A DNA stretch of 64,000 bases, taken from positions 39,168 through 103,167 of the forward strand of contig CAYGJS010000003.1 in the NCBI GenBank assembly GCA_964350435.1, written 5' to 3'. Positions 1 through 64,000 of this stretch are shown here, one piece after another. Numbering within the stretch: position 1 is the first letter of the stretch; each line of letters opens with the position of its first letter. The translations under genes and the position numbers were made by a program. Source of the DNA: an uncultured Micavibrio sp. (GTDB lineage: Bacteria > Pseudomonadota > Alphaproteobacteria > Micavibrionales > Micavibrionaceae). The notes under the pieces are model-generated. The model saw nothing but the letters and a program-made list of their open reading frames with translations, made no database searches and had not been told where the DNA came from.

Positions 1-1058
1 AGCTCCATTGCCAGTTCAAGGCGGTCATCTTTAACGCCAAGGTCAGCGAGCACGTCATGGCAGGCTTTTTTCAATACGCCGGCGCGGGGGTCAAAGTTTT
101 TGTATACACGGTGACCGAAGCCCATAAGGCGGAACGGATCGTCTTTGTCTTTGGCGCGGGCAATGAATTCTGGGATATTGTCTTTGTGTCCGATTTCATC
201 CAGCATTTCGAGAACAGCCTGGTTCGCGCCGCCATGGGCCGGTCCCCAAAGACAGGCAATACCAGAAGCAATACAAGCAAACGGATTGGCTTGAGATGAT
301 CCAGCAAGGCGGACGGTCGAAGTTGACGCGTTTTGTTCGTGGTCGGCGTGCAGGATGAGGATTTTATCCATCGCATCCGCCAGAACAGGGTTGTTTTTGT
401 ATGGTTCTGCGGGGACACCAAAACACATATACAGGAAGTTTTCAGAGAAGCTGAGGTCGTTGCGGGGATACATAAAGGGCTGGCCTTGCGCGTATTTCAT
501 GGTCATGGCGGCAAGGGTTGGAATTTTTGCGATTAGGCGGTGTGCGGAGAGTTCTCTTTGTTCAGGATCCCAAATGTCCAGTGAGTCATGATAGAACGCG
601 GACAGCCCGCCCACAACACCGCACATAATCGCCATGGGGTGAGCGTCTCTGCGGAAACCGCGGAAGAAGAAGTGGAGCTGTTCGTGTACCATGGTGTGGT
701 ATGTGATCGCTTTTTGAAAGTCTTCAAATTCTTTTTTCTTTGGCAGGTCGCCGTTGAGCAGCAGGTAACATACTTCCAGAAAAGTACTTTTCGCGGCCAA
801 ATCTTCGATGGTATAGCCGCGATGTAAAAGAATGCCTTCATCGCCGTCAATGTAGGTCAGGCGAGATTTACAGCTGCCCGTGGCGGTAAAGCTGGGGTCG
901 AAGGTGAAGTGGCCTGTTTCGGCGTAAAGGCTGCGGATGTCCAGAACATCGGGGCCACATGTACCGCTGAGAACCGGTAGTTTTATACTTTTGCCTGTTG
1001 CGTCATCGGTCAGAGTGAAGGTTTTTTCTACTGCTTTTTTTTCTGCTTTTTTGGCCAT
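1..1058 (-). CDS. gltA: citrate synthase (N-terminal ~350 aa; C-terminus runs off the left window edge)
   Basis: Reverse-complement from ATG at 1058 reads [53 protein letters not shown]. The rc of ~330-360 reads [10 protein letters not shown], a citrate synthase signature. It is missing from the ORF track because no stop lies in the window. Confidence 0.85.
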
Positions 1059-1181
1059 GGATAGTCCCCGTGCGTTAAGTCGTGTTTGGCGATGTAAATT
1101 TACAGTGCCGCAGGACGCGGCGAGATATTTATGAGATTGAGTCTACTCTAAATTTCAAATCATTCAAGGGGGAGAGGGATT

Positions 1182-2570
1182 TTATGTTTGTTCCAAGGCC
1201 GAGCGAATGCGGGCGCATGTTTCGTCTTTGCCGAGGATTTCTGCGGCGTGGAAGATGGAGGGCGATATGGTTGTTCCTGTCAAGGCAGCGCGCAGCGGCA
1301 TGGCGACCTTGCCGAGTTTGCCGTCCATAGAATTATCGGCCACGGCCTTGCAGGTATTTTGGATGTTTTCTGACGTGAAGTCTGTGAGGGTTTCGAGCGC
1401 ATCCAGAAGTTTTTGCAGGATATCGTGATCCAAAAGACCCTTGGCTTTTTCGTCAAAATTAAGCGGGAGTGTTTTGGCAAAAAATACTGATTCATCAGTA
1501 AATTGGAGCAGTGTCTTAGCGCGTGACTTTAATTCATCGGCGCAGGAAATGATCCGCTTTTGAGCATCATCTGACACGGTGATGCCGTGGCGCGTGTCAT
1601 AAAAAGATTTGCAAAGATCAATCAAACGCTTGGGGTCGGCTTCATTAATGTAATGGGCGTTGATGCTTTCAAGTTTGGCAAAGTCGAATTTGGCGGCGGC
1701 TTTGCCGATATGCTCCAGATCAAACCATGCGATGGCTTGGTCGGTGGTGATAATTTCGTCGTCGCCGTGGCTCCAGCCCAGTCGCAGGAGGTAATTGCGC
1801 ATGGCTTCGGGCAGATAGCCCATATCGCGGTATTCTTCAACGCTTGCCGCACCGTGACGTTTTGACATTTTCGTGCCGTCGGGGCCGAGGATGAGGGGGA
1901 GGTGTGCGTATTCCGGCTTCGTCCACGCAAGTGCGTCATAGATGATGTTTTGGCGGAAGGCGTTGTTGAGGTGGTCGTCGCCGCGGATAACGTGGGTCAC
2001 GCCCATGTCGTGGTCGTCGACTACGACGGAGAGCATATAGGTGGGCGTGCCATCGGAGCGCAGAAGCACGAAATCATCCAGTTCGGCATTTTGCACGCGG
2101 ACATCACCTTGGACATGGTCTGTGAGCGTGGTTTCGCCGTCGGTGGGGGCAATGATACGGATAGTGAAGTCTTCTTTTTGGCTGGGAGTAAAATTTGCCT
2201 CCAGTTCAGCGCGGCGCGGCAATTTGAAACCGCCATTGTCCTTTTTGATTTTATCCAATTCTTCGGCGGTGAAATAACATTTCCAGGCTTTGCCTGCGTC
2301 CAGCAGTTCATTGGCGATTTCGGCGTGGCGGGCGCGCTGTTCGTATTGTGTAACAATTTCTCCGTCCCAATCGAGCTCCAGCCATTTCATGGATTTGACG
2401 AGCGCGGTCACGGCTTCTTCTGAATGTCTTGCGCGGTCGGTGTCTTCGATACGGAACAGCATTTTGCCGCCGTGACGCTTTGCGTAGAGCCAGTTAAATA
2501 GCGCGGTGCGCGCAGTGCCGATATGCATAAAGCCGGTGGGCGAGGGCGGGAAGCGGGTGACGATTGTCAT
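1182..2570 (-). CDS. gltX: glutamate--tRNA ligase
   Basis: 462 aa ORF. Class I HIGH-type motif (PSPTGFMHIGTART) and KMSKR motif (TKMSKRHGA). Confidence 0.95.
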   Translation of the reverse strand: MTIVTRFPPSPTGFMHIGTARTALFNWLYAKRHGGKMLFRIEDTDRARHSEEAVTALVKSMKWLELDWDGEIVTQYEQRARHAEIANELLDAGKAWKCYFTAEELDKIKKDNGGFKLPRRAELEANFTPSQKEDFTIRIIAPTDGETTLTDHVQGDVRVQNAELDDFVLLRSDGTPTYMLSVVVDDHDMGVTHVIRGDDHLNNAFRQNIIYDALAWTKPEYAHLPLILGPDGTKMSKRHGAASVEEYRDMGYLPEAMRNYLLRLGWSHGDDEIITTDQAIAWFDLEHIGKAAAKFDFAKLESINAHYINEADPKRLIDLCKSFYDTRHGITVSDDAQKRIISCADELKSRAKTLLQFTDESVFFAKTLPLNFDEKAKGLLDHDILQKLLDALETLTDFTSENIQNTCKAVADNSMDGKLGKVAMPLRAALTGTTISPSIFHAAEILGKDETCARIRSALEQT

Positions 2571-2635
2571 GTTTTGAAATTCTCTTTGATTTTAAGGCTT
2601 TTAACGCTTTCAGAAATAGTATTGATTTGGACGTT

Positions 2636-4744
2636 ATGCAAGAGCTTATCCGATCTCGAATATACAGCGTGCTCGCGGAAAACAGGACGCAGATTTTTTT
2701 GCTGACCCCTGTGTTTATGGGTATGGGGATTGCGGTTTATTTTTCACTGCGGTTTGAGCCGCCCTTTTATTTGGGCGCGGGTTTGGCGGCGTTGTGCCTC
2801 GTTGGCGTGTGGTTAACGCGCTCGCGTGATGCTTTGCGGATTGCGGTTTTGTTTTTGCTGTGCGGGTCTTTGGGGTTCATGGCGGCGCAAATAAGAACCA
2901 GCTTGATGCACTCACCAATTTTGGAGCGTGAGATTAAGACGACCGGGCTTGAAGGTCTTATTTTAGAGGTTGAAAATCTGGGGCTGGAGCAGGGGCAGCG
3001 GATTGTGCTTGGGGATTTGAGCATTGAGCGGCTTGCGCCAGAAGATACGCCGCGCCGCATCCGCATTAAAATTCGCAAGGATCAGGATTTGCAAACGGGG
3101 CAGCGGGTGAGTGTTTTGGCGGGGCTTAATCCGCCTGCGCCGCCGGCTTATCCTGGGGGCTTTGATTTTCAGCGTTATATGTATTTTAAGGGAATTGGCG
3201 CGATTGGTTTTAGTTATGGCAGGGTGGAGGTGCTTGAACCTGCCCGGCTTTCCGGCTTTGCGATGCGGGTAGAGGGGCTGCGTGCGCATGTGGGCGAGCG
3301 TATTTTACAAGTTTTGGTTCCGGAGCAGGCGGGCGTTTCAGCGGCTTTGATCGTCGGGCAGCGCGGCGCGATATCGGAAGAGGATCAGGAGGCGATGCGC
3401 GCTTCGGGTCTTGCGCATATGCTGGCGATTTCGGGTTTGCATATCGGATTGTTTTCGGGGGTGGTGTTTTTCTTTTTGCGGCTTTTATTGGTGAGCGTTC
3501 CTTACTGCGCGTTGAACTGGCCGGTGAAGAAGATTGCGGCTTTGGCGGGAATTGCGGCGGCGGTGTTTTATATGGTGCTGGCGGGTTCGACTATTCCCAC
3601 CCAGCGGGCGACGCTTATGAGCGGGATTGTGCTGTTTGCGATATTGCTTGATCGCACGCCGCTGTCCATGCGTTTGGTGGCCTTTGCGGCGGTATGTGTT
3701 TTGGCGATTGCGCCGGAAAGTTTGATGTCGCCGAGCTTTCAGATGTCGTTTTCTGCCGTGGCAGGATTGGTTGCGTTTTATGAATGGGCGGCGCCTTGGC
3801 TTCGGGCGCAATATCGGCAGAGCGGGGTTTTGAGGCGGGTGGGTTTATATGTAGCAGGGGTTTTTGCAACCACCGTGATTGCGACATTTGCGACTGCGCC
3901 GTTTGCGCTGTTTCATTTTCAGCAGCTCGCGCTGTATGGGGTGCTGGCGAATATTTTGGCGATGCCTGTGCTGACCTTTATTGTGATGCCGCTGTGTGTT
4001 TTGGCCTATGCGTTGATGCCGTTTGGGCTTGAGGGCTGGGTGCTGCCGATTATTGGGCATGGTGTGGATTTGATTTTGAAGATTGCGCATTTTGTGGCGG
4101 GGCTGGAGCATGCTTCGCTTAAGCCTGCGGCCTTGTCATTCGCTGCGTTTATGTTTTTTGTGGGCGGGGTGTTGGTGCTTGTTTTGCTTCGCGGCTTTGC
4201 GCGGGGGCTTAGTCTTGGGTTTTTTGTGGCGGCAGGCCTCGCGCTTTTGGTTCAGGTTCAGTCCATTATGCTGATTTCCTCTGATCTGAATTTGGTGGCG
4301 TATCGGGACAGAGGCGGCGCATTTTATGTGACGAATACGCGAAAGGATAAATTTACGCGCGGAATTTGGGAGCGGCGGTTTGGGCTGGAGGAAGGAGCAG
4401 GGGTTTTGTGGCCGAAAGAGGGGCAGGCGGGGGATGCGGCGTGCGGCGAGGGTGGTTGCCGCATTGAGACGCCTGAGTATAAGATTTCAGTGATCGAGCA
4501 AGAGCAAGCTTTGGCCGAGGAATGCGGCTGGGCGGATTTGGTGATTGTTCGAAAGGGGTATGATTTGAAGTGCGGCGATCAGGATAGCCCAAAGGTGATT
4601 GATCGTAAAAACGCCAAAGCCGAGGGGCCGTTCGGGGTTTATATTGGTGGTCCTTTGACGCTTCGATCTGTGCAAGCAGAGCGCGGCGTGCGTCCTTGGG
4701 TGGCGGGCACGGCGCGGTTTAATGGTAAGAGCGCATCAGACTGA
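2636..4744 (+). CDS. comEC: ComEC/Rec2 family competence (DNA internalization) membrane protein
   Basis: Long polytopic membrane ORF (track 2564..4744). ComEC core pattern [16 protein letters not shown]. The ATG at 2636 is preferred over the TTG at 2564, which overlaps the gltX start. Confidence 0.8.
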
Positions 4745-5378
4745 CCAGCTTGCCTTGAATTTTTACGCGGTGCGGCTCAAGGATTTGCGGTTCATAGGCC
4801 TGGTTTTCAGGCTCCAGTACGATTTTGTTTCCCGCGCGGCGCAGGCGTTTCAAAGTGGCTTCCTCGCCATCAATCAAAGCCACAACAATTTCGCCGTTAT
4901 TGGCGGTGTCGCATTGTTTGATAATCACGGTATCGCCGCTATGGATTCCGGCGTCGATCATGGAATCCCCTTCGATGGTGAGGGCGTAATGCTCACCAGA
5001 GCCGATCATGTCAGGCGGAATAGTGAGCATATCACCATTGCCTTCGAGGGCTTCGATAGGCGAGCCAGCAGCGATTTTGCCGTGCATCGGGATTTCCTGC
5101 ATGGCGCTGGCGATGGAGGCCATGACAGCCGCATTTGTATTTGCGGGCGGGGCGGCGTTAAAACCATCGGGCAGGCGTTTGATTTCCAAAGCGCGGGCGC
5201 GATGCGGCAGGCGTTCGATATAGCCGCGTTCTTCGAGGCCGCTGATGAGGCGGTGAATTCCGGATTTTGATTTTAACCCGAGAGCGTCTTTCATTTCCTC
5301 GAAAGACGGGGGGACGTCATCTTCGGATAGACGTTCATGGATAAACAGCAAAAGGTCGCGTTGTTTGCGCGTCAGCAT
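4719..5378 (-). CDS. lexA: LexA repressor
   Basis: 219 aa. N-terminal winged HTH ([17 protein letters not shown]), S24 peptidase domain with GDSM...K pattern, and an SOS box upstream. Confidence 0.95.
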
Positions 5379-5433
5379 TGTTCTTGTCCTCTTCGTAGAA
5401 ATGCGGGCGAATGTAGAAGTATTTACACTCTTT

Positions 5434-5448
5434 GTTCTACTTTAGTTC
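5434..5448 (-). promoter_or_regulatory. alphaproteobacterial-type SOS (LexA) box GTTC-N7-GTTC upstream of lexA
   Basis: GTTCTACTTTAGTTC lies 56-70 nt upstream of the lexA ATG. A degenerate second copy, GTTCTTGTCCTCTTC (5380-5394), abuts the start codon. Confidence 0.65.
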
Positions 5449-6230
5449 GCTTTTTGTGTCAAGAGGGCGGTTGTCGCGGCCTCGATGTTCTCCTGACGCA
5501 TCAGGCTCTCGCCGACCAGAAAACCTTTATAGCCTTGGCTGTTCAGCTTTTGAATTGTGCCCGCTTCCGCTATGCCGCTTTCGGCAATTTTTACAACATT
5601 GGACGGAATCAATTTCAGTAAATCGAATGAGGTTTGAATATCGACACTCAGGGTTTTGAGGTTGCGATTATTCACGCCGATCATTTTTGGATTTAGGCGC
5701 GCGGCGCGCTCCAGTTCGCTTGCGTTATGCACTTCGATGAGGGCATCCATGCCGAGGTTTTCGGATAAATCATAAAGTTCCTTTGCCAGCGAATCATCCA
5801 GCGCGGCCATGATAATCAGGATGCAGTCTGCACCCATCGCCCGGGATTCATAAATCTGATAGGGGTCGATCATGAAATCTTTGCGGAGCATCGGCAGGTC
5901 TATGGCATTTCTGACGGTGGTAAAAATTTCGTCTGAGCCTTGAAAATAGGGAGCGTCAGTGAGTACAGACAGGCACGTTGCGCCGCCGCTCTTATAGCTT
6001 TTCGCGATTTCAGCGGGGTTAAAATCTTCGCGGATAATGCCTTTGCTGGGGGAGGCTTTTTTGACCTCGGCAATCAGGGCGGGGCCAGAGGCGTTTTGCA
6101 ATGCCTTGATGAATCCTTTGGGCGCGGGCGCGGAATGTATGCGCGCTTGTATGTCTTCCAGCGAGGTTTTGGATTTTTGCGCTTCAACATGGAGTCGTTT
6201 TTTATCGCAGATTTCATGCAGGACGCTCAT
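5442..6230 (-). CDS. trpC: indole-3-glycerol phosphate synthase
   Basis: 262 aa. IAEVKKASPSKG and TIM-barrel IGPS pattern. Sits in a trpG-trpD-trpC row. Confidence 0.93.
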   Translation of the reverse strand: MSVLHEICDKKRLHVEAQKSKTSLEDIQARIHSAPAPKGFIKALQNASGPALIAEVKKASPSKGIIREDFNPAEIAKSYKSGGATCLSVLTDAPYFQGSDEIFTTVRNAIDLPMLRKDFMIDPYQIYESRAMGADCILIIMAALDDSLAKELYDLSENLGMDALIEVHNASELERAARLNPKMIGVNNRNLKTLSVDIQTSFDLLKLIPSNVVKIAESGIAEAGTIQKLNSQGYKGFLVGESLMRQENIEAATTALLTQKAN

Positions 6231-6235
6231 GGGGT

Positions 6236-7243
6236 TTATGTGTGGCTCCGTGATAGTGCAATGTAATCGCTTAAAGTGTCATAGGCCAAGCCATTATCAA
6301 GGGACTCTTCGGCTTTTTCTACACCCTCTATTAAGTTTTCGGTTTTGCCTGCAATGACTAAAACGGCGGCAGTGTTGGCGATTGCGATGTTGCGATAGGC
6401 ACATTTCTGGCCTTCGAGGATGGCGCGCAGGGCGTTGGCGTTGTCATCTGCATCTCCGCCGATCAGTTTTTCGAGCGGGTTTGTTTCAAGCCCAAAATCT
6501 TTGGGCGAGAGGGTTTTTTCTTTGATCTGTCCTTCGTCGTCCAGCATGGCTATGCTTGTCTCTCCAGTAGTGGTGATTTCATCAAGGCCGTCTGCGCCGT
6601 GCACGACCCATGCGCGTTTGGTGCCCAGATTCTTGAGGGTTTCTGCCATGGGCTTCACCCATTTTTTGTCATAAACGCCGATGAGTTGGAAGCGCGTCCC
6701 GGCAGGATTTGCGAGCGGGCCAAGCAGGTTGAAGATTGTCCGTGTTCCGAGTTTTTTGCGAACGGGGACGACGTGCTTCATGGCTTGGTGGTGATGCGGG
6801 GCCATGAGGAATGCGAAGTGCAGGGTTTTAAGGGCTTCTTCGAGGGCTTCTTGTGGCATGTCCAAATTTACGCCCATGACTTCCAGAACATCGGCTGCGC
6901 CGGATTGAGAGCTGGAGGCGCGGTTGCCGTGTTTGGCGACCGGCACGCCGCATGAGGCGGCAATCAGGGCGACGGCGGTGGAGACATTATATGTGCCGCT
7001 TTGGTCGCCGCCTGTGCCGCAACAATCTACGGCTTCGTATGGGGCTTTGATGGTGGTGGCTTTTTGGCGCATAATGATTGCTGCGCCTGTAAGTTCGTCC
7101 ACGGTTTCGCCTCTGGCGGCGAGAGTGGTGAGGAAGCCTGCAAGTTCGTCTTCGCTGACTTGTCCTTCCATGATCAGTGTCATGGCTTCGCTCATTTGTG
7201 CCTGGGTTAGCGGGGTTTTCGCATCTGGAAGGATTGAGGTCAT
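6236..7243 (-). CDS. trpD: anthranilate phosphoribosyltransferase
   Basis: 335 aa. CGTGGDQSGTYNVST and NLLGPLANP motifs. Confidence 0.95.
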   Translation of the reverse strand: MTSILPDAKTPLTQAQMSEAMTLIMEGQVSEDELAGFLTTLAARGETVDELTGAAIIMRQKATTIKAPYEAVDCCGTGGDQSGTYNVSTAVALIAASCGVPVAKHGNRASSSQSGAADVLEVMGVNLDMPQEALEEALKTLHFAFLMAPHHHQAMKHVVPVRKKLGTRTIFNLLGPLANPAGTRFQLIGVYDKKWVKPMAETLKNLGTKRAWVVHGADGLDEITTTGETSIAMLDDEGQIKEKTLSPKDFGLETNPLEKLIGGDADDNANALRAILEGQKCAYRNIAIANTAAVLVIAGKTENLIEGVEKAEESLDNGLAYDTLSDYIALSRSHT

Positions 7244-7803
7244 AATATATCCGTAAAGTTTTTCAGCATCTCGTGGCCATGTTCGGTTGCGATGCTTTCG
7301 GGGTGGAATTGGACGCCGTGGATCGGCCTGGTTTTATGGGTAAGACCCATGATGATATCGCCGCAGGTTGCCGTGATTTCGAGTTCATCAGGCAGGCTCT
7401 CGCTTTCGACGATCAGCGAGTGATAGCGCGTGACATCGAGGGGTGAGGGCAGGTCTTTAAACACGCTGTTATTGTCGTGGGTTACGGGGCTGATTTTACC
7501 GTGTTTGGGCGTTGTTTTAATAATTTTGCCGCCAAAGGCCTGACCTATGGTTTGATGGCCGAGGCATACGCCGAAAAGCGGGATGTCGTTTGCGGCGGCT
7601 TCTTTGACCAATTCGAGGCAAATGCCGGCATGATCGGGGTCGCTTGGACCGGGCGATATCATGATGCCTTTGGGCGTGCGTTTGAGGACGTCAGCCACAG
7701 TAATCTTGTCGTTTCGGTACACTTCACACGGGGTATTTAAATCCCCTAAATACTGCACCAGATTATACGTGAAGCTGTCATAGTTATCGATAAGTACGAT
7801 CAT
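7240..7803 (-). CDS. trpG: anthranilate synthase component II / aminodeoxychorismate synthase glutamine amidotransferase
   Basis: Track ORF 7240..7839. The ATG at 7803 gives MIVLIDNYDSFTYNL. Class I GATase motifs GVCLGHQ and HPES. ATGA overlap with trpD. Confidence 0.9.
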   Translation of the reverse strand: MIVLIDNYDSFTYNLVQYLGDLNTPCEVYRNDKITVADVLKRTPKGIMISPGPSDPDHAGICLELVKEAAANDIPLFGVCLGHQTIGQAFGGKIIKTTPKHGKISPVTHDNNSVFKDLPSPLDVTRYHSLIVESESLPDELEITATCGDIIMGLTHKTRPIHGVQFHPESIATEHGHEMLKNFTDIL

Positions 7804-7890
7804 AGGCGGTTTATGCCTCAATATGGGTTTAAAAAGCAAGGGAAAAGACGGATCGTTTTGGTGGCAAAAGGTAAAGGCTTGCGGTAGGCT

Positions 7891-9114
7891 TTGTTTGTGA
7901 AAAATATCAAGATGATAAAAGAGATTCTGTTTTTTGGAGCGATGGCCATTATGGCGATGGGGCTAGGGTATTTTGTGTATGAGGGCGGCTTTGTGGTTTC
8001 GCAAACGTCTGAAGTCAGACCTCAAACGGTTAACGTTCCCACGATTGCATATATAGAACGTGAAGACACTAAGCCTGTTGTATATTCACAAGACGAATGG
8101 GACGCGATTGAAGACGCGTTTGAAAGTGGTTATGACGCGCCTTATGTTGATTATGAGGGGCCGGCTGATGAGCCAGTTTCTGTTATTCCTGAAACCTTGC
8201 CTGAAGTAGCGCCAGAGTCAGAGGTTAAAGCTAATCTTCCGTCACCGGAGCCGTTTGTGCTGCCTGACGGTTCGAAGCCCAAGATCGCGATTATCATTGA
8301 TGATATGGGGATGAATCGTAAGAACGGTTTTGAGTTGGTGGGGATGGATTATCCTTTGACTTTTGCGTTTTTGCCTTATGCGCCGAAACTGTCCGAGATG
8401 ACGGAGGTGGCGCAGCAGAATGGACATGAGCTTATGATCCATATGCCGATGGAGGCGATGAGCAGTGATCAAAGTCTGGGGGGGATTGCGCTGCGTGGTT
8501 CTATGGGCGCAGAGGATTTGAAGGGGCAGCTTTACCAGGCGTTTGCGTCTTTTGAGGGGTATGTCGGGATGAATAACCATATGGGGAGCCGTTTGACACA
8601 GGATCCTGCGGCGATGCAGGTGGTGATGGATGCGCTTAAGGATAAGGATCTGTATTTTGTGGATTCTAAAACGATTGGGTCTTCGGTTGCGGGGCGCGTG
8701 GCTTGGGCTTCGGGTTTACGCATGGCAGAGCGCGATGTTTTTCTCGATCATGAAGATAATATTGATTTTGTAAGAAATGCGCTGCGTAAGGTTGAAAATG
8801 CGGCCAAGCAAAAGGGCTATGCGATTGCGATTGGCCATCCGAAATCACCGACGATTCAGGGGCTTAAAGAGTGGCTTCCGACTCTGGAGGCGAAGGGTTT
8901 TGAGGTTGTGAAGGCCAGTGCTTTGGTGCGGCGGGCGGAAGGCGGCGTTATTAGCGCCCCCAAGGAGGATGAGGTTGAGATGATTAATCCGCTTGATATT
9001 TTGGAGACGTCGCGCGCGGCTGATCCGCTTGTGATTAACCCTGCGCCTTTGAATGGTTTTCGTGTTCATTCTGATCTTGCGCCTGATCTATCGTCAATTC
9101 CGCTGCCCGAATAA
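7891..9114 (+). CDS. divergent polysaccharide deacetylase (YibQ-like) family protein with N-terminal TM anchor
   Basis: 407 aa. PKIAIIIDDMGMN...PLTFAFLPYAP...ELMIHMPME...GMNNHMGS pattern. The start is uncertain (TTG 7891 or ATG 7912). Confidence 0.75.
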   Translation: MFVKNIKMIKEILFFGAMAIMAMGLGYFVYEGGFVVSQTSEVRPQTVNVPTIAYIEREDTKPVVYSQDEWDAIEDAFESGYDAPYVDYEGPADEPVSVIPETLPEVAPESEVKANLPSPEPFVLPDGSKPKIAIIIDDMGMNRKNGFELVGMDYPLTFAFLPYAPKLSEMTEVAQQNGHELMIHMPMEAMSSDQSLGGIALRGSMGAEDLKGQLYQAFASFEGYVGMNNHMGSRLTQDPAAMQVVMDALKDKDLYFVDSKTIGSSVAGRVAWASGLRMAERDVFLDHEDNIDFVRNALRKVENAAKQKGYAIAIGHPKSPTIQGLKEWLPTLEAKGFEVVKASALVRRAEGGVISAPKEDEVEMINPLDILETSRAADPLVINPAPLNGFRVHSDLAPDLSSIPLPE

Positions 9115-10537
9115 GGGCTTTTGATTTATTGACGCATTCTTCGTGTTCACTCTGCGGGTCGCTGTCCGCTACGACGCCTGCGCCTGCTTGGATATACATT
9201 TTATTGTCTTTGATCAGCGCGGTGCGGATGCCGATGCAGGTATCGAGCGCGCCGTTGCCGGAAAGATAACCAATGCCGCCGCCGTATATGCCGCGCTTGC
9301 TGACCTCGACTTCATCGATGATTTCCATGGCGCGGACTTTGGGTGCGCCGCTGAGCGTTCCGGCAGGGAAGCCTGCAAACAGGGCATCGACGATATCCAG
9401 ACTGGATTTCAATTTGCCGATGATGTTGGACACGATGTGCATGACATGGGAATAATATTCGATCACAAAGGCTTCGGTGACTTTGACGGTGCCGAATTCA
9501 CAGACGCGGCCGACATCGTTGCGCCCAAGATCGACCAGCATCAGATGCTCGGCGCGTTCTTTTTCATCGGCGAGGAGATCGGCGGCCAGAGCTCTGTCTT
9601 CGGCCTCATTGCTTCCGCGTTTGCGCGTGCCCGCCAAGGCGCGGACGGTCATTTCGCTGTTTCTTACCCGCACCAGAATTTCGGGGCTGGCGCCGACGAC
9701 CTGAAAATCCTCGAAAGCCAGATGGAACATAAAGGGCGAGGGGTTCACGCGGCGCAGCGTGCGATAAAATGCGAATGAGGGCAGATCGAAATCAATCGAA
9801 AATCTTTGGCTGGGCACACCTTGGAAAATGTCACCTTCATAAGTGTAGTCGATGATTTTTTGCACGGCCGCTTTGTACTGGTCTTTCGTCATGTTTGATG
9901 CAACCGAGAGCGGCGCGGTGAGTTTGGTTTTGGGGGAAAGCAGGGCTTTGTCGATGGGGCGTTCAAGCCCCGCTTTGATTTCATTGATTGCCTTTTGCGC
10001 TATATCATAGGCGTCATGCGCCGAGAGGTCGCTATTGCCTGAATGGCTATAAACGGGAGAAACGAGGCAGGCCATTTTTTTGACGCTGTCATACATGATG
10101 AGCTTGGTCGGGCGGATCAGGATGCTGTCGGGGATGTTGAGATCATCGGGGTTTGCATTCGGGATGTTCTCAATAATCCGCACCATATCATAGGCAAGAT
10201 ACCCAAACAGGCCTGATACCGCCATGGGCGGCAGGCCTTCGGGGACGCAATCAATATGACAGCTTTTGAGCGTTGCTTTCAGGGAGTTGAGCGGGGGTTC
10301 ATCCGTGCCTTCAACTTTGCCGTCATCACATTTCCAAATCAGATCAGGTTCCAGGCCGATGATTGAATACCGCCCCAGCGCGACGCCGCCTTCGACGGAT
10401 TCGAGCAAGAAGGCATATGGCGTTTGGCCGCAGAGTTTCAGATATGCGGATACGGGGGTTTCCAGATCACTCGGGATCCATTCCCAGAGAAGCTGGGTTT
10501 TGCCGTCTTTGAAATTTTTCTGAAACGCGGGGTTCAT
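9035..10537 (-). CDS. trpE: anthranilate synthase component I
   Basis: 500 aa with a chorismate-binding domain (GDIFQGVPSQRF, LSGAPKVRAMEII, GIYGGGIGY). Confidence 0.95.
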   Translation of the reverse strand: MNPAFQKNFKDGKTQLLWEWIPSDLETPVSAYLKLCGQTPYAFLLESVEGGVALGRYSIIGLEPDLIWKCDDGKVEGTDEPPLNSLKATLKSCHIDCVPEGLPPMAVSGLFGYLAYDMVRIIENIPNANPDDLNIPDSILIRPTKLIMYDSVKKMACLVSPVYSHSGNSDLSAHDAYDIAQKAINEIKAGLERPIDKALLSPKTKLTAPLSVASNMTKDQYKAAVQKIIDYTYEGDIFQGVPSQRFSIDFDLPSFAFYRTLRRVNPSPFMFHLAFEDFQVVGASPEILVRVRNSEMTVRALAGTRKRGSNEAEDRALAADLLADEKERAEHLMLVDLGRNDVGRVCEFGTVKVTEAFVIEYYSHVMHIVSNIIGKLKSSLDIVDALFAGFPAGTLSGAPKVRAMEIIDEVEVSKRGIYGGGIGYLSGNGALDTCIGIRTALIKDNKMYIQAGAGVVADSDPQSEHEECVNKSKALIRAAELTIDQAQDQNEHENHSKAQG

Positions 10538-10539
10538 AT

Positions 10540-12426
10540 TTATTGACTGTCTTGCGCGCTATACATTTGCTGAAGCAGTCTCTCGTTGATTTTGGCTTTG
10601 TGTTTTTTGTTTTGGGCGTCGATAAACAGGCCATAGCCTTCGCTGTGCATTTCATTGGCGAGCGCGTCTTTGGTTGCTGTGCGCTCCGCTTCGCTGATGG
10701 TTTCAGGGATGTCCGATGAAACAACTTGCGCCAGCGCGGGGCCGCCATCAAGGTCGATGATAATCGGCTCACCGACGGGGGCTTCAAATATATTGGCCAT
10801 TGCGGCAGGGGTTATCGGGGCTTTGGCGGCATCGGAGCGTTTAAGTGATAGGGTCGAAGATTTTCCTGCGCTTTCGAGTGTTTTTCCACCGAGCAGGATG
10901 GCGGCGCGCAACTCGCCGACTTCTTTACGGTTGTCGAGGCGGCGGTTGTCGATTTTGGCTTGGGCGCGCAGTTGGTCTTTGATGTTTTCAAAAGGCTTAT
11001 AGCTTTTAGGGGTCACGGTGGAGAGTATAATTGCGGCGAGGCGACCATCGGGCAATTCGAAGACCGGAGAGCCTTCGCCTTCCGCCAGTTCAAAGAGCGT
11101 TTTGAATATTTCGGCTTGGGAGGCTTCGAAGTTTTTCAGGACATTCTGGTTTTTTTCATCAAGGCCAAAGCGGTTAATTTTCGGGATATCGATGGTTTCA
11201 ATGTCGAGTTCTTCTTTTAGTTCTTCGGCGGTCAGGCCAGAGGCCAAAAGATCATCGGCTGTGTTAGCGATATCATATTGTGCATCAATGATTTTGTTTT
11301 CGAGGATCTCTTTGCGAAGTTCGTCTTTTACGCTGTCGAAACTTTCGGTTCTTGGCTCTTTAATGTCATTAATGACGGCGACTTGATATCCTAATCCTGT
11401 TTCAACAGGGCCAATGATATCGCCTTTTTTACCTTTGAAAACTGGCGTTTGAAGTTCCGCGTCTATTTCAGATTCAGCGTAGTATTTTGCAGGGAGGTAA
11501 TCCGTGGTGTTGCCGGAAATCTTTTCCAGGGCGTCTTTAAGCGATGTTCCTTTTTTGACGAGTTCGGCGATTTTTATGCCGTCTTCTTCTGTACCGATCA
11601 GAACCTGCTCAACTTTGCGGGTTTCAGGGAATGAATATGCGTTGATGTTTTCATCATAGGTGGCTTTCACTTCGTCGTCGGATACGGCGGTGGTGTTTTT
11701 GATTTGGTCGGTTTTGATGATGACCAACTGGCCGGAGCGCATTTCCGGGATTATGTAGAGTTCTTTGGATTTTTCGTATAGCCCCAGCAGGTCTTCATCA
11801 GAGATTTCGACAGTGCCTTTGTAGTCTTCGTCCTTAAAGTGAATATATTCAATTTTGCGGGTTTCGTTGCTGAGGCGTGCGAGGTCTTCAATCATAAGGC
11901 CGGAGCCGCCCGCGAATCCGGCTTGGATAGATTGGCTGAGTGCGTTGACGGAGATTTCAGTTTTGATGTTATTGACGAGCTGTCCTTGTGAAAGCCCGCG
12001 AGAGCGCAGGATTTGTTCCAAAACTTCGCTGGCGTTTTGGCCAGGCTGAACCATCGGCGCGATTGAGGTTTTAATTTCCTCTGCGATTAATGCGGTTCCC
12101 GGATTTACACCATAATCATTAGCGGCTTGGCGGGCGAGGGAGGTGCGGATTTCTCCTTCGACGATTTGTTTAATGAGACCCGATTGAAGGGCTTGGTCTG
12201 GGGTCATATTATAATTTTGAAGGGTATCGCGCAGTTTGTTGTTAAAAGCTTGCGCGGAAATGGTTTCATTGCCGATTTTGGCGACATCGCCGCTGCTGAC
12301 GCCGCCGCGGAAAAAACCGCCGACATCGGTGAAGACAAGTCCGCCTCCAGCCAGAGCCAGCAGGCCCAGCAAGAAAAACTTTAAAACACCCTTGGATGCG
12401 CCATCGCGCAAAGCTCTCATAACCAC
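10540..12426 (-). CDS. ppiD: SurA N-terminal domain/PpiD-like periplasmic chaperone (peptidylprolyl isomerase family)
   Basis: 628 aa. N-terminal TM segment (FFLLGLLALAGGGLVF), long periplasmic region, and the position next to trpE that is typical for alphaproteobacterial PpiD-like genes. Confidence 0.7.
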   Translation of the reverse strand: MVMRALRDGASKGVLKFFLLGLLALAGGGLVFTDVGGFFRGGVSSGDVAKIGNETISAQAFNNKLRDTLQNYNMTPDQALQSGLIKQIVEGEIRTSLARQAANDYGVNPGTALIAEEIKTSIAPMVQPGQNASEVLEQILRSRGLSQGQLVNNIKTEISVNALSQSIQAGFAGGSGLMIEDLARLSNETRKIEYIHFKDEDYKGTVEISDEDLLGLYEKSKELYIIPEMRSGQLVIIKTDQIKNTTAVSDDEVKATYDENINAYSFPETRKVEQVLIGTEEDGIKIAELVKKGTSLKDALEKISGNTTDYLPAKYYAESEIDAELQTPVFKGKKGDIIGPVETGLGYQVAVINDIKEPRTESFDSVKDELRKEILENKIIDAQYDIANTADDLLASGLTAEELKEELDIETIDIPKINRFGLDEKNQNVLKNFEASQAEIFKTLFELAEGEGSPVFELPDGRLAAIILSTVTPKSYKPFENIKDQLRAQAKIDNRRLDNRKEVGELRAAILLGGKTLESAGKSSTLSLKRSDAAKAPITPAAMANIFEAPVGEPIIIDLDGGPALAQVVSSDIPETISEAERTATKDALANEMHSEGYGLFIDAQNKKHKAKINERLLQQMYSAQDSQ

Positions 12427-12525
12427 GGTACAGATTCCTTTATATAACCCTAAATTCCACCTTGCGCGGGCAAGGCGTTGGCAATAGTTTTGTAAGGTAT
12501 TCTTGTGGAGAAGAAAAGGGAGCAG

Positions 12526-13278
12526 ATGAAAAAATTAATCGTTGGTAACTGGAAAATGAATGGGTCGCGGGACGATGCGCGCGCGCTGATCGCCGATATC
12601 GTCAACAAGGTTGATGGGGATGATGCGCTTTTTAAAACTTGCAAGGTTGTGGTGTGTCCGCCGCTTGTGCATCTGGGCGATGTGCGCCATGCGCTATACG
12701 GTTTTCCGAAGATCAAGTTCGGAGCGCAGGATTGCAGCGCGTATGAAAACGGGGCGCATACAGGGGATATCTCGGCGCAGATGCTAAAAGACGCGGCCTG
12801 TTCCTATATTATTTTGGGTCATTCGGAGCGCAGGCAATATAACGGCGAGACGGATTCGCAGGTGGCGGCGAAGGCTGAGCAGGCGTTGAAGAATGATATT
12901 GTGCCCATTATTTGTATTGGTGAAACTGATGAAGAACGCAAAAGCGGAAAGGCTGAGGCGGTCGTCGGCGCGCAGCTTAAGGGTTCTTTTCCCAAAATGG
13001 GGCAGTTTGACAATATTGTTGTGGCGTATGAGCCTGTCTGGGCGATCGGCACGGGAAATGTCGCAAGCGCGGCGGACGCTGAAAATATGCACGCCTTTAT
13101 TCGTGCGCAGCTTAAGGGATTGGTGGCTGATCCTTCCAAGGTTCGGATATTGTACGGTGGCTCTATGAAGCCAGACAATGCGAAAGAGCTTTTGGCGCAG
13201 CCCAATATTGACGGCGGATTGATTGGCGGGGCATCTTTGATGGCGGATGACTTTATCGCTATTGCCAGAGCGGTTTAA
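12526..13278 (+). CDS. tpiA: triose-phosphate isomerase
   Basis: The ATG at 12526 with a GGGAG RBS gives MKKLIVGNWKMNG. Also HSERR and AYEPVWAIGTG motifs. Confidence 0.95.
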   Translation: MKKLIVGNWKMNGSRDDARALIADIVNKVDGDDALFKTCKVVVCPPLVHLGDVRHALYGFPKIKFGAQDCSAYENGAHTGDISAQMLKDAACSYIILGHSERRQYNGETDSQVAAKAEQALKNDIVPIICIGETDEERKSGKAEAVVGAQLKGSFPKMGQFDNIVVAYEPVWAIGTGNVASAADAENMHAFIRAQLKGLVADPSKVRILYGGSMKPDNAKELLAQPNIDGGLIGGASLMADDFIAIARAV

Positions 13279-13298
13279 ATCCATTAGAAAGCAACTCC

Positions 13299-15273
<1,975 letters not shown>

Positions 15274-15278
15274 AAATC

Positions 15279-15794
15279 ATGAGAGCATCGCGCAGCATCC
15301 TTTTTGTGAGTTTGGTTTTGCTGCTGTCGGCCTGTGCGGATAACCGCAAAGTCCTTATTGATAAAGATTATAAAGTCAAAGAATTGCCAAAAGGCGAGGT
15401 GATTGCCGGCAATCCACAAAGTGCGCCCGTGCCAGATGTCGCGGCAGTTCCGATTGTGGGGGGCGCTGCTTCCCCTTCCCCTTCGACGGTGACGTGTAAG
15501 TTCTTGGATAAAGGCTTGGCGTCCTGGTATGGCCATGAGCTTGCGGGCAATCATACCGCCAATGGCGAGATGTTTAATCCTGATGGTATTTCGGCGGCGC
15601 ATCCGAGTTTGCCGTTCGGCAGCATTGTTCATGTGAAGATGGATAATGGTAAAGGCAATCCGCAAGGGGTAACGGTGCGGATCAATGATCGCGGGCCATT
15701 TGTGAAGGGGCGGATCATAGACCTCAGCTGGGGCGCGGCGAAGAAGCTGGGCATGATGGATACGCAGCCCGTGAAGATTTACCTTTGCCCTTAA
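15279..15794 (+). CDS. rlpA: septal ring lytic transglycosylase RlpA family lipoprotein
   Basis: Lipobox LLLSAC. DPBB domain (ASWYGHELAGNHTANGEMF...RINDRGPF). Confidence 0.85.
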   Translation: MRASRSILFVSLVLLLSACADNRKVLIDKDYKVKELPKGEVIAGNPQSAPVPDVAAVPIVGGAASPSPSTVTCKFLDKGLASWYGHELAGNHTANGEMFNPDGISAAHPSLPFGSIVHVKMDNGKGNPQGVTVRINDRGPFVKGRIIDLSWGAAKKLGMMDTQPVKIYLCP

Positions 15795-16060
15795 CCCATT
15801 CCTGATTGGCCATCTTCGAGATTTTTTAGGGCGGTTATTAATAGGCTTCTGTATGGTTCTTGGATTGGTTTGCTGCCATTAAACATGCGCGTTAGGGCAG
15901 TGCCTTTGAGGCCGGACGCATTGCATAGGGTGTCAAGGTGTCCTTTTTCAGCGGCTTCTCTGACTTGTCTTCTTAACTCGCCGCTACTATTTCCGTGAAG
16001 GGCTCTTGCTTTTACTCTTTTTGCGGCTGCTGCCGCTGGGTCATGTCTTTTTCTTCCCAT
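15791..16060 (-). CDS. hypothetical small basic protein, possible HTH
   Basis: 89 aa ORF with a basic N-terminus (MGRKRHD...KRVKAR) and an HTH-like stretch LDTLCNASGLKGTALTRMFNG. An AT-rich flank follows. No family recognised. Confidence 0.35.
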   Translation of the reverse strand: MGRKRHDPAAAAAKRVKARALHGNSSGELRRQVREAAEKGHLDTLCNASGLKGTALTRMFNGSKPIQEPYRSLLITALKNLEDGQSGMG

Positions 16061-16186
16061 TATATTCTCTACTCAGTTTGCTAGTTAGGTTTAGAATTTA
16101 TGCAAAAGTATTATTCAAAATCAAGAGATTTATGTATAAAAATGATTATGCTTTTAAAAGTGCGTTAAATCTTTTACAACAAGCGC

Positions 16187-17008
16187 ATGAAAACAGTAAA
16201 AATCCAGAATATTGAAATTTCCAATGATAAGCCTTTCACGCTGATTGCGGGGCCGTGTCAGATGGAAAGCCGTGAACATGCGTTTGATATGTGCGGGGCG
16301 TTGGCGGAAATCACATCAAAGCTCGGCATTCCGTTTATTTATAAAACGTCTTTTGATAAAGCCAACCGTACCAGCCTTAAAGGTGTGCGGGGAATGGGGC
16401 TGGAGGCGGCCATGCCTGTATTTGCGGATTTGAAAAAAGAATTCGGTATTCCAATGCTGACCGATATCCATACGGCGGAGCAATGCGCGCCTGTCGCGGA
16501 ATATGTTGATGTTCTGCAAATTCCTGCGTTTTTGTGTCGTCAGACCGATCTTTTGATAGCGGCGGCGAAGACGGGCGCAGTGATTAATGTGAAAAAAGGG
16601 CAGTTTTTGGCACCTTGGGACATGAAAAACGTGGTGGCGAAAATATCGGAAAGCGGCAATGATCAAATCATGCTGACTGAACGGGGCGCGTCCTTTGGCT
16701 ATAATACACTGGTTTCGGATATGCGAAGCTTGCCGATTATGGCGGAAACGGGGTATCCGGTGATTATTGATGCGACCCATAGCGTGCAGCAGCCGGGCGG
16801 GCAGGGCAGTTCTTCCGGCGGGGATCGCACGATGGTTCCTGTTATTGCACGCGCGGCTGTGGCTGTCGGGGTTGCAGGGGTTTTCATGGAAACGCACCAA
16901 GATCCCGATAATGCGCCGTCTGATGGGCCGAATATGGTGAGATTGGACGAAATTTCCGGGGTTTTGGAAACATTGCAAAAACTCGACAAAGTCATAAAAA
17001 CGCGGTAG
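16187..17008 (+). CDS. kdsA: 3-deoxy-8-phosphooctulonate synthase
   Basis: 273 aa. [22 protein letters not shown]-like ([12 protein letters not shown]) and [11 protein letters not shown] motifs. Confidence 0.95.
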
Positions 17009-17021
17009 AATAGTAATAGTG

Positions 17022-17038
17022 GGTCAATTTTTTTGACC
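17022..17038 (+). terminator. weak hairpin after kdsA (possible terminator)
   Basis: GGTCAA-ttttt-TTGACC followed by GATTTT. The stem is short (6 bp). Confidence 0.3.
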
Positions 17039-17069
17039 GATTTTGTATGAAGTCAGGAGGCTTCTTAAT

Positions 17070-17618
17070 ATGGCAGTAGCCGGTGCATCCAGATTTTATC
17101 AGTCCGCACTTCTTGCGAATACGCAAGGGCGCCCTGCTGTTGCCTCTACGACTTTGGGCGGAAGTTCGGCGCAAAGCCTTGTTGACGCCGCAAAAGCTTT
17201 CCGCGTTAAGGGTTCTCCCGGTTTGTCCGCCAGTGCCCGTCAGGTTAATGCCAGATTTTTGAGTGCGACGGGCGGTAGCGGCGTTCAGTTGTTTGGGCTT
17301 ACTTCTGGCTCTTCTCAATCTACGGCTGATTTGGCGGCTAAGATTAAAGCTTTGCGGTCTTCGTTGCCTGCCAGTAAAATTTCAGACCTCGTTGTGGCTG
17401 CGGAAAAAGCGCGTGAAGAGGAGCAGGCGAATGCTCTTGAAGAAAGGATTCAGGATGAGGCGATTGCTACGCTTAAAATTAAGCAAGGGATTACTGATGC
17501 TGAATTACAGGAAGAGCTCGATGACCTTGTTCGTATCTTGCGTTTCAAATATGCCGATGAATCTTTGACTACGAAGCAGTCTTTCCGTCGTGGGCAGCTG
17601 CAGAGCGAGAGTGCGTAA
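17070..17618 (+). CDS. hypothetical protein (Ala/Ser-rich N-half, charged helical C-half)
   Basis: ATG at 17070 preceded by a strong AGGAGG RBS. 182 aa. No family recognised. Confidence 0.5.
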   Translation: MAVAGASRFYQSALLANTQGRPAVASTTLGGSSAQSLVDAAKAFRVKGSPGLSASARQVNARFLSATGGSGVQLFGLTSGSSQSTADLAAKIKALRSSLPASKISDLVVAAEKAREEEQANALEERIQDEAIATLKIKQGITDAELQEELDDLVRILRFKYADESLTTKQSFRRGQLQSESA

Positions 17619-17668
17619 GCCTCTTTTCCATCATTTTCCCTCTTAACATTTTTGTCTTTACGGGGTAA

Positions 17669-19015
<1,347 letters not shown>

Positions 19016-19099
19016 AAAAAATTGAATCATTTGAATCGCTTACGTGGATTGTTCTTGATTTGTACATGTTAAAGCACTGAATCAGAATGATTTTTTGAC

Positions 19100-19447
19100 T
19101 TGTCCACAGAATCAGTATGTGATTCACTACTTGTTATGAACTCAATGTCTTCACATTCCATGCTTCTTAAAAATCACATGTTCTTCTTTATATGTGTGAT
19201 CTTGAGCCTTTATTTCGGATATCACGTCCTTCAGGGGGAGCGGGGGATTCTTAGTAATATGTCGCTCAATCGTGAAATAGAAACATTGTCGCAAATGAAG
19301 ACATCTCTGGAAGCCGAGAGGGCCGCGTTAGAGAAAAAAGTTGTGATGATGCGACCTGGAAGTGTGGATAAAGACTTGCTTGAAGAGCAGGTTCGCAGCA
19401 CGCTTGGGTACAGATATAGCAGCGAAGTGACTGTTTTAAGCCATTAA
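19100..19447 (+). CDS. ftsB: septum formation initiator (FtsB/DivIC family) protein
   Basis: Single TM segment followed by a coiled coil (LSNMSLNREIETLSQMKTSLEAERAALEKKV). Conserved eno-ftsB-pdhA order. The start is uncertain (TTG 19100, ATG 19136 and further downstream in-frame ATGs). Confidence 0.7.
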   Translation: MSTESVCDSLLVMNSMSSHSMLLKNHMFFFICVILSLYFGYHVLQGERGILSNMSLNREIETLSQMKTSLEAERAALEKKVVMMRPGSVDKDLLEEQVRSTLGYRYSSEVTVLSH

Positions 19448-19590
19448 ATTGCGCGGTCGTTCAGTTTTGTAAATTTTCCTATCATTTCAATGTGTTGCAC
19501 TGCACAATCTCAGGATTTCGCTGGAGTGTGACTTGAAAATGCGCTATCAAGTCATATCAACTATGGTCAGTTTTTAAATAAGGGGTATCC

Positions 19591-20640
19591 GTGTCCGCCG
19601 CGAAATCAAAAAATACTCAATCCAAGAAGCAGGCTTCCTCGAAGGGTGTTTCAACAAAATCGAATGTTTCCACTGAGCCTACGGTAGAGGATCTCAAAAA
19701 ATATTACCGCGATATGCTTCTTATTCGCCGCTTTGAAGAAAAGGCGGGGCAGCTCTACGGGATGGGGTTGATTGGCGGGTTTTGCCATTTGTATATCGGG
19801 CAAGAGGCTGTGGTGACGGGGATTACTTCGGTGAATGAGCCGCAGGATACGGTTGTGACTGCCTATCGCGATCATGCGCATATGCTGGCCTGCGGGATGG
19901 AGCCGCGCGGCATTATGGCGGAATTGACGGGTCGTGAGGGCGGATATTCGCGCGGTAAGGGTGGATCGATGCATATGTTTTCCAAGGCAGAAGGGTTTTT
20001 CGGCGGCCATGGGATTGTCGGCGCGTCGACGGCGATTGGCACAGGGCTTGGATTTGCGCATAAATATAAGGGCGATAATGGCGTTGCTGTGGCCTATATG
20101 GGGGATGGAGCGTCTAACCAAGGGCAGGTCGCGGAATGTTATAACATGGCCGCGCTTTGGGATTTACCAGTTTTGTTTGTGATCGAGAATAATCAATACG
20201 GGATGGGAACATCCGTTAAGCGGTCTTCTGCGGGGACTTTGTACCGGCGCGGGGAGGGATATGGTATTCCCGGCGAGCAGGTGGACGGCATGGATATATT
20301 CGCTGTTCAGGCCGCTGCGCGTCAGGCGCTTGATTATATTCGCACCGGAAACGGGCCTTATATTTTGGAAGTGATGACGTATCGGTATCGCGGGCATTCT
20401 ATGTCTGACCCTGCGAAATACCGCACGAAAGAAGAGGTTGACGGCATGAAGCAGGATCGTGACCCGATTACGATGATCAAGGATATGCTTCAGGCGCGCG
20501 GGGTTGCCGAGGCGGATATCAAAGAGATTGATAAAGAGATTAAAGAGATTGTGAATGATGCGGCGAGCTTTGCGCAAGAATCCCCCGAGCCTGCGGCGGA
20601 AGAATTATGGACCGATGTCTTGGTTGAGGAGCGTGTGTAA
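19591..20640 (+). CDS. pdhA: pyruvate dehydrogenase E1 component alpha subunit
   Basis: 349 aa. TPP-binding pattern GDGASNQG...NNQYGMGT and YRYRGHSMSDP. Confidence 0.95.
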   Translation: MSAAKSKNTQSKKQASSKGVSTKSNVSTEPTVEDLKKYYRDMLLIRRFEEKAGQLYGMGLIGGFCHLYIGQEAVVTGITSVNEPQDTVVTAYRDHAHMLACGMEPRGIMAELTGREGGYSRGKGGSMHMFSKAEGFFGGHGIVGASTAIGTGLGFAHKYKGDNGVAVAYMGDGASNQGQVAECYNMAALWDLPVLFVIENNQYGMGTSVKRSSAGTLYRRGEGYGIPGEQVDGMDIFAVQAAARQALDYIRTGNGPYILEVMTYRYRGHSMSDPAKYRTKEEVDGMKQDRDPITMIKDMLQARGVAEADIKEIDKEIKEIVNDAASFAQESPEPAAEELWTDVLVEERV

Positions 20641-22080
20641 ATGCCAGTGAATATTTTAATGCCGGCGTTGTCGCCGACAATGACCGAAGGGAATTTGGCC
20701 AAGTGGTTGAAGGCTGAAGGTGACCGTGTGGATGCGGGGGATGTGATCGCCGAAATTGAAACCGATAAGGCCACCATGGAAGTTGAAGCTGTGGATGAAG
20801 GTATTTTGGGTAAAATTCTTGTCGCCGAAGGCACTGAAGGCGTAGCGGTGAATGATGTGATTGCGGTATTGCTGGAAGAGGGCGAGAGCGCGAATGATAT
20901 TGGCGAATATAAAAAGCCCTCACCCAACCCTCTCCCTGAGGGAGAGGGCAATGAAGCTTCGCCCTTAGGCGTTAGCGGAGTGGGCGAGGGGGGCGTTCAA
21001 CAACCTCAAGGGGCTGTGGTAGAAAATCGCGACATTTTATATGCGCAAGGGGTGGTGACACCGCCGCCGCCGTTTGACGAGGCGAGTTTTACCGAAACCA
21101 AGCCGATGACTGTGCGGGATTCTTTGCGTGATGCGATGGCTGAGGAAATGCGCGCCGATGATAGCGTGTATTTGATGGGCGAGGAAGTTGCGGAGTATCA
21201 GGGGGCGTATAAGGTTTCGCAAGGATTGCTCGATGAGTTCGGCGCAAAGCGCGTGATTGATACGCCGATTACCGAGCATGGATTTGCGGGTTTGGCTGTG
21301 GGGTCGGCGATGAGCGGCCTTAAGCCTATTGTTGAATTTATGACGTGGAATTTCGGCATGCAGGCGATTGACCATGTGATTAACTCGGCGGGGAAAACGC
21401 TGTATATGGCGGGCGGGCAGCTTGGGTGTTCGATTGTTTTTCGCGGCCCGAATGGCGCGGCCAGCCGTGTGGGCGCGCAGCACTCGCAGTGTTATGCGTC
21501 CTGGTATGCGCATGTTCCGGGTTTGAAGGTGGTTGCGCCTTGGTCGGCAGCGGATGCAAAGGGTTTGATGAAGGCGGCGATCCGCGATCCGAACCCGGTC
21601 GTGTTTTTGGAAAATGAAATGCTGTACGGCGAAACATTTGATGTGCCAACCGCCGAAGATTTCGTGATTCCTCTGGGGCGCGCGAAGATTGAGCGTGCGG
21701 GCGCGGATGTGACGATTGTTGCGTTTTCTATCATGGTGGGCAAAGCCCTGAAAGCGGCGGAGAAATTGGCGGAGATAGGAATTGATGCGGAAGTGATTAA
21801 CCTTCGCACCATTCGTCCGCTTGATCGGCATACGATTTTGGAGAGCGTCAAGAAAACCAACCGCATTGTGACCTGCGAAGAGGGCTGGCCATTCGCAGGG
21901 ATCGGCGCGGAGATTGCGGCGTTGATCGGCGAGCATGCGTTTGATTATCTGGATGCGCCGCTGGCGCGCGTACACGCCGCCGATGTGCCTTTGCCGTATG
22001 CGGCGAATTTGGAGGCTTTGGCCTTGCCGCAAGTCGATCAAATACTCCAAGCAGCGAAGAAGGTTTGTTATGCCGATTGA
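20641..22080 (+). CDS. pdhB: pyruvate dehydrogenase E1 component beta subunit with N-terminal lipoyl domain
   Basis: 479 aa. Lipoyl domain ([13 protein letters not shown]), Pro/Gly-rich linker, transketolase-like pyrimidine-binding and C-terminal domains. Confidence 0.95.
22070..22078. repeat. left copy of the direct repeat ATGCCGATT (putative target-site duplication)
   Basis: ATGCCGATTgA at 22070-22080 against ATGCCGATTaA at 22568-22578. Confidence 0.7.
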
Positions 22081-22567
22081 TTGTTCAAACGCGGAGATAC
22101 AGAGAAGCGGAGTGGTCTTATTGTAATGTCCAGTGTGCTTCGTAAGTATGATGATTTTTCATCTGATATGAATGTTCTGTCGGGCGCGATTGTTGATTGT
22201 GCGTTTCAGGTTCATAAAGAGCTTGGCCCCGGGTTTCTTGAAATGAATTATGAAGATGCCTTTGTTTATGAACTGGGATTAAAGGGTTTAGCATTTGAGC
22301 GCCAAAAACCTCTCAAAATTCCGTATAAAGAGGTTGTTCTTCATTCTGAGTTTCGTTTTGATCTGTTGGTTGAGGGAAGGGTTTTGGTTGAACTGAAAGC
22401 TGTGGAGAAAATTCATCCTGTTCATCAGGCTCAGATTTATGCCTATTTAAAAGCTACGCGGATTGAGCTGGGGCTTTTGATTAATTTTAATGTTCCACTT
22501 ATTAAGGATGGAATTGGCCGTTATGTGCTCCGAAACTCTGAAACTCCGCGTTTAAAAAAGGAAAATC
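22079..22567 (+). mobile_element. putative inverted-repeat-bounded cassette carrying GxxExxY gene 1
   Basis: Flanked by the ATGCCGATT direct repeat. Imperfect terminal inverted repeats AAACGCGGAGaTaCAGAG (22087-22104) and CTCTGaAaCTCCGCGTTT (22536-22553). CGGAG/CTCCG subterminal repeats are spaced 16 nt apart at both ends. The interior looks more AT-rich than the pdh genes. Confidence 0.5.
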
Positions 22568-22578
22568 ATGCCGATTAA
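22126..22578 (+). CDS. GxxExxY family protein (PD-(D/E)XK nuclease-like fold)
   Basis: GPGFLEMNYE (GxxExxY) and DLLVEGRVLVELK (D...ExK). ATG at 22126. The track ORF starts at the TTG at 22081. The last 15 aa are encoded by the right inverted repeat plus the duplicated junction. Confidence 0.85.
   Translation: MSSVLRKYDDFSSDMNVLSGAIVDCAFQVHKELGPGFLEMNYEDAFVYELGLKGLAFERQKPLKIPYKEVVLHSEFRFDLLVEGRVLVELKAVEKIHPVHQAQIYAYLKATRIELGLLINFNVPLIKDGIGRYVLRNSETPRLKKENHAD
22568..22576. repeat. right copy of the direct repeat ATGCCGATT (contains the pdhC start codon)
   Basis: Identical 9-mer to 22070-22078. Confidence 0.7.
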
Positions 22579-23842
22579 TGTGACGATGCCGGCGCTTTCG
22601 CCGACGATGACGGAAGGGACTTTGGCGAAATGGCTGAAGGCCGAAGGGGATAGGGTTGAGGCCGGTGACGTGATTGCCGAAATTGAAACCGATAAGGCGA
22701 CGATGGAAGTCGAGGTCGTTGATGAAGGGGTTTTGGGCAAGGTTCTCGTGGCGGCTGGCACCGAAGGAGTGGCCGTGAATGCGGTGATTGCGGTTTTGCT
22801 GGAAGACGGCGAGAGTGCGGGTGATATAGGTGATGCGTCATTGCGAACCGCAGGTGAAGCAATCCAGCCCAAAAAGGAAAAAGAGGTTGAGGTTGGTAAT
22901 GGATTGCCGCGTCGCGAAAATGCTCCTCGCAATGACGATTTTGATAAAGGGGCGCGTATTTTTGCATCGCCTTTGGCGAAACGGATTGCGGCGGATAAGG
23001 GAGTTGATCTCTCAAGTCTTAAAGGCTCCGGGCCGCGTGGGCGGATTGTGAAGGCGGATGTTGAGAATGCGAACGCGGGGGGCATTTCTGCTCCTGCTCC
23101 TGCGGTGGTTTCCTCTAAGGCTTTGCCAGAGGGGGCAAAGACCAATATTTACGGCATGGCTTATGTTGAGAAGCCGATCAATAATATTCAGAAAATTACC
23201 GCGAAACGCTTGCTGGAATCCAAAACTACGGTGCCGCATTTTTATCTGACGGTTGAGTGCGATCTTGAAAATTTGCTCGCTGCGCGTTCGGATCTTAATG
23301 AAGCCGCAAATGGTGCGTTCAAGTTATCTGTGAATGATTTTATCATCAAGGCCTCGGCGATGGCGCTGAAAGCCTATCCAGCGGCAAATGTGAGCTGGCA
23401 GGACACATCGGTGTATCAATATTTGACATCCGATATTTCGGTAGCGGTGGCAACGCCAAACGGTTTGATCACCCCGATTATCCGCAGCGCAGAGGAAAAG
23501 GGATTGCGCCAGATTTCCGATGAAATGAAAGCCTTGGCGGGGCGGGCTCGTGAGGGCAAGCTTAAGCCTGAAGAATTTCAGGGGGGCGGTTTTTCTATCT
23601 CGAACCTTGGGATGTTCGGGGTGAAGGATTTTGCCGCGATTGTGAACCCGCCGCAGAGCTGCATTCTGGCTGTTGGGGCGGGCGAGAAAATGCCGCGCGT
23701 TGTGAACGGCGAGATTGTCATTCGTACGGTGATGAATGTTACGCTTTCTACGGATCACCGCACGGTTGATGGCGCGGTTGGCGCGGAGTGGCTGCAGTTC
23801 TTTAAACGGTATATTGAAAATCCAGTGAGTATGCTGGTTTAA
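22568..23842 (+). CDS. pdhC: pyruvate dehydrogenase E2 (dihydrolipoyllysine-residue acetyltransferase)
   Basis: 424 aa. Lipoyl domain, E3-binding domain (ASPLAKRIAADKGVDL), catalytic domain with the DHRTVDG motif. Confidence 0.95.
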   Translation: MPINVTMPALSPTMTEGTLAKWLKAEGDRVEAGDVIAEIETDKATMEVEVVDEGVLGKVLVAAGTEGVAVNAVIAVLLEDGESAGDIGDASLRTAGEAIQPKKEKEVEVGNGLPRRENAPRNDDFDKGARIFASPLAKRIAADKGVDLSSLKGSGPRGRIVKADVENANAGGISAPAPAVVSSKALPEGAKTNIYGMAYVEKPINNIQKITAKRLLESKTTVPHFYLTVECDLENLLAARSDLNEAANGAFKLSVNDFIIKASAMALKAYPAANVSWQDTSVYQYLTSDISVAVATPNGLITPIIRSAEEKGLRQISDEMKALAGRAREGKLKPEEFQGGGFSISNLGMFGVKDFAAIVNPPQSCILAVGAGEKMPRVVNGEIVIRTVMNVTLSTDHRTVDGAVGAEWLQFFKRYIENPVSMLV

Positions 23843-23844
23843 AA

Positions 23845-24296
23845 TTTTTAACACGAAGCGAATAAGATGCACGAAGCTGTTCAGCGTTTAGAAACACCTT
23901 CTTTTGATTTTGAGCCATTATCAAGAGAGATTGTTGATTGTGCTTTCCAAATTCACCAGACTATAGGGGCTGGTTTGTTAGAGGGTGTTTATGAAGATTG
24001 TTTTGAGATTGAGCTGAAAAAGCGCAATATCGCTTTTGAGCGTCAAAAAATAATTAAGGTGGAATATGCAGGCGTTTTTATTCCGACAACATACAGGTTG
24101 GATTTGGTTGTCGAGGGCAGAATTATTGTTGAGTTGAAAAGCGTTGAAAAAATTATACGGGCTCATCAGGCTCAAATTCTGACGTATATGAAAACTTCTG
24201 ATATTAAAATCGGGCTTATTATAAATTTTGGAGATCCATATTTTAAATCAGGCGTTAAACGCTTCGTGTTATAACTTCTTTGCTTCGTGTTAAAAA
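23845..24296 (+). mobile_element. putative inverted-repeat-bounded cassette carrying GxxExxY gene 2
   Basis: Perfect 15-bp terminal inverted repeat TTTTTAACACGAAGC (23845-23859) / GCTTCGTGTTAAAAA (24282-24296). A nested second pair is CACGAAGC (23870-23877) / GCTTCGTG (24261-24268). Confidence 0.45.
23867..24274 (+). CDS. GxxExxY family protein (PD-(D/E)XK nuclease-like fold), paralog 2
   Basis: 135 aa. GAGLLEGVYE and DLVVEGRIIVELK. By eye, about half of the aligned residues are identical to the 22126..22578 product. Confidence 0.85.
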   Translation: MHEAVQRLETPSFDFEPLSREIVDCAFQIHQTIGAGLLEGVYEDCFEIELKKRNIAFERQKIIKVEYAGVFIPTTYRLDLVVEGRIIVELKSVEKIIRAHQAQILTYMKTSDIKIGLIINFGDPYFKSGVKRFVL

Positions 24297-24310
24297 AAGG
24301 AATTGTTATT

Positions 24311-24853
24311 ATGATCAATCGAAGGCCAATCGTCGGTGTTATGGGTTCGCATGAACATGAGTGGGAAGATTTTGCTGATCCTGTTGGGGATTTGCTTGCG
24401 CGGCGCGGGTTTAATCTGCTGACCGGTGCGGGCGAGGGCGTGATGACCTGCGTGGCGCGTGCGTTTACCCAAGTAAAGAACCGTGAGGGTGTGGCGATCG
24501 GGATTTTGCCGGCGGTGGATTACAAGGGGCAGAATTTGAATGAAGCGGAGTATCCTAATCCTTATATCGAAATTCCGATGATTACGCCGCTGTCTATGAA
24601 AGCGCAGAGTGATATTATGCCGTTTTCCCGCAATTTAACGAATGTTATGACGAGTAAGGCCTTGATTATTTTACCGGGATCGCATGGGACGAAGAACGAG
24701 GTGTCGCTTGCTCTTATGTATGACAAGCCAATGATATTGTTTGGGCCGGAGCACGCGTTTGATAGTTTTCCAGAGGAGCCCCTGCGCGCTGAAGACATTA
24801 CGCATGTGGCGCAGTTTCTGGATGATGTTTTCGGGAAGGATGAAGATGAGTGA
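24311..24853 (+). CDS. TIGR00725/LOG-family (SLOG superfamily) Rossmann-fold nucleotide-binding protein
   Basis: IVGVMGS...LLTGAGEGVMTCVARAF...ILPGSHGTKNEVSLAL, matching the LOG-type GxGxxG...PGGxGTxxE pattern. ATG at 24311 with an AAGGA RBS. Confidence 0.7.
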   Translation: MINRRPIVGVMGSHEHEWEDFADPVGDLLARRGFNLLTGAGEGVMTCVARAFTQVKNREGVAIGILPAVDYKGQNLNEAEYPNPYIEIPMITPLSMKAQSDIMPFSRNLTNVMTSKALIILPGSHGTKNEVSLALMYDKPMILFGPEHAFDSFPEEPLRAEDITHVAQFLDDVFGKDEDE

Positions 24854-25442
24854 GGTGCCGCTGGAATTTAACGCTGTCGGCGCAGAGAAGAAGTATCAAA
24901 AGCTGATTTGGGCGGGGGCTTTGTTTGTTGTCCTTGGCGCAGCGATGATGTTTGCTACGTTTATGTATTTCCATGGACAAGGGGCGTATGAAGAGGATGC
25001 GCCGCAGACGATCTATCCGATGCTGCCGCTGTTGCTTATTTTTATTCCGTTGTATGGATTGCGGATTTTTGGACAAGGCTTTGCGGAGCTCAGGCTTTTC
25101 AAGCGCACGGAACTCCGCGGTCTTAAGCTTGATAAAGATATGATCTCCGGTCCGGTTTTGTTATTGGAAGGGGTTTACCGGGAGAGGCTTTTGCAAAAAA
25201 AGGCACCGATTTTTTATTTTGAATGGGATGATATTCATAATTTTATTCTTGAACCTGTAAGAGGGAGTAAGAGTTATGGCTCGCCGCCATATTATAAAAT
25301 TACATTCAAGGAGCGCAGTGAGAAGGCGGAGAGCAGCTGTTTCATTATGCGCGAGTGTTTTAAAGAGCACGAAGCGGAAATTGTTAAATTTGTGACCAAG
25401 CGTCTGGGTAAGGCGCATGTGGTCAATAATGACCCAGTTTAA
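24840..25442 (+). CDS. hypothetical 2-TM membrane protein with a soluble C-terminal domain
   Basis: Two hydrophobic helices (LIWAGALFVVLGAAMMFATFMYF; IYPMLPLLLIFIPLYGLRIFGQGF). The start (ATG 24840 or 24846) overlaps the stop of the upstream LOG-family gene. The long track ORF from 24741 is an upstream extension. Confidence 0.55.
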   Translation: MKMSEVPLEFNAVGAEKKYQKLIWAGALFVVLGAAMMFATFMYFHGQGAYEEDAPQTIYPMLPLLLIFIPLYGLRIFGQGFAELRLFKRTELRGLKLDKDMISGPVLLLEGVYRERLLQKKAPIFYFEWDDIHNFILEPVRGSKSYGSPPYYKITFKERSEKAESSCFIMRECFKEHEAEIVKFVTKRLGKAHVVNNDPV

Positions 25443-25463
25443 ATTCTAAAAAAGAGCGAGAGT

Positions 25464-26852
25464 ATGAGCGATAAAAATTTCGATGTGATTGTGATTGGCG
25501 GTGGACCCGGGGGGTATGTTGCGGCTATTCGTGCGGCGCAGCTTGGCATGAGGCCTTGTGTGATTGAGGCCAATCATTTGGGAGGGATTTGTTTGAACTG
25601 GGGATGCATCCCGACAAAGGCGCTTTTGCGGAGCAGTGAGGTGTATCACCTTGCACAGAACGCGGAAGCTTATGGTTTAAAAATCAGTGGTTTAGAGTTT
25701 GATCTTAAGAAAATAGTTGAAAGGTCACGCGGCGTCGCAAAACAGCTTTCCGGCGGGATCGGGCATTTGCTGAAGAAAAATAAAGTTACGGTTTTTGATG
25801 GGTTTGCGAAGCTTGAGGGCAAAGGCGTTGTGAGTGTTGACGGCAAGGAGAAACTGACGGGCAAGCATATCATTATCGCCACGGGTGCGCGGGCGCGGAT
25901 TTTGCCGGGCCTTGAGCCGGACGGCAAATTTGTCTGGAGTTATAAGGAGGCGATGGTTCCTGAAGCCATGCCGAAAAAGCTCTTGGTGATTGGATCGGGC
26001 GCGATCGGGATTGAGTTCGCTTCGTTTTATCGCACTATGGGCGCTGATGTGACCGTTGTGGAGATGATGGATCGGATTGTGCCTGTCGAGGATGCGGAGA
26101 TTTCGGGGTTGCTGGAGAAGGCCTTAACCAAACAAGGCATGAAGATTATAAAGAGCGCGAAAGTGACGAAGCTGGATAAGGGCAAGGATGAGGTCACGGC
26201 GCATATTGATATCAATGGAAAAATCGAGAAGCATAATTTTGATCGCGTAATTTCCGCTGTTGGGATTGTGGCCAATACTGAAGAACTGGGGCTTGAGAAC
26301 ACCAAGGTTAAGCTTGACCGCGGGCATATTGTCACTGATGGTTATATGCAAACCGATGAGCCTAATGTTTATGCGATTGGGGACGTGACGGGCGCGCCTT
26401 GGCTGGCGCATAAAGCCTCACATGAGGGGATTATCTGTATTGAAAAGATCGCGGGTCAAAAAGACGTACACCCCATGGTGAAAGAGAATATTCCCGGGTG
26501 TACTTATTGTCATCCGCAAGTTGCGAGCGTTGGTCTGACCGAGGCGGCGGCCAAGGAGCGGGGCTATAAAATTAAAGTCGGGCGCTTCCCGTTTATGGGC
26601 AATGGCAAAGCGATTGCTTTGGGCGAGCCTGAAGGGCTTGTGAAGACGATTTTTGATGAAAAAACCGGAGAGCTGCTCGGCGCGCATATGATTGGCGTGG
26701 AAGTGACGGAGCTCATTCAAGGGTTTGTGATCGGCAAAACCATGGAGGCGACCGAGGCGGAGTTCATGCATACTATTTTCCCGCATCCCACGCTTTCGGA
26801 GATGATGCATGAGAGCGTACTTGACGCGTATGGGAAAGTGATCCATTTCTAA
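25464..26852 (+). CDS. lpdA: dihydrolipoyl dehydrogenase (E3)
   Basis: 462 aa. FAD motif VIVIGGGPGGY, redox-active disulfide GGICLNWGCIPTK, and HPTLSE near the C-terminus. Confidence 0.96.
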   Translation: MSDKNFDVIVIGGGPGGYVAAIRAAQLGMRPCVIEANHLGGICLNWGCIPTKALLRSSEVYHLAQNAEAYGLKISGLEFDLKKIVERSRGVAKQLSGGIGHLLKKNKVTVFDGFAKLEGKGVVSVDGKEKLTGKHIIIATGARARILPGLEPDGKFVWSYKEAMVPEAMPKKLLVIGSGAIGIEFASFYRTMGADVTVVEMMDRIVPVEDAEISGLLEKALTKQGMKIIKSAKVTKLDKGKDEVTAHIDINGKIEKHNFDRVISAVGIVANTEELGLENTKVKLDRGHIVTDGYMQTDEPNVYAIGDVTGAPWLAHKASHEGIICIEKIAGQKDVHPMVKENIPGCTYCHPQVASVGLTEAAAKERGYKIKVGRFPFMGNGKAIALGEPEGLVKTIFDEKTGELLGAHMIGVEVTELIQGFVIGKTMEATEAEFMHTIFPHPTLSEMMHESVLDAYGKVIHF

Positions 26853-26855
26853 GTC

Positions 26856-27821
26856 ATGACCTATAACCCTGAACTTCTTGATAAAGCCAAGCGGCACCCT
26901 GAAAAGCAGAAAAATCCGGATCGGCCTGCGGGGCGAAAGCCTGAGTGGATTCGCGTGCCCGCGCCGCAGGGGCAGAAGTATCAGGAAACTTACGACATAG
27001 TGAAGAAGCACAAGCTGACCACTGTTTGTGAAGAGGCGGGGTGTCCGAATATCGGTGAGTGCTGGCAGCAGAAGCATGCGACATTCATGATTATGGGCGA
27101 GGTCTGTACACGGGCGTGCGCTTTTTGCAATGTGGCCACAGGCAAGCCAGAGGCGCTGGATAAGCTTGAGCCTTTGCGTGTGGGCGTGGCTGTGAAGCAA
27201 ATGGGTTTGAAGCATGTGGTGGTGACATCTGTTGATCGAGATGATCTGGCCGATGGCGGCGCGGATCACTTTGCCAAGACAATTCAGGGTATTCGTATGA
27301 AGGCGCCCGAAACGACGATCGAGATATTGCCGGGGGATTTTCGTGGCAATAAGGCGGATTGGGATACCGTGATATTGGCGCGTCCCGACGTGTTCAATCA
27401 TAATCTTGAGACGGTGCCGCGGCTCTATCCGACTATTCGCCCCGGGGCGCGGTACTTTCGTTCACTCCGTTTGCTGGAGCGGGTCAAGGAGCTTGATCCT
27501 TCAATGTTTACGAAATCCGGCCTTATGGTGGGATTGGGGGAAACAAAAGAAGAGGTGGGCCAAGTGATGGATGATATGCGCGCGGCGGGGATTGATTTTA
27601 TTACGATCGGTCAATATCTGCAGCCGACGCCGAAGCATGCGCCGGTCATGAAATGGTGGACACCTCAGGAGTTTGAAGAACTTGCCAAGATGGCGAAGCG
27701 TAAGGGGTTTTTGATGGTGTCTGCTACGCCGCTGACGCGCTCTTCGCATCATGCGGGGGATGATTTTGCGCAGCTTAAAGCGGCGCGCGATGCGCAGCTT
27801 GCCAAGCTGGCGGCTGAATAA
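26856..27821 (+). CDS. lipA: lipoyl synthase
   Basis: 321 aa. [12 protein letters not shown] and radical-SAM CTRACAFC cysteine clusters. Confidence 0.97.
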
Positions 27822-28276
27822 TGCTGAGGCATATCGAGCAAAAGAGGCTGCCGTATAGCCCGCAGCAGATGTATGATCTGGTGGTTGTGGTTGATCAATA
27901 CAGCGATTTTTTGCCTTGGTGCGTTGCGAGCCGCATAACCAAACGTGAAAGCGCGGCGGTTTTTTATGCGGATCTGGTGGTGGGGTATAAAATGTTTCGC
28001 GAGCGGTTTTCATCCAAGGTCATGGTGGAAGAGGGGCGCAGCATTCATATCGAATATTTGAAGGGACCCTTGAAGCATTTGAAGAACCATTGGCGGTTCA
28101 GTGAAGCGGAAAACGGTTCATGTACAATAGACTTCAGTGTAGAATTTGAATTTAAAAACATAGCTTTACAGGGCTTAGCTCAAGTATTTTTTAAGGAGGT
28201 CATCCATAGAATGGTGGCGGCGTTTGAACAGCGGGCGATTGAGGTGTATGGTGAAACGTCTTTGCGAGGCGCGTAG
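27821..28276 (+). CDS. SRPBCC family protein (COQ10/RatA-like polyketide cyclase/START fold)
   Basis: 151 aa. Conserved position directly after lipA. START-like pattern (YSPQQMYDLVVVVDQYSDFLPWC). Confidence 0.75.
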   Translation: MLRHIEQKRLPYSPQQMYDLVVVVDQYSDFLPWCVASRITKRESAAVFYADLVVGYKMFRERFSSKVMVEEGRSIHIEYLKGPLKHLKNHWRFSEAENGSCTIDFSVEFEFKNIALQGLAQVFFKEVIHRMVAAFEQRAIEVYGETSLRGA

Positions 28277-28288
28277 TAACGAGGCAAT

Positions 28289-29242
28289 CTATTTGACGGA
28301 CTGGATTGCTTCGCGTTCGCTCGCAATGACAGGCTTTTGGGTTTCGCCGTTATAGCCTTGGTATCTGAATGATTTTTTGATTTTTTCGCCTTGCAGAGTC
28401 TGGAATTCGGTTTCAATAGAGCGGTCGAGGCGGATTTTGTCCAGACCCGAGAGATGAACGATGCCGAGCGGTTCATGCGGCAGGAAGATTTCGACAAAAC
28501 GTTTGTTTGCGCTATCCCAATAGGGCGTGAATTCGCACAGCCACTGCGTCCACGCGGGTAGAATTTCGACCGGATAATTTTCCAGATAGGTCAAAATGCC
28601 CAGGGTCAGTTGTTCGGCGGTGAAGACTTTGCCGCGTTTTATGGCTTCGATGACAAGGGTTTGCCATCGTTCCCAATGCGGCGCATCGCCGCTCAGGGCA
28701 AAGGCCCCCGCGTTCAGGACTTGGAAGGGCAGAAGCTCTTTTGCGGTTTTGGTGCCGAAAGCGCTAAGCGCATTAGAGTAGTAAAACCCGCGGATTTTAA
28801 GCGGCAGGGCGCCCAGCCATTTGACGCGGATTTGTTTTTTATAGCAGCGGTCGGCTTGCACTGTTATGGCAAGTTTGCCGCGATTTGCGCCTTCGAGGTA
28901 CAGGTCAATGGCGCGCCAATCTTGCAGCCATGTGTCGGCGTCCATCCAGATATAGGTTTTATAACCCGGGAAGATTATCGGAATGAAAGGGCGGCAAACG
29001 CAGGCTTTGAGGTATTCGCCTTTGAGTTTATGGAGGGCGATTTTGTCCGGCCAGTCGGGATTGACGATATGATCGACGAGTGGTTTTAAGGTTTCGATTT
29101 GCTCAGGTTTGAGGCCTGCATCAAGGATACAGATATCGAAGTCTTGGGATTGGGTGAAGCTGCGGATGGAATGCAGCCATTCCAGAAGGATCGGGAAATA
29201 ATTGCTGTCGCAGCCGGAAACGAAGGTTTTGCTGTTGGTCAT
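28289..29242 (-). CDS. putative nucleotide-diphospho-sugar (GT8-like) glycosyltransferase
   Basis: The ATG at 29242 (MTNSKTFVSGCDSNY) overlaps the cinA stop as ATGA. DxD-like WMDADT and LNAGAFAL motifs. The family assignment is tentative. Confidence 0.45.
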   Translation of the reverse strand: MTNSKTFVSGCDSNYFPILLEWLHSIRSFTQSQDFDICILDAGLKPEQIETLKPLVDHIVNPDWPDKIALHKLKGEYLKACVCRPFIPIIFPGYKTYIWMDADTWLQDWRAIDLYLEGANRGKLAITVQADRCYKKQIRVKWLGALPLKIRGFYYSNALSAFGTKTAKELLPFQVLNAGAFALSGDAPHWERWQTLVIEAIKRGKVFTAEQLTLGILTYLENYPVEILPAWTQWLCEFTPYWDSANKRFVEIFLPHEPLGIVHLSGLDKIRLDRSIETEFQTLQGEKIKKSFRYQGYNGETQKPVIASEREAIQSVK

Positions 29243-29712
29243 GATAGTATCTCGATCAGGGTTTTCAGGGCAAATTCGGCAGCGGCGTTTTGGATGTCTT
29301 CGCGGGTGCCGTCGAAGGTGCATTTGCGGGTCATGGGTTCTTTTTCGGTTATGGCAAAGCCGAAATAGACGAGGCCGACGGGCTTTTCTGCGCTGCCGCC
29401 GTCCGGGCCTGCTATGCCCGTGACGGATATGGCGATGTTGGCGCGGCTGTTTTTGAGTGCGCCTTTGGCCATTTCACGGGCGGTTTGCTGGCTTACTGCG
29501 CCGTGGGTTTTGAGGGTTTCTTTTGATACGCCAAGGTTTTCGATTTTGGCGTCGTTGGAATATGTCACGTAGCCGCGTTCAAAGATTGCGGAGGAGCCTG
29601 CGCGTCGCGTGAGCATGCTGGCGATCAGGCCGCCCGTGCAGGATTCGGCGGTGACCAGCTTCAGGTTTTTTGACTTTAGAAGTGTTGAAAGCGGCTTAAC
29701 TAAATCCGACAT
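29239..29712 (-). CDS. CinA-family nicotinamide-nucleotide amidohydrolase (PncC-like)
   Basis: 157 aa. TAESCTGGLIA and GIAGPDGG motifs. Confidence 0.85.
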   Translation of the reverse strand: MSDLVKPLSTLLKSKNLKLVTAESCTGGLIASMLTRRAGSSAIFERGYVTYSNDAKIENLGVSKETLKTHGAVSQQTAREMAKGALKNSRANIAISVTGIAGPDGGSAEKPVGLVYFGFAITEKEPMTRKCTFDGTREDIQNAAAEFALKTLIEILS

Positions 29713-30196
29713 AGATTACTCCCGTGAGAATGAGGGCGGCGGCAATCCCCGCCAGGATATCATCGAACATGACGCCGAATGCGCCTTTAAAGTTTTCGTC
29801 GCAATAGGCGATCGGGCCGGGCTTGAGGATATCGAAAAAGCGAAAGAGTGCAAAGGCGGCGGCGACCCAGAGAAATCCTGCGGAGGTGAGGGCGAAGACT
29901 GGCACGAGGGCGATCCATTGTCCTGCTACTTCGTCTATGACGACCATTTTTGAATCGTGAATGCCGGTGGATTTTTCAAACTCATAGGCCGCCCAGAGGC
30001 CGATTACCGTTATTGCGATGATCGAGAGGATGAAACCATCCATCCCGAGAAATTTGAACAGAATTATGGCGAAGGGCAGCGCGCCAAAGCTTCCCCATGT
30101 GCCGGGTGCGGGTTTTAGGAAGCCGCAGCCGAACCATGTTGCGAGCAGGGTTGAGGGGCTAAAGGGTTTGAGGTTTGGCGGGAATTCAAAGTTCAT
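29696..30196 (-). CDS. pgpA: phosphatidylglycerophosphatase A
   Basis: 166 aa membrane protein. GFLKPAPGTWGS and DILKP motifs. Confidence 0.85.
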   Translation of the reverse strand: MNFEFPPNLKPFSPSTLLATWFGCGFLKPAPGTWGSFGALPFAIILFKFLGMDGFILSIIAITVIGLWAAYEFEKSTGIHDSKMVVIDEVAGQWIALVPVFALTSAGFLWVAAAFALFRFFDILKPGPIAYCDENFKGAFGVMFDDILAGIAAALILTGVIYVGFS

Positions 30197-30203
30197 AAAT
30201 TTC

Positions 30204-31388
30204 TCAAAGGTTCAGGGATATTGTAACAATGGCCTGTGCGGCGATGCCCTCGCCGCGGCCTGTAAAGCCGAGGGTTTCTGTTGTGGTGGCTTTTATATTG
30301 ATACGGTTTTTGGTGACGGCGCAGATTTCAGCAATTCGAGCGCGCATATTTTCTGCGTGGGGTGTGATTTTAGGTTGCTCGCAGATCAGCGTGAGGTCGG
30401 CGTTTATCAGCGCGCCGCCTTCATCACGGAGCATCTGCATTGCTTTTTCAAGGAATATGGCGCTGTCCATGTTCTTGAAAGTGTTATCGGATGGCGGGAA
30501 ATGGCGGCCTATGTCCCCTTGCCCGATCGCGCCAAGAATGGCGTCTGTCAGTGCGTGCAGTCCAACATCAGCGTCTGAGTGACCTTTGAGGGCTTTTGTA
30601 TGCGGGATATCTATGCCGCAAAGACGGATGGAACCCGATTTGCTTTCGTCAAAGCCATGCACGTCAAAGCCCATGCCTGTGCGGGTCTCTGCTTTTGTGT
30701 TTAGAATGGTTTCGGCCATTTCGAAATCTTCTGCGTGGGTTATTTTTATATTGGTGGTTTTGCCTGTCACCAGTTTTACAGGAATTCCGATGGCAGAAAC
30801 AAGGGTGGTGTCGTCGGTATAAGTTTCATTGGGCAGTGCTAATTCGTGTGCTTTCAGGATATCGCCGTATCTGAAGGCTTGCGGGGTTTGTAAGTTCCAT
30901 AAATTTTCCCGGTTTAATGCTTCTCCAGTATGCGTATCCTGGGCGCGGGTAATTGTTCCAGACAGAGGAATTGCAAGTGTTGCAGCGCGGCTTGATTCAA
31001 GGGCGTCGAGAAGGTCGTCGATTTCGGCGTGAGTGAGGCAAGGACGCGCAGCATCATGGATCAGAATTAATTCATCATCTGGAATATTAGAAAAACTTTT
31101 TAAGCCATTAAAAACACTTAAATTTCTACTATTTGATCCTATTGTATATGGTTCAATTTCAAGCCCGTTTACGGCAGCATGATACGATTTTGCATCATCG
31201 GGATGGATCACAATCCGCACAGATTTGCAGGCGCTGTGGGTTTGGAGGGCTTCAGCGGCGTGGCGGAGGATGGTTTTTCCTGCGATTTTCATATATTGTT
31301 TGGGCGTTTCGTTTGCCATACGAGCGCCGCGCCCTGCGGCGACTATCAGGGCATGGAATTTTTGGTTTTGGTCTGGTTGCTTCGGCAA
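30204..31388 (-). CDS. ispDF: bifunctional 2-C-methyl-D-erythritol 4-phosphate cytidylyltransferase / 2-C-methyl-D-erythritol 2,4-cyclodiphosphate synthase
   Basis: 394 aa. IspD N-half (ALIVAAGRGARM) and IspF C-half (GMGFDVHGF...GHSDADVGLHAL). Confidence 0.95.
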   Translation of the reverse strand: MPKQPDQNQKFHALIVAAGRGARMANETPKQYMKIAGKTILRHAAEALQTHSACKSVRIVIHPDDAKSYHAAVNGLEIEPYTIGSNSRNLSVFNGLKSFSNIPDDELILIHDAARPCLTHAEIDDLLDALESSRAATLAIPLSGTITRAQDTHTGEALNRENLWNLQTPQAFRYGDILKAHELALPNETYTDDTTLVSAIGIPVKLVTGKTTNIKITHAEDFEMAETILNTKAETRTGMGFDVHGFDESKSGSIRLCGIDIPHTKALKGHSDADVGLHALTDAILGAIGQGDIGRHFPPSDNTFKNMDSAIFLEKAMQMLRDEGGALINADLTLICEQPKITPHAENMRARIAEICAVTKNRINIKATTTETLGFTGRGEGIAAQAIVTISLNL

Positions 31389-31561
31389 TGTAGTCGTCCT
31401 TGCAATTTCTGTACGTTTTAGCGTAAAAACTGTGGGTAGCCCTTTGCTTTAAACGGTTTAACAGATATCAGGCTTGTTTTGAACGGAAAAGACATTAAAA
31501 CAAATATTTACAATTCGCGCAGGTTTTTCGCAGAATCTTTATGTTTTAGAAAGGGGCATTC

Positions 31562-33868
31562 GTGAGCTTTTTTGCAGATTATGTTCCCTCCTTTTTAAAT
31601 CGTAATGCTGTGCAACCTGTTTCGCGGCGTAAAACCGTGCAGGGTGTGCGTCGTTTTCGCACGCGGCTTTGGAATAATCGTTTGGCGTTGTTTTTGCTGA
31701 TTGCCTCGCTTTTGAGCGGGGTGGCGACGTATGCCGCGCTTACTGAGCGGCCCCCATTCGGCAGTGACCCGAATACGATTATCTGGCTTCTTAATCTTGA
31801 TCTGGTGCTTGTGCTGGGGCTTGTGGTTTTGGTGGCGCGGCGGATTGTGGGGCTTTGGAGTGGACGTAAACGCGGCCTTGCAGGTTCTCATCTTCATGTA
31901 CGCCTTGTGTTTATTTTCAGTATTCTGGCGGCTGCGCCCGCGATTATCATGACCGTGTTTTCGGCGTTTTTCTTTCATTTCGGGATTCAGACCTGGTTTA
32001 GCGAGCGGGTGAGCACAGCCGTGAATGAAAGCCAAGCGGTGGCGCAGGCGTATCTGGAGGAGCATACGCAGGTGATCCGCGCGGATACTTTGGCGATGGC
32101 GAATGATTTGAACCGTCAGGCGATGCTGTTTGTGTCCAATGAAGAGGCACTTGAGCGGATTGTGAATACGCAGTCGATCTTGCGGAATTTATCCGAGGTG
32201 ATTGTTTTTGATTCTTCGGGCCGTGTGCTGGCGCGCTCTGGCCTTACCTTTTCATTGGAGTTTGAAGAGATCCCGTCTTATGCGCTGGAGAATGCGGGTG
32301 AGGGTGATGTGGTGATTATGACGGGGCAGAATGATGACCGCGTGCGCGCCCTTGTGAAGCTTGAGAATTTTATTGACACATATTTGTTTGTTGGGCGGAT
32401 GATTGATCCGAAGGTGCTTTCGCATTTGGATGCGACGAAAAAGGCGACCAAGGATTATGCGGATTTGCAGACCCGCTATTCGGGGTTGCAGGTCACGGTG
32501 ACGATGATCTTTGTGGTTGTTGGTTTGCTATTGCTGGTGACGGCTATCTGGCTGGGGCTGGTGCTGGCGCGGCAGCTTGTTGCGCCGATTACGCAGCTCA
32601 TTACCACGGCGGATAGTGTGCGGGCGGGGGATTTGGCGGCGCGGGTGCCGGAGGATAGCCGTTTTGAGGAATTTGATTATCTGGCGCAATCGTTCAACCG
32701 GATGACGCGGCAAATTCAGGAACAGCAGAATGAATTGATTAATGCGAACAGGCAGCTGGATCAGCGCAGACATTTCACGGAAACGGTTTTGACAGGCGTG
32801 TCTTCGGGGGTTGTGGGGCTGGATGAGCATGACAAGATCACGATTGTGAATAATGCGGCGTGTGAGATGTTGCAGCTTGAGCGGAAACAGCTTTTCGGGC
32901 AGCGGGCAACGCGGATGCTGCCGGAGCTGCGGATGCTTTTGCAAAAGGCGCGGAAGAACCCGGATAGGGTTACGCAAGGTGAGCTTTCGGTCAGTATGCC
33001 TGATGAAACTATGCGCATTTTTCTTATTCGTTTGGCGATTGAGAATTTGGGCGATCAGGAGCGCGGGGTTGTTGTCACGTTTGATGATATGACCGAGCTG
33101 CAAGCAGCGCAGCGCAAGGCGGCGTGGTCGGATGTGGCGCGCAGGATTGCCCATGAGATCAAGAACCCGTTGACGCCCATCCAGCTCTCGGCAGAGAGGC
33201 TCAAACGCCGTTATCTTGAGCAGATCAAGGATGATCCTGAAACCTTTATTCAGTGCACGGATACGATTATCAAGCATGTTGGGGATATTGGGTATATGGT
33301 GAACGAGTTTTCGGCTTTTGCCCGTATGCCGGAGCCTGTTTTAGTTAAAGCCAGCCTAAGCAGGCAGATTCAAGACGCGCTGTTTTTGCATAAGCAGGCG
33401 CATAGTGATGTGGCTATTCATTTTAAAGTGCCGAAAGAGGGGGGGGTTGAATCGTTGATTGACGCACAGCAAATTCGTCAGGCAGTGAATAATCTTATTC
33501 AAAATGCGATTGATTCTGTGCAGATGCGGGCGGACGTTATGCTCGATGAAGACTATCAGGGGCGGGTGGATGTGATTTTGGGTTGCGGCGAAAAAGACAG
33601 CATTTTCATTGCTGTGTGTGATAATGGGCTGGGTTTTCCGGAAAATGTTATTAAAGACAAGTTGATGGATCCATATGTCACTCATAAGGCCAAAGGGACA
33701 GGTTTGGGGTTAGCTATTGTGAAAAAGATTATGGAGGATCATAATGGAGAAATTCGATTGGGCGCGCCGGAGTGGCTTTTGAAGCATCCGCAGTGGGCCG
33801 ATCTTTCGGGCGCGTGCGTTGTTTTGACGTTGCCTGCTCTGGATAAAACAGTCAAAAGGGTAGCATGA
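31562..33868 (+). CDS. ntrY: NtrY-type sensor histidine kinase (TM-HAMP-PAS-HisKA-HATPase)
   Basis: 768 aa with a GTG start. N-terminal TM helices, H-box ARRIAHEIKNPLTPI, G-boxes DNGLGF and GTGLGLAIV. Followed by ntrX. Confidence 0.9.
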   Translation: MSFFADYVPSFLNRNAVQPVSRRKTVQGVRRFRTRLWNNRLALFLLIASLLSGVATYAALTERPPFGSDPNTIIWLLNLDLVLVLGLVVLVARRIVGLWSGRKRGLAGSHLHVRLVFIFSILAAAPAIIMTVFSAFFFHFGIQTWFSERVSTAVNESQAVAQAYLEEHTQVIRADTLAMANDLNRQAMLFVSNEEALERIVNTQSILRNLSEVIVFDSSGRVLARSGLTFSLEFEEIPSYALENAGEGDVVIMTGQNDDRVRALVKLENFIDTYLFVGRMIDPKVLSHLDATKKATKDYADLQTRYSGLQVTVTMIFVVVGLLLLVTAIWLGLVLARQLVAPITQLITTADSVRAGDLAARVPEDSRFEEFDYLAQSFNRMTRQIQEQQNELINANRQLDQRRHFTETVLTGVSSGVVGLDEHDKITIVNNAACEMLQLERKQLFGQRATRMLPELRMLLQKARKNPDRVTQGELSVSMPDETMRIFLIRLAIENLGDQERGVVVTFDDMTELQAAQRKAAWSDVARRIAHEIKNPLTPIQLSAERLKRRYLEQIKDDPETFIQCTDTIIKHVGDIGYMVNEFSAFARMPEPVLVKASLSRQIQDALFLHKQAHSDVAIHFKVPKEGGVESLIDAQQIRQAVNNLIQNAIDSVQMRADVMLDEDYQGRVDVILGCGEKDSIFIAVCDNGLGFPENVIKDKLMDPYVTHKAKGTGLGLAIVKKIMEDHNGEIRLGAPEWLLKHPQWADLSGACVVLTLPALDKTVKRVA

Positions 33869-35310
33869 GCGCTGATATTCTCATAGTTGATGACGAGGAA
33901 GACATCCGTAATCTGATCCAGGGGATTTTGGAGGATGAGGGGTATGAGACTCGCGTTGCTGCGAGTGCGTTTGAGGCTTATAGGGCAATCAATGAACGCA
34001 CGCCGTCTCTGGTTGTTCAGGATATATGGCTTCAGGGCGGAGAGGATGACGGGCTGGCGATTTTGAAAAAGATCAAGGAGCAGTATCCGTATTTACCGTT
34101 TTTGATGATTAGCGGGCATGGGACAATTGAAACCGCGGTGTCGGCGATTCAAGACGGAGCGTATGACTTTATTGAAAAGCCGTTTAAATCGGATCGGTTG
34201 ATTTTGATGATTCAGCGGGCGCTGGAAAATGCCAGTTTGAAAAAAGAGAATGCGGTGCTTAAAAAACAGGCTCAAAAACCTGTGGCTTTGATTGGGGATT
34301 CTGCGCATGTTCAGGGCTTGAAGCAAATTATTGGGCGCGTGGCCGATACGAATAGCCGGGTTTTGATTACAGGAGAGCAGGGCACGGGGAAGGATATTGT
34401 GGCGCGTATGATTCACGGGCAGTCGGATCGAGCGCAGGGGCCGTATATGTTGTTGAATTGTGCGACGCTTCGGCCTGAGCATCTGGAGCTGGAACTTTTT
34501 GGCCAAAGAGGCAGTGCGGTGGCGGCGGAACAAACCGGGCTTTTGGAGCAGGCCGATGGCGGAACTCTTCTTCTTGACGAGGTTGGCGATATGCCGCTTG
34601 AGACGCAGACTAAAATTGTTCGCGTTCTTCAGGAACAGCGTTTTCAGAAGATAGGGTCGCAGGATTTTATCGAGGTGGATCTGCGGATTTTGGCTTCGAC
34701 GCATAAAGATTTGCAAGCGTTGATGGAGGCGGGGTGTTTTCGGCAGGATTTGTATTACCGTTTGAATGTGGTGCCGATTTTGATTCCATCATTAAGAGAG
34801 CGTAAGACCGATATTGAAGCGTTTTGTCAGTTTTTTCTTGCGGATGTTTCGGGGCATGCGGCTGTTAAGCCCCTGGCGTTTTCGGATAAGGCTTTGCGGA
34901 TTTTGCGCGGGTATGACTGGCCGGGGAATATTCGTCAGCTTCGCAATGTGATCGAGTGGATTACGATTATGCACGGTGTCCCGGATGACGGTTTTTATGG
35001 GCTAGAGCATTTGCCGCCTGAAATTCAGAGCGGGGCGGCCGCCTCCAGCAATTTTGTCGAGAGCCATGGGGCAGATGATTATATGGAGATGTCGCTGCGG
35101 GAGGCGCGGGAGGCGTTTGAAACCTCTTATTTAACATCGCAGGTGGAGCGGTTTGAGGGTAATATTTCCAGGACGGCGCAGTTTGTGGGGATGGAGCGGA
35201 GCGCGCTGCACCGGAAGCTAAAATCGCTTGATATTCTGGGTAAGGATAAGGAAGAAGATGAGGGTGATAATACCGTTCGTCTTGCTGATACAAAGTTTAA
35301 AAGGGCGTAA
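33865..35310 (+). CDS. ntrX: NtrX-type sigma-54-dependent response regulator
   Basis: 481 aa. Receiver domain (ILIVDDEEDIR), AAA+ domain (GEQGTGKD, LLLDEVGDM), C-terminal HTH. Confidence 0.9.
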   Translation: MSADILIVDDEEDIRNLIQGILEDEGYETRVAASAFEAYRAINERTPSLVVQDIWLQGGEDDGLAILKKIKEQYPYLPFLMISGHGTIETAVSAIQDGAYDFIEKPFKSDRLILMIQRALENASLKKENAVLKKQAQKPVALIGDSAHVQGLKQIIGRVADTNSRVLITGEQGTGKDIVARMIHGQSDRAQGPYMLLNCATLRPEHLELELFGQRGSAVAAEQTGLLEQADGGTLLLDEVGDMPLETQTKIVRVLQEQRFQKIGSQDFIEVDLRILASTHKDLQALMEAGCFRQDLYYRLNVVPILIPSLRERKTDIEAFCQFFLADVSGHAAVKPLAFSDKALRILRGYDWPGNIRQLRNVIEWITIMHGVPDDGFYGLEHLPPEIQSGAAASSNFVESHGADDYMEMSLREAREAFETSYLTSQVERFEGNISRTAQFVGMERSALHRKLKSLDILGKDKEEDEGDNTVRLADTKFKRA

Positions 35311-35313
35311 AAT

Positions 35314-36690
35314 ATGCGGGTTATTATTTGTGGGGCGGGTCAGGTTGGATACAGCATTGCGGCGTATCTGGCGCGTGAGGAGAATGACGTTACGGTGGTG
35401 GATAATCAACGCAAGATGATTGCGCGGATTAAGGACGAGCTGGATGTGAATACGGTTTATGGGCATGCGTCAAACCCCGATATTCTCAAGGCTGCGGGCG
35501 CGAATGATGCGGATATGATTGTTGCGGTGACGCAGAGTGATGAGATTAATATGGTGGCGTGCCAGATCGGGCATTCGCTGTTCGGTATTCCGAAGAAGAT
35601 TGCACGGGTGCGGGAGCAGGCGTATTTGAAGCCGGAATGGTCGAATTTGTTTTCACGGGCGCATATGCCGATTGACGAGATTATCTCGCCGGAGGTTGTG
35701 ATTGCCAAGGATATCTATCAGCGTCTGGCGGTTCCTGGCACTACATATGTCAATGTTTTGGCGGAGGGGCTGGCTTATATGATTGGGGTGATCTGTGAGG
35801 AGGATTGTCCGGTGATTCATACGCCGCTTGGGCAGCTTCATCATTTATTCCCTGATTTGTCGTTTCAGGTGCTTTCGATTTTGCGGAATAACAAGCCGAT
35901 TATCCCTGATGAGGATGATGAGCTTCTGGTTGGGGACGAGGTTTTCTTTATTGTTGATACGCAGCATTTGAAGCGGACTCTGGCGGCGTTCGGGCATGTT
36001 GAAAAACCGGCGCGCCGTATCGTGATTGCGGGCGGGGGGAATATTGGTTTTGGTTTGACAAAACTTATTCTGGACAATCAAAAGGGTGTTCAAATCAAGA
36101 TGATCGAGGACAGCCCGCACCGCGCGGAATATTTAAGCGAAAATCTTGATCATGTGATTGTTTTGAATGGCAGTGCCCTGGATAAGGCCATTTTGGAGGA
36201 GGGCGGCATTGCCAATGTTGATACTCTGATTGCCGTGACCAATGATGATGAGAGCAATATTTTATGTTCATTGCTTGCCAAGCAATATGGGTGCGACCGG
36301 GTGATTACGCTTGTGAATAATGATGTGTATTCCCCGCTTGTCGGGCCTTTGGGGGTCGATGCTCTTGTGTCGCCGCGTTCGATTATTGTGGCGAGCATCA
36401 TGCAGCATGTACGCAGGGGGCGTATTCGCGGGCTTTACAATTTGCGCGATGGGTTTGCAGAGCTTTTGGAGGCGGAAGTTTCCGAGAATTCCTCGATTGT
36501 TAACAGCACTATTGAGGATCTTAATTTATCGCATGAGGTTGTTGTTGGTGCGATCATCCGTGATGAGAAATTTATGATGCCGGAGGCGGATCTGAAAATT
36601 CTGGCCAAGGATGTGGTGATTGTTTTGGCGGCAAGGTCGCAGGCGCATCATGTTGAAAAGATGTTCTCTGTGCAGGTGGATTTGTTCTAA
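35314..36690 (+). CDS. trkA: Trk system potassium uptake protein TrkA
   Basis: 458 aa. Two RCK-N/RCK-C repeats (MRVIICGAGQVG; IAGGGNIG). Confidence 0.92.
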   Translation: MRVIICGAGQVGYSIAAYLAREENDVTVVDNQRKMIARIKDELDVNTVYGHASNPDILKAAGANDADMIVAVTQSDEINMVACQIGHSLFGIPKKIARVREQAYLKPEWSNLFSRAHMPIDEIISPEVVIAKDIYQRLAVPGTTYVNVLAEGLAYMIGVICEEDCPVIHTPLGQLHHLFPDLSFQVLSILRNNKPIIPDEDDELLVGDEVFFIVDTQHLKRTLAAFGHVEKPARRIVIAGGGNIGFGLTKLILDNQKGVQIKMIEDSPHRAEYLSENLDHVIVLNGSALDKAILEEGGIANVDTLIAVTNDDESNILCSLLAKQYGCDRVITLVNNDVYSPLVGPLGVDALVSPRSIIVASIMQHVRRGRIRGLYNLRDGFAELLEAEVSENSSIVNSTIEDLNLSHEVVVGAIIRDEKFMMPEADLKILAKDVVIVLAARSQAHHVEKMFSVQVDLF

Positions 36691-36692
36691 TC

Positions 36693-37505
36693 ATGCTTTC
36701 TTCCATGAAATTGGGTGTGTTTGATTCCGGTTTGGGCGGGATTTTGATTGCTAAATCCATCCGTGAGGCTTTTCCGGATATTGATATGGTGTATTTGGGT
36801 GATACGCTGCATTTACCATATGGCAATCGCAGTGAAGATGCAATTTATGCGTATTCCAAGGCGTGTATGGACGCTTTGTTTGGGATGGGCTGTAATCTGA
36901 TTATTATGGCCTGCAATACGGCGAGCGCGTCGGCGCTGCGGCGTTTGCAGCAGGAGTATTTGCCGCAGGCTTACCCTGAGCGGAGAATACTCGGCGTTGT
37001 CGTGCCAACGGTGGAAGAAGCGATTGAGCGCGGCTATGAGCGGATTGGGGTAATTGCGACGAATTATACAGTGAACTCGAATATTTACGGCTTTGAATTG
37101 CAGAAAATAAATCCGGAGATTTCCATTCAGCAAGTGAGTACGCCTTTGCTGGTGCCGATGATAGAACATGGCGGTGAGGCTTGGCTTGATGAGGTTTTGG
37201 CGTCGTATCTTCAAGAATTTAATGACATTCAGGCATTGCTTTTGAGCTGTACGCATTATGTGCATCTCAAGGATCGGATTCGCGGGGCGTACGGGTTTGA
37301 AGTTTTATCTCAGGACGAGATTATCCCGAAGAAACTGGGGCAATATTTTGACAAGCATCCGGAGATTTTTGATCCCATTGGGCAAGGAGGGCAGTCGCAG
37401 TTTTACGTGACGGATTATACGAAGAATATTCATGAGAATGCTTCGTCGCTTTATGGGGCGGCGGTGGATTTGCAAATTTTAGAAGGTGTGCATGGATATG
37501 CTTAA
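36693..37505 (+). CDS. murI: glutamate racemase
   Basis: 270 aa. FDSGLGG, ACNTAS and CTHY motifs. Confidence 0.92.
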   Translation: MLSSMKLGVFDSGLGGILIAKSIREAFPDIDMVYLGDTLHLPYGNRSEDAIYAYSKACMDALFGMGCNLIIMACNTASASALRRLQQEYLPQAYPERRILGVVVPTVEEAIERGYERIGVIATNYTVNSNIYGFELQKINPEISIQQVSTPLLVPMIEHGGEAWLDEVLASYLQEFNDIQALLLSCTHYVHLKDRIRGAYGFEVLSQDEIIPKKLGQYFDKHPEIFDPIGQGGQSQFYVTDYTKNIHENASSLYGAAVDLQILEGVHGYA

Positions 37506-38172
37506 TCTGCCCAAGGCGGTGTTTTTTGATTGGGACGGGACGTTGGTTGATAGTTTCGGGTTTTTGCATGCTGCGCATAATCATGCGCGGGTTTCATTGG
37601 GCATGGAATCCTTCAGCATTGAGGATTTTAGAGGGTATTTCGGGCAGCCGCGCGAGATTCTCTATACCAGGGTTTACGGTGAAAAGCGCGATCAGGCGAA
37701 GGAGTATTTCGAGGATTTTGTGTTCGGGCACTACAAAGAGCATTTGAAGCCTCTGCCGATGGCGGTTGAGGTTTTGCAGTGGTTTAAGGCGGCAGGCATA
37801 CCGTGCGGCGTGGTGAGTAATAAAAAGCGTGAGTTGATTAATGCCGAGATTGAGAATTATGGCTGGGGGGATTATTTCTGCGCAGTTGTTGGTGCGGCAG
37901 AAGCGGCGGAGGATAAGCCATCGCCTGCTCCGCTTGCTTTGGGCTTGATAAGAGCGGGGATTGAGGCCGATCCGCAGGAGATTTGGTTTGTCGGGGATAC
38001 CGATAATGATTTGGCTTGCGGTAATGATTATGGGGCCGTTTGTGTGTTTTTGGAGTCTCATGAACTCTATAATAAAGTTTCCCAAAGTTACCGCATTGAT
38101 TTGCATAAAGAAAATTGCGCGGGTTTTTACGATTTTTTGTTGCAATATCATACAAAAGCAGTAAAACCGTGA
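37492..38172 (+). CDS. HAD family hydrolase (phosphoglycolate phosphatase-like)
   Basis: Motif I FDWDGTLVDS, motif II VSNK, motif IV GDTDNDLACG. Confidence 0.8.
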   Translation: MDMLNLPKAVFFDWDGTLVDSFGFLHAAHNHARVSLGMESFSIEDFRGYFGQPREILYTRVYGEKRDQAKEYFEDFVFGHYKEHLKPLPMAVEVLQWFKAAGIPCGVVSNKKRELINAEIENYGWGDYFCAVVGAAEAAEDKPSPAPLALGLIRAGIEADPQEIWFVGDTDNDLACGNDYGAVCVFLESHELYNKVSQSYRIDLHKENCAGFYDFLLQYHTKAVKP

Positions 38173-38228
38173 CAGGGTGGGGATAAAACTCTATATATTA
38201 GAATGTCTTAATTAAGGAAAAGAACAAA

Positions 38229-38519
38229 ATGGGTGAAAAAATACAGAGCGTTCAGGATGTTTTTCTGAATAAAATCCGTAAAGAGAAAATGTCTGTAACG
38301 GTATTTTTGGTGAATGGCGTAAAATTGCAGGGTGTCGTGACATGGTTTGATAATTTCAGCATGCTTTTGCGCCGTGAATCTCACATTCAGCTTGTTTATA
38401 AACATGCAATTTCTACAATTATGCCCGGTGGTCCTTTGAATCTTCACGATGACGAGGAAGAGCGTAAGGCCAATGCCGCAAAACGCGCTGAAGATCAAGA
38501 CGCGGAAGGCGACGAATAG
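38229..38519 (+). CDS. hfq: RNA chaperone Hfq
   Basis: 96 aa. Sm1/Sm2 motifs [25 protein letters not shown]...[13 protein letters not shown] and an acidic C-terminal tail. Confidence 0.97.
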
Positions 38520-38523
38520 TCCT

Positions 38524-39819
38524 TTGTTTTCCAGTATCATAGAGCCGGAGAAGGCACTTGTCCTCCATCCTGATGTTTCGGGGCGCGCGCTTTCGCGCAG
38601 TGCTGAATCTGCCTTAGAAGAAATTGTCAGTTTGACGCGCGCCATTTCACTGGATGTTGTGGGGGCGCGGATTTTTTCTGTTGGCCGTGTGCAGGCGGGG
38701 GCGTTTTTCGGCAAGGGGCAGCGCGAGATGATGGCTGAGGCGGTTGAGAGGCTGGAGGCCGATATCGTCATTGTAAACACGGCACTTTCCCCGGTGCAGC
38801 AGCGCAACCTTGAAAAAGAACTGAATTGTAAGGTGATTGACCGCACCGGTCTTATTCTTGAAATTTTCGGCGCGCGGGCGCAGACCAAGGAAGGGCGATT
38901 GCAGGTGGAGCTTGCAGCGCTTGATTATCAACGCTCGCGGCTTGTGCGGTCCTGGACGCATTTGGAGCGTCAGCGCGGTGGAGCGGGCTTTATGGGCGGC
39001 CCGGGGGAGCGGCAGATTGAGCTGGACCGGCGGATTATTTCCACGCGGCTCAGCAAGCTTAAGAAAGAGCTGGAGGAGGTGCGCCGCACACGTACACTTG
39101 GCCGTAAGGCGCGGGCGCAGGTTCCGTTTCCTGTTGTGGCGGTTGTAGGGTATACGAACGCCGGTAAATCGACGCTTTTTAACCGTTTGACGGGCGCGAA
39201 GGTGTTTGCCGAGGATTTATTGTTTGCAACGCTTGACCCCACTTTGCGTCAAATGGAACTCCCTACAGGGCAAAAGATTATTTTTTCCGATACGGTTGGG
39301 TTTATTTCTGATTTGCCAACGCATCTGATTGCGGCTTTCCGCGCCACTCTGGAAGAGGCTTTGGGCGCGGATATCATATTGCATGTCTGCGATCTTTCTG
39401 ACGCGGAATATGCGGCGCAGCGGCAAGACGTGATAGAGATTCTTGAGAGTTTGGATATCAAATATGACGAAGATCCACGGGTGATTGAGGTTTACAATAA
39501 GGCCGATGTCGCGCCGGAAGATTTGGTCTGGGATATGGCGCGTAAGACAAAATTTGATGATGGCGCGGTTATGATTTCTGCGCAGACAGGGCAGGGGATT
39601 GATGTTTTGCTTGAGCGTTTGGCGAAGAAACTCTCAAAAACGCATAGTCGCGTGCGTTTTGATGTTCCCTATAAAGATGGGCAGGCACTTTCGTGGCTTT
39701 ATGAGCATGCAGAGGTTTTGGAGCGCGAAGATCAGGAAAAGGCGGTGCATTGCGTTGTCCGCATTGCACCGGATGATCTTTCGATTTTTGAGAAGCGTTT
39801 CGGGTATAAAGCCGCTTAG
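38524..39819 (+). CDS. hflX: GTPase HflX
   Basis: G-domain motifs GYTNAGKST, DTVGF and NKAD. The track ORF 38449.. overlaps hfq by 71 nt. A TTG at 38524, just after the hfq stop, is the likelier start. Confidence 0.88.
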   Translation: MFSSIIEPEKALVLHPDVSGRALSRSAESALEEIVSLTRAISLDVVGARIFSVGRVQAGAFFGKGQREMMAEAVERLEADIVIVNTALSPVQQRNLEKELNCKVIDRTGLILEIFGARAQTKEGRLQVELAALDYQRSRLVRSWTHLERQRGGAGFMGGPGERQIELDRRIISTRLSKLKKELEEVRRTRTLGRKARAQVPFPVVAVVGYTNAGKSTLFNRLTGAKVFAEDLLFATLDPTLRQMELPTGQKIIFSDTVGFISDLPTHLIAAFRATLEEALGADIILHVCDLSDAEYAAQRQDVIEILESLDIKYDEDPRVIEVYNKADVAPEDLVWDMARKTKFDDGAVMISAQTGQGIDVLLERLAKKLSKTHSRVRFDVPYKDGQALSWLYEHAEVLEREDQEKAVHCVVRIAPDDLSIFEKRFGYKAA

Positions 39820-40622
39820 CGTTCTTGTTTTTTAACCCTCAGCCACGCGGCTTCCATATCTTGCAGAGTGCTTTGTGCCAGTGTTTTTCCTTGGGCGGTG
39901 ATATCAAGTTCCACGGCGCGGAAGCGGCGTTCAAATTTATCGTTACACTGACGCAGCGCGGTTTCGGGGTTTATGCCGCTCATGCGGGCGAGATTGGCGA
40001 CAACGAAGAGAAGGTCGCCGATTTCATCCGTCTTTTCGGCCATATTGCCTTTGGCGTATGCGTCTTTGAATTCGGCGAGTTCTTCATCAATTTTATCGAA
40101 TACGAAGCTTATATCCGGCCACTCAAACCCCGTTTTGGCGGCTTTTTTCTGGAGCTTTTGGGCGCGAAGAAGTGCCGGCAGGGCTTTTGTGACACCGTCC
40201 AAGGCGCTTCCTGATGGTTTTTCGGCGGCTTTCTTTTGATCCCATATCGCATTTACATCCTCGGCGGTATTTGCTTCGGCGCCGCCAAAGACATGCGGGT
40301 GGCGGTAGATCATTTTATCGCAGACATCGTGAATGACATCTTCGATGGTGAAGGCGTTTTCTTCAGATGCCATTTGCGCGTGGTATATGGGCTGGAGGAG
40401 GAGGTCGCCGAGTTCCTCGCGCAGGTCTTTCATATCACTGCGTTCGATCGCATCGGCGACTTCGTAGGCTTCTTCGATTGTGTATGGCGCGATTGATTTA
40501 AAATCCTGTTCCAGATCCCAGGGGCAACCACCGTCAGGATCACGCAATGCGGCCATAATGGCTATGAGCTTTTCTATAGGGTGCCTGTACGTCCTCGTCA
40601 CGATATCTTTTTTCATGTGCAT
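39816..40622 (-). CDS. mazG: nucleoside triphosphate pyrophosphohydrolase MazG
   Basis: 268 aa. Tandem MazG domains (EEAYEVADAIE...ELGDLLLQ; ELAEFKDA...EIGDLLFVV). Confidence 0.9.
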   Translation of the reverse strand: MHMKKDIVTRTYRHPIEKLIAIMAALRDPDGGCPWDLEQDFKSIAPYTIEEAYEVADAIERSDMKDLREELGDLLLQPIYHAQMASEENAFTIEDVIHDVCDKMIYRHPHVFGGAEANTAEDVNAIWDQKKAAEKPSGSALDGVTKALPALLRAQKLQKKAAKTGFEWPDISFVFDKIDEELAEFKDAYAKGNMAEKTDEIGDLLFVVANLARMSGINPETALRQCNDKFERRFRAVELDITAQGKTLAQSTLQDMEAAWLRVKKQER

Positions 40623-40723
40623 AGTTTAGAGCGGGTTTTAGGGCGTGTACAATATAATTGAAATGAAATACGATTGGGCTTGAGTTTTATTGTTATTTTA
40701 ATTGCTAGCCGCATAAATTCCTT

Positions 40724-41920
40724 ATGAAATTATTGTATGTTCACGACAATATTTACTTTAGTACCGAGCTGGGTGATGTTTATTCGCAGGGGCAATTTCC
40801 GTATTCTTATTTTGAACCTTTCATGAGTGCGTTTGATAAGGTTGTGGTTGTTGGGCGGCGCAGACCTCTTGACCGGAATCTGGATCTTCGTAAACTTAAT
40901 GTCAGTAGCGGGGAGGGTCTTGAATTCGAACTTTTGGCCGATGTGAACTCGCCGCAGAATCTCGTTCGTAATTATAAACGTGTGAATGCTGATCTTAAGG
41001 TTTTGGTTGCGGAGGCCGACGCGGTTGTTATTCGGGCGGTGAGCGATCTGGGATGGATTGCGTATCAGCATGCAAGGGCTATGGGCAAGCCTTTGGCAAT
41101 GGAAATGGCGGCGTGCGCGTGGGATAGCACGTGGAATCACGGGCATCATTATGGCAAAATTTATGCGCCTGTGCGGCATTTGCGCGATAGGGCTATTACG
41201 CGAAATGCGGATTTTACGCTCTATGTAAGTCAGTCTTTTTTGCAAACGCGATATCCGACAAACGGGCGGGCGGCTGTGGCGTCAAATGTGCGATTGCGCG
41301 CGCCTGATCCCGAGATGCTGCGTAAGCGTCTGGCGCGGATTGATGCGGCGGAGCATGACGAGATTTCTTTTGTGGGTCTGATTGGCACTGTTGGGCACAA
41401 GCTCAAAGGAATTCATGTGGCTTTGAAGGCTCTTGCTGCGATTGAGCGGCGCAATTCAGGGCGGTTTATATTTCGCGTTCTGGGGCCGGGAAATCCTGAG
41501 CCATATCGAGCGATGGCTGAAAAGCTCGGGATTGGGCACTGCGTTTTTTTTGATGGGGTCGTGCAGACTGGGCCTGAGGTTTTTTCATGGCTTGAGAATG
41601 TTGATGTCTATATACAGCCAAGTTTTCAAGAGGGTGTGCCGCGTGCCACTATAGAGGCAATGAGCATGGCTTGCCCTGTGGTGGCGTCGACGGCCGGGGG
41701 TATTCCAGAGCTTATTCCTGAAGAGTGGCTGCATCGCCCGGGCGATGCGAAGCGACTTGAGGAGGCTTTGGAGAAAATGCTCGCCAGCCGCATTCATCAA
41801 AAAGAGGCAGCAAGGGCAAATTTTAAACGCGCGCAGGATTATACTTCGGATATCCTTATGCCTGTGCGGCAAGCGTTCTGGCGTGATTTTGCGGCTTTTG
41901 CGGGAGGGCAGCGTGGCTAA
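40724..41920 (+). CDS. glycosyltransferase family 4 (GT-B fold)
   Basis: 398 aa. C-terminal EGVPRATIEAMSMACPVVASTAGGIPE, the E-X7-E region typical of GT4. Confidence 0.8.
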   Translation: MKLLYVHDNIYFSTELGDVYSQGQFPYSYFEPFMSAFDKVVVVGRRRPLDRNLDLRKLNVSSGEGLEFELLADVNSPQNLVRNYKRVNADLKVLVAEADAVVIRAVSDLGWIAYQHARAMGKPLAMEMAACAWDSTWNHGHHYGKIYAPVRHLRDRAITRNADFTLYVSQSFLQTRYPTNGRAAVASNVRLRAPDPEMLRKRLARIDAAEHDEISFVGLIGTVGHKLKGIHVALKALAAIERRNSGRFIFRVLGPGNPEPYRAMAEKLGIGHCVFFDGVVQTGPEVFSWLENVDVYIQPSFQEGVPRATIEAMSMACPVVASTAGGIPELIPEEWLHRPGDAKRLEEALEKMLASRIHQKEAARANFKRAQDYTSDILMPVRQAFWRDFAAFAGGQRG

Positions 41921-42659
41921 GAAAATTGTTTATCATCACATTCCGAAATGTGGGGGCATGTCTATTGCCGCAGGGATTGGCGTTTCTTACTTTCCACTGC
42001 AGGTGCTTCGTTTCGGGGGTAAGCGGTTCCCTGGCCATTTGAATGCGCGGGCGGCGAGTGGTGCTTGTGAAGCGCTCGGTTTGGATCGTTATAGCTTTCG
42101 GCGGCAGTTGCTTGAATATTACCTGTTGAGCGACAAGAGTCCGTATATTTTTGGTCATTATCCTTTTTCAAGGTCGGCCTATGATCGCCATAAAGACGAG
42201 TGGGCGTTTGTGATCTTGTTTAGAGATCCGGTTAAGCGTTGGTATTCCGAGTATTTCTGGAACAGATATAAGGACCATGATTATGCGAAGACGGAACTGG
42301 ATATGGAGGCGTATCTTGAATCGGAGCAGGGGAAGGCGGATACGAGGTCTTTTTTAAACTTTTTGGTTGAGGCCGAGGACTCGGCGGCTTTGGCGAGTGA
42401 TGTTGAGGTTAAACAAGCTTTAGAGAATTTGGCGTGTTTTGATGTTTTGGGGACGCTCGAAGATTTGTGTCAATTTAAAGATAGCTTGAAAAAGCGTTTT
42501 GGATATGCGCCTTTTATTCCAAGGCGGAATAAAAGCCCTGCTCCTAAGCAGGCATTTGTTAAGGCGGAGCCAGGGTCCGCATTTGATCTTAAGCTTAGGC
42601 AATTTTTAGAAGCCGATATCGAAATATATCAAGCGGCTTTGAAAATTATAAACACCTGA
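41913..42659 (+). CDS. sulfotransferase family protein
   Basis: The GTG at 41913 overlaps the upstream stop (GTGGCTAA). 5'-PSB-like HIPKCGGMSI and 3'-PB-like RDPVKRWYSEY motifs. The longer track ORF from 41745 is an overlap artifact. Confidence 0.7.
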   Translation: MAKKIVYHHIPKCGGMSIAAGIGVSYFPLQVLRFGGKRFPGHLNARAASGACEALGLDRYSFRRQLLEYYLLSDKSPYIFGHYPFSRSAYDRHKDEWAFVILFRDPVKRWYSEYFWNRYKDHDYAKTELDMEAYLESEQGKADTRSFLNFLVEAEDSAALASDVEVKQALENLACFDVLGTLEDLCQFKDSLKKRFGYAPFIPRRNKSPAPKQAFVKAEPGSAFDLKLRQFLEADIEIYQAALKIINT

Positions 42660-42783
42660 TTCAGCTTATTTTATATATACATACAATTTTATCTAATCTT
42701 AAAAAGATATCAATGTTTTAGCGATATCCTATTTGGAGAGGTTAGGAATTTACAAAATAAAAAATATTTAGGGGTTGGGGCAT

Positions 42784-45648
42784 ATGACGACTGAATCTTC
42801 AATGACATTGGTTGAATCAAATGGATGTGGCTGCGCGGCCTGTCAGAGCGGCGTTGAATCAGCACCCATATTTAATGGCAATATTGTCACCGACCCCAAT
42901 TCAGAAGCCCCCACAACTTATGGCACTACGCAGCAGATGGTCGATCAGCTGGTTTCCGGATATTGGTCTAATGGAACGCCGGGAACGCCGACGCGGCAAT
43001 GGGTGCAAGATACGGTCACTTTCAGTTTTGGCGGTGGTCATACTGCGGCGGAGATGAATAGCTTCCGTATGGCGTTCGGTCTTTGGTCCGATGTTGCGGA
43101 TATTTCGTTTCAGGAGGTCGGCAGCGGCGGCAATATTAATATTCTGGAAGGTGTAAATGGAAGTGCCTTCGCTTCTTCGCCTTATTATTCGGGTTCGGGG
43201 AATATAGACTCAAGCACCATTCGTATTGATACGGATACGGCTAGCTGGAGTGATTTGACGACGATTGGTAAATACGGCGTTCAAACGGTTATCCATGAAA
43301 TCGGCCATGCGCTCGGGCTTGGGCATCAGGGGAATTACAATGGGTCTGTGAATTATGATGACCCGAACCAGGTCGCGTTTTTGAATGATAACCGTCAATA
43401 TTCGGTGATGTCCTATAACAACGCGGACAAATTGGGGACGGATCATTTTAACGCCAGCGGTGTATGGGAATATGCGGCGACGCCGATGCTTTATGACATC
43501 ATGGCTTTGCAGCAGATTTACGGCGTGAATAATTCTACGCGCTCGGGTAATACGACTTATGGATTTAATTCTACGGCGGATCGGGCGCAGTTTAATCTGG
43601 CTCTACATGATGCGCCGTTTGCGATCTGGGATGGCGGCGGTATCGATACGCTGGATCTTTCCGGATATTCGCAGAACCAGACTATTACTCTGGTTGAAGG
43701 GGCGTTTACGAGCGCCGGATATATGACGAATAACATCGTGATTGCCTATGGCGCGGTGATTGAAAATGCTATCGGCGGATCTGGAAATGACAGCATTTAC
43801 GGCAATACCGCGAATAACGTGCTTACGGGCAATAATGGTCATGACATTATTTTTGCCTCAACAGGCAGTGATACGTTGGATGGCGGGCAGGGTACGGATA
43901 CGGCGAATTACACAAATTATAATTTGGCAGATTTTGTTTTTGACTTTGTTAATGCGACGACGATAACGCTTACGCATTTGGTTGATAACTTTACTGATAC
44001 GCTTCTTAATTTTGAAAATTTTATATTCGGGGGCACGACTTATGATTATGCCAGTTTGCAGGCAAATGCCGGAGAGATTGATGGCATATTTACGCGTTTC
44101 AACTGGGCGGGGGGCGGTAAGTATTTTTTTACGTCTGAGAGCTTGGGTGCGGATATAATCACTGCTGAGCAGATGGGTTATAACGGCACAACCGGTAATG
44201 TGACTACGCTTACACGTACGGCGACAACTTATACTGTGAACGTTACTAACAGTGCAGGTCCGGGTGAGGTTGTGCTTATCGGAACGGATGGTAATGATCA
44301 CATTATTGTTACAGGTACACATAATAATCTGAGTGCCAAAATTTATGGCGGAGATGGAAATGATACAATCGCGATCGGCCAAACTGTCGGGAATGACATT
44401 CTTTACGGCGAGGCTGGAGATGATGTCCTTAGCGGTGCAGCCGGGGCGGATACGCTTCATGGTGGTGCCGGGGCGGATACATTGAATGGCGGAGATGGCA
44501 GTGACTACCTTAAGGGCGATGGCGAGAATGATACGCTGAGAGGGGATGCCGGGGATGATACACTTTATGGCGGCGATGGAGATGATATTGCTTATGGCGG
44601 CAATGACAATGACAAGATTTATGGCGATGCCGGTAATGATAGCCTGTACGGGCAGGCGGGCGTTGATGTTATTCGCGGTGGGGTTGGTGATGATCTTATC
44701 AGTGGAGGCTCGGATGGCGATTTGATCTATGGTGAAGACAATAATGACACGATTTATGGTGATGGCGGCGCAGATTATATCTATGGCGGCGCAGGTACTG
44801 ATGTTGTCTATGGTGGCACCGAGAATGACTGGATTTATGGTGATGCGGGGGCGGATACTTTAAATGGTGATGACGGCAATGATGTCATTTACGGCGGTGA
44901 GGGTGATGATATCATGAATGGCGGCAATGGTGCGGATGCTATGTATGGTAATAATAACGACGACACCATGAATGGCGGCGCCGGTAGAGACTGGCTTTAC
45001 GGCGGTGACGGTGCAGACACTATGAGCGGTGGCATTGATGGCGATAACCTTTACGGCGGTGACGGTGATGATATCATGAATGGTGACGGAGGCGGCGATG
45101 TTTTGCATGGTCAAAATGGCAACGACACGATTAACGGTGGTGATGGCAACGACCTTATTCAAGGTTTTGCGGACAATGATACGTTGAACGGTGATGATGG
45201 AAATGATTATATCTATGGCGGTGACGGTGTAGATCGCTTGAACGGTGGGGATGGCATTGATCGTCTTTGGGGCGGGGCTAATGACGATATTCTCGTTGGC
45301 GGTAATAATGTTGATATTTTGTACGGCGAGGGCGGAAACGATGTCTTTGGCTTCATTTCAACCGATGCAAAAGACGAAGTACGCGACTTCACCATGGGTG
45401 AGGATTCACTGAATATCACCGATATTCTGAGTGGTTATACGCACGGCCTTTCGGATATTAATGATTTTGTTGTTTTCGGCGTTGTGAATGCTGGTAAAGC
45501 GAATATGTGGGTTGATGTTGATGGTGCTGGCAGTGGAGCCGGGTGGGTTAATGTTGCTACTATTCAGGGGGCCAATTTTACAGGCCAGAGTGCCAGCGAT
45601 TTGCTAGCGGATGGTACGTTGGTTGCGAATATGTCGCTTTTATCTTAG
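42784..45648 (+). CDS. serralysin-family (M10B) zinc metalloprotease with an extended RTX calcium-binding repeat region and a type I secretion C-terminal target domain
   Basis: HEIGHALGLGH (nt 43294-43326) plus the Met-turn SVMSY. Dozens of GGxGxDxUx nonapeptides. The C-terminus resembles T1SS target domains (DFTMGEDSLNITDIL...). Confidence 0.9.
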   Translation: MTTESSMTLVESNGCGCAACQSGVESAPIFNGNIVTDPNSEAPTTYGTTQQMVDQLVSGYWSNGTPGTPTRQWVQDTVTFSFGGGHTAAEMNSFRMAFGLWSDVADISFQEVGSGGNINILEGVNGSAFASSPYYSGSGNIDSSTIRIDTDTASWSDLTTIGKYGVQTVIHEIGHALGLGHQGNYNGSVNYDDPNQVAFLNDNRQYSVMSYNNADKLGTDHFNASGVWEYAATPMLYDIMALQQIYGVNNSTRSGNTTYGFNSTADRAQFNLALHDAPFAIWDGGGIDTLDLSGYSQNQTITLVEGAFTSAGYMTNNIVIAYGAVIENAIGGSGNDSIYGNTANNVLTGNNGHDIIFASTGSDTLDGGQGTDTANYTNYNLADFVFDFVNATTITLTHLVDNFTDTLLNFENFIFGGTTYDYASLQANAGEIDGIFTRFNWAGGGKYFFTSESLGADIITAEQMGYNGTTGNVTTLTRTATTYTVNVTNSAGPGEVVLIGTDGNDHIIVTGTHNNLSAKIYGGDGNDTIAIGQTVGNDILYGEAGDDVLSGAAGADTLHGGAGADTLNGGDGSDYLKGDGENDTLRGDAGDDTLYGGDGDDIAYGGNDNDKIYGDAGNDSLYGQAGVDVIRGGVGDDLISGGSDGDLIYGEDNNDTIYGDGGADYIYGGAGTDVVYGGTENDWIYGDAGADTLNGDDGNDVIYGGEGDDIMNGGNGADAMYGNNNDDTMNGGAGRDWLYGGDGADTMSGGIDGDNLYGGDGDDIMNGDGGGDVLHGQNGNDTINGGDGNDLIQGFADNDTLNGDDGNDYIYGGDGVDRLNGGDGIDRLWGGANDDILVGGNNVDILYGEGGNDVFGFISTDAKDEVRDFTMGEDSLNITDILSGYTHGLSDINDFVVFGVVNAGKANMWVDVDGAGSGAGWVNVATIQGANFTGQSASDLLADGTLVANMSLLS
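44338..45350 (+). repeat. tandem RTX nonapeptide-encoding repeats (main block of the metalloprotease gene)
   Basis: Iterated GGDGNDT / GGAGADT / GDDGNDxIYGG coding units. Boundaries are approximate. Confidence 0.85.
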
Positions 45649-45711
45649 AATCAAGCGTTATATTTTCTGCGCTTTAATACAATTTTAAACAAAAACTGGG
45701 TATTATACAAT

Positions 45712-47706
45712 ATGGTAAATTCTTCTTATATGCAGATCTATCAACAAGACGCCGCGGATTCATCGTTATTAGAAGATGAGTATTCTAGCTCCAACCTTGT
45801 TTTTGAACATCATTTTACAGAATCTGTTGTTTTTCCTCATCTTTCAGAGCGTCATAGCTTGACAGCCGATGAGGTGAATATCCTGATTCCTAAGGACCCT
45901 GATTTGGATATTGGATATTCGACGACGGCGCATATTCGTATAGTGGAATCAGGCGCGGGGTATAATAATACGCTCGGGGCTTACACTGTGCAGGCGGATG
46001 GAACTATCACGGCTGTCGAGATTGCCTATAACAATGTAAAAGTTCCTCTTCAATATCAAAAAAAGATTGATCGCATTGATAAGAAGATCGAAAAGATTGA
46101 ACGGCAGATTGATAAACACCCTGATAAGGCTGATAAATACGAAGATAGGTTAGAGGTATATCAAGCACAAAAAGATAAAATTTTGAGCAAGCTTGACCCT
46201 ACGTTTGAGTATGAGATTAAGGGTGACGCCGATGTCGAACTTGGGTTCTTTATTATATCTAACGGCGATAGAATTAATAAGGGGTATGGCGGATTAAATG
46301 GTGGTGAGCTTCGTTTTGTATATGGCCTTGGCGGTGATAATGAACGTTTGGCAAAGGTTACAGATAATGCGGCTAATGTGTCATTGATTTATGTTGTTGG
46401 CGATAACATTACGGTGCTTCAAGGAGATGTTTATCATGCGACGGATAGCAATGACTCAAAGGCGTTAAACCCGGATGGGCAAATCCATGCGATAGCGGGG
46501 CTGGCGGATGCTGATAATGATTCAGTGTTAAGGATTGGTTTTGAGGATCTTAAAAATCTCGGTGATGCGGATTTCAATGATGTTGTGTTTGATGTCAGTA
46601 TAGAAACTGTGACGTTTGACGGGCGCATTATTCATGCTGGAAACGCCAATGACGTTGTTTATGGGTCTGATGGTGCGGATACTATTTTTGGCGGCCAGGG
46701 CGCGGATATTATTTACGGCGGTGCGGGCGATGATACATTGCTGCGCGGTGATATGGGGCGCGATACGATTTATGGCGAAGATGGTGATGACCTGATTCAT
46801 GGAAATGATGGTGATGACACTTTGTATGGCGGTAATGGGAACGATATCATTTATGGTCAGGACGGTGCGGATACGTTGTATGGCGATGCCGGCGACGACT
46901 ATTTGTACGGTCATGCTGATAATGACTCTATTTCCGGCGGTGATGGTAATGATTTTATTGATGGCGGCGACGGGGATGATGCTCTTATTGGCGGTGAAGG
47001 CGTGGATTCTATTTTTGGCGGGGAGGGCGCGGATCTGCTTTCCGGCGGTGAAGGCGATGATATTTTGAACGGCGGTGCGGGTATTGATACGGTTACATAT
47101 TCCACTGCGAGTGCGGGTGTGAATGTTCAGCTTGCATCGAGTACGGCGATGGATGGAGATGGCGGTGTTGATACGCTGATTGCTATTGAAAATATACGTG
47201 GTTCGAATTTTGATGATTTGATTGGTGGCGGTCTGGGAGATAATATTCTTCAGGGTTTGTTCGGTAATGATACGATGCAGGGCGGAGCAGGGAATGATGA
47301 GCTTTATGGTGGCGCAGGCTCTGACATTCTATATGGTGGTGCGGGCGATGATTTGCTGCTTGGTGGGGCTGATGCGGATACTCTTTTTGGGGGTGCGGGG
47401 GTTGATACTTTCGGTTTTACCAATCTTAGTAATGGTTTGGATTTGATTACAGATTTTACCCGTGGTGGTGTAGAGGGTGATGTTTTGAATATCTCAGATA
47501 TTATCAGCGGTCTTAATCTTGGTGGCGGCGATATTGATGATAGTGTGGTTTTGGGCGTTGTAAATTCAAACAAAGCCAATCTTTGGATCAATGACGGTGC
47601 TGCATGGACGCAAGTTGCGGTTATCCAAGGTGCTGATTTCTCCGGTGCTAAAGCTTCAGATTTGATATTTGAAGGTACTTTGGTTATAGATCAAAATTTG
47701 ATATAA
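45712..47706 (+). CDS. RTX calcium-binding protein with a DUF4114-like domain and a type I secretion C-terminal target domain
   Basis: 664 aa. IGFEDLKNLGDADFNDVVFDV (DUF4114-like), two RTX blocks, and a C-terminal domain paralogous to that of the upstream metalloprotease (DFTRGGVEGDVLNISDII...VAVIQGADFSG). Confidence 0.8.
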   Translation: MVNSSYMQIYQQDAADSSLLEDEYSSSNLVFEHHFTESVVFPHLSERHSLTADEVNILIPKDPDLDIGYSTTAHIRIVESGAGYNNTLGAYTVQADGTITAVEIAYNNVKVPLQYQKKIDRIDKKIEKIERQIDKHPDKADKYEDRLEVYQAQKDKILSKLDPTFEYEIKGDADVELGFFIISNGDRINKGYGGLNGGELRFVYGLGGDNERLAKVTDNAANVSLIYVVGDNITVLQGDVYHATDSNDSKALNPDGQIHAIAGLADADNDSVLRIGFEDLKNLGDADFNDVVFDVSIETVTFDGRIIHAGNANDVVYGSDGADTIFGGQGADIIYGGAGDDTLLRGDMGRDTIYGEDGDDLIHGNDGDDTLYGGNGNDIIYGQDGADTLYGDAGDDYLYGHADNDSISGGDGNDFIDGGDGDDALIGGEGVDSIFGGEGADLLSGGEGDDILNGGAGIDTVTYSTASAGVNVQLASSTAMDGDGGVDTLIAIENIRGSNFDDLIGGGLGDNILQGLFGNDTMQGGAGNDELYGGAGSDILYGGAGDDLLLGGADADTLFGGAGVDTFGFTNLSNGLDLITDFTRGGVEGDVLNISDIISGLNLGGGDIDDSVVLGVVNSNKANLWINDGAAWTQVAVIQGADFSGAKASDLIFEGTLVIDQNLI

Positions 47707-47851
47707 ATACATTTCTATCCGCGATCATCGTTTCTTCAGCGTTTGCGCCTGTGTTAGAATTTAGAGTCGGCACACAAATCGCCAGTTTTTCAGGTGCGGT
47801 TAATGTTGCGGATTCTGATACATTATTGGCGAATGATCATTTGATAATTGT

Positions 47852-48694
47852 TTAGCTTTTGTAACCTAAGGCACACCAATATGGTGCGCCTTCTCGAAAT
47901 TCAATATCTGTAAATCCGGCATTTTCCATCATTGTTTTTATTTGTGCCTTTGAAAAACGTTGTTCTAAAGGGGTGCCGAAACGGTCTCTTGAATTATTTC
48001 TCATGCGATTAAATGTTGCGTGCCGGAAATCCGATAGGGGCCAGTGGTGGACGTTTATTCCCAGTTTTTCACCCAGCCATGAAATTTTTGCCAATGGCCA
48101 ATATATGATTGCAGCCAATATTTCTGTAATAATGAAGCGTGGGCCTGAGGGCAGCTTATAAATAGTTTTGCGTGTGACGTCGCTGGCCTTCCATATAGCT
48201 TGAAACCAGGGGGGTCTGTTATCGAAATTGTAATATATATACGCGAGGAAAGGTGCGCCGCTTTTTAATGGTGCAGCGCAGGCGGCAAAGGCTGCTGCTG
48301 TATCTGGGACATGCATTAAAACGCCGTAAGCATAACCGAAATCGTATGTTTGGGGTTTTAGGGAGAGGTTCCCGACGCTTTCATTTTTGAAGTCGCAGTT
48401 TGAAAAGGTCGCCAGATTTTTTTTTGCAATTTCTATGGCAGAGGCACTTACATCTACGCAGGTTAATGCGCCGACTTTCGGTGCTATAAACTTTGCATAA
48501 CGGCCTCGACCGCATCCTATTTCAAATCCCTTGCTTTGATTGTTGATGATTTCCCATGGAAATATGGAGAAAAAACGATCAAAGAGAAATTTGTTTTCTT
48601 CGTCGCTTTCATGCCGCTTTTCAAATCGTATCCATTGATCGCTGAAAGCGTCTACGGTTTGTGTGTCTGCGTTTTTGTGTTTGATTTGTGCCAT
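47852..48694 (-). CDS. class I SAM-dependent methyltransferase
   Basis: 280 aa with motif I FEIGCGRGRYAKF. Confidence 0.78.
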   Translation of the reverse strand: MAQIKHKNADTQTVDAFSDQWIRFEKRHESDEENKFLFDRFFSIFPWEIINNQSKGFEIGCGRGRYAKFIAPKVGALTCVDVSASAIEIAKKNLATFSNCDFKNESVGNLSLKPQTYDFGYAYGVLMHVPDTAAAFAACAAPLKSGAPFLAYIYYNFDNRPPWFQAIWKASDVTRKTIYKLPSGPRFIITEILAAIIYWPLAKISWLGEKLGINVHHWPLSDFRHATFNRMRNNSRDRFGTPLEQRFSKAQIKTMMENAGFTDIEFREGAPYWCALGYKS

Positions 48695-48711
48695 AGTTTG
48701 ATTTCTCTCAT

Positions 48712-49998
48712 TTACTTTTCAGAGGTGAATTTTATCCATTGTGTGTGGGTAAGGGTTTTGAAAATAAATAAGGGGATCACGTACATAATATAGCTAATGA
48801 AAATGGTGTTTTGAATCCCTGTGGGGGTGAGCCAGACCAGAAGGAGGGTAAGCATAATTATAATTGAAAAGGGATCGTTGCGATTTCCGCCGTATGCTTT
48901 TTCCATGGCCTGGAGAAGAAGCCCCGTTAAAGCACCGCCGGCAAAAATGCCGATCCAGCCAAAATTTCCGTACCATTGATTATATCCAAATACCGGCCAT
49001 GCGCCTTGCGCTTCTGATGAAATGCTTTTTTTAAAGCGGCCACCGGCTGTGATTTCCTCGGGCTTTCCTGCCCATAGTGAGCGTGGAACAACGCCCAATA
49101 AACCAATATAGAAGTCTTCAGCCAAATCTGTTTTGTGGACGGTATCAAGGGAGCCGTTATAAAGAATTGTTAAGTCCATAACATCAAAGCCGAGGCCGCC
49201 ATAGGTGTATTCAAAAAAGTTGTTGCTTCCGCCTTTGACAAGCGTTACGCGTCCGATTTGTAGCAATACGGCCAGGGATATAATCAGGATTGCGGGAACG
49301 ATGAGTTTGGCGAGCGGCTTGGTTGTGCTGACGATGGTGTAGGCGATTGCGCCAAAAGCGATCGGATAGATGACGTAGTTTTTTCCGCCCATAACCATTC
49401 CGGTCATGAGGTTTATAATCACGAAAAGTAAGACCAGCTTTATGAGGCCGGAGACATGTCTTCCTTCTCTTTTTTGTTGAATAAGATAAATAAGAAAGGC
49501 GACGCTGAGCAGGCCTCCGAAGCGAATAAACTGGGTAACAAAGGTAAGGCCGGCGTAGAATTTCCCATGCCGCACCAAATCGATTGCACCAATAAAGCTT
49601 CCGGTTTGGGTGATGGGGATGGCGGCGACGCCGAGCCCCATAATTGTTAGCACGAGGATGCCGATGAGGAGGAGTAGGTTGGATTTAGGGTAATTATAGC
49701 TGGGGAATAGTGACTTTCCCAATCCGCTTTTTTCAAAAACTTTATAGCCAAATATGGTGCTGAATATAAATCCGAGAAACAAGACACCTTGCAGTAGGAG
49801 GGCGTTCGGGAAATTTATGAGATCCAGATAGCTATTGTCTTTATGCACGCCGAACATATAAAAAAATGCGGCGGGCACGTGAAAATACGCGGCAAACAAT
49901 ACAAAGCTAAAGGGTGCATCGAAGCTTTTTTTGGAGAGCATAACCAAAAACATACCCAGGCCAATTATGACACTCAGAAAGAGTAGGATGGCTTCCAT
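48712..49998 (-). CDS. polytopic membrane protein, O-antigen/oligosaccharide repeat-unit polymerase (Wzy)-like
   Basis: 428 aa with about 10+ hydrophobic segments. AT-rich. Sits among wzx and glycosyltransferase genes. The assignment rests on context and topology only. Confidence 0.45.
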   Translation of the reverse strand: MEAILLFLSVIIGLGMFLVMLSKKSFDAPFSFVLFAAYFHVPAAFFYMFGVHKDNSYLDLINFPNALLLQGVLFLGFIFSTIFGYKVFEKSGLGKSLFPSYNYPKSNLLLLIGILVLTIMGLGVAAIPITQTGSFIGAIDLVRHGKFYAGLTFVTQFIRFGGLLSVAFLIYLIQQKREGRHVSGLIKLVLLFVIINLMTGMVMGGKNYVIYPIAFGAIAYTIVSTTKPLAKLIVPAILIISLAVLLQIGRVTLVKGGSNNFFEYTYGGLGFDVMDLTILYNGSLDTVHKTDLAEDFYIGLLGVVPRSLWAGKPEEITAGGRFKKSISSEAQGAWPVFGYNQWYGNFGWIGIFAGGALTGLLLQAMEKAYGGNRNDPFSIIIMLTLLLVWLTPTGIQNTIFISYIMYVIPLFIFKTLTHTQWIKFTSEK

Positions 49999-50074
49999 TT
50001 ACTTTTATCCTTTGGATGTTAGCACTTCAAAAGAGGCTTTAAACAATTTACTGTACTATATCTGTTATTTCACA

Positions 50075-50956
50075 ATGGTAAATCCCATGAAAACCCTAAT
50101 TCGAAATGTGTTGAGATTTGTTGCGGCTGTAAAACCGCTGCGCGCGCTGCTGCGCGTTATATATAGGGCAGGGTTTTTGCCTGTGAAACTTATTCGGCGT
50201 CTGCCTGTGGAAGATATTATTTCTGTTCCGATTAATGGTAGGGAGACGTTTTTGTATTATTCTTCATATGGAGATCAAATCGGACGTTCTCTTTATTGGG
50301 AAGGGGCAGGAGGATTTGAACCAGAAACATTTAAGTTTTTTGATGGGCTTATTCGGCAATCTTCCGTGTTTGCGGATGTGGGCGCGAATACTGGTCATTT
50401 TGCATTATATGCGTGTGCGGTCAATCCTCGGGTTAAGGTTCGTGCGTTTGAACCGGTGCCGCGGACTTTCTTACGTTTAAAAGAAAATGTTGAGTTAAAT
50501 GGTTGGACTGAACGGTGCGACGTTTATAACAAGGCTGTAGGTGGGGTGAGCGGCCATGTACAATTCCACATTCCTTTTGATGAACTTCCAACCTCTGCCA
50601 GTTTACATTCAAGAGGGTTTAATGAGATTCCAGGGGAGTTGGTTGAGACTGAGGTTGTGTGCCTTGATAGTTTTTATTCTGCGGATGTTCCTCTTGATCT
50701 TCTTAAAATTGATGTCGAGGGGTTTGAGCATAATGTTCTTGAAGGGTTGAAGGGGTTTTTTGATTCGGGTTTTCGTCCGAAGATTATTCTTGAGTGCAAT
50801 CTTGGCGGGCCGGAAGACGAGTTGAACGCGCTCTTGAAGCCGCTTGGGTATCATTTTTATAATTTGTTGGAAGCCGGTCCGGTTCGGGCGGATCTTATCC
50901 ATGCTCATCCTGAGCATGCATTTCGTAATTGGGCGGTTTTACCTGACGCGTTATGA
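50075..50956 (+). CDS. FkbM family methyltransferase
   Basis: ADVGANTGHFALYA...AFEPVPRTFLRLKENV...KIDVEGFEHNVLEG. The track ORF from 49931 would overlap the divergent Wzy-like gene start. Confidence 0.8.
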   Translation: MVNPMKTLIRNVLRFVAAVKPLRALLRVIYRAGFLPVKLIRRLPVEDIISVPINGRETFLYYSSYGDQIGRSLYWEGAGGFEPETFKFFDGLIRQSSVFADVGANTGHFALYACAVNPRVKVRAFEPVPRTFLRLKENVELNGWTERCDVYNKAVGGVSGHVQFHIPFDELPTSASLHSRGFNEIPGELVETEVVCLDSFYSADVPLDLLKIDVEGFEHNVLEGLKGFFDSGFRPKIILECNLGGPEDELNALLKPLGYHFYNLLEAGPVRADLIHAHPEHAFRNWAVLPDAL

Positions 50957-52305
50957 TATGGCTTTCGCAGAAAATTCTTAGAATTATACAATCGGATCAC
51001 ATCGGTCAGTTTGTGCTTCGGGCTATATCCGGCGCTTTTGCGGTGAATATTGCCGGACGTTTGGTGAGCTTTGTTTTAATGGTTGTGCTTGCGCGATTGT
51101 TGGGCGTTCAGGATTTTGGTGTTTATGTATTGGCGTGGAGCTGGGGGCAGATATTATTGGTGTTTGCCAAGTTTGGCAGTGATGCCTCTGCTATGCGTTA
51201 CGTTTCTTTATATAAAGCCAAGGAGGAGTGGGGGCTGTTTCATGGGCATATGCGATATGGGGTGGGACTTGTTTTTTTAAAAAGTACCCTTCTTTTCGTG
51301 GTTTCGAGCGGCATTATTTGGTTTTATCGTGAGCAAATAGGCTTAGAGTTTTCTAAAACTTTGTTGATTGTGATGGTGCTTTTACCTGTGTTGAGCCTTG
51401 TGCATTTTTTGCAGGGTGCATTGCGGGCGTTTCGTTTGCCGGTTAAGGGGATGGTCTCGAACACGGTTTTACGTCCTTTGTTTCAGACGCTTTTGATTGG
51501 TGGCTTGTTTCTGTTTGGTGTTAAAGCGAGCGCGTCAGGAGCTATGTTTATGGCACTGGTTGCCAGCGTCTTTGCTTTGGGGCTTACGGGGTGGTGGTTG
51601 TTTAAGGAAGTTAAGGTCATTCCTAAAGTTTCTCGTCCGGTATATGAGGTGAAAGAGTGGTATAAATATGCTGCACTTATTCTTTTAATCGCCAGCGGCG
51701 ATATGATTTTTCGCCAGACCGATGTTGTGATGCTGGGGGCGTTGGCCGGTGCAGGGGAAGCCGGGCTTTATAGCGCGGCCTCAAGGATTGCGTATTTTGT
51801 CGTGTTTGGCGTGAGTGCCGCAAATTTTGTCGTTGCTCCTTTGATGTCAGAGTTTCATGCGGTTGAGGGGCATCGTAAAATGCAGAGGTTATTGACGCTT
51901 TCGGCGCAGATGATTTTTGCACTCGCCTTAGGCGTGTCAATGGTTATATGGATTGGGGGGCATTGGCTTTTAGGGTTTTTTGGTCAAGATTTTATTCAAG
52001 CGCAAGCAACGTTGAATATTCTGACCTTGGGACAGTTATGTGTGACGTTTGCAGGGCCTATCGGGTCTTTGATGATTATGACAGGTCATGAAAAATTTAC
52101 GTCCCGCGTTTTTGTGATGACGGCATTGGTTAACTTGGTTTTGAATGCATTGCTTATTCCATCTTATGGCAAGGAGGGGGCGGCGATTGCGACTGCTGTT
52201 TCCTTTATGTTGTGGAATATTATTTGCGTTGCCTATGTTGTGCGTTATCTCAAAATCAATCCAACACCTTTTTCTTTGGTGGGAGTTCATCGTGGGGCTG
52301 GATAA
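50953..52305 (+). CDS. wzx: polysaccharide flippase (Wzx, MOP superfamily)
   Basis: 450 aa with about 12 TM segments. ATGA overlap with the upstream gene. Polysaccharide-biosynthesis-protein-like layout. Confidence 0.75.
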   Translation: MIWLSQKILRIIQSDHIGQFVLRAISGAFAVNIAGRLVSFVLMVVLARLLGVQDFGVYVLAWSWGQILLVFAKFGSDASAMRYVSLYKAKEEWGLFHGHMRYGVGLVFLKSTLLFVVSSGIIWFYREQIGLEFSKTLLIVMVLLPVLSLVHFLQGALRAFRLPVKGMVSNTVLRPLFQTLLIGGLFLFGVKASASGAMFMALVASVFALGLTGWWLFKEVKVIPKVSRPVYEVKEWYKYAALILLIASGDMIFRQTDVVMLGALAGAGEAGLYSAASRIAYFVVFGVSAANFVVAPLMSEFHAVEGHRKMQRLLTLSAQMIFALALGVSMVIWIGGHWLLGFFGQDFIQAQATLNILTLGQLCVTFAGPIGSLMIMTGHEKFTSRVFVMTALVNLVLNALLIPSYGKEGAAIATAVSFMLWNIICVAYVVRYLKINPTPFSLVGVHRGAG

Positions 52306-53398
52306 TAATGAAAGAGCAAAAATTGCATTCTTCTTACCCGGGCTGAATGATGGCGGGGCGGAGCGTGTATTTGTCAATTTGTCTAAAGCATTTGCTCAGA
52401 GCGGATATGAGGTTGAGATTTTATTGCTTATTCGGCAGGGGCCTTATTTGTCGGAGATCCCTTCGGGTATAAAGATTGTTGAACTGGACCTTCGTGGTTT
52501 TAAGGCTTTTTGGTTGTTAATGAAATATGTACTTCAGCATAGGCCGCGCGTCATTATTTCCGCGTTGCCTGCGGCGAATATTTTGGCGTCCACTTTGAGA
52601 GTTATATTTAAAGATGTTCGTGTGGTGGTGACTGAGCACGCTTTTTTCAGTGTTTATAGGCGGATAGCGTATCATTGGAAAACGCGGATGCGTAACCGCA
52701 TAATGAGGCAAGTTTTGAGGTTTTCGGATCGATATGTGGCCGTCTCAAACGGTGCTGCGGATGATTTGGCCTCTGAAACGGGGATTCCGAGAGATCAGAT
52801 AGATGTGATTTATAATCCTCTGGATCTTGACGATATTGACGTTAAGGCGAGCGAGGAGGTCGGGCATCCTTGGCTGAAAAATAAAGATATACCTGTCATT
52901 CTTTCTGCCGGGCGGTTGCAGGCACCAAAGGATTTTTCAACGCTTTTTAAGGCGGTTAAAGAGATATCTGATCTGCGGTTGATTATATTGGGGCGGGGGG
53001 CTTTGGAGGGAAGTTTAAAAGCGGAGGTTGAGGCTTTGGGGATTTCTGATCGTGTTGATTTTGCTGGATTTGTGATTAATCCTTATGCCTATATGAGTAA
53101 GGTGGATATTTTTGTTTTATCGTCGCATTATGAGGGGTTTGGGTATGTTCTGGTCGAGGCTATGGCTTGTGGTACCCCTGTGCTGTCAAGCGATTGTCCT
53201 GGCGGGCCGACGGAAATTCTGGAAGGGGGAGTGTATGGTACACTGGTTCCCGTCGGTGATGTAGAGGCAATGGTTCAAGGCATTCGAGCGGGGCTCAGCG
53301 CTCCGGTTTCTTCGGAAGTTTTAAAAAAGCGTGCAAAGGATTTTGCTTTGGAGAAAATCGTGTCACAATACGAAAAAATTATTCAGGAATGTTTATAA
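52292..53398 (+). CDS. glycosyltransferase family 4
   Basis: KIAFFLPGLNDGGAERV N-terminus and SSHYEGFGYVLVEAMACGTPVLSSDCPGGPTEIL (E-X7-E). A GTG at 52292 is the likeliest start. The track ORF from 52145 overlaps wzx. Confidence 0.82.
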   Translation: MGLDNNERAKIAFFLPGLNDGGAERVFVNLSKAFAQSGYEVEILLLIRQGPYLSEIPSGIKIVELDLRGFKAFWLLMKYVLQHRPRVIISALPAANILASTLRVIFKDVRVVVTEHAFFSVYRRIAYHWKTRMRNRIMRQVLRFSDRYVAVSNGAADDLASETGIPRDQIDVIYNPLDLDDIDVKASEEVGHPWLKNKDIPVILSAGRLQAPKDFSTLFKAVKEISDLRLIILGRGALEGSLKAEVEALGISDRVDFAGFVINPYAYMSKVDIFVLSSHYEGFGYVLVEAMACGTPVLSSDCPGGPTEILEGGVYGTLVPVGDVEAMVQGIRAGLSAPVSSEVLKKRAKDFALEKIVSQYEKIIQECL

Positions 53399-53410
53399 GA
53401 AAGTGCGTTA

Positions 53411-54445
53411 ATGTTTAAAGATCATTTAAAATATTTGCGGTGTCCTGTTACGGGGTCTGAATTGACTTTGAGTGTGGAGCAGGAAGAGAGCGGACAGGTT
53501 AAAACCGGCGTTTTGAAGAATAATGACGGTTCTTGTGAATACCCCATTAAAGGATTTATTCCCCGGTTTGTGCCAGAGAGTAATTATGCGGATAATTTTG
53601 GCCTTGAGTGGAAGACGCATTCCCGTACGCAGTATGACAGCACATCAGGGCTACCGTTATCGGAAACCCGATTTTTTGAGGCAACTAAATGGCCGAGGGA
53701 TTTGAAGGGAGAAATTATTCTTGAATGCGGTTCTGGTTCAGGCCGTTTTACGGAGTGGGCACTTTCGACCGGTGCTATGGTGGTGTCTTTGGATTTTTCG
53801 GCTGCTGTTGAGGCTAACTTTGAATCGAATGGGCAGAACCCGAATTTGCTGCTGGTGCAGGCTAGTATTTATGAGATGCCTTTTGAAAAAGAATTTGCCG
53901 ATAAGGTTTTCTGTTTTGGCGTGATCCAGCATACGCCGGATGCGAAGAAGACCTTTATGGCCTTGCTTGAGCCATTAAAGCCCGGCGGACATTTGGCAAC
54001 TGATATTTACCGCCTATCATTGCGGACGGTGATTGGAACGCGGGCAATGTTCCGCGTCTTTACCAGTCGTATGGAGCACAATAAACTTCATAAATTTGTG
54101 CATTCCTATGTTGATTTCTGGTGGCCGGTGGTGCGTTTGCTTCGTAAGGTGCCTAATGATTGGGGCGTTATCTTTACGCGCAAGGCACTGAATATTGCGG
54201 ATCATGCTCATGCGGGACTGAAAGGTGCGCCGGATGAACAACTTAAAGAATGGGCTTATTTGAATACGTATGACCGGATGAGCGCGCGGTATGAAAATTC
54301 CCAGACTTTGGGGGTGTTTAGAAAATGGCATGAAGAGGCGGGACTGCAAAATATTGAAGTTCATCCCGGGTATAATGGCATTGAAGGGCGGGGGCAAAAA
54401 AAAGCTGCTTCAATGCTCGTAAAAAATCAGGAGAAGGCCGCATGA
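53411..54445 (+). CDS. class I SAM-dependent methyltransferase with an N-terminal Trm112-like zinc-ribbon segment
   Basis: LRCPVTGSEL at the N-terminus. Motif I ILECGSGSGRFTEW. Confidence 0.78.
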   Translation: MFKDHLKYLRCPVTGSELTLSVEQEESGQVKTGVLKNNDGSCEYPIKGFIPRFVPESNYADNFGLEWKTHSRTQYDSTSGLPLSETRFFEATKWPRDLKGEIILECGSGSGRFTEWALSTGAMVVSLDFSAAVEANFESNGQNPNLLLVQASIYEMPFEKEFADKVFCFGVIQHTPDAKKTFMALLEPLKPGGHLATDIYRLSLRTVIGTRAMFRVFTSRMEHNKLHKFVHSYVDFWWPVVRLLRKVPNDWGVIFTRKALNIADHAHAGLKGAPDEQLKEWAYLNTYDRMSARYENSQTLGVFRKWHEEAGLQNIEVHPGYNGIEGRGQKKAASMLVKNQEKAA

Positions 54446-55170
54446 AAATTCTGCTTTCATTTTTTCGTGGCCTTAAGGCAAAGCTCTGGGCTTTATCTCT
54501 GAAAGGTAAAAACCCCGAAGATATTTTCACTGCTATTTATCAAAAGAATAAGTGGCAGGATGGAGAAAGTGTTTCGGGGCCAGGTTCTACACTTGACGAA
54601 ACGGCTCACTTGCGTCCTGCGCTTGAGAAGCTTTTTAAGGAGCGCGCTATTAATACTATTATTGATGTGCCGTGCGGGGATTTTAATTGGTTTCGGGAGA
54701 TGTCTTATGCTTTCGAACATTATATCGGTTACGATATTGTGGAACCGTTGATCGAAAAAAATCGTGAAAATTACGGCTCTGACAGTTATAAATTTGAAAA
54801 AAAGGATTGTCTGAGTGAGCCTCTGGTTGCGGCTGATTTACTGTTTTGCCGGGATTTATTGCTGCATCTTGCGACGGCGGATATCTTTAGGTTCTTTCAA
54901 AACTTCCTTCGGGCTGACATTCCCTTGCTTTTGATTTCTCATGCGATTGGCGTTGAGAATAAAGAGATTGTAACGGGGCAGGGGCGCCTTGTAAATTTAA
55001 CGGACGCGCCCTTTAATTTGCCGGAGCCGGAAGTCATTATCATGGAAAACTCTGCTGTATTTGACGGAAAATATAAAGATATCCGCTGTATGGCACTTTG
55101 GACAAAAGAGTCCATTGCCGAAGCCTTGGCAGAAAACACTCATTTTAACGCTTTAAAGAAAGCCGCATAA
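54442..55170 (+). CDS. probable class I SAM-dependent methyltransferase
   Basis: 242 aa. KNKWQDGESVSGPGSTLDET and IIDVPCGDFNW resemble a methyltransferase family seen in O-antigen loci. ATGA coupling to the upstream gene. Tentative. Confidence 0.5.
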   Translation: MKILLSFFRGLKAKLWALSLKGKNPEDIFTAIYQKNKWQDGESVSGPGSTLDETAHLRPALEKLFKERAINTIIDVPCGDFNWFREMSYAFEHYIGYDIVEPLIEKNRENYGSDSYKFEKKDCLSEPLVAADLLFCRDLLLHLATADIFRFFQNFLRADIPLLLISHAIGVENKEIVTGQGRLVNLTDAPFNLPEPEVIIMENSAVFDGKYKDIRCMALWTKESIAEALAENTHFNALKKAA

Positions 55171-55173
55171 ACA

Positions 55174-56154
55174 ATGTCAGCTTTGTCGAAAGTTAAACGG
55201 ATTCCGCAATTCTTGACTGACCCAGATTTTCGGAAAGATGTCCTGCGCCGTCGTCTTTTATATCCGTTGCTTGTAGGGTTTATTCGTCGATTTTTTCCTA
55301 ACATCAAATACTTTACAGTTGATGACGGTCAAAGTTTATTCACTTCTAAAATGCACGACCGGGGGACGTCTTGGTCCTTGCTGGTTTCCGGTCATTTGGA
55401 TAAGGATCATTTTCACACCTCTCTGGCGTTGGCTGAAAAAGAGGGGCGTCTTAAAAAGAACGGGAATAATATTTTTGTTGATGCGGGCGGGAATATCGGA
55501 ACGCATACGATTTATGCTTTGCGCTCAGGGTATTTTGATACAGTTATTGCTATTGAGCCTCATCCTGAGAGCTTTAAACTTCTGGAGCAGAATATTGCGG
55601 CAAATGGTTTTTCTGATCGGTGCCGGTTATTTCAATGTGCGCTTGGGAACGTAGCGGGCGAGGTTGATTTTGAAGTGGACGAGGAGCATTCGGGCGATCA
55701 TCGGGTTAAGGTTGAAGGGCAGGGGTTAGTTCAATGCAGTGCCAGCGGGCTGAGAAATGAGTCGGCGCGTTCTGTCATTAAAGTGCCGATGCGGACTTTG
55801 GATGAGGTTATGGCGGAGTCTAAGGTTTCTAAATTTGATAATGTGTTTGTGTCGATTGATGTGCAGGGGTTTGAAGGACATATCTTGGATGGAGCGCATA
55901 AGATGATTAAGGGTGGTGCGGTTTTTTGTATTGAGTTCTGGCCTTACGGTTTGAACTATGCAGGCGCGGCGGAGTATTTAAACCGTATTATTAAAGATAA
56001 TTTTTCTTATTATTATGATGTGCGGGATGCTCTTGATTCCTCGCCGATTGCGGCAGCAGATATTCAAAAGTCTTATGAGCGTTATCAGGCTTTAAAGTTT
56101 ACGGATTTGCTTTTGGTGCAGGATCGTCCTAAGGCTTCTAAAAAAGTGGCCTAG
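55174..56154 (+). CDS. FkbM family methyltransferase
   Basis: FVDAGGNIGTHTIYAL...AIEPHPESFKLLEQNI...IDVQGFEGHILDGA. Confidence 0.8.
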   Translation: MSALSKVKRIPQFLTDPDFRKDVLRRRLLYPLLVGFIRRFFPNIKYFTVDDGQSLFTSKMHDRGTSWSLLVSGHLDKDHFHTSLALAEKEGRLKKNGNNIFVDAGGNIGTHTIYALRSGYFDTVIAIEPHPESFKLLEQNIAANGFSDRCRLFQCALGNVAGEVDFEVDEEHSGDHRVKVEGQGLVQCSASGLRNESARSVIKVPMRTLDEVMAESKVSKFDNVFVSIDVQGFEGHILDGAHKMIKGGAVFCIEFWPYGLNYAGAAEYLNRIIKDNFSYYYDVRDALDSSPIAAADIQKSYERYQALKFTDLLLVQDRPKASKKVA

Positions 56155-56909
56155 AAATGGTATTTAAATAGTTTCAAGTCTTTCGCGTATCTTTTTGCAA
56201 TTTCCTCTTTCGCTGTGTCGCTATAGACATCTTTGTAGCTTTTATTCGCTTCAGATTTGAAGCCTTTATGGGGCAGGGGCGTGTGCTGGATCCCGATTTT
56301 TTTGCAAATGGTTTCCCAATCTTTATCTAGGTTTTCGTATTGGCCGACAAAGTCGCAAATTGCGTTATCTTTGTTGTTGTATAAGAACTCATGTTGGGAG
56401 AGCCAATGCCGGTCGGCGAAGCTATCGCTTCCTTCTTCTGTGTTGAGCCATACGGCGAATTCATTAAAAGACATTCCCGGTTTCAGATTTTTGTAAAAAC
56501 TCATGATACGCGCTTGTTTTCCCGGAACAGCATCCAGAACTTTGCTATTATAGCAAGATAAGGCGCGGGCATAGGGGTTGCGGGTAAAGGAAAAGGTGAA
56601 GTAATCGGGGTAATTTTCAAGGATTTTCTTGAAATCTGCGGCGGTTTCAAACCAATCGGCTTCATAGTTTTCTTGTTCTTTTTCGAAAAGTTTCATGAAG
56701 CTGCGCGTTGCTGTTTTTGGGATGCCTATATAGATGAATTTATGTTTGTGAGAAATGACGGTGAGGCAGGTCAGATCTTTTTTGGCTTTGATGCCCAGAA
56801 GTTTTACGCCATGCATAAAGGCGTAGTTAAAAGCGTTTACGGTATAGAATCCTATTTTTCCCTGATGTGAAATCCAGTAATAGATTTTTCGGATCGGTTT
56901 TGGAAGCAT
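56151..56909 (-). CDS. sulfotransferase family 2 protein
   Basis: 5'-PSB-like IGIPKTATRSF and 3'-PB-like TRNPYARALSCY motifs. The start abuts the asnB stop. Confidence 0.7.
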   Translation of the reverse strand: MLPKPIRKIYYWISHQGKIGFYTVNAFNYAFMHGVKLLGIKAKKDLTCLTVISHKHKFIYIGIPKTATRSFMKLFEKEQENYEADWFETAADFKKILENYPDYFTFSFTRNPYARALSCYNSKVLDAVPGKQARIMSFYKNLKPGMSFNEFAVWLNTEEGSDSFADRHWLSQHEFLYNNKDNAICDFVGQYENLDKDWETICKKIGIQHTPLPHKGFKSEANKSYKDVYSDTAKEEIAKRYAKDLKLFKYHF

Positions 56910-58703
56910 TTACATCCATTCCTTATGCCAAGATTGGTACATGAGGATTGTCCAAAGGAGGTGGCCATAATCTTTGTTGCCGCTTTGGTGCTCATCCCAA
57001 ATTTTACGTGTTTTAGCCATGTTCAAGAGCTCATTATCTTGTTTTATCATCTCGTGTGCCCAGTCTTTTAAAGGGCCGCGCAGCCATTCCTGATGCGGGA
57101 TGGAAAACCCTTGTTTGGGGCGATTAATGAGATGTTCGGGCAGGTATCGTCCTAGAAGGGATTTGAGGAGAGACTTTTGGCGGCGTATGTGTAGGGGGAG
57201 GGTCCAGGCGAATTCTATGATGTTTTTGTCGAGTAGGGGGGAGCGAACCTCTAGGGATACGGCCATGGAGACCCTGTCGACTTTTGTGAGAACGTCCCCG
57301 GGTAGGAACATGGTGCTGTCATATGCCATTAAGCCGCCGTTCATTTTATCGATGGGGAGGGGCAAGGGGCTGGGCACGAAATTTAACAGGTTTTCAGTTT
57401 GCCAATAACTGTGCAGTGCAGCGTATTGTTCTTGTGGGCTTCCGGCTTTTAGAATTGAGGCAATTTTGCGGATTTGTGGTGAGAGCGGTCGGGCGGAGAG
57501 CAGGGTGCCGGCAAGGTTGCGCAAGGGTAGGGCGCGCAGTTTCCTGGCGCGTTCATACCAGCTATAGCCGCCGAAGCTTTCATCGCCGCCATCGCCGCTT
57601 AAGGCTACGGTCATGTTTTGTCGTGCCAGGCGGCAGACATGGTATGTGGGGATTGCTGAAGGGTCGGCAAAGGGTTCGTCAAAAATTTTAGGCAGGATAT
57701 TGATGGTATCCAGTGCTTCGTTTGCTTTCACAGTGACTTCTGTGTGCTCCGTTCCTAGGTAATCGGCGATTTGGCGCGCGTAGGTGGCTTCGTTGTATTT
57801 TTTATCTTCAAAGGCGATTGTGAAGGTGCTGGTTTTTTGATGTTGCTGCATCATGGCGACTATAAGTGAGGAATCTACGCCCCCTGAAAGGAAGGCACCC
57901 AGAGGGACATCGGTCATCAATCGTTTTTCTGTTGCGTTTTTCAGGAGAGCGTTTAGAGCGTTTTCTGCATTTTCTTTACTGCCGTTAAAGCTTGGCGGCG
58001 CGTTTGTTATATCAGTCAGTGACCAATAGGCTTTGATCTCGGTTTTATTGGGGGTGCCTATATTTACGGTCAGCATGTGTCCGGGCGGAAGTTTTTGAAA
58101 TCCTTCAAAGATGCAATAGGGATCGGGCACGTAGCGCCATTGAAAATACAGGGCGGCAACATCGCGATTTAGAGCTGGTTTTTTGTTAAGAGCAGGGAGG
58201 ATGGCTTTTATTTCTGAGGCAAAATAAAAGCCGTTACTGTCATGACCGTAATAGAGAGGTTTTTTTCCTATTCGGTCGCGTGCCAGGTGGAGGAGGTTTT
58301 GTTTTTTGTCGTATACGGCGAAAGCGAACATTCCGTTCAGGGCGGTCAGTGCCTCATTTATTCCCCATATTTCCAGTGCGGCGAGGATCGTTTCCGTATC
58401 TGTGTTGCCTTTGAATCTATAATTATTGTTCTCCAGTTTGAGGCGCAGGGCCTGGTAGTTATAAATTTCTCCGTTAAATGTGATGACATAGCGACCGGAG
58501 TTAGAGGTCATAGGTTGTTTGCCGTTTTCGGAAAGGTCAATGATTGAAAGTCGGTTGTGATTCAGGGAGAGAGTTTTGCAGTCGCTTGTCCATGATCCTG
58601 ACATATCCGGTCCGCGATGGGTGAGGGGGGTCAGCATTTTTTGTGCTTTGCCGCCTATATCTAGATTTTTGTTTTTACTGATAAGACCAGAGACGCCGCA
58701 CAT
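56910..58703 (-). CDS. asnB: asparagine synthase (glutamine-hydrolysing) family amidotransferase
   Basis: 597 aa. Ntn nucleophile MCG and PP-loop SGGVDSS. Confidence 0.9.
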   Translation of the reverse strand: MCGVSGLISKNKNLDIGGKAQKMLTPLTHRGPDMSGSWTSDCKTLSLNHNRLSIIDLSENGKQPMTSNSGRYVITFNGEIYNYQALRLKLENNNYRFKGNTDTETILAALEIWGINEALTALNGMFAFAVYDKKQNLLHLARDRIGKKPLYYGHDSNGFYFASEIKAILPALNKKPALNRDVAALYFQWRYVPDPYCIFEGFQKLPPGHMLTVNIGTPNKTEIKAYWSLTDITNAPPSFNGSKENAENALNALLKNATEKRLMTDVPLGAFLSGGVDSSLIVAMMQQHQKTSTFTIAFEDKKYNEATYARQIADYLGTEHTEVTVKANEALDTINILPKIFDEPFADPSAIPTYHVCRLARQNMTVALSGDGGDESFGGYSWYERARKLRALPLRNLAGTLLSARPLSPQIRKIASILKAGSPQEQYAALHSYWQTENLLNFVPSPLPLPIDKMNGGLMAYDSTMFLPGDVLTKVDRVSMAVSLEVRSPLLDKNIIEFAWTLPLHIRRQKSLLKSLLGRYLPEHLINRPKQGFSIPHQEWLRGPLKDWAHEMIKQDNELLNMAKTRKIWDEHQSGNKDYGHLLWTILMYQSWHKEWM

Positions 58704-58796
58704 TTGGTAGATTTATTTCTTTTTCTAAGGTGTTATTTACTATAGACTATACAAAAGTTTCCTGCGTATCCAATCCTTTACAAACTTCATCAACTT

Positions 58797-60101
58797 ATGA
58801 TTTTTTCCGTGCCTTTTCGGTATTTATTTTTGTCAGTCTTCATTTTGTCTTTTGTGCCCGCAGCTTTGAGGGCGCAGGAGTTGCAGAGTCGTGTCTTCGG
58901 GTTTGATGACGAGCTTGTCATAGGGGATATCAAGTTTAACCCTTTTAATTACATTCCGCCGCCGATGCATTGGGGGTCGTTTAAAGTTTCGCCTAAGCTG
59001 GATTTAGAACAGAAATATACAGATAATGTGCTGGCGACGGAAACGCAGCAACAATCTGATTTTGTAACGCGTGTCATTCCCTCGGTAAAGGTGAGTAAAG
59101 AACTGGGGCGTCATAAAGCCGGTTTTCAGGGGCGGGCGAGTCTGCAAAAAGCCTGGGAGCAGACTTCGGAAGATATACATGATTTTTATCTGGGTGGGGC
59201 AGCCCTTTTGGAAGGCACTCATAGTTTAAAGTTTCCGGTTTTTGCGAGTTATCAGTTGGAGCATACCGCAAGGGAAAACCAGCGGGTTGATTACTCCGAA
59301 TTGACCGTTCATCCGGTTGAGAGCACTTTGGGGCAGGTGCAGGCCGGGTTTGTGTTGAAGCCCAATCGTTTATCTTTGCAGATGTTGGGAACCTATCAGC
59401 AGCGTCGTTATAAGAATGATAGTTTTATAGCGGGGGGCGAGGCTGTTTTTGATGACAGAGATTTTGATACTTTAAAGCTTGATGCTGAGATTGCTTATGA
59501 GGCTCAGGCTAATTGGAGGCCTTTTATCAAGTTCACGGGGGGGCGGGATGCGTATTTGCGGCGCAGTTACCTCACTGCGTCAAACTCTTATAGCGGTCTT
59601 GAGAGAAGTAATGATTTAAAGCGCGTTTTGATTGGTAGTGATTTTAATTATAAGGGTTTGGTTTACGGTGAATTCGGTGTCGGTTTGGAGAACAGAAATT
59701 ATGATAACCCTCTTATTGAATCTGTCTCTATAGTGTCTGTTTCCAATAAGATTAATTGGGAACCGATTGAGAAGGCGAAGCTGACTCTTAATCTTTTTCA
59801 GGGAACCTCTGAAGATAATATTATAAGCGCGGGTATCAAGAAATCTGTGGCCGGTTTGCTTATGGATTATGAACTGCAGCACGATTTGTTTTTACGCGGT
59901 AATTTATTATACCAAAATGAGAACTTTGTTGATTCAACGCGGGTTGATAAGACATATGGTGCTGGTGTTGAACTTAAGTATTTTCTTACACCCAATTTTC
60001 ATTTGGGGGGTGGGTATAATTATGGTATGCGCGATAGCAATCAGGCTGGGTCTAGCTATAATCAAAACAGTTTCATATTTAAAGTGACAGGGGCATTTTA
60101 A
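58797..60101 (+). CDS. outer-membrane beta-barrel protein (polysaccharide-locus-associated, putative beta-barrel porin-2-like)
   Basis: Signal peptide ending ALRAQE. Alternating beta-strand pattern. C-terminal ...FIFKVTGAF with a terminal Phe. Confidence 0.6.
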   Translation: MIFSVPFRYLFLSVFILSFVPAALRAQELQSRVFGFDDELVIGDIKFNPFNYIPPPMHWGSFKVSPKLDLEQKYTDNVLATETQQQSDFVTRVIPSVKVSKELGRHKAGFQGRASLQKAWEQTSEDIHDFYLGGAALLEGTHSLKFPVFASYQLEHTARENQRVDYSELTVHPVESTLGQVQAGFVLKPNRLSLQMLGTYQQRRYKNDSFIAGGEAVFDDRDFDTLKLDAEIAYEAQANWRPFIKFTGGRDAYLRRSYLTASNSYSGLERSNDLKRVLIGSDFNYKGLVYGEFGVGLENRNYDNPLIESVSIVSVSNKINWEPIEKAKLTLNLFQGTSEDNIISAGIKKSVAGLLMDYELQHDLFLRGNLLYQNENFVDSTRVDKTYGAGVELKYFLTPNFHLGGGYNYGMRDSNQAGSSYNQNSFIFKVTGAF

Positions 60102-60118
60102 TTAGGGCACCGCCCTAA
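60102..60118 (+). terminator. hairpin immediately after the OMP gene (possible terminator)
   Basis: TTAGGGC-acc-GCCCTAA. There is no clear T-tract. Confidence 0.35.
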
Positions 60119-60257
60119 ATGTGATAATATATATTATGGAAAATAATATATTGCGTTCTTGAGGGGGCAATCGTTATTCTTTATGCAAGCTGCGCTTGCT
60201 TCACGCGCAAATATGGGCTATCCGAGTACCTTAATGTTTGATTTGTTATCATTGTAA

Positions 60258-61304
<1,047 letters not shown>

Positions 61305-61314
61305 GGGGTTTTGT

Positions 61315-62445
61315 GTGCTCCCATACGGTAGACAATCCATTGATGAAGACGATATTGAAGCCGTGGCGGCTGTGCTGCGCGGTGATTTTTTGACGACCGG
61401 GCCTAAGGTTGCGGAGTTTGAAGAATCTATCAAGGTGGCAACGGGGGCGCCTCACGTGGTGGCGTGTTCAAACGGGACAACGGCATTGCATTTGGCGGCG
61501 ATTGCTTTGGGAATAAGCGAAGGCGATGATGTTATCGTCCCTACTCTCACGTTTTTGGCCACCGCAAATGCCCTGCGGTATACAGGCGCGAATGTGGTTT
61601 TTGCCGATGTTGACCCCGAAACGGGTTTGATGGGGGCGGAGCATCTTAAGGAGGCTCTTACCCGCGCGAAGAATCCGAAGGCTGTCTTTCCTGTGCATTT
61701 GACGGGGCAAGCGGTGGAATTGAAATCACTTAAAGCCGCGGCGCCCGCATTGAAGATGGTTGCGGATTCGTGTCATGCGCTTGGCGGCGTATATAACGGC
61801 GCGCTGATTGGGGCGTGTCAGACCGAGGATATGGCTACGTTTTCGTTTCATCCCGTGAAGACCATTGCAACGGGTGAAGGCGGCGCGATTACGACGAATA
61901 ATGCGGAGCATGCAGCGTTGATGCGCAGGCTTCGCTCGCATGGCATGGCCCCTGCCCCTGAGGTTGGGCCTTGGGCATATGAGATGCAGGATTTGGGTTA
62001 TAATTACCGCATTACCGATTTTCAGTGCGCCTTGGGATTATCGCAGATGTCGAAGCTGGGTGCTTTCGTGAAGAAGCGTCGGGAACTGGCGGATTATTAT
62101 GACGAGATTTTAAGCGGTGTTTCGGAGCATATTCACCCCCCTGCTCTGCTGGATGCGAGCAATACGGGGCTTCATCTTTATGCGCCGCGGTTTGATTTTG
62201 GGGGGCTTGAGATTTCACGCGCCGCGTTTATGGATGCGCTTCGCGCGCGCGGGGTTGGCACGCAGGTTCATTACATCCCTGTGCATACGCAGCCCTATTA
62301 TAAAAATCTTTATGGAAGCCTTGAGTTAGAAGGCGCGCAGGCCTATTATGAGCGCACTTTGTCGCTGCCGCTGTATCCTGCGATGGAAAAGGCCGACGTA
62401 GAATTTGTTGTTAACCAGATTAAAGACATTATTGGAGCATCTTAA
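61315..62445 (+). CDS. pseC: DegT/DnrJ/EryC1-family aminotransferase, PseC/FlmB-like
   Basis: The GTG at 61315 gives (M)LPYGRQSIDEDDIEAV. FSFHPVKTIATGEGG contains the PLP lysine. The track ORF from 61147 overlaps pseB. Confidence 0.85.
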   Translation: MLPYGRQSIDEDDIEAVAAVLRGDFLTTGPKVAEFEESIKVATGAPHVVACSNGTTALHLAAIALGISEGDDVIVPTLTFLATANALRYTGANVVFADVDPETGLMGAEHLKEALTRAKNPKAVFPVHLTGQAVELKSLKAAAPALKMVADSCHALGGVYNGALIGACQTEDMATFSFHPVKTIATGEGGAITTNNAEHAALMRRLRSHGMAPAPEVGPWAYEMQDLGYNYRITDFQCALGLSQMSKLGAFVKKRRELADYYDEILSGVSEHIHPPALLDASNTGLHLYAPRFDFGGLEISRAAFMDALRARGVGTQVHYIPVHTQPYYKNLYGSLELEGAQAYYERTLSLPLYPAMEKADVEFVVNQIKDIIGAS

Positions 62446-63552
62446 ATGTATCAGGAAAGCAAAACCGTAGCCTTTGGGGATCGTCAAATTGGGGATGGTC
62501 ATCCGTGCTTCATCGTTTTTGAGGCTGGCCCGACGCATGACGGTTTGGAGACTGCGAAACGCCTTGTGACATTGGCCGCTGAAGCCGGTGCGGACGCCGT
62601 GAAGTTCCAGATTGTGGATCCTGATCGTTTGGTTGCGGATAAGAAGCAGCCGTTTTCGTATGAGATTTTGGTGAACCGTGAAACAGGCGAAACCAAGACC
62701 GTGGAAAGCCCGCTTTATGATTTGCTTAAGAGCCGCTCGATGGAAAAAGACGAGTGGAGAGAGCTTAAAAAATATTCGGATTCATTGGGCCTTGCGTTTT
62801 TTGCGACTGTGGGGTTTGAGGATGAAATTGAGCTTCTTGAAGAACTGAAATGTGATTCGATCAAGATTGCGTCGGCGGATGTGAACCATATTCCGCTCAT
62901 TAAGCGCGCCGCGAAAACCGGGATGTGTTTGCAGCTTGATACCGGAAATTCTACGATCGGTGAAATTGAAGCGGCTGTTGATGCTATTCGCGCCGAAGGG
63001 AATGAGAATATCATTATTCACCAATGTCCGTCTGGCTACCCTGCCCGTTTGGACAGCGTAAATTTGCAGATTATTCCGACATTGAAGACAATGTTCGGTT
63101 ATCCCGCCGCTTATTCCGATCATGTTCCCGGTTGGGAGATGGATATTGCGGCGGTTGCTATGGGCGCGAATATGGTCGAGAAGACGATTACGCTTGATCG
63201 TATGACGCCTTCTGTTGAGCATATCATGTCGCTTGAGCCTTCAGAGATGGCGTCTTTTGTGCGGTCTTTGCGTGACGTAGAAACCGCGATGGGGACTTCA
63301 CGCCGCATTATGGCGCCCAAGGAGCTGGCCAAGCGTAATGCTATTCGCCGCTCAATTTTTCTGAAAGGTCCGGCCAAGGCAGGGCAGAAGCTTTCCGAGG
63401 TTGAGGTAGAATTCCGCCGTCCTGGCTTCGGCATTGGTCCTGACCATTACGAAGCACTCGCGAATGCGACGTTTACCAAGGATATGGATGCGGGGGTCTG
63501 CCTTTCTTTCAGTGATCTTGAGCAGGCGCGTGAAGACGCGAAGGCGGCTTAA
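62446..63552 (+). CDS. neuB: NeuB-family nonulosonic acid synthase (pseudaminic/legionaminic/N-acetylneuraminic acid synthase-like) with a C-terminal SAF domain
   Basis: 368 aa. CFIVFEAGPTHDG...GADAVKFQ, IKIASADVN, SDHVPG. Directly follows pseC. Confidence 0.8.
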   Translation: MYQESKTVAFGDRQIGDGHPCFIVFEAGPTHDGLETAKRLVTLAAEAGADAVKFQIVDPDRLVADKKQPFSYEILVNRETGETKTVESPLYDLLKSRSMEKDEWRELKKYSDSLGLAFFATVGFEDEIELLEELKCDSIKIASADVNHIPLIKRAAKTGMCLQLDTGNSTIGEIEAAVDAIRAEGNENIIIHQCPSGYPARLDSVNLQIIPTLKTMFGYPAAYSDHVPGWEMDIAAVAMGANMVEKTITLDRMTPSVEHIMSLEPSEMASFVRSLRDVETAMGTSRRIMAPKELAKRNAIRRSIFLKGPAKAGQKLSEVEVEFRRPGFGIGPDHYEALANATFTKDMDAGVCLSFSDLEQAREDAKAA

Positions 63553-63743
63553 AACTTCATATTTTCATGATGGTGAAGGGCCGAAGGCTTCTTGACATGG
63601 CAATCGATGAGGGATTGCGGTGCGTCGTTTATCATTTCCTTTGAGCCGGGGCGCGCAAGGATGCCTCTTATCAACCCTTCTTTTATATTTATCGACTTAA
63701 CGGATTATTATTCTCGATGAGCTGAGGGCTTATTCTGGTTTTT

Positions 63744-63769
63744 GTGATTGTTTGATTGTTTGATTGTTT
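63744..63769. repeat. short tandem octamer repeat (G/T)TGATTGT x3
   Basis: GTGATTGT TTGATTGT TTGATTGT TT, in the 280-bp non-coding gap after neuB. Confidence 0.8.
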
Positions 63770-63785
63770 AGAGAAATTTGAGTTT

Positions 63786-63816
63786 AAAAAAAAGCCCCCA
63801 GTTTGGGGGCTTTTCT
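63786..63816 (-). terminator. rho-independent terminator (strong for the minus-strand OMP gene, possibly bidirectional)
   Basis: 8-bp GC-rich stem AGCCCCCA-gtt-TGGGGGCT. An A-run lies on the plus strand, so it reads as a T-run after the hairpin on the minus strand. TTTT lies on the plus-strand side. Confidence 0.75.
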
Positions 63817-63834
63817 ATTGAGTTTCTGATTAAA

Positions 63835-64000
63835 CTAGAATTTCAAAGCGGCTTTCAGAGAGCCTGAGTGGCCGTCAAAGTCTTCTTTGTATTCGTAATC
63901 ATATTGTGCAGTGAGCTCCCAGTTTGATGTCGCGGCGTAAGTCAAACCAACACCAGCATCAAACGTTGTCTGTGCAGGATCGAAGCCTTGTGTTCTGAAG
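63835..64000 (-). CDS. outer-membrane beta-barrel protein, C-terminal fragment (N-terminus beyond the right window edge)
   Basis: The rc translation ends ...FDAGVGLTYAATSNWELTAQYDYEYKEDFDGHSGSLKAALKF-stop. Alternating aromatic pattern and terminal Phe, typical of OMP beta-signals. Confidence 0.6.
   Translation of the reverse strand, partial: FRTQGFDPAQTTFDAGVGLTYAATSNWELTAQYDYEYKEDFDGHSGSLKAALKF

Follow-up and report, generated by a model that had tools for sequence, protein, structure and literature searches.

The DNA analysed here is a stretch of 64,000 nt from an uncultured Micavibrio sp. (GCA_964350435.1 CAYGJS010000003.1:39168-103167), referred to below as the window. In its pdh operon, a small gene of the GxxExxY family lies between pdhB and pdhC (element E1), and a second one lies directly after pdhC (element E2). 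The features of the locus are listed in Table 1. The segment 22081-22559 is a discrete, promoterless insertion of ~480 bp, and both pdhB, which ends CYAD-TGA, and pdhC are left intact by it. A scan for signals found neither a promoter nor a terminator of the cassette's own; the arrangement of T run, stem and A run was rejected as a terminator, the T run preceding the stem on both strands.

Table 1. Features of the pdhB-pdhC region, in positions of the window
Feature	Position	Strand	Evidence or remark
pdhB (pyruvate dehydrogenase E1 beta, N-terminal lipoyl domain)	20641..22080	+	Pfam Biotin_lipoyl + Transket_pyr + Transketolase_C
Left copy of duplicated junction, ATGCCGATTgA	22070..22080	+	same undivided junction in L121
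Left inverted array of E1, TTGTTCAAAC-GCGGAG-ATA-CAGAG-AAG-CGGAG	22081..22112	+	three units, 8-nt period
GxxExxY / PDDEXK_3 nuclease-fold gene, element E1, 150 aa	22126..22578	+	PF13366 + TIGR04256
Right inverted array of E1, CTCCG-AAA-CTCTG-AAA-CTCCGCG-TTTAAAAAA	22528..22559	+	
AAGGA Shine-Dalgarno for pdhC, 5 nt before ATG	22558..22562	+	direct sequence reading
Right copy of duplicated junction, ATGCCGATTaA	22568..22578	+	pdhC ATG overlapping GxxExxY ORF stop
pdhC (E2 dihydrolipoamide acetyltransferase)	22568..23842	+	Pfam Biotin_lipoyl + E3_binding + 2-oxoacid_dh
E2 cassette	23845-24296	+	directly follows pdhC
E2 left inverted array, TTTTTAACACGAAGC...ATG-CACGAAGC	23845..23877	+	starts 2 nt past pdhC stop
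Second GxxExxY gene, 135 aa, 49% identical to first	23867..24274	+	PF13366 + TIGR04256
E2 right inverted array, CGCTTCGTGTTA...GCTTCGTGTTAAAAA	24255..24296	+	then AAGGA, SLOG gene start at 24311

The two ends of E1 form an inverted repeat (22081-22112 with 22528-22559; 32 nt, 25/32 complementary), which ranks first in the window among all inverted repeats with a spacing of up to 700 nt, and the repeats at the second GxxExxY gene take ranks 4 and 5 in the same list. Terminal inverted repeats had been placed at 22087-22104 and 22536-22553 by the initial annotation; they are present, and the actual repeat is longer. The subterminal repeats that it had reported were also recovered, CGGAG at 22092 and 22108 and CTCCG at 22528 and 22544, and a CAGAG/CTCTG unit between them brings each arm to three C(G/A)GAG units with a period of 8 nt. 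The arms do bound the element, but as arrays of three iterated 5-8-nt units they are not the simple transposon ends that the term suggests. The last GGAG of the left arm is likely the Shine-Dalgarno sequence of the GxxExxY gene. At the other end, the ORF was found, as annotated, to run through the inverted repeat and the duplicated junction to a TAA overlapping the pdhC ATG: the right arm overlaps the codons of a non-domain tail (LRNSETPR), and the read-through of the final 7 codons is lineage-specific. The AAGGA preceding pdhC is indeed supplied by the right end of the insert, and its equivalent lies 3' of the right arm in 7/7 orthologous insertions.

The 9-mer ATGCCGATT occurs both at 22070-22078, the end of pdhB, and at 22568-22576, the start of pdhC, and the 12-mers at the two junction copies, TATGCCGATTGA and CATGCCGATTAA, are identical at 10/12 positions. 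It had been proposed that deletion of 22079-22576 recreates an overlap of the pdhB stop with the pdhC start, and that relatives should carry such empty sites. Eighty homologous pdhB loci were recovered as a comparison set, and a GxxExxY gene was present in 0/80 related pdh operons. Comparison of the junctions showed that the predicted sequence exists in nature: L121, an in-clade relative, has an empty site, GTTTGTTATGCCGATTAA, that is exactly as predicted, pdhB stop and pdhC start overlapping by 11 nt; its junction reads ...GGTTTGTTATGCCGATTAAagtactaATGCCC (the L121-type junction being GGTTTGTTATGCCGATTAAAGTACTAATG) and over 18 nt does not differ from the one rebuilt from the window. The same overlapping layout was found in L004 and L005 (TATGCCGCTTAA and TATGCCGCATAA, respectively). 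The ancestral overlap junction is TATGCCGATTAA, 11 nt long, which now stands on both sides of E1. The left copy preserves, as a relic, the ancestral pdhC start with its overlap of the pdhB stop, and in the right copy the pdhC start is in the same frame as the ancestral pdhB used. As a control, 62 non-overlapping pdhB/pdhC junctions of relatives were used, in which the longest string common to the end of pdhB and the start of pdhC was 2-5 nt in 61 cases and 7 nt in one, compared with 9 nt in the window. With 0/62 control junctions sharing 9 nt, the repeat is more than chance would give.

The initial annotation had taken the duplication as a hallmark of insertion, and at pdhB/pdhC it is real; among 19 well-bounded elements, however, flanking repeats of at least 7 nt were found only at orthologous pdhB/pdhC insertions (9 nt in the window, 8 nt in L085 and 7 nt in L081), and those of the other 16 are at most 6 nt and within the null range. 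The flanking repeat of the window matches the empty allele of L121, and that of L085 matches the empty allele of L120. The latter genome, which is nested in the E1-bearing clade, also has both junction copies, 6 nt apart and with no element between them, so that an excision could have left the duplication as its footprint, or the duplication could be older than the insertion. A target-site duplication made by the cassette itself is at most plausible. The codon at the left flank varies among the orthologous insertions (GCC, AAG, AAA, CAG and GTG); GCC or GCG is found in the window, L081 and L118, and also in L121, L004 and L005, where the overlap forces it.

The only Pfam match of the E1 cargo is PF13366 (135.6 bits, cut-off 22), and TIGR04256 is matched with 141.7 bits (cut-off 35); the E2 protein scores 141.5 and 140.2 bits against the same models and cut-offs. 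By Pfam, no DDE, HUH, serine or tyrosine transposase is encoded. In an alignment of 42 homologues, G36, E39 and Y42 are invariant (the motif reads GFLEMNY in the E1 protein), as are E89 and K91, and at least 90% of the sequences have D79; D79, E89 and K91, the catalytic residues, are all intact in E1. The AF2 model of the protein (pLDDT 87.6) has the order helix-helix-strand-strand-strand-helix-strand (H-H-E-E-E-H-E), and its top Foldseek matches are all of the PD-(D/E)XK type (Cas4 4ic1, lambda exonuclease and RecE), though weak (E of 3e-3 or higher). Residues and modelled structure agree with the earlier description of the sole cargo as a PD-(D/E)XK-type protein, and the E1 product is predicted to have this fold and to be a nuclease. 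The Ka/Ks of the ORF (0.07-0.16) shows purifying selection, and the protein is probably functional. Searches of the PDB, I-Ssp6803I included, with the E1 sequence and with a profile of the family returned no match, and the protein could therefore not be connected to I-Ssp6803I or TnsA. PHROGs had no match to it and PADLOC a marginal one only, of Cas4 type, and the gene was rejected as a defence or a phage gene. The family is large: the profile search returned 37,250 cluster representatives, and clusters at 50% identity number at least 37,000. In the literature searched on GxxExxY/PF13366/TIGR04256, its function is given as unknown, nothing is said of mobility or architecture, and no such cassette is described.

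The same plan was found at ~25 further GxxExxY loci, located at pdhA/B, at fabA/B/I (where two cassettes are present), at aroC and in other contexts. The cassettes are co-directional with their neighbours and each has inverted unit arrays of its own, the left arm mostly lying 0-10 nt past the upstream stop, with 8-20 nt between the right arm and the ATG that follows. Such arrays, with z = 5-39, flank 14 of ~21 scanned loci, and were found at 6/6 further loci. The housekeeping operons invaded differ by lineage, and some have been invaded twice. Relatives of E1 with at least 65% identity are in the pdh operon at all 11 recovered loci (seven at pdhB/pdhC, four at pdhA/pdhB), and all of these except L107 are directly upstream of a lipoyl-domain 5' end. 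For E2, whose inner left unit overlaps ORF codons 2-3, the relatives directly follow pdhC at 3/3 loci; orthologues occupy this site in L120 and L121, and it is empty in L086. Unrelated small ORFs fill the same pdhB/pdhC junction in other alphaproteobacteria.

Since seven lineages share E1 and Ks exceeds 1, the insertion is old, and it has been inherited mainly vertically thereafter. An insertion event that spared both host genes, as initially suggested, is thus supported by the empty sites, but as an ancient and mostly vertically inherited one and not as a recent hop. In the same way, the lower GC of the insert was confirmed (0.40, compared with 0.55 for pdhB and 0.53 for pdhC), but it does not mark recent arrival: GC3 is 0.2-0.4 below that of neighbouring genes in 12/12 cassettes, and low GC is a persistent property of such genes. 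Presence and absence alternate among close relatives at the E1 site, L121 and L120 being empty. Occasional loss (L120, without E1 although nested in the E1 clade), arm deletion (L119, which lacks the left arm) and decay to ORF-less hairpins (at the E2 site in L082, in the pdhC-lpd spacer in L083) do occur. Copies within one genome are divergent: the two in the window share 49% identity, and those in L108 differ in their units; neither pair provides near-identical copies at unrelated sites, and no further unit arrays or solo arrays, and no dispersed REPIN-like population, were found in the 64-kb window. No sign of recent movement was seen, and each subfamily stays at one operon over a very long time. 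The family was found in 8 of 72,556 plasmid records and at 3 loci on viral contigs, too few for target duplications to be scored on young copies. This rarity on plasmids and in viruses is atypical of active transposons.

The arms themselves are conserved. Across ten related elements with Ks above 1, the mean column identity is 81% and the CGGAG cores are invariant. Two arm positions co-vary (GC in 6 and AU in 4, with no unpaired cell; GC in 9 and AU in 1), and the covariation score exceeds that of 499 of 500 shuffles. One spacer between units is never complementary between the arms, which argues for iterated binding motifs and against a continuous helix. The unit sequence follows the protein subfamily (CGGAG, ACGAAG, CACTAAG, CACAGAG or CGCAAAG), and the termini are conserved as (T)GAAC.../...GTTC(A). 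The E1 arms are under purifying selection, and these patterns argue that they are functional and putatively recognised by sequence. Conservation of the right arm may come in part from its coding role. At the RNA level, the MFE and the centroid fold agree in pairing the E1 arms, so that the entire ORF is enclosed, and mismatches on the sense strand are more often G.U (16) than A.C (7). A scan of 21800-24600 with Rfam 15 (E up to 10) gave only noise and no meaningful covariance-model match. Two other identities of the units were rejected: repeats of the Shine-Dalgarno sequence would fit CGGAG, but not CACTAAG or CGCAAAG, and a tRNA T-arm, which the ...GTGGTTCAA ends found on certain elements look like, would need a closing stem that they do not have.

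In our preferred reading, for which the chances appear about even, E1 is an insertion cassette that keeps to its site and encodes a nuclease, and this protein recognises the arms of the cassette. The cassette entered a junction with an 11-nt pdhB-stop/pdhC-start overlap, and with that junction now on both sides the two essential genes stay intact. Insertion through a short staggered cut of the target, giving a 9-11-bp duplication, is an evenly balanced proposition. The predicted nuclease would be the mobility enzyme, and it could well be, though we hold this slightly short of even, that it recognises the arm units as duplex, hairpin or cruciform, cuts at the (T)GAAC.../...GTTC(A) termini and in this way brings about rare events of insertion and excision. 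In the polycistronic mRNA, pairing of the arms would bring the upstream stop beside the downstream ribosome-binding site and hide the Shine-Dalgarno sequence of the cassette, keeping the nuclease level low; insertion would then be nearly neutral for expression of the operon.

It is rather unlikely, in our estimate, that E1 is instead a free-standing homing endonuclease gene, whose product cuts the cassette-less allele and which is copied by double-strand-break repair, the arms acting at the RNA level only and not as recombination sites. PD-(D/E)XK homing endonucleases such as I-Ssp6803I exist, and the extreme site fidelity of the E1 and E2 relatives, the alternation of presence and absence among close relatives with an intact empty allele at one conserved site, and the rarity of the family on plasmids and in viruses would all be expected of homing; flanking codons that do not follow the tree (GCC, AAG, CAG, GTG) are compatible with co-conversion of the flanks. 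However, conserved, element-specific arrays of iterated inverted units are not a normal boundary of such genes, which do not leave ORF-less hairpins either, and these arms are conserved in sequence beyond what pairing needs. Purifying selection past Ks 1 at a fixed site is also unexpected, since the homing cycle should end in decay once the gene is fixed. Moreover, the fold matches are generic, and neither the solved structures, I-Ssp6803I among them, nor PHROGs gave a sequence match.

Domestication is likewise unlikely. The gene would now be immobile and maintained by the host for a nuclease role in repair, defence or RNA processing, the arms would form a processing or regulatory stem in the mRNA (e.g. 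an RNase III site, or one for translational coupling), and the junction duplication would be an unrelated small tandem duplication. Long vertical inheritance under strong purifying selection, the lack of a cassette promoter with co-transcription with the neighbours, the pairing of the arms in the predicted fold with its excess of G.U over A.C mismatches, the duplicated junction without an element in L120 and the unrelated small ORFs at the same junction in other alphaproteobacteria are consistent with this. But a host gene would hardly be so patchy among close relatives, with clean absence at the arm boundaries, or appear in different housekeeping operons in each lineage, sometimes twice in one, with a GC3 that stays 0.2-0.4 under that of host genes. 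An RNA stem alone needs neither invariant iterated units nor a never-paired spacer, and the unit sequences are element-specific and follow the protein subfamily, and hairpins without the ORF exist.

Finally, the 9-mer is very improbable as a coincidence of a common pdhB end (Y-x-D-stop, TAT NNN GAT TRA) and the conserved pdhC start (ATG CCG ATT), with the cassette inserted between stop codon and ribosome-binding site and nothing duplicated: pdhB does end GAT-TGA or GAT-TAA in unrelated alphaproteobacteria too (e.g. L047 and L015), a match is needed only at the middle codon GCC, AAG, AAA, CAG or GTG stands there in other orthologous insertions and most other elements have no flanking repeats, but 0/62 control junctions share 9 nt, the GCC/GCG codon of the window, L081 and L118 finds its best explanation in descent from an ancestor with the overlap, and L121 matches the rebuilt junction over 18 nt.

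An insertion cassette of the kind favoured here would share features with several known systems. Like REPIN-RAYT, it is a single small gene within cognate, inverted, hairpin-forming repeats, with long vertical inheritance under purifying selection and little presence on plasmids, with ORF-less hairpins in intergenic spacers and with a repeat sequence that co-evolves with the protein; unlike it, a GxxExxY protein of PD-(D/E)XK fold takes the place of the HUH/Y1 transposase, each arm repeats a 5-8-nt unit 2-4 times, there is no population of solo repeats in the 64-kb window, and the cassettes are inside operons, directly past stops. IS elements, transposons and MITEs (with Tn7- or Mu-type ends) also have inverted ends, conserved termini and iterated subterminal units, as well as ORF-less miniatures, and the 9-11-bp flanking duplication in the window and the clean absence that equals an empty site resemble theirs. 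In contrast, the cassette has no DDE, HUH, serine or tyrosine transposase, most of its copies lack a flanking duplication, no identical copies occur within a genome, and it is extremely faithful to one site and rare on plasmids.

Free-standing homing endonuclease genes (seg and mob of phage T4; I-Ssp6803I) are similar as small nuclease genes between undamaged conserved genes, patchily present at the same site in relatives, and as regards the PD-(D/E)XK core, whereas the cassette is bounded by conserved inverted arrays, has no similarity to I-Ssp6803I or to any solved structure, and the time for which purifying selection has kept it far exceeds that expected from the homing cycle. Intervening sequences of 23S rRNA with small ORFs and elements of the Correia/ERIC type are likewise co-transcribed inserts in which a long stem joins the host flanks and the loop may or may not contain an ORF, but the host of the cassette is a protein-coding operon and its stems consist of iterated, element-specific units. 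Integron cassettes are promoterless single genes using host transcription, and attC sites have imperfect palindromes, outer ...AAC / GTT... motifs and an unpaired internal spacer; here, however, the ORF is inside the palindrome and not beside it, and there is neither an integrase nor a cassette array. With the core-site consensus RYYYAAC/GTTRRRY only loosely matched as well, an attC identity was rejected.

The nuclease fold of these proteins is not known from a stand-alone transposase. More tentatively, and with a chance that we put well below even, GxxExxY (PF13366) genes could be the enzymes of a hitherto unrecognised class of autonomous insertion cassettes. Each nuclease would recognise its own inverted arrays of iterated, 8-nt-spaced units, insertion would take place just past the stops of operon genes with a duplication of ~9-11 bp, and clean excision would be possible; folding of the arms in the mRNA would preserve translational coupling along the operon, which would make the cassette a 'polite' operon parasite.

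The locus offers natural alleles, occupied in the window, empty in L121, footprint-like in L120 and arm-deleted in L119, by which the mechanism can be tested directly. If the cassette is immobile, the stem joining stop codon and ribosome-binding site would represent the tolerance of the operon to an insertion in a coupled junction. If the cassette reading is true, a biological role would be found for a very large family, until now with no function assigned, and many unexplained small genes interrupting conserved operons in Alphaproteobacteria and other phyla would be explained. A PD-(D/E)XK nuclease with short, iterated, subfamily-specific units would then join the enzymes of mobile elements, and such proteins would possibly be useful as programmable or site-specific DNA tools. 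The GxxExxY family may thus represent a possibly undescribed kind of selfish DNA cassette.

A discrete cassette, consisting of a GxxExxY gene between two inverted arrays of short iterated units (arms), has been inserted where pdhB and pdhC overlapped, a junction that today exists in two copies (see table). The product of its ORF scores far over the PF13366 and TIGR04256 cut-offs, and the 25/32 complementary arms form the top-ranking inverted repeat of the 64-kb window when every pair spaced by up to 700 nt is considered, each arm holding three units (CGGAG, CAGAG, CGGAG) at an 8-nt period. The insert has a GC content of 40%, against 53-55% for the pdh genes; AAGGA lies upstream of pdhC, and the 12-mers around the direct repeat agree at 10/12 positions. 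The initial annotation had described the direct and inverted repeats, the CGGAG/CTCCG units, the AAGGA and an ORF reading through the right arm, and all of these are present.

Features of the window (W) and of relative loci (L numbers)
Feature	Locus	Position	Remarks
pdhA	W	19591-20640	operon with pdhB, pdhC
pdhB	W	20641-22080	E1 beta, N-terminal lipoyl domain
Direct repeat ATGCCGATT	W	22070-78, 22568-76	pdhB end and pdhC start
Inverted repeat, first cassette	W	22081-22112, 22528-22559	32 nt
GxxExxY ORF, first cassette	W	22126-22578	150 aa, between pdhB and pdhC; PF13366 (PDDEXK_3) and TIGR04256 matches
pdhC	W	22568-23842
Second cassette	W	23845-24296
Inverted repeat TTTTTAACACGAAGC, second cassette	W	23845-59, 24282-96	15 nt, perfect
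Second GxxExxY gene	W	23867-24274	49% identical to first
SLOG (LDcluster4) gene and unannotated 233-aa ORF	W	24311-25442	between pdhC and lpd
GTCATGA repeat	L021	~7355-7380	copies 13 nt apart
90-aa ORF	L081	2192-2545	unrelated; after pdhB codon 12
ORF-less hairpin	L082	~3775-3895	pdhC-lpd spacer
ORF-less hairpin	L083	~7500-7570	pdhC-lpd spacer
Two different cassettes	L108	1265-1721, 2968-3424	fab operon
GxxExxY gene	L118	860-1303	metagenome contig
GxxExxY gene	L119	472-915	metagenome contig

An empty site had been predicted by removing positions 22079-22576, and this reconstruction was exactly right. Locus L121, a member of the clade that includes the window (76% PdhB identity), has the second cassette and lacks the first, and its junction, ...GGTTTGTTATGCCGATTAAagtactaATGCCC, where pdhB ends CYAD-TAA and pdhC starts inside pdhB, is identical to the reconstructed one over 18 nt. 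In two Micavibrio-like loci, L004 and L005, pdhB and pdhC overlap by 11 nt (TATGCCGCTTAA). Moreover, the end of pdhB and the start of pdhC have a string of 9 nt in common in the window, compared with at most 7 and usually 2-5 nt in 62 non-overlapping control junctions. Thus, the duplication is real, and the ancestral junction was overlapping and translationally coupled; it is highly probable that the first cassette is an inserted one with a genuine junction duplication. Across 80 pdh loci of related alphaproteobacteria, no GxxExxY gene lies within 6 kb, and the pdhB-pdhC spacer is mostly 12-35 nt. Gaps of 260-550 nt occur in L013, L016, L044, L050, L056, L061, L068, L069, L071, L073 and L080 (Rhizobiales, Rhodobacterales, Caulobacterales), where unrelated small ORFs of 85-180 aa lie in the junction, which is a general hot spot for insertion of small genes. 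The L005 contig (DASPMW010000194.1) is labelled as a Patescibacteria MAG, has a Micavibrio-like alphaproteobacterial pdh operon with a layout nearly identical to that of L004, and is probably mis-binned.

Close homologues of the first cassette (67-80% identity) occupy the same site in L081, L082, L085, L086, L117 and L118, and the hosts cluster together in PdhB and PdhC trees. Orthologous cassettes have Ks of 1.1-2.4, i.e. saturated synonymous sites, and Ka/Ks of 0.07-0.16; judging from these sequence comparisons, the insertion is old, for the most part vertically inherited and under strong purifying selection. Decay of the left junction copy varies in extent among lineages, pdhB ending YAD-stop in the window (TATGCCGATTGA), YAG-stop in L118 (TATGCGGGTTAA), YA-stop in L081 (TATGCCTAG), and YKD-, YQD-, YK- and YV-stop in L085, L117, L082 and L086, respectively. 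Because ATG-CCG dictated the variable pdhB codon in the ancestral overlap, GCC/GCG at this codon would have no reason to occur except through an overlapping ancestor. In the window and L117, the right arm differs by 1 nt (TTT vs TT; window 22556-22578, L117 ~970-994), and the ORF thereby runs across the arm to a TAA overlapping the pdhC ATG, its end using the frame formerly used by ancestral pdhB; in the remaining lineages the ORF terminates within the arm (...SETPR-stop).

The cassette is absent from L001, and in a sister clade (L083, L084, L106, L107) the same protein subfamily is found at the pdhA/pdhB junction instead, so that it occupies two pdh junctions, each immediately preceding the 5' end of a lipoyl-domain sequence. 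The PdhB N-terminal lipoyl domain (window 20641-20870) is present at all related loci, and by eye the first ~50 nt of pdhB match the pdhC start at 38/50 positions; hence the two cassette sites have downstream sequence in common. L120, the window's closest relative by gene order, is nested in the cassette-bearing clade and has no first cassette; its junction, TATAAGGATTAA-AATACA-ATGACTATCAAT, is colinear with the window flanks minus the arm-bounded segment. Either the cassette was lost cleanly at the arm boundaries with both junction copies kept, or a 17-nt un-overlapping duplication is able to exist without a cassette. The L085 element is flanked by an 8-nt repeat particular to it, AAGGATTA, and subtracting this element and one repeat copy gives an L120-type junction with equal 6-nt spacing and different spacer bases (ACGATT vs AATACA). 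The 7-nt repeat at the pdhB stop and pdhC start of L021, the sole control junction with a common string >5 nt, may be a small un-overlapping duplication resembling that of L120. In L081, the 90-aa ORF, whose product is probably membrane-spanning, lies between perfect 36-nt direct copies of the start of pdhB (ATGCCAACGAATATTTTAATGCCGGCGTTGTCGCC) and is another insertion in the pdh operon restoring its gene via duplication.

The second cassette begins 2 bases past the pdhC stop and has a further ACGAAG unit on each side of its inverted repeat, so both GxxExxY genes of the window are bounded alike; the 64-kb window holds no further unit arrays of this kind. Its site has orthologues in L120 and L121, is empty in L086 and is an ORF-less hairpin in L082. 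This hairpin and that of L083 are of the same unit style (CGAAG/CGGAG), and the former shares a T-run/AAC start and a AAAAAGGAAT end with the second cassette and therefore looks like its deletion derivative. The SLOG gene is common to L120 and L086; L081, L082 and L121 pass directly to lpd.

The design recurs widely, with variants of gain, loss and decay. Most of ~25 further GxxExxY loci surveyed in metagenomes and genomes lie between inverted arrays, each made up of 2-4 iterated units (z 5-39 vs shuffles), including CGCAAAG (x3), CACGAAG (x3), CACAGAG (x3), CACGGAG, CACTAAG and CACATAAG, and the outer terminus tends toward (T)GAAC.../...GTTC(A). Unit sequence tracks protein subfamily, C(G/A)GAG being found in every first-cassette relative at >=58% identity and ACGAAG in second-cassette relatives. 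Cassettes are co-directional with their neighbours and tightly fitted, the left arm lying 0-10 nt past the upstream stop in most cases and the right arm being separated from the next start codon by 8-20 nt that include a Shine-Dalgarno sequence. Gene orders, with [G] for the cassette, include fabA-[G]-fabB-[G]-fabI (L108), fabA-[G]-fabB (L111) and 4HBT-[G]-aroC (L113-L116, upstream of aroC). L118 and L119 encode identical GxxExxY proteins, and L119 equals L118 minus exactly the 28-nt left arm, deleted between GTTT microhomologies, and is a natural arm-less allele. In each of 12 cassettes (window, L081-L121), GC3 of the ORF is 0.2-0.4 under both flanking genes, despite long residence and divergence of orthologous copies beyond synonymous saturation; low GC is a stable property of these ORFs and no trace of recent transfer.

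Both ORF and arms are under selection. The protein has invariant G36, E39, Y42, E49, E89, K91, Q103 and Y107 and nearly invariant D79, and its AlphaFold model (pLDDT 87.6) has a PD-(D/E)XK core, with Cas4, lambda exonuclease, RecE and tRNA-intron endonuclease as best, all weak, structural neighbours; no solved structure matched by sequence or profile. Cluster representatives of this very large family number 37,250 at E <=1e-3, many of them tandem two-domain proteins of ~275 aa (e.g. P0240-P0255), and a literature search yielded a single statement on the family's function, "Unknown... multiple transfers".

In a gap-free alignment of 10 elements related to the first cassette, mean arm column identity is 81% despite Ks >1, and the CGGAG cores are invariant. 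Two positions co-vary cleanly between arms, one being G:C in 6 elements, A:U in 4 and unpaired in none, and the overall covariation score lies above that of 499/500 shuffles and of every slid control. Complementarity is virtually missing at one inter-unit spacer. High conservation, iterated units, subfamily-specific units and the unpaired spacer favour a trans factor that recognises the arms by sequence, with the encoded nuclease as the obvious candidate; a plain helix would need none of them. Predicted MFE and centroid RNA folds pair the arms around the whole ORF, which, with the excess of G.U (16) over A.C (7) mismatches on the sense strand, hints at pairing within the sense transcript (or sense single strand). 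The base of the predicted stem brings the stop codon of the upstream gene close to the ribosome-binding site of the downstream gene, suggesting that folding maintains translational coupling and hides the Shine-Dalgarno sequence of the cassette itself. Neither a promoter nor a terminator belonging to the cassette was found, and the region has no Rfam match.

We propose that the nuclease would act on its own arms and so mobilise the cassette, that the insertion itself would create the junction duplication and that the RNA stem would keep the operon coupled. Chances are about even that inserting the cassette produced the duplication, and the nuclease as mobility enzyme is a tentative assignment, slightly less probable than that. 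The initial annotation regarded the cassette as mobile and generating target-site duplications, a view that gains partial support only. An active transposon is disfavoured, because flanking duplications are not consistent at other elements, recent copies are absent, site fidelity is extreme and the family is rare on plasmids (8/72,556 records); it is rare in viral contigs too (three loci). REPIN-RAYT systems are closest in behaviour (a single gene, vertically inherited and kept under selection, with its own flanking repeats), although their enzyme class is unrelated, and free-standing homing endonuclease genes are closest in placement. We found no published description of GxxExxY genes as array-bounded operon-junction cassettes. 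Of more weight than the single pdhB/pdhC case is the general picture, in which GxxExxY genes appear to be cassettes placed at operon junctions and enclosed by inverted arrays.

Follow-up and report, generated by a model that had tools for sequence, protein, structure and literature searches.

Two small genes of one family sit at consecutive junctions of a PDH operon in the window analysed here (the whole 64-kb stretch of DNA), one between pdhB and pdhC (cassette 1) and the other between pdhC and a SLOG/LOG-like gene (cassette 2). Each gene lies between the two arms of an inverted repeat. The features of the locus are listed below with the evidence for each.

20641..22080, + strand: pdhB (E1 beta, N-terminal lipoyl domain), host gene upstream of cassette 1 (ORF list; orthologues with PF00364, PF02779, PF02780)
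22070..22080, + strand: left direct-repeat copy ATGCCGATTGA, with the TGA stop of pdhB plus a relic pdhC start codon (9-nt exact common substring, p=0.00)
22070..22126, + strand: 18-codon leader ORF from the relic pdhC start, with SD AAGAAGG (sequence; ORF 21935-22126)
22081..22112, + strand: left arm of cassette 1, TTGTTCAAA-CGCGGAG-ATA-CAGAG-AAG-CGGAG, with three units after the T-rich outer end (z 7.5; kept and covarying in orthologues)
22126..22578, + strand: GxxExxY gene 1, 150 aa, whose core ends in RYVL (22530) (ORF list, profile scores)
22528..22559, + strand: right arm of cassette 1, CTCCG-AAA-CTCTG-AAA-CTCCGCG-TTTAAAAAA (inverted repeat; RNA folds close with the stem)
22544..22563, + strand: 20-nt right terminus of cassette 1, composed of outer arm unit, A-run and pdhC SD (GGAA) (alignment of right ends)
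22568..22578, + strand: right direct-repeat copy ATGCCGATTAA, holding the pdhC start (direct repeat, comparison of relatives)
22568..23842, + strand: pdhC (E2), host gene between the cassettes (ORF list, orthologue alignment)
23845..23866, + strand: left arm of cassette 2, TTTTTAACACGAAGCGAATAAG, adjoining the nuclease start codon (91% repeat, z 9.8)
23867..24274, + strand: GxxExxY gene 2, 135 aa, D79/E89/K91 triad intact (ORF list, profiles, AF2 model)
24255..24277, + strand: right-arm unit repeated further in, within the final codons (KRFVL-stop) (83% complementary to 23843-23865)
24275..24296, + strand: right arm of cassette 2, CTTCTTTGCTTCGTGTTAAAAA (inverted repeat; RNA folds close with the stem)
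24283..24302, + strand: 20-nt right terminus of cassette 2, consisting of the arm unit, an A-run and GGAA (alignment of right ends)
24311..24853, + strand: SLOG/LOG-like gene 3' of cassette 2 (PF18306, 94 bits)

Two predicted nucleases of the GxxExxY family

Both proteins belong to the GxxExxY family (TIGR04256, Pfam PF13366 PDDEXK_3), with scores far over the curated cut-offs, that is, 141.7 and 140.2 bits for proteins 1 and 2 with the TIGR04256 profile (cut-off 35), and 135.6 and 141.5 bits with PF13366 (cut-off 22), a PD-(D/E)XK family that is the sole family match of either. The catalytic D...ExK triad and the GxxExxY motif are kept in both, and G36, E39, Y42, D79, E89 and K91 do not vary among 30 aligned sequences, the two window proteins among them. 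The best PDB fold matches of an AF2 model of protein 2 (pLDDT 89.4) are Cas4, a splicing endonuclease and lambda exonuclease, all of them weak (E 2e-3 to 0.1, TM 0.3-0.5), and a sequence search for a relative with a solved structure found none. This is a large family (36,521 clusters at 50% identity), in which tandem two-domain fusions occur. Computed alignment bears out what the preliminary description had estimated by eye, namely that the two proteins are about half identical (49% over 135 aa, no gaps) and that both cores end in R(Y/F)VL (RYVL and RFVL, respectively, at residues 132-135).

Relatives of protein 1 stop at 142 aa (...RNSE[ST]PR-stop), and the tail of gene 1, LRNSETPRLKKENHAD, is the right arm and SD region in translation. 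Owing to the loss of the usual TAA stop by one extra T, the gene ends within the right direct-repeat copy and overlaps pdhC by 11 nt. At its 5' end, the leader ORF terminates in TAATG on the nuclease start codon, an overlap in the sequence that suggests translational coupling; a similar leader is open in L166 and L170 and closed in L167.

Inverted repeats and right termini

The inverted repeats around the two ORFs are the best two in the region: 22081-22112/22528-22559 for cassette 1 (32 nt, 78%) and 23845-23866/24275-24296 for cassette 2 (22 nt, 91%), with z values against shuffles of 7.5 and 9.8, respectively, and 0/100 shuffles as good for either. The arms consist of 1-4 tandem units of 8-9 nt (left arm CRCNRAG, right arm CTYNGYG). 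In this lineage the left arm has a T-run cap and the right arm an A-run cap, and AACACGAAG of the left arm of cassette 2 is kept in L004 and L005. They are held complementary by compensatory changes: double changes are found in 8 of 25 arm pairs, a number that 0/500 shuffles reach, and the two differences between the arm units of cassettes 1 and 2 are compensated in the left arms. The covarying pairs are all full Watson-Crick double changes, with no one-sided G-U change, and G-U mismatches are not in excess over A-C (52 vs 45), which favours DNA over RNA pairing.

This bears directly on an RNA-based alternative, which we consider unlikely, in which the cassettes would be IVS-like elements: RNase III would cut the arm stem, the cassette RNA would be excised from the polycistronic mRNA, the pdhC or LOG message would begin at a processed end immediately ahead of its SD, and the DNA repeat would be only a template. 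The layout is indeed that of the 23S rRNA IVS, with an ORF inside a terminal-repeat stem (PMC4990558), the terminal stem closes the minimum-free-energy and centroid RNA folds of both cassettes, leaving AAGGAA unpaired, the cassettes are in sense orientation within operons, and promoter or terminator signals do not rise above chance. Against it stand the mismatches, which have no strand asymmetry, and the exclusively Watson-Crick covariation, and it leaves unexplained (i) the tandem-unit build of the arms, (ii) the conserved nuclease active site and (iii) the ORF-less hairpins of many genomes, dispersed as well as tandemly clustered, that are described below. It is not exclusive of the explanation that we prefer, with which it is compatible.

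The right ends had been noticed in the preliminary description, which overlooked the inverted repeat around each ORF and the fact that its right arm forms the terminus. The termini, CTCCGCGTTTAAAAAAGGAA (22544-22563) and CTTCGTGTTAAAAAAAGGAA (24283-24302), align at 85%, that is, the 17/20 originally counted, and lie 4 nt before the ATG of pdhC (22568) and 8 nt before that of the SLOG/LOG-like gene (24311). Their match goes beyond chance, since they lie at matching offsets past the homologous R(Y/F)VL codons (14 and 12 nt) and are 1739 nt apart, compared with 1741 nt for the in-register ORF repeats. A degenerate 17-mer of the terminus has no other copy in the 64 kb, where a single site comes within 3 mismatches.

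Each terminus is a composite of the right arm's outer unit, an A-run pairing with the left T-run, and a genome-typical SD. Because AAGG/AAGGA-type SDs are frequent in this genome, the final ~6 matching nt are in part generic, and the early worry that the similarity reflects a common A-rich SD is partly justified for these nucleotides, but not for the arm-unit part, nor for A4+GGA, which among ~53 called genes is found upstream of pdhC only, plus the LOG gene, missing from the greedy gene call behind this count and for which the motif was read directly. As for the proposal that each right end donates the RBS of the downstream gene, it survives for cassette 1, whose GGAA lies within the DNA between the duplicated ATGCCGATTRA copies, and is doubtful for cassette 2. 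Donation is demonstrable, on sequence grounds, for the first cassette only, where the old pdhC SD remains beside the left direct-repeat copy and where a longer duplication including the host SD may be an alternative source. The empty pdhC|LOG site of L170 already has AAAGG ahead of the LOG start, so the SD of cassette 2 may be host DNA.

Insertion into operon junctions, descent and distribution

Comparison with relatives shows that the cassettes are insertions into PDH operon junctions, in sense orientation. Cassette 1 lies between two copies of ATGCCGATTRA, matching at 10/11 nt, and this duplicated sequence is exactly the 11-nt pdhB/pdhC overlap of L005, whose empty site reads gtttgttATGCCGATTAAagt; the cassette has split this overlap, which is now on both its sides. 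Relatives differ in which of the two junctions is filled. Orthologues of cassette 1 occur in L166, L167 and L170, none of which has cassette 2, and those of cassette 2 in L004 and L005, both without cassette 1. The pdhC|LOG junction is empty in L170 and L171, pdhC|lpdA is empty in L166 and holds ORF-less hairpins in L167 and L168, and there are further cassettes at pdhA|pdhB (L168 and L075) and, in another relative, at kdsA|eno. Throughout this alphaproteobacterial kdsA-eno-pdh cluster, 10/10 cassettes are co-oriented with the operon. Each cassette protein has closer relatives elsewhere (76-79% identity).

Both cassettes are ancient and vertically inherited. Purifying selection acts on them as strongly as on pdhC, with dN/dS of 0.07-0.18 (at saturated dS), their divergence keeps pace with that of pdhC, and their identity levels follow those of the host genes. 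Such long vertical descent under strong selection, unusual for a purely selfish gene, suggests that they have some function. Movement on a short time scale was not seen, each exact protein checked having one context only. The initial view of old, diverged copies of one element family (same protein family, collinear through the 3' flank, same arm architecture), rather than a recent tandem duplication, is upheld.

Another reading is that these are ordinary operon genes, a resident accessory gene having been duplicated locally in the PDH operon, with 3' flanks alike through their A-rich SDs. The frequency of such SDs in the genome and the vertical inheritance of both copies under purifying selection would fit, but this possibility is effectively refuted and scarcely deserves credence, since the copies are 49% identical and of different subfamilies, each with closer relatives elsewhere, relatives differ in which junction they have occupied, the terminus similarity includes arm units with differences compensated in the left arms, A4+GGA is restricted to pdhC and the LOG gene, and bracketing repeats are a property of the family across phyla. 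Indeed, an inverted-repeat score >=12 was obtained for 122/157 GxxExxY genes (78%) vs 11/452 control ORFs (2.4%).

This family-wide survey also bears on other points raised at the outset. Orientation relative to host operons is biased (51 '++' vs 5 '--'), and operon junctions are a preferred location (nuoC|nuoD, trpE|trpG, livH|livM, tkt|gap, ?|sdhA and atpE|atpF), with one cassette upstream of gatC. Termini follow the protein phylogeny, with the arm unit type agreeing with that of the protein's nearest neighbour in 58/130 cases (14% expected by chance). Cassette GC3 is below that of the neighbours in 76/83 loci, and the same loci hold 72 ORF-less hairpins. There is no family-wide target-site duplication (longest common flank mean 4.66 nt vs 4.35 nt in controls), so the 11-nt repeat of cassette 1 may be a one-off. 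The family is nearly absent from plasmid records (8/72,556) and has 0 members in the phage collection, which leaves no evident vehicle for horizontal spread.

In the dominant layout the gene lies between the arms. The nearest repeat clusters are ordered left-type, right-type ('F|R') around 67 genes, compared with 9 genes that have the opposite order ('R|F'). The minority layout of hairpin-ORF-hairpin, instead of ORF-in-hairpin, counts against the basic unit that we propose below and could be taken to mean that the hairpin is an attC-like site for a recombinase encoded elsewhere, with the nuclease as mere cargo of an integron-type cassette. Besides these 9 genes and L006, in which near-identical ~110-nt hairpins flank the ORF as direct repeats, this would accommodate the tandem two-domain fusions and an unrelated 122-aa secreted ORF with a right-arm-like 3' end that is polymorphic at gatC|gatA. 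We nevertheless judge it very improbable because the dominant layout is an ORF between arms and not an attC 3' of the ORF, the cassettes are single and inside housekeeping operons, not in arrays, the cargo in sampled loci is nearly always one protein family, and the type of arm unit agrees with the protein phylogeny.

Probable origin of the cassettes and comparison with known systems

The explanation that we consider probable is that each insert is a cassette descended from a mobile element, in which a gene for a predicted PD-(D/E)XK nuclease of ~125-135 aa forms the 'loop' between the arms of a long, imperfect inverted repeat. Most likely, the cassettes are ancient and now fixed, and the route of movement that we infer is as follows. 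The inverted repeat would represent the element ends or a DNA hairpin/cruciform, and a break made by the encoded nuclease would allow a copy of the ORF to enter a junction or a hairpin already present; alternatively, the nuclease might maintain the hairpin population, as RAYT does REPINs. ORF-less hairpins would be derivatives that are non-autonomous or have decayed. Once the operon is transcribed, pairing of the arms could loop out the cassette and hide the nuclease start, while exposing the A-rich SD just before the next gene, in line with the predicted folds above, which would keep the operon working. Translation of the cassette 1 nuclease is probably coupled to that of the leader ORF from the duplicated pdhC start, and the read-through tail of the nuclease would restore the old 11-nt stop/start overlap with pdhC. 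Besides the minority layout, several points count against this explanation: short-term movement was not seen, target-site duplication is not a family-wide feature, selection has been strongly purifying over long vertical descent, plasmids and phages offer no evident vehicle, no ORF-less hairpins were found in the 64-kb window, and to our knowledge a PD-(D/E)XK nuclease of 125 aa is by itself incapable of strand transfer.

These cassettes apparently form a very large, undescribed class inside housekeeping operons across bacteria. More tentatively, GxxExxY nucleases and CRCNRAG-unit hairpins might together be an undescribed pan-bacterial autonomous/non-autonomous system, the PD-(D/E)XK counterpart of RAYT/REPIN, colonising tight housekeeping-operon junctions (pdh, nuo, atp, trp, liv, sdh) and persisting for very long because the hairpin would insulate expression and imprecise loss would be lethal.

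The preliminary description had likened the elements to free-standing homing endonuclease genes or integron cassettes, which is apt for their behaviour but not for their anatomy, where the bracketing tandem-unit repeat and the ORF-less hairpins appear closer to REPIN/RAYT, MITE-like or rRNA-IVS layouts. Free-standing homing endonuclease genes (phage seg/mob type) are likewise small nuclease genes between conserved co-transcribed genes, whose neighbours they leave undisrupted, and their presence varies among relatives, much as empty and filled cassette junctions were found here. Unlike them, the cassettes are chromosomal, cellular and in long-term vertical descent, their nuclease is not known to cut an empty allele, and we know of no homing endonuclease gene with bracketing inverted repeats or ORF-less hairpin derivatives. 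Integron cassettes share small promoterless ORFs with an imperfect palindrome, expressed from an upstream promoter. Here the two halves of the palindrome stand on either side of the ORF and not together at its 3' end, each insertion is a single one within an operon, and no attC-like 3' site, attI/attC core sites or cassette array was seen, all of which speaks against integron gene cassettes.

MITEs and small TIR transposons resemble the cassettes in their terminal inverted repeats, their short ORF-less derivatives and, in one case (cassette 1), an 11-nt flanking duplication, but the cassettes have no DDE or other transposase, no fixed-length target-site duplication (flank matches equal shuffled controls), and a strong bias of orientation and position to operon junctions. 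REPIN-RAYT systems, i.e. REP-associated tyrosine transposases with dispersed REP doublets (PMC3116915; PMC5581495; bioRxiv 10.1101/2021.07.10.451892), share several features: (i) an enzyme gene between inverted copies of one type of short palindrome, (ii) ORF-less hairpins of the same type, which for GxxExxY were seen in many sampled loci and in L167 and L168, (iii) vertical inheritance with housekeeping-like purifying selection and long persistence, and (iv) a repeat type that co-varies with the protein lineage. They differ in that the RAYT is an HUH Y1 (IS200/IS605-like) transposase, an identity rejected for the cassette enzyme, whose only family match is PF13366. On the cassette side, moreover, each arm is built of tandem units of 8-9 nt, the location is inside operon junctions, there are many gene copies per genome in many genomes, and the 64-kb segment has no ORF-less copies.

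In 23S rRNA IVS with an ORF, which encodes an S23p four-helix-bundle protein, the terminal-repeat stem of ~28 bp is cut by RNase III (PMC4990558). The likeness extends to a small ORF within terminal inverted repeats, a long stem in the host transcript (predicted for the cassettes), tolerance in an essential transcription unit, sporadic distribution and suspected mobile ancestry. The cassettes are not rRNA-type IVS proper, since their host is a PDH mRNA operon junction and not an rRNA helix, and their nuclease is under strong purifying selection, whereas S23p is decaying in Coxiella (PMC4990558). Outside rRNA, four-helix-bundle (IVS-protein-like) ORFs of L025 are likewise bracketed by inverted repeats, as the IVS-like alternative would have it.

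Two nuclease genes within inverted repeats in the pyruvate dehydrogenase operon

The window contains an alphaproteobacterial pyruvate dehydrogenase operon in which two junctions, pdhB|pdhC and pdhC|SLOG/LOG-like gene, are each occupied by a small ORF of the GxxExxY family. Each ORF is enclosed exactly by one of the two inverted repeats that rank highest in the region (the score of either repeat was reached by 0 of 100 shuffles), and ORF and bracketing repeat together are designated cassette 1 or cassette 2, in operon order.

Genes of the operon and arms of the inverted repeats
19591-20640, + strand, pdhA
20641-22080, + strand, pdhB
22081-22112 with 22528-22559, arms of cassette 1 (32 nt, 78% complementary)
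22126-22578, + strand, 150-aa ORF (GxxExxY gene 1)
22568-23842, + strand, pdhC
23845-23866 with 24275-24296, arms of cassette 2 (22 nt, 91% complementary)
23867-24274, + strand, 135-aa ORF (GxxExxY gene 2)
24311-24853, + strand, SLOG/LOG-like gene
after the SLOG/LOG-like gene, + strand, unknown gene of 200 aa
operon end, after the 200-aa gene, + strand, lpdA and lipA

No other GxxExxY copy occurs in the 64 kb. Against TIGR04256 (cut-off 35 bits) the two ORFs score 141.7 and 140.2 bits, and both also match PF13366. Their products, estimated as about half identical in the preliminary description, share 49% identity over 135 residues without a gap. The D...ExK triad is intact in the window GxxExxY protein, and a confident structure model resembles Cas4 and lambda exonuclease best, albeit weakly. 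The same protein is encoded on three short metagenome contigs. PADLOC gave one weak Cas4-like match and nothing else, a PDB sequence search retrieved no relative, and a PHROGs search gave no match.

The near-identity of the right termini (22544-22563 and 24283-24302), on which the idea of a single element family was based, holds at 17 of 20 positions. These 20-mers, which start 14 nt (cassette 1) or 12 nt (cassette 2) past the homologous R(Y/F)VL codons and end 4 nt or 8 nt, respectively, before the start codon of the next gene, consist of the outermost right-arm unit (one of the tandem 7-mers that make up an arm), an A-run and GGAA. The A-run pairs with the T-rich outer end of the left arm, and GGAA lies outside the repeat. 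Two of the mismatches distinguish the right-arm units (CTCCGCG vs CTTCGTG), and the left-arm units differ in the complementary way (CGCGGAG vs CACGAAG); the third is an extra T in cassette 1. Nearly all relatives of protein 1 end in ...RYVLRNSE[ST]PR (142 aa), their TAA stop lying within CGCGTTAAAAA; the extra T abolishes this stop, so that ORF 1 of the window continues to a TAA within the pdhC start region. A shared A-rich Shine-Dalgarno (SD) sequence may account for part of the likeness of the termini: the usual SD of this genome is of the AAGG type, and the match over the last few bases is therefore partly generic. However, among ~53 called genes, only the two downstream genes are preceded by at least four A followed by GGA, and a degenerate 17-mer finds only these two sites plus one with three mismatches.

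Occupied and empty junctions in relatives

Among the close relatives retrieved (reached via the closest homologues and fetched one by one), every occupancy state is present. L004 and L005 have an orthologue of cassette 2 after pdhC and no cassette between pdhB and pdhC, L166, L167 and L170/L171 have an orthologue of cassette 1 and lack cassette 2, L168 and L075 carry a cassette-1-type copy at pdhA|pdhB, and in one further relative both kdsA|eno and the position after pdhA are occupied. In L167 and L168, the pdhC|lpdA junction holds a hairpin built of the same type of unit but lacking an ORF, followed by AAAAAGGAATAAAAAATG in L167 and forming a 28-bp stem in L168 (predicted free energy -45.9 kcal/mol, z = -8.7).

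The empty pdhB/pdhC site of L005, which reads gtttgttATGCCGATTAAagt and in which the two genes overlap by 11 nt, defines what was inserted in the window. There, two copies of the overlap 11-mer flank cassette 1, of which the left one (ATGCCGATTGA) retains a stop for pdhB and the right one (ATGCCGATTAA) the pdhC start, and the DNA inserted extends from the left arm through ...AAAAAAGGAAAATC. In orthologues, the left copy has decayed in lineage-specific ways. In L004 the 'empty' site looks like the right end of a cassette, perhaps the footprint of a deletion.

The claim that each cassette donates the ribosome-binding site of the downstream gene fares differently at the two junctions. Because the old pdhC SD, inside pdhB, stays with the left copy of the 11-mer, cassette 1 supplies the SD that pdhC now uses, with the reservation that a longer duplication might have taken in the SD. 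In contrast, AAAGG already precedes the LOG start at the empty cassette-2 site of L170, and the SD at that junction may thus be host DNA. From the relic pdhC start runs an 18-codon leader ORF whose end, TAATG, takes in the start codon of nuclease gene 1 (a similar leader is still open in L166 and L170). The read-through tail of protein 1 stops at the TAA that also terminates pdhB in the uninterrupted arrangement, and in the same register, restoring an 11-nt overlap with pdhC. Leader and tail suggest adaptation after insertion. The arrangement illustrates how two overlapping essential genes can be split by an insertion while both stay translated.

That the cassettes are old copies rather than a recent duplicate is borne out by three lines of evidence, (i) amino-acid identity between genomes is 64-79% for cassette 1 and 63-84% for pdhC, the cassettes thus tracking host genes, (ii) synonymous sites are saturated, with dN the same as for pdhC and dN/dS of 0.07-0.18, and (iii) compensatory double changes are found in 8 of 25 arm pairs (seven copies of the cassette-1 type, drawn from three kinds of junction), a covariation approached by none of 500 shuffles and by no slid register. 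That purifying selection on the cassettes matches that on pdhC in strength implies some function. On this sequence evidence, the two cassettes are old, vertically inherited, functional units.

The pdhC|lpdA region also varies in gene content. Between these genes (window 24311-25442), the SLOG/LOG-like gene is present in the window, L004 and L170/L171, the following ~200-aa gene is present in the window and L004 and missing in L170/L171, and both are missing from L005, L166, L167 and L168, which marks the junction as a hot spot where genes besides the GxxExxY cassette are gained and lost.

Repeats around GxxExxY genes family-wide

Bracketing repeats extend to other members of the family. In 160 further loci from many phyla (genomes and metagenomes; the matches listed were distant relatives), an inverted repeat with a score of 12 or more flanks 122 of 157 GxxExxY genes, compared with 11 of 452 control ORFs taken from these loci. 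The arms consist of tandem 7-mers with the consensus CRCNRAG at 8-9-nt spacing (CACAGAG, CGCAAAG, CACGAAG, CGCAGAG, CGCGGAG and other variants), arranged mainly as left cluster, ORF and right cluster (67 genes), with a minority of genes having a complete hairpin on each side (n = 9). Whichever strand is read, the left arm comes first and the right arm second, so no orientation of the ORF relative to its arms can be defined; loci whose arms might seem 'reversed' have two complete hairpins, one to either side of the ORF. The fetched loci also hold 72 such hairpins without an ORF, and the 64-kb window none. When termini are compared with proteins, the unit type agrees with that of the nearest neighbour by protein in 58 of 130 cases (14% expected by chance).

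The occupied junctions that were identified are nuoC|nuoD, trpE|trpG, atpE|atpF, tkt|gap, one between two liv permease genes and one between sdhA and the gene preceding it, and one cassette sits at the head of gatCAB. The sense orientation reported for the window recurs, with both neighbours co-oriented in 51 loci and both opposed in five, but this bias is not clearly above that of ordinary genes in same-strand runs. Cassette GC3 is below that of the neighbours in 76 of 83 loci, by about 0.15, and is correlated with host GC3 (r = 0.80); the lower GC3 is also seen in copies vertically inherited past synonymous saturation. GxxExxY is a very large family (36,521 clusters at 50% identity), and its typical form is a nuclease gene in a unit-repeat hairpin, co-directional within core operons.

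No consistent target-site duplication was found family-wide, a plasmid collection yielded only eight records (all predicted non-mobilizable, five of them >400 kb), a phage collection gave no GxxExxY match, and no recent movement was seen, the two multi-contig proteins checked having a single context each. Rfam gave no match for the window region (permissive E-value) or for ten loci (gathering scores).

Two variations on this architecture were noticed. In L008 (2324-2716), seven CTTCGTG-unit clusters are found in tandem, with a 62-63-nt period, just downstream of a GxxExxY gene. Many top family matches (P0241-P0256 and others) are ~270-295 aa long with two GxxExxY domains, and are tandem cassettes fused or read through.

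Candidate mechanism and related systems

Cassette anatomy, polymorphic insertion, constraint acting on both ORF and arms, and the association throughout the family are observed directly. Beyond these, we infer a mobile-element origin for the cassette, the nuclease either promoting the copying of its ORF into junctions or hairpins, or maintaining the hairpins in REPIN-RAYT fashion. The arms have no excess of G-U, the mark of RNA pairing (52 G-U-type vs 45 A-C-type mismatches), and the covarying arm pairs have no one-sided G-U changes, which, together with the dispersed and clustered ORF-less copies, favours DNA-level pairing of the arms or symmetric recognition. A live alternative, non-exclusive of a mobile element, is a role like that of intervening sequences (IVS), in which the cassette RNA stem would be cut by RNase III (a comparison drawn from PMC4990558). 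Predicted RNA folds of both cassettes close with the terminal stem, which would bury the start of nuclease gene 2 and leave AAGGAA free, and no promoter or terminator signal above chance was found; these properties would explain why the inserts are tolerated in the operon.

Among known kinds, the cassettes come nearest to REPIN-RAYT, rRNA intervening sequences that carry an ORF, free-standing homing endonuclease genes and MITEs, but at least one defining feature of each is missing in the cassettes. A nuclease gene persisting vertically with its hairpin is a possible second repeat-enzyme pair, besides REPIN-RAYT. Some GxxExxY proteins have been mis-annotated as respiratory subunits, which residence in hairpins within core operons would explain, along with recurrent 'extra' genes and odd low-complexity tails. 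It would also give the enzyme a defined candidate DNA/RNA partner, and hence testable biology. GxxExxY/PF13366 is listed among families of unknown function (PMC3424549). In the literature searched, few papers name GxxExxY, in passing, and none treats it as belonging to an element.

Other small-ORF families also lie within strong inverted repeats (L019 715-1008; L025 2379-2738 and 6648-7058). By eye, one such ORF, between CGTCATCCCGGCGAAAGCCGGGATC-type palindromes, resembles a small GIY-YIG-type nuclease and two resemble four-helix-bundle (23S rRNA IVS-protein-like) proteins. A 122-aa signal-peptide ORF between gatC and gatA is present or absent (L179 3086-3454 vs L181 2800-2820) in populations with a 100% identical GxxExxY protein, and has a right-arm-like AACTTCGATCCTTCGCGTAAA at its 3' end, without a left arm. 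Within coding sequence, the inter-domain linker of pdhC (window 22836-22937) contains a perfect 11-nt inverted repeat, CGTCATTGCGA / TCGCAATGACG, translated as ...SLRTAGEAIQ...GLPRRENAPRNDD, which resembles an in-frame palindromic repeat element; at the same place, L166 shares ...APRNDD. The pdhB linker after the lipoyl domain (window ~20920-21000) has a palindromic coding stretch, CCCTCACCCAACCCTCTCCCTGAGGGAGAGGGC, and may hold a second such in-frame insertion in a flexible linker.

Follow-up and report, generated by a model that had tools for sequence, protein, structure and literature searches.

Two genes of the GxxExxY family lie in spacers of the pyruvate dehydrogenase (pdh) genes in a 64-kb stretch of DNA from an uncultured Micavibrio sp. 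(the window, whose + strand and numbering are used throughout), and each is bracketed by a pair of complementary arms. Our best explanation, which we hold with about even confidence, is that each unit is a nuclease cassette, mobile on an evolutionary time scale and lacking a promoter of its own, whose arms fold the ORF out of the operon mRNA as a loop. The observations behind it are the anatomy of the units, their recurrence throughout the protein family, compensatory change in the arms, co-oriented placement between cistrons, different junctions in relatives, hairpins of the same type that lack the ORF, and purifying selection.

A single long stem encloses the gene downstream of pdhC

Cassette 2 (23845-24296, 452 bp) lies between pdhC and a SLOG/LDcluster4 gene and, as a preliminary description of this DNA had stated, it fills the spacer, with the pdhC stop at 23840-42 and the next ATG at 24311. 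That description also reported a perfect 15-bp outer repeat and an inner pair of 8-mers, and it was correct in every position and letter: the 15-mer TTTTTAACACGAAGC (23845-23859) returns at 24282-24296 as its exact reverse complement, CACGAAGC occurs again at 23870-23877 and GCTTCGTG at 24261-24268. All of these are parts of one imperfect stem of ~33 bp, formed by 23845-23877 with 24261-24296, and the nested pairs are what is left of tandemly repeated units. Specifically, the 5′ arm (23845..23877; located by find_repeats I2/I3, folding and duplex energy) contains three units of ~9 nt: an outer unit, AACACGAAG (23850-58), a decayed middle unit, GAATAAG (23860-66), which is purine-rich and sits at the Shine-Dalgarno position, and an inner unit, CACGAAG (23870-76). 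The 3′ arm (24261..24296; located by repeats, folding and duplex energy) contains an inner unit, CTTCGTG (24262-68), that lies within the R, F and V codons of the conserved C-terminal KRFVL, a middle unit, CTTCTTT (24275-81), and an outer unit, CTTCGTGTT (24283-91). The start codon of the ORF (23867-69) is inside the 5′ arm and its stop codon (24272-74) is inside the 3′ arm. At the upstream junction (23840..23844) the pdhC stop codon, TAA, is followed by 2 nt and then by the stem; at the downstream junction (24296..24313) an A-run, a Shine-Dalgarno-like AAGGAA and the ATG of the SLOG/LDcluster4 gene stand just outside it.

The pairing of the arms is far stronger than that of shuffled controls, with a duplex energy of -37.7 kcal/mol compared to -10.3 ± 2.9 kcal/mol with shuffled 3′ arms (0/1000 as good), and the RNA fold of the whole cassette has a z-score of -4.2. 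When the window was searched with the two repeats, the 15-mer proved to be beyond chance (three matches with up to two mismatches, all at cassette 2, against 0.15 expected; 0/100 shuffles gave three), whereas the bare 8-mer was not significant (six matches against 2.4 expected; 6/100 shuffles reached six). When all inverted repeats with arms no more than 1.2 kb apart were compared over the 64 kb, the pairs around the two GxxExxY genes accounted for the highest complementarity (91%) and for one of the two longest repeats (32 nt). The GC content is 0.34-0.38 at the cassette and 0.52-0.58 in the pdh genes. At cassette 2 no sigma70-like promoter was found on the + strand and no intrinsic terminator was called, the 3′ arm being followed by an A-run and not a T-run. 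An Rfam search of 19000-28000 returned no match at E-values up to 5, and related GxxExxY loci gave sub-threshold matches to miRNA hairpin models alone. A generic intergenic repeat of this genome is ruled out, as five of the seven matches to the 9-mer AACRCGRAG in the 64 kb fall within the two cassettes and the window holds no tandem-unit solo hairpin and no further cassette copy beyond these two; thus, nothing points to current activity in this genome.

The enclosed ORF encodes a minimal nuclease

By profile, the 135-aa product of the cassette 2 ORF (23867..24274) is a minimal RecB/Cas4-like PD-(D/E)XK nuclease. It matches TIGR04256 (3.4e-41, 140.2 bits; cut-off 35) and PF13366 (PDDEXK_3; 1.9e-41, 141.5 bits; cut-off 22) and no other profile, including those of the S23p four-helix bundle (TIGR02436, PF05635). 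Across 41 GxxExxY sequences E39, Y42, D79, E89-x-K91 and Q103xxxY107 are invariant and G36 is nearly so, and the catalytic-type residues (D79, E89-x-K91, Q103xxxY107 and E39/Y42) are all intact in this protein. No solved structure of a GxxExxY protein was found by sequence search; an AF2 model (pLDDT 89) compared by Foldseek with the PDB gave Cas4 SSO0001, MGME1, RecE and lambda exonuclease as its best folds, all of them weak and generic matches. With PD-(D/E)XK matches only, the cassette encodes no transposase of a known class (DDE, serine, tyrosine or Y1/HUH).

Membership in a phage or a defence system was considered and rejected: GxxExxY matches no phage family in PHROGs, and the PADLOC defence models yield a weak similarity to Cas4 and nothing else. 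Carriage on plasmids is rare (8/72,556 records). The GxxExxY/PDDEXK_3 family is large, with 17,498 clusters at 50% identity (E ≤ 1e-3). The passages naming GxxExxY that full-text searches retrieved are silent on the flanks of the gene and, as far as those passages go, the gene-in-hairpin design appears to have no prior description.

A sister cassette has the same design and different arms

Cassette 1 occupies the spacer between pdhB and pdhC. Its 5′ arm (22081..22115), AAACGCGGAG-ata-CAGAG-aag-CGGAG, starts right after the pdhB stop codon (22078-80); its 3′ arm (22525..22559), CTCCG-aaa-CTCTG-aaa-CTCCGCGTTT, is followed by AAAAAAGGAAAATC and then by the pdhC ATG (22568). The GxxExxY gene (22126..22578) encodes 150 aa, 49% identical to the cassette 2 protein, with a C-terminal tail (LRNSETPRL...) that is the translation of its own 3′ arm. 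The arms form a duplex of -34.7 kcal/mol. The two cassettes share one design in which the arm sequence is different yet compensated, with compensatory differences between them at two positions of the stem. A 9-nt direct repeat, ATGCCGATT, is seen at cassette 1 alone and is absent from the related locus L167.

In an RNAalifold prediction from eight alphaproteobacterial cassettes, the terminal helix is the sole helix that connects both ends, and it includes two fully compensatory positions at which four cassettes have AU and four have GC. The suggestion in the preliminary description that outer and inner repeats could pair and loop out the whole ORF is what both the RNA fold and RNAalifold predict.

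The bracket recurs across phyla between co-oriented genes

We sampled the family at 80 diverse metagenome loci, together with records from Bacteroides and Sphingomonas. Most of the 80 GxxExxY genes carry the same inverted-arm bracket, and it is present in two cultured species: next to radA in Bacteroides finegoldii (radA–X; NZ_OY725952.1, about 15.2-15.6 kb), and between fabD and fabG in Sphingomonas parapaucimobilis (fabD–X–fabG; NZ_CP155749.1, about 482.8-483.3 kb). At 81 loci, pairing the 5′ flank of a locus with its own 3′ flank gives a mean duplex energy of -64 kcal/mol, compared to -45 kcal/mol when flanks of different loci are paired (p = 7e-12). In 43 loci the ORF is surrounded by arms of 22 nt or more, mostly spaced 375-600 nt apart, and all 43 pairs are of one type: about three tandem units of 9-10 nt (TTCACC-CRCRRAG...), contig-specific in sequence and mirrored between the arms, with outer ends TTCACC...GGTGAA that are conserved across phyla. 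These results support the view that the bracket is tied to the GxxExxY gene and is not a generic intergenic repeat, the other possibility that had been raised for it. Mismatches within the arms are G:U wobbles on the sense strand in 32 cases and A:C in 20 (p = 0.13).

The upstream gene is co-oriented with the cassette in 33/36 cases and the downstream gene in 33/39; family-wide, a median of ~9 nt separates the upstream stop codon from the 5′ arm, and the next start usually follows the 3′ arm after a few to ~40 nt. The median ORF start is 17.5 nt into the 5′ arm, and the median stop is 11 nt ahead of the 3′ arm. The neighbours come from functionally unrelated housekeeping operons (63 proteins with 114 Pfam families) and the association with pdh is confined to one alphaproteobacterial clade; a functional tie to pyruvate dehydrogenase is rejected, because elsewhere the neighbours are unrelated operons. 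The absence of a visible target-site duplication at cassette 2, remarked on earlier, extends to the family: in the 43 loci the longest flank-to-flank direct repeat is 4.7 nt on average, compared to 4.5 nt in cross-locus controls.

Cassette 2 is an old resident, and cassettes differ in location among relatives

Orthologues of cassette 2 occupy the same junction in L084, L085 and L086, with protein identities of 79, 74 and 72%, compared to 79, 70 and 64% for pdhC. The dN/dS between cassette 2 and these orthologues is 0.09-0.18 (about 0.1), with a saturated dS of 1.1-2.1, and both arms are invariant in the four orthologous loci, the 3′ arm even at synonymous positions. Judged from these alignments, cassette 2 is an old, vertically inherited resident with purifying selection on both protein and arms. 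With a shared junction in diverged orthologues, a dN/dS of ~0.1 and a saturated dS, cassette 2 is neither a recent transposon nor an obviously active one. The preliminary description had also weighed a gene vertically conserved at this position with repeat-free flanks; the gene is indeed conserved at the junction, yet its flanks carry the invariant arms.

Other relatives have a different occupancy. Searching a genome collection with pdhC gave a best match of 66% identity. Cassette 1 has relatives (69-77% identity) that share its arms; they are located between pdhB and pdhC in L167, and between pdhA and pdhB in L168 and L170. Comparison of the spacer downstream of pdhC, which the preliminary description had pointed to, proved informative: it is filled in the window and in L084-L086, it holds an ORF-less hairpin of the same units in L167 and L168 (there the pdhC–lpdA junction), and it has no hairpin in L170 and L004; thus, six related genomes keep a hairpin downstream of pdhC, some with the ORF and some without. 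No GxxExxY gene was found in the flanks examined (up to 6 kb) of 80 other alphaproteobacterial pdhC loci, and empty junctions have no arms. Solo hairpins also exist on the cassette-bearing contigs L088, L090, L101, L145 and L153; ORF-bearing and solo copies of one contig share their arms, and the polarity of the solo hairpins matches that of the genes in 12/15. The best explanation is that, over evolutionary time, the ORF moves together with its arms, and that the solo hairpins derive from the cassette or act as its partners.

Looping out may insulate the insertion from the operon

In the mechanism that we propose, the cassette sits co-oriented in a pdh intercistronic spacer and would be transcribed by read-through. 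In the operon transcript the arms would pair into a stem of ~33 bp with the entire ORF looped out; if formed in vivo, this stem would bury the start and stop codons of the ORF, and it would place the upstream stop codon a few nucleotides from the downstream ribosome-binding site, masking translation of the ORF and coupling that of its neighbours. With the ORF looped out, its codons buried and the flanks juxtaposed, we propose that the insertion is insulated from the operon. The stem is probably an RNase III substrate as well, by analogy with a known class of intervening sequence, and the nuclease may have a part in spread or retention; the cassette would presumably depend on a mobility enzyme.

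That class, the ORF-bearing intervening sequences (IVSs) of 23S rRNA in Coxiella burnetii and Leptospira, is the closest known parallel of the cassette. The Coxiella IVS is 428-444 nt long and of low GC content, with a 28-bp terminal stem and an ORF for a 14-kDa protein in the loop, and it is cleaved in mid-stem by RNase III; ORF-bearing 23S rRNA IVSs are sporadic across lineages and vertically stable within one (PMC4990558). Both IVS and cassette are units of ~430-450 nt with complementary termini, a stem of ~28-33 bp and one ORF of ~14-15 kDa in the loop; both have a GC content below that of the host and are embedded in an essential host transcript, with which the cassette, like the IVS, would be co-transcribed; and both are patchy between lineages but stably inherited within one. 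They differ in location (helix 45 of 23S rRNA versus the spacer between pdhC and the SLOG gene in an operon mRNA), in the encoded protein (four-helix bundle, S23p/TIGR02436, versus PD-(D/E)XK nuclease) and in the arms, those of the cassette being built from CRCRRAG units in tandem and having conserved ends, TTCACC, unlike those of the IVS. Excision by RNase III is demonstrated for IVSs and would be expected for the cassette. On L132, an inverted repeat likewise surrounds a gene of the IVS protein family (TIGR02436) that lies outside rRNA.

Several observations fit the looping-out mechanism poorly. The conserved TTCACC...GGTGAA ends, a unit spacing close to the helical turn and the invariant arms of the orthologues suggest that a protein recognizes the sequence specifically, which RNase III would not require. 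A start codon within a 33-bp stem makes production of the nuclease puzzling, long and strong purifying selection is unusual for a purely selfish gene, and the 64-kb window is without a solo hairpin or extra copy. In addition, the G:U and A:C counts do not separate RNA-level from DNA-level constraint.

Alternative explanations

The same features of the arms lend themselves to a DNA-level mobile element, REPtron-like or IS/MITE-like, which we regard as rather unlikely. Here the arms would be terminal inverted repeats of iterated nuclease-binding sites; the nuclease would cut at or near them, or their single-stranded DNA hairpins or cruciforms, to copy or home the cassette; the solo hairpins would be non-autonomous derivatives and RNA pairing a by-product. 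The cross-phylum ends and the 9-10-nt period fit this, as do contig-specific arms common to ORF-bearing and solo copies, arms that accompany the ORF to new junctions, filled and ORF-less alleles at one junction, intact catalytic motifs, and an arm sequence that is invariant among orthologues beyond what pairing demands. However, target-site duplication is absent, and a RecB-like nuclease domain of 125-135 aa is not known to carry out strand transfer. Co-orientation and tight intercistronic placement are unexpected for a DNA transposon unless insertions are filtered by selection, the solo hairpins also mostly follow the polarity of the genes, and recent movement is not seen in this lineage.

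Like the cassette, a REPtron has a nuclease-type gene between two inverted copies of a genome-specific repeat. REPtrons and REPs have ORF-less repeat copies at intergenic, often intercistronic, sites of the same genome, as several other contigs do for the cassette; but the REPtron gene is a Y1/HUH transposase (RAYT), which the cassette lacks. Each cassette arm is not a palindrome by itself, unlike a REP, and the two arms pair across the ORF; the solo copies are arm-loop-arm hairpins, again unlike REPs, and none are dispersed in the window. The likeness to REP/BIME elements or small transposons drawn in the preliminary description is apt as an analogy, because ORF-less hairpin copies exist, but it ends where target-site duplications, a known transposase or palindromic arms would be needed. 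With IS and MITE elements and free-standing homing endonuclease genes, taken together, the cassette shares terminal inverted repeats round one ORF, ORF-less derivatives that keep the ends, a nuclease gene, patchy site occupancy among relatives and a place beside conserved housekeeping genes. It differs in having neither target-site duplication nor a DDE, serine, tyrosine or HUH transposase, in belonging to no known homing-endonuclease fold family, and in its co-oriented intercistronic placement and long-term purifying selection. In IS10 and IS50, fold-back inhibition occurs in outside read-through transcripts, where the translation start of the element's gene is masked by pairing with the terminal repeat; this pairing is short-range and at the 5′ end only, whereas in the cassette both ends of the whole element would pair.

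Intercistronic REPs affect mRNA stability, and a domesticated host feature of this type is a further, improbable reading. The hairpin would be a REP-like mRNA processing or stabilizing element that sets the ratio of pdhABC to downstream expression, and GxxExxY would be a host-beneficial nuclease, for repair or defence, with low expression and its mobility lost. Long vertical retention with dN/dS ~0.1 and invariant arms, the hairpin kept downstream of pdhC in six related genomes and the weak Cas4 similarity are all compatible with this; against it stand the functionally unrelated operons that neighbour cassettes elsewhere, the different junctions in close relatives, the 80 other alphaproteobacterial pdh loci without a cassette, and the rarity on plasmids, with no PHROGs family and no defence model beyond that similarity. 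Finally, a functionless chance repeat, or a by-product of coding constraint at the ORF ends, has practically no standing: the inner 3′ unit does overlap the conserved KRFVL codons and the 8-mer alone is not significant window-wide, but chance is refuted by the shuffles, the own-versus-cross-locus energies, the arms at 43 loci and the family-wide recurrence with compensatory change, and the arms lie largely outside the ORF.

Implications

A conserved hairpin, an operon spacer and ORF-less relatives turn the anonymous, widely annotated GxxExxY family into a defined genetic element, of which cultured carriers exist (B. finegoldii and S. parapaucimobilis). They also explain recurrent annotation artefacts: N-terminal extensions like HEEHE or TEDTE and C-terminal tails like LRNSETPRL, as well as fused double-domain proteins, come from translation of the arms or from read-through. 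The mRNAs of housekeeping operons (pdh, fab, trp, his) may often contain long stems, which may influence how these mRNAs are processed.

The finding also touches an old question, the origin of ORF-bearing rRNA intervening sequences. We tentatively suggest that these cassettes form an unrecognized class of operon-embedded mobile elements across phyla, in which the hairpin, with iterated units particular to each genome, would serve both as a DNA or single-stranded DNA substrate that the nuclease recognizes and cleaves for copying into intercistronic spacers or pre-existing solo hairpins and, at the RNA level, for removal from the transcript, structurally through its fold and physically through RNase III. 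If this is true, then together with the four-helix-bundle cassettes it would make the 23S rRNA IVS a special case of intervening sequences that can reside in any transcript, and it would provide a function for at least 17,000 protein clusters.

Cassette 2 is closed by a single imperfect stem

The preliminary description of the spacer between pdhC and the SLOG gene reported an outer 15-bp repeat, TTTTTAACACGAAGC (23845-23859) being the reverse complement of 24282-24296, and an inner 8-mer, with CACGAAGC recurring at 23870-23877 and GCTTCGTG at 24261-24268; all of these coordinates are correct. With up to 2 mismatches allowed, the 15-mer has 3 matches in the 64 kb, all at cassette 2 (0.15 expected; 0 shuffles reach 3), and the count of the 8-mer taken alone is not significant across the window. 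The two repeat pairs are parts of one imperfect stem joining 23845-23877 with 24261-24296, with a duplex energy of -37.7 kcal/mol versus -10.3 +/- 2.9 for shuffled partners (0/1000 as good), and this stem closes the fold of the whole 476-nt stretch (z = -4.2). The start codon (23867-69) and stop codon (24272-74) of the ORF both lie within the stem. The pdhC stop is 2 nt upstream of it; the SLOG/LDcluster4 gene follows, its ribosome-binding site and its ATG (24311) lying just past the stem. GC content is 0.34-0.38 within the cassette versus 0.52-0.58 in the pdh genes; sequence prediction finds neither a sigma70-like promoter on the + strand nor an intrinsic terminator in cassette 2.

The 135-aa product clearly belongs to TIGR04256 (GxxExxY) and PF13366 (PDDEXK_3). 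In alignment A1, which holds 41 relatives, E39, Y42, D79, E89, K91, Q103 and Y107 are invariant and spell D...ExK followed by QxxxY, the motif set of RecB/Cas4/lambda-exonuclease-type nucleases. A sequence search for a solved structure gave no match. The AF2 model is confident (pLDDT 89) and its PDB matches are all weak, led by Cas4 SSO0001, MGME1, RecE and lambda exonuclease; PADLOC likewise returned weak Cas4 similarity and nothing else, and PHROGs had no match. The element is a promoter-less nuclease gene inside arms able to form a long stem.

A hairpin bracket throughout the GxxExxY family

The GxxExxY family comprises 17,498 clusters (50% identity, E <= 1e-3). From it we took 80 diverse metagenome loci with proteins 40-52% identical to the query. 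The 110 nt preceding the conserved core were paired with a 3′ segment made up of the last 24 nt and a further 90 nt downstream. Flank pairing averages -64 kcal/mol within a locus versus -45 across loci (Wilcoxon p = 7e-12), and all ten cross-controls are beaten in 41/81 loci. In 43 loci an inverted-repeat scan found arms of ≥22 nt on both sides of the ORF, mostly separated by 375-600 nt. These arms share a grammar in which an outer end, T(T)CACC, is followed by about three tandem 9-10-nt units with the core C-R-C-R-R-A-G (CACGAAG, CACAGAG, CACGGAG, CGCAAAG, CGCGAAG, CACCAAG, even CACAGATTA), and the 3′ arm mirrors the 5′ arm and terminates in GGTGA(A). The units are contig-specific, and both arms of one cassette change in step. 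Those of cassette 2 are a decayed three-unit form (CACGAAG / GAATAAG / CACGAAG versus CTTCGTG / CTTCTTT / CTTCGTG), which explains why one repeat pair nested inside another was originally described. Annotated records of cultured Bacteroides finegoldii (radA|X|FAD-dependent protein) and Sphingomonas parapaucimobilis (fabD|X|fabG) show the same design; the hairpin bracket characterizes the family as a whole.

In the 43 bracketed loci, the upstream stop precedes the 5′ arm by a median of ~9 nt, the 3′ arm is mostly a few to ~40 nt from the next start codon, and the ORF starts a median of 17.5 nt inside the 5′ arm and stops 11 nt before the 3′ arm. The upstream neighbor is co-oriented in 33/36 cases and the downstream neighbor in 33/39. 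Therefore, like those in the window, the typical cassette is a co-oriented insertion in a short intercistronic spacer. No target-site duplication surrounds the cassettes at these loci. The neighbors belong to 114 Pfam families, mostly housekeeping or metabolic (trp, his, pnt, 2-oxoacid dehydrogenase, MutS and others), with no common functional theme.

In some cassettes an additional local stem-loop, such as CTTGCCGGTAAGAGACCGGCAAG, lies immediately internal to each arm, as in comparison loci L091 (~300-380 and 790-820) and L098 (~195-240 and 650-700); the window cassettes lack it. Many representatives of ~250-295 aa (P0240-P0253 and similar) have two GxxExxY domains and may be either true fusions or the result of read-through across tandem cassettes as a single ORF. 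The N-terminal extensions SPRSHEEHEA and HHGDTENTEKGRR of annotated proteins in A1, and the C-terminal tail LRNSETPRLKKENHAD of the cassette 1 protein (22531-22578), are translated hairpin arms and probably reflect either artefactual start or stop sites or recent read-through.

Cassettes move between junctions, and solo hairpins occur

Cassette 1 fills the pdhB|pdhC spacer with a GxxExxY gene (22126-22578) whose product is 49% identical to that of cassette 2. Its arms (22081-22115 and 22525-22559; -34.7 kcal/mol) read AAACGCGGAG...CAGAG...CGGAG plus complement, a sequence unlike that of cassette 2 in which the differences are compensated. Among the window's inverted repeats at most 1.2 kb apart, the highest complementarity and one of the two greatest lengths belong to the two GxxExxY brackets.

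Relatives of cassette 1 (69-77% identical) with the same arms lie at pdhB|pdhC in L167 and at pdhA|pdhB in L168 and L170, the middle unit covarying between CAGAG:CTCTG and CGGAG:CTCCG; a 64% identical relative of cassette 2 is located after pdhA. In L004, the closest relative in the genome collection, the pdhB-pdhC gap is just 5 nt; all 80 other alphaproteobacterial pdhC loci lack a GxxExxY gene in the flanks examined (up to 6 kb), and no arms occur at the empty junctions examined. Because relatives share arms at different junctions and empty junctions lack them, the arms come with the ORF. ORF-less solo hairpins assembled from the same contig-specific units occur in short spacers elsewhere on the same contigs; their loops measure 6-170 nt, and 12/15 have the polarity of the genes. 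The most telling are those of two relatives exactly at pdhC|lpdA, the site of the window's full cassette: one in L168 (7001-7068), consisting of TGAATCGCGAAGGCGCGAAGACACGAAG, a 13-nt loop and the complementary 3′ arm, and one in L167 (3797-3882). The arms evolve compensatorily, arms and ORF move together between junctions, and ORF-less derivatives exist.

Within one alphaproteobacterial clade (L167, L168, L170, L084-L086 and the contig of P0010), pdh-operon cassettes occupy pdhA|pdhB, pdhB|pdhC and pdhC|next gene. Of the three, two immediately precede the start regions of pdhB and pdhC, which encode near-identical lipoyl domains; a target preference or recombination between the two start regions could account for this. 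Cassette 1 lies between two copies of a 9-nt direct repeat, ATGCCGATT, at 22071-22079 (last pdhB codons) and 22568-22576 (pdhC start). The repeat might descend from an ancestral pdhB/pdhC overlap duplicated upon insertion; L167, with a cassette at the same junction, lacks it.

Other palindromes occur in the window and in comparison loci. A ~102-nt element, CGTCATTGCGA...GAAGCAATCCA ... TGGATTGC...TCGCAATGACG, sits in frame in the linker after the lipoyl domain of pdhC (E2; 22836-22937) and resembles a Rickettsia-palindromic-element type of insertion; a related half element, GGATTGCTTCGCGTTCGCTCGCAATGACAGG, is at 28304-28334, in the spacer past the gene that ends at 28276. The corresponding linker of pdhB (E1-beta) carries the in-frame, translated palindrome CCCTCTCCCTGAGGGAGAGGG (20918-20955), and akin palindromes are intergenic in the alphaproteobacterial loci L032 (7910-7976) and L048 (7373-7477). 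In L099, the repeat AAAATGGGGACAGCGCCCTATTTTT plus complement is in frame in a 788-aa membrane protein ORF (~4160-4225), with another copy just past a GxxExxY cassette (3420-3444).

Cassette 2 is an old resident under selection

The three closest homologues (P0002, P0004 and P0006, with codon-alignment identities of 79, 74 and 72%) all lie directly after pdhC, and the gene that follows varies (SLOG in L084, lpdA in L085 and L086). Amino-acid divergence parallels that of pdhC (79, 70 and 64% identity). Among these orthologues the GxxExxY gene has a dN/dS of 0.09-0.18 with dS saturated at 1.1-2.1, and the cassette is under purifying selection. All four orthologous loci nevertheless have identical arm units, including at the synonymous positions of AAA-CGC-TTC-GTG. 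In an RNAalifold consensus of eight alphaproteobacterial cassettes, the terminal helix is the sole helix joining the two ends, and at two of its positions the two lineages differ by full compensation (AU in 4 sequences, GC in 4). Cassette 2 is thus a long-standing, stable resident of the window lineage whose protein and arms are both under selection, and does not represent a fresh insertion.

Known parallels and how the bracket may act

The closest known parallel is the ORF-bearing 23S rRNA intervening sequence (IVS). The Coxiella IVS is 428-444 nt long with a 28-bp terminal stem, a 14-kDa ORF in the loop, low GC and RNase III cleavage mid-stem (PMC4990558). This parallel is strengthened by L132, where a gene for the four-helix-bundle IVS protein family (TIGR02436; 1371-1733) is bracketed (1282-1945) by a 24-nt inverted repeat, CGAATTTCGAAATCCGAAACAAAT plus complement, outside any rRNA; it adjoins a response-regulator gene and lies ~570 nt downstream of a GxxExxY cassette. 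Rfam has no family matching the cassette. In a search spanning few subscription journals, the literature on the IVS protein family yielded nothing on such cassettes in mRNA contexts, and that on GxxExxY/PDDEXK_3/TIGR04256/PF13366 names the family and says no more of it. The unit resembles an IVS or a REPtron (a RAYT gene with inverted REP sequences) as an inverted-repeat-bracketed selfish ORF cassette; because defining features of each of these families were looked for and not found, we assign it to none.

The main rival to an RNA-level reading holds that the arms are iterated binding and cleavage sites in DNA, REPtron- or IS/MITE-like. Favoring it are the conserved TTCACC ends, units that recur with helical-turn periodicity and the invariance of arm sequence; arguing against it are the strand bias and the absence of both target-site duplication and any transposase. 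The counts of G:U and A:C mismatches in the arms (32 vs 20, p = 0.13) do not separate the two readings, which are mutually compatible.

On the RNA-level reading, the cassette would be transcribed by read-through from the operon and its arms would pair as a stem within the polycistronic RNA, masking the cassette's start. By analogy with the IVS, RNase III probably cuts this stem. We guess that the nuclease serves homing into empty spacers or solo hairpins, or cassette retention. The stem would also draw the upstream stop and the downstream ribosome-binding site together, and this juxtaposition may be why the operon tolerates a 450-nt insertion.
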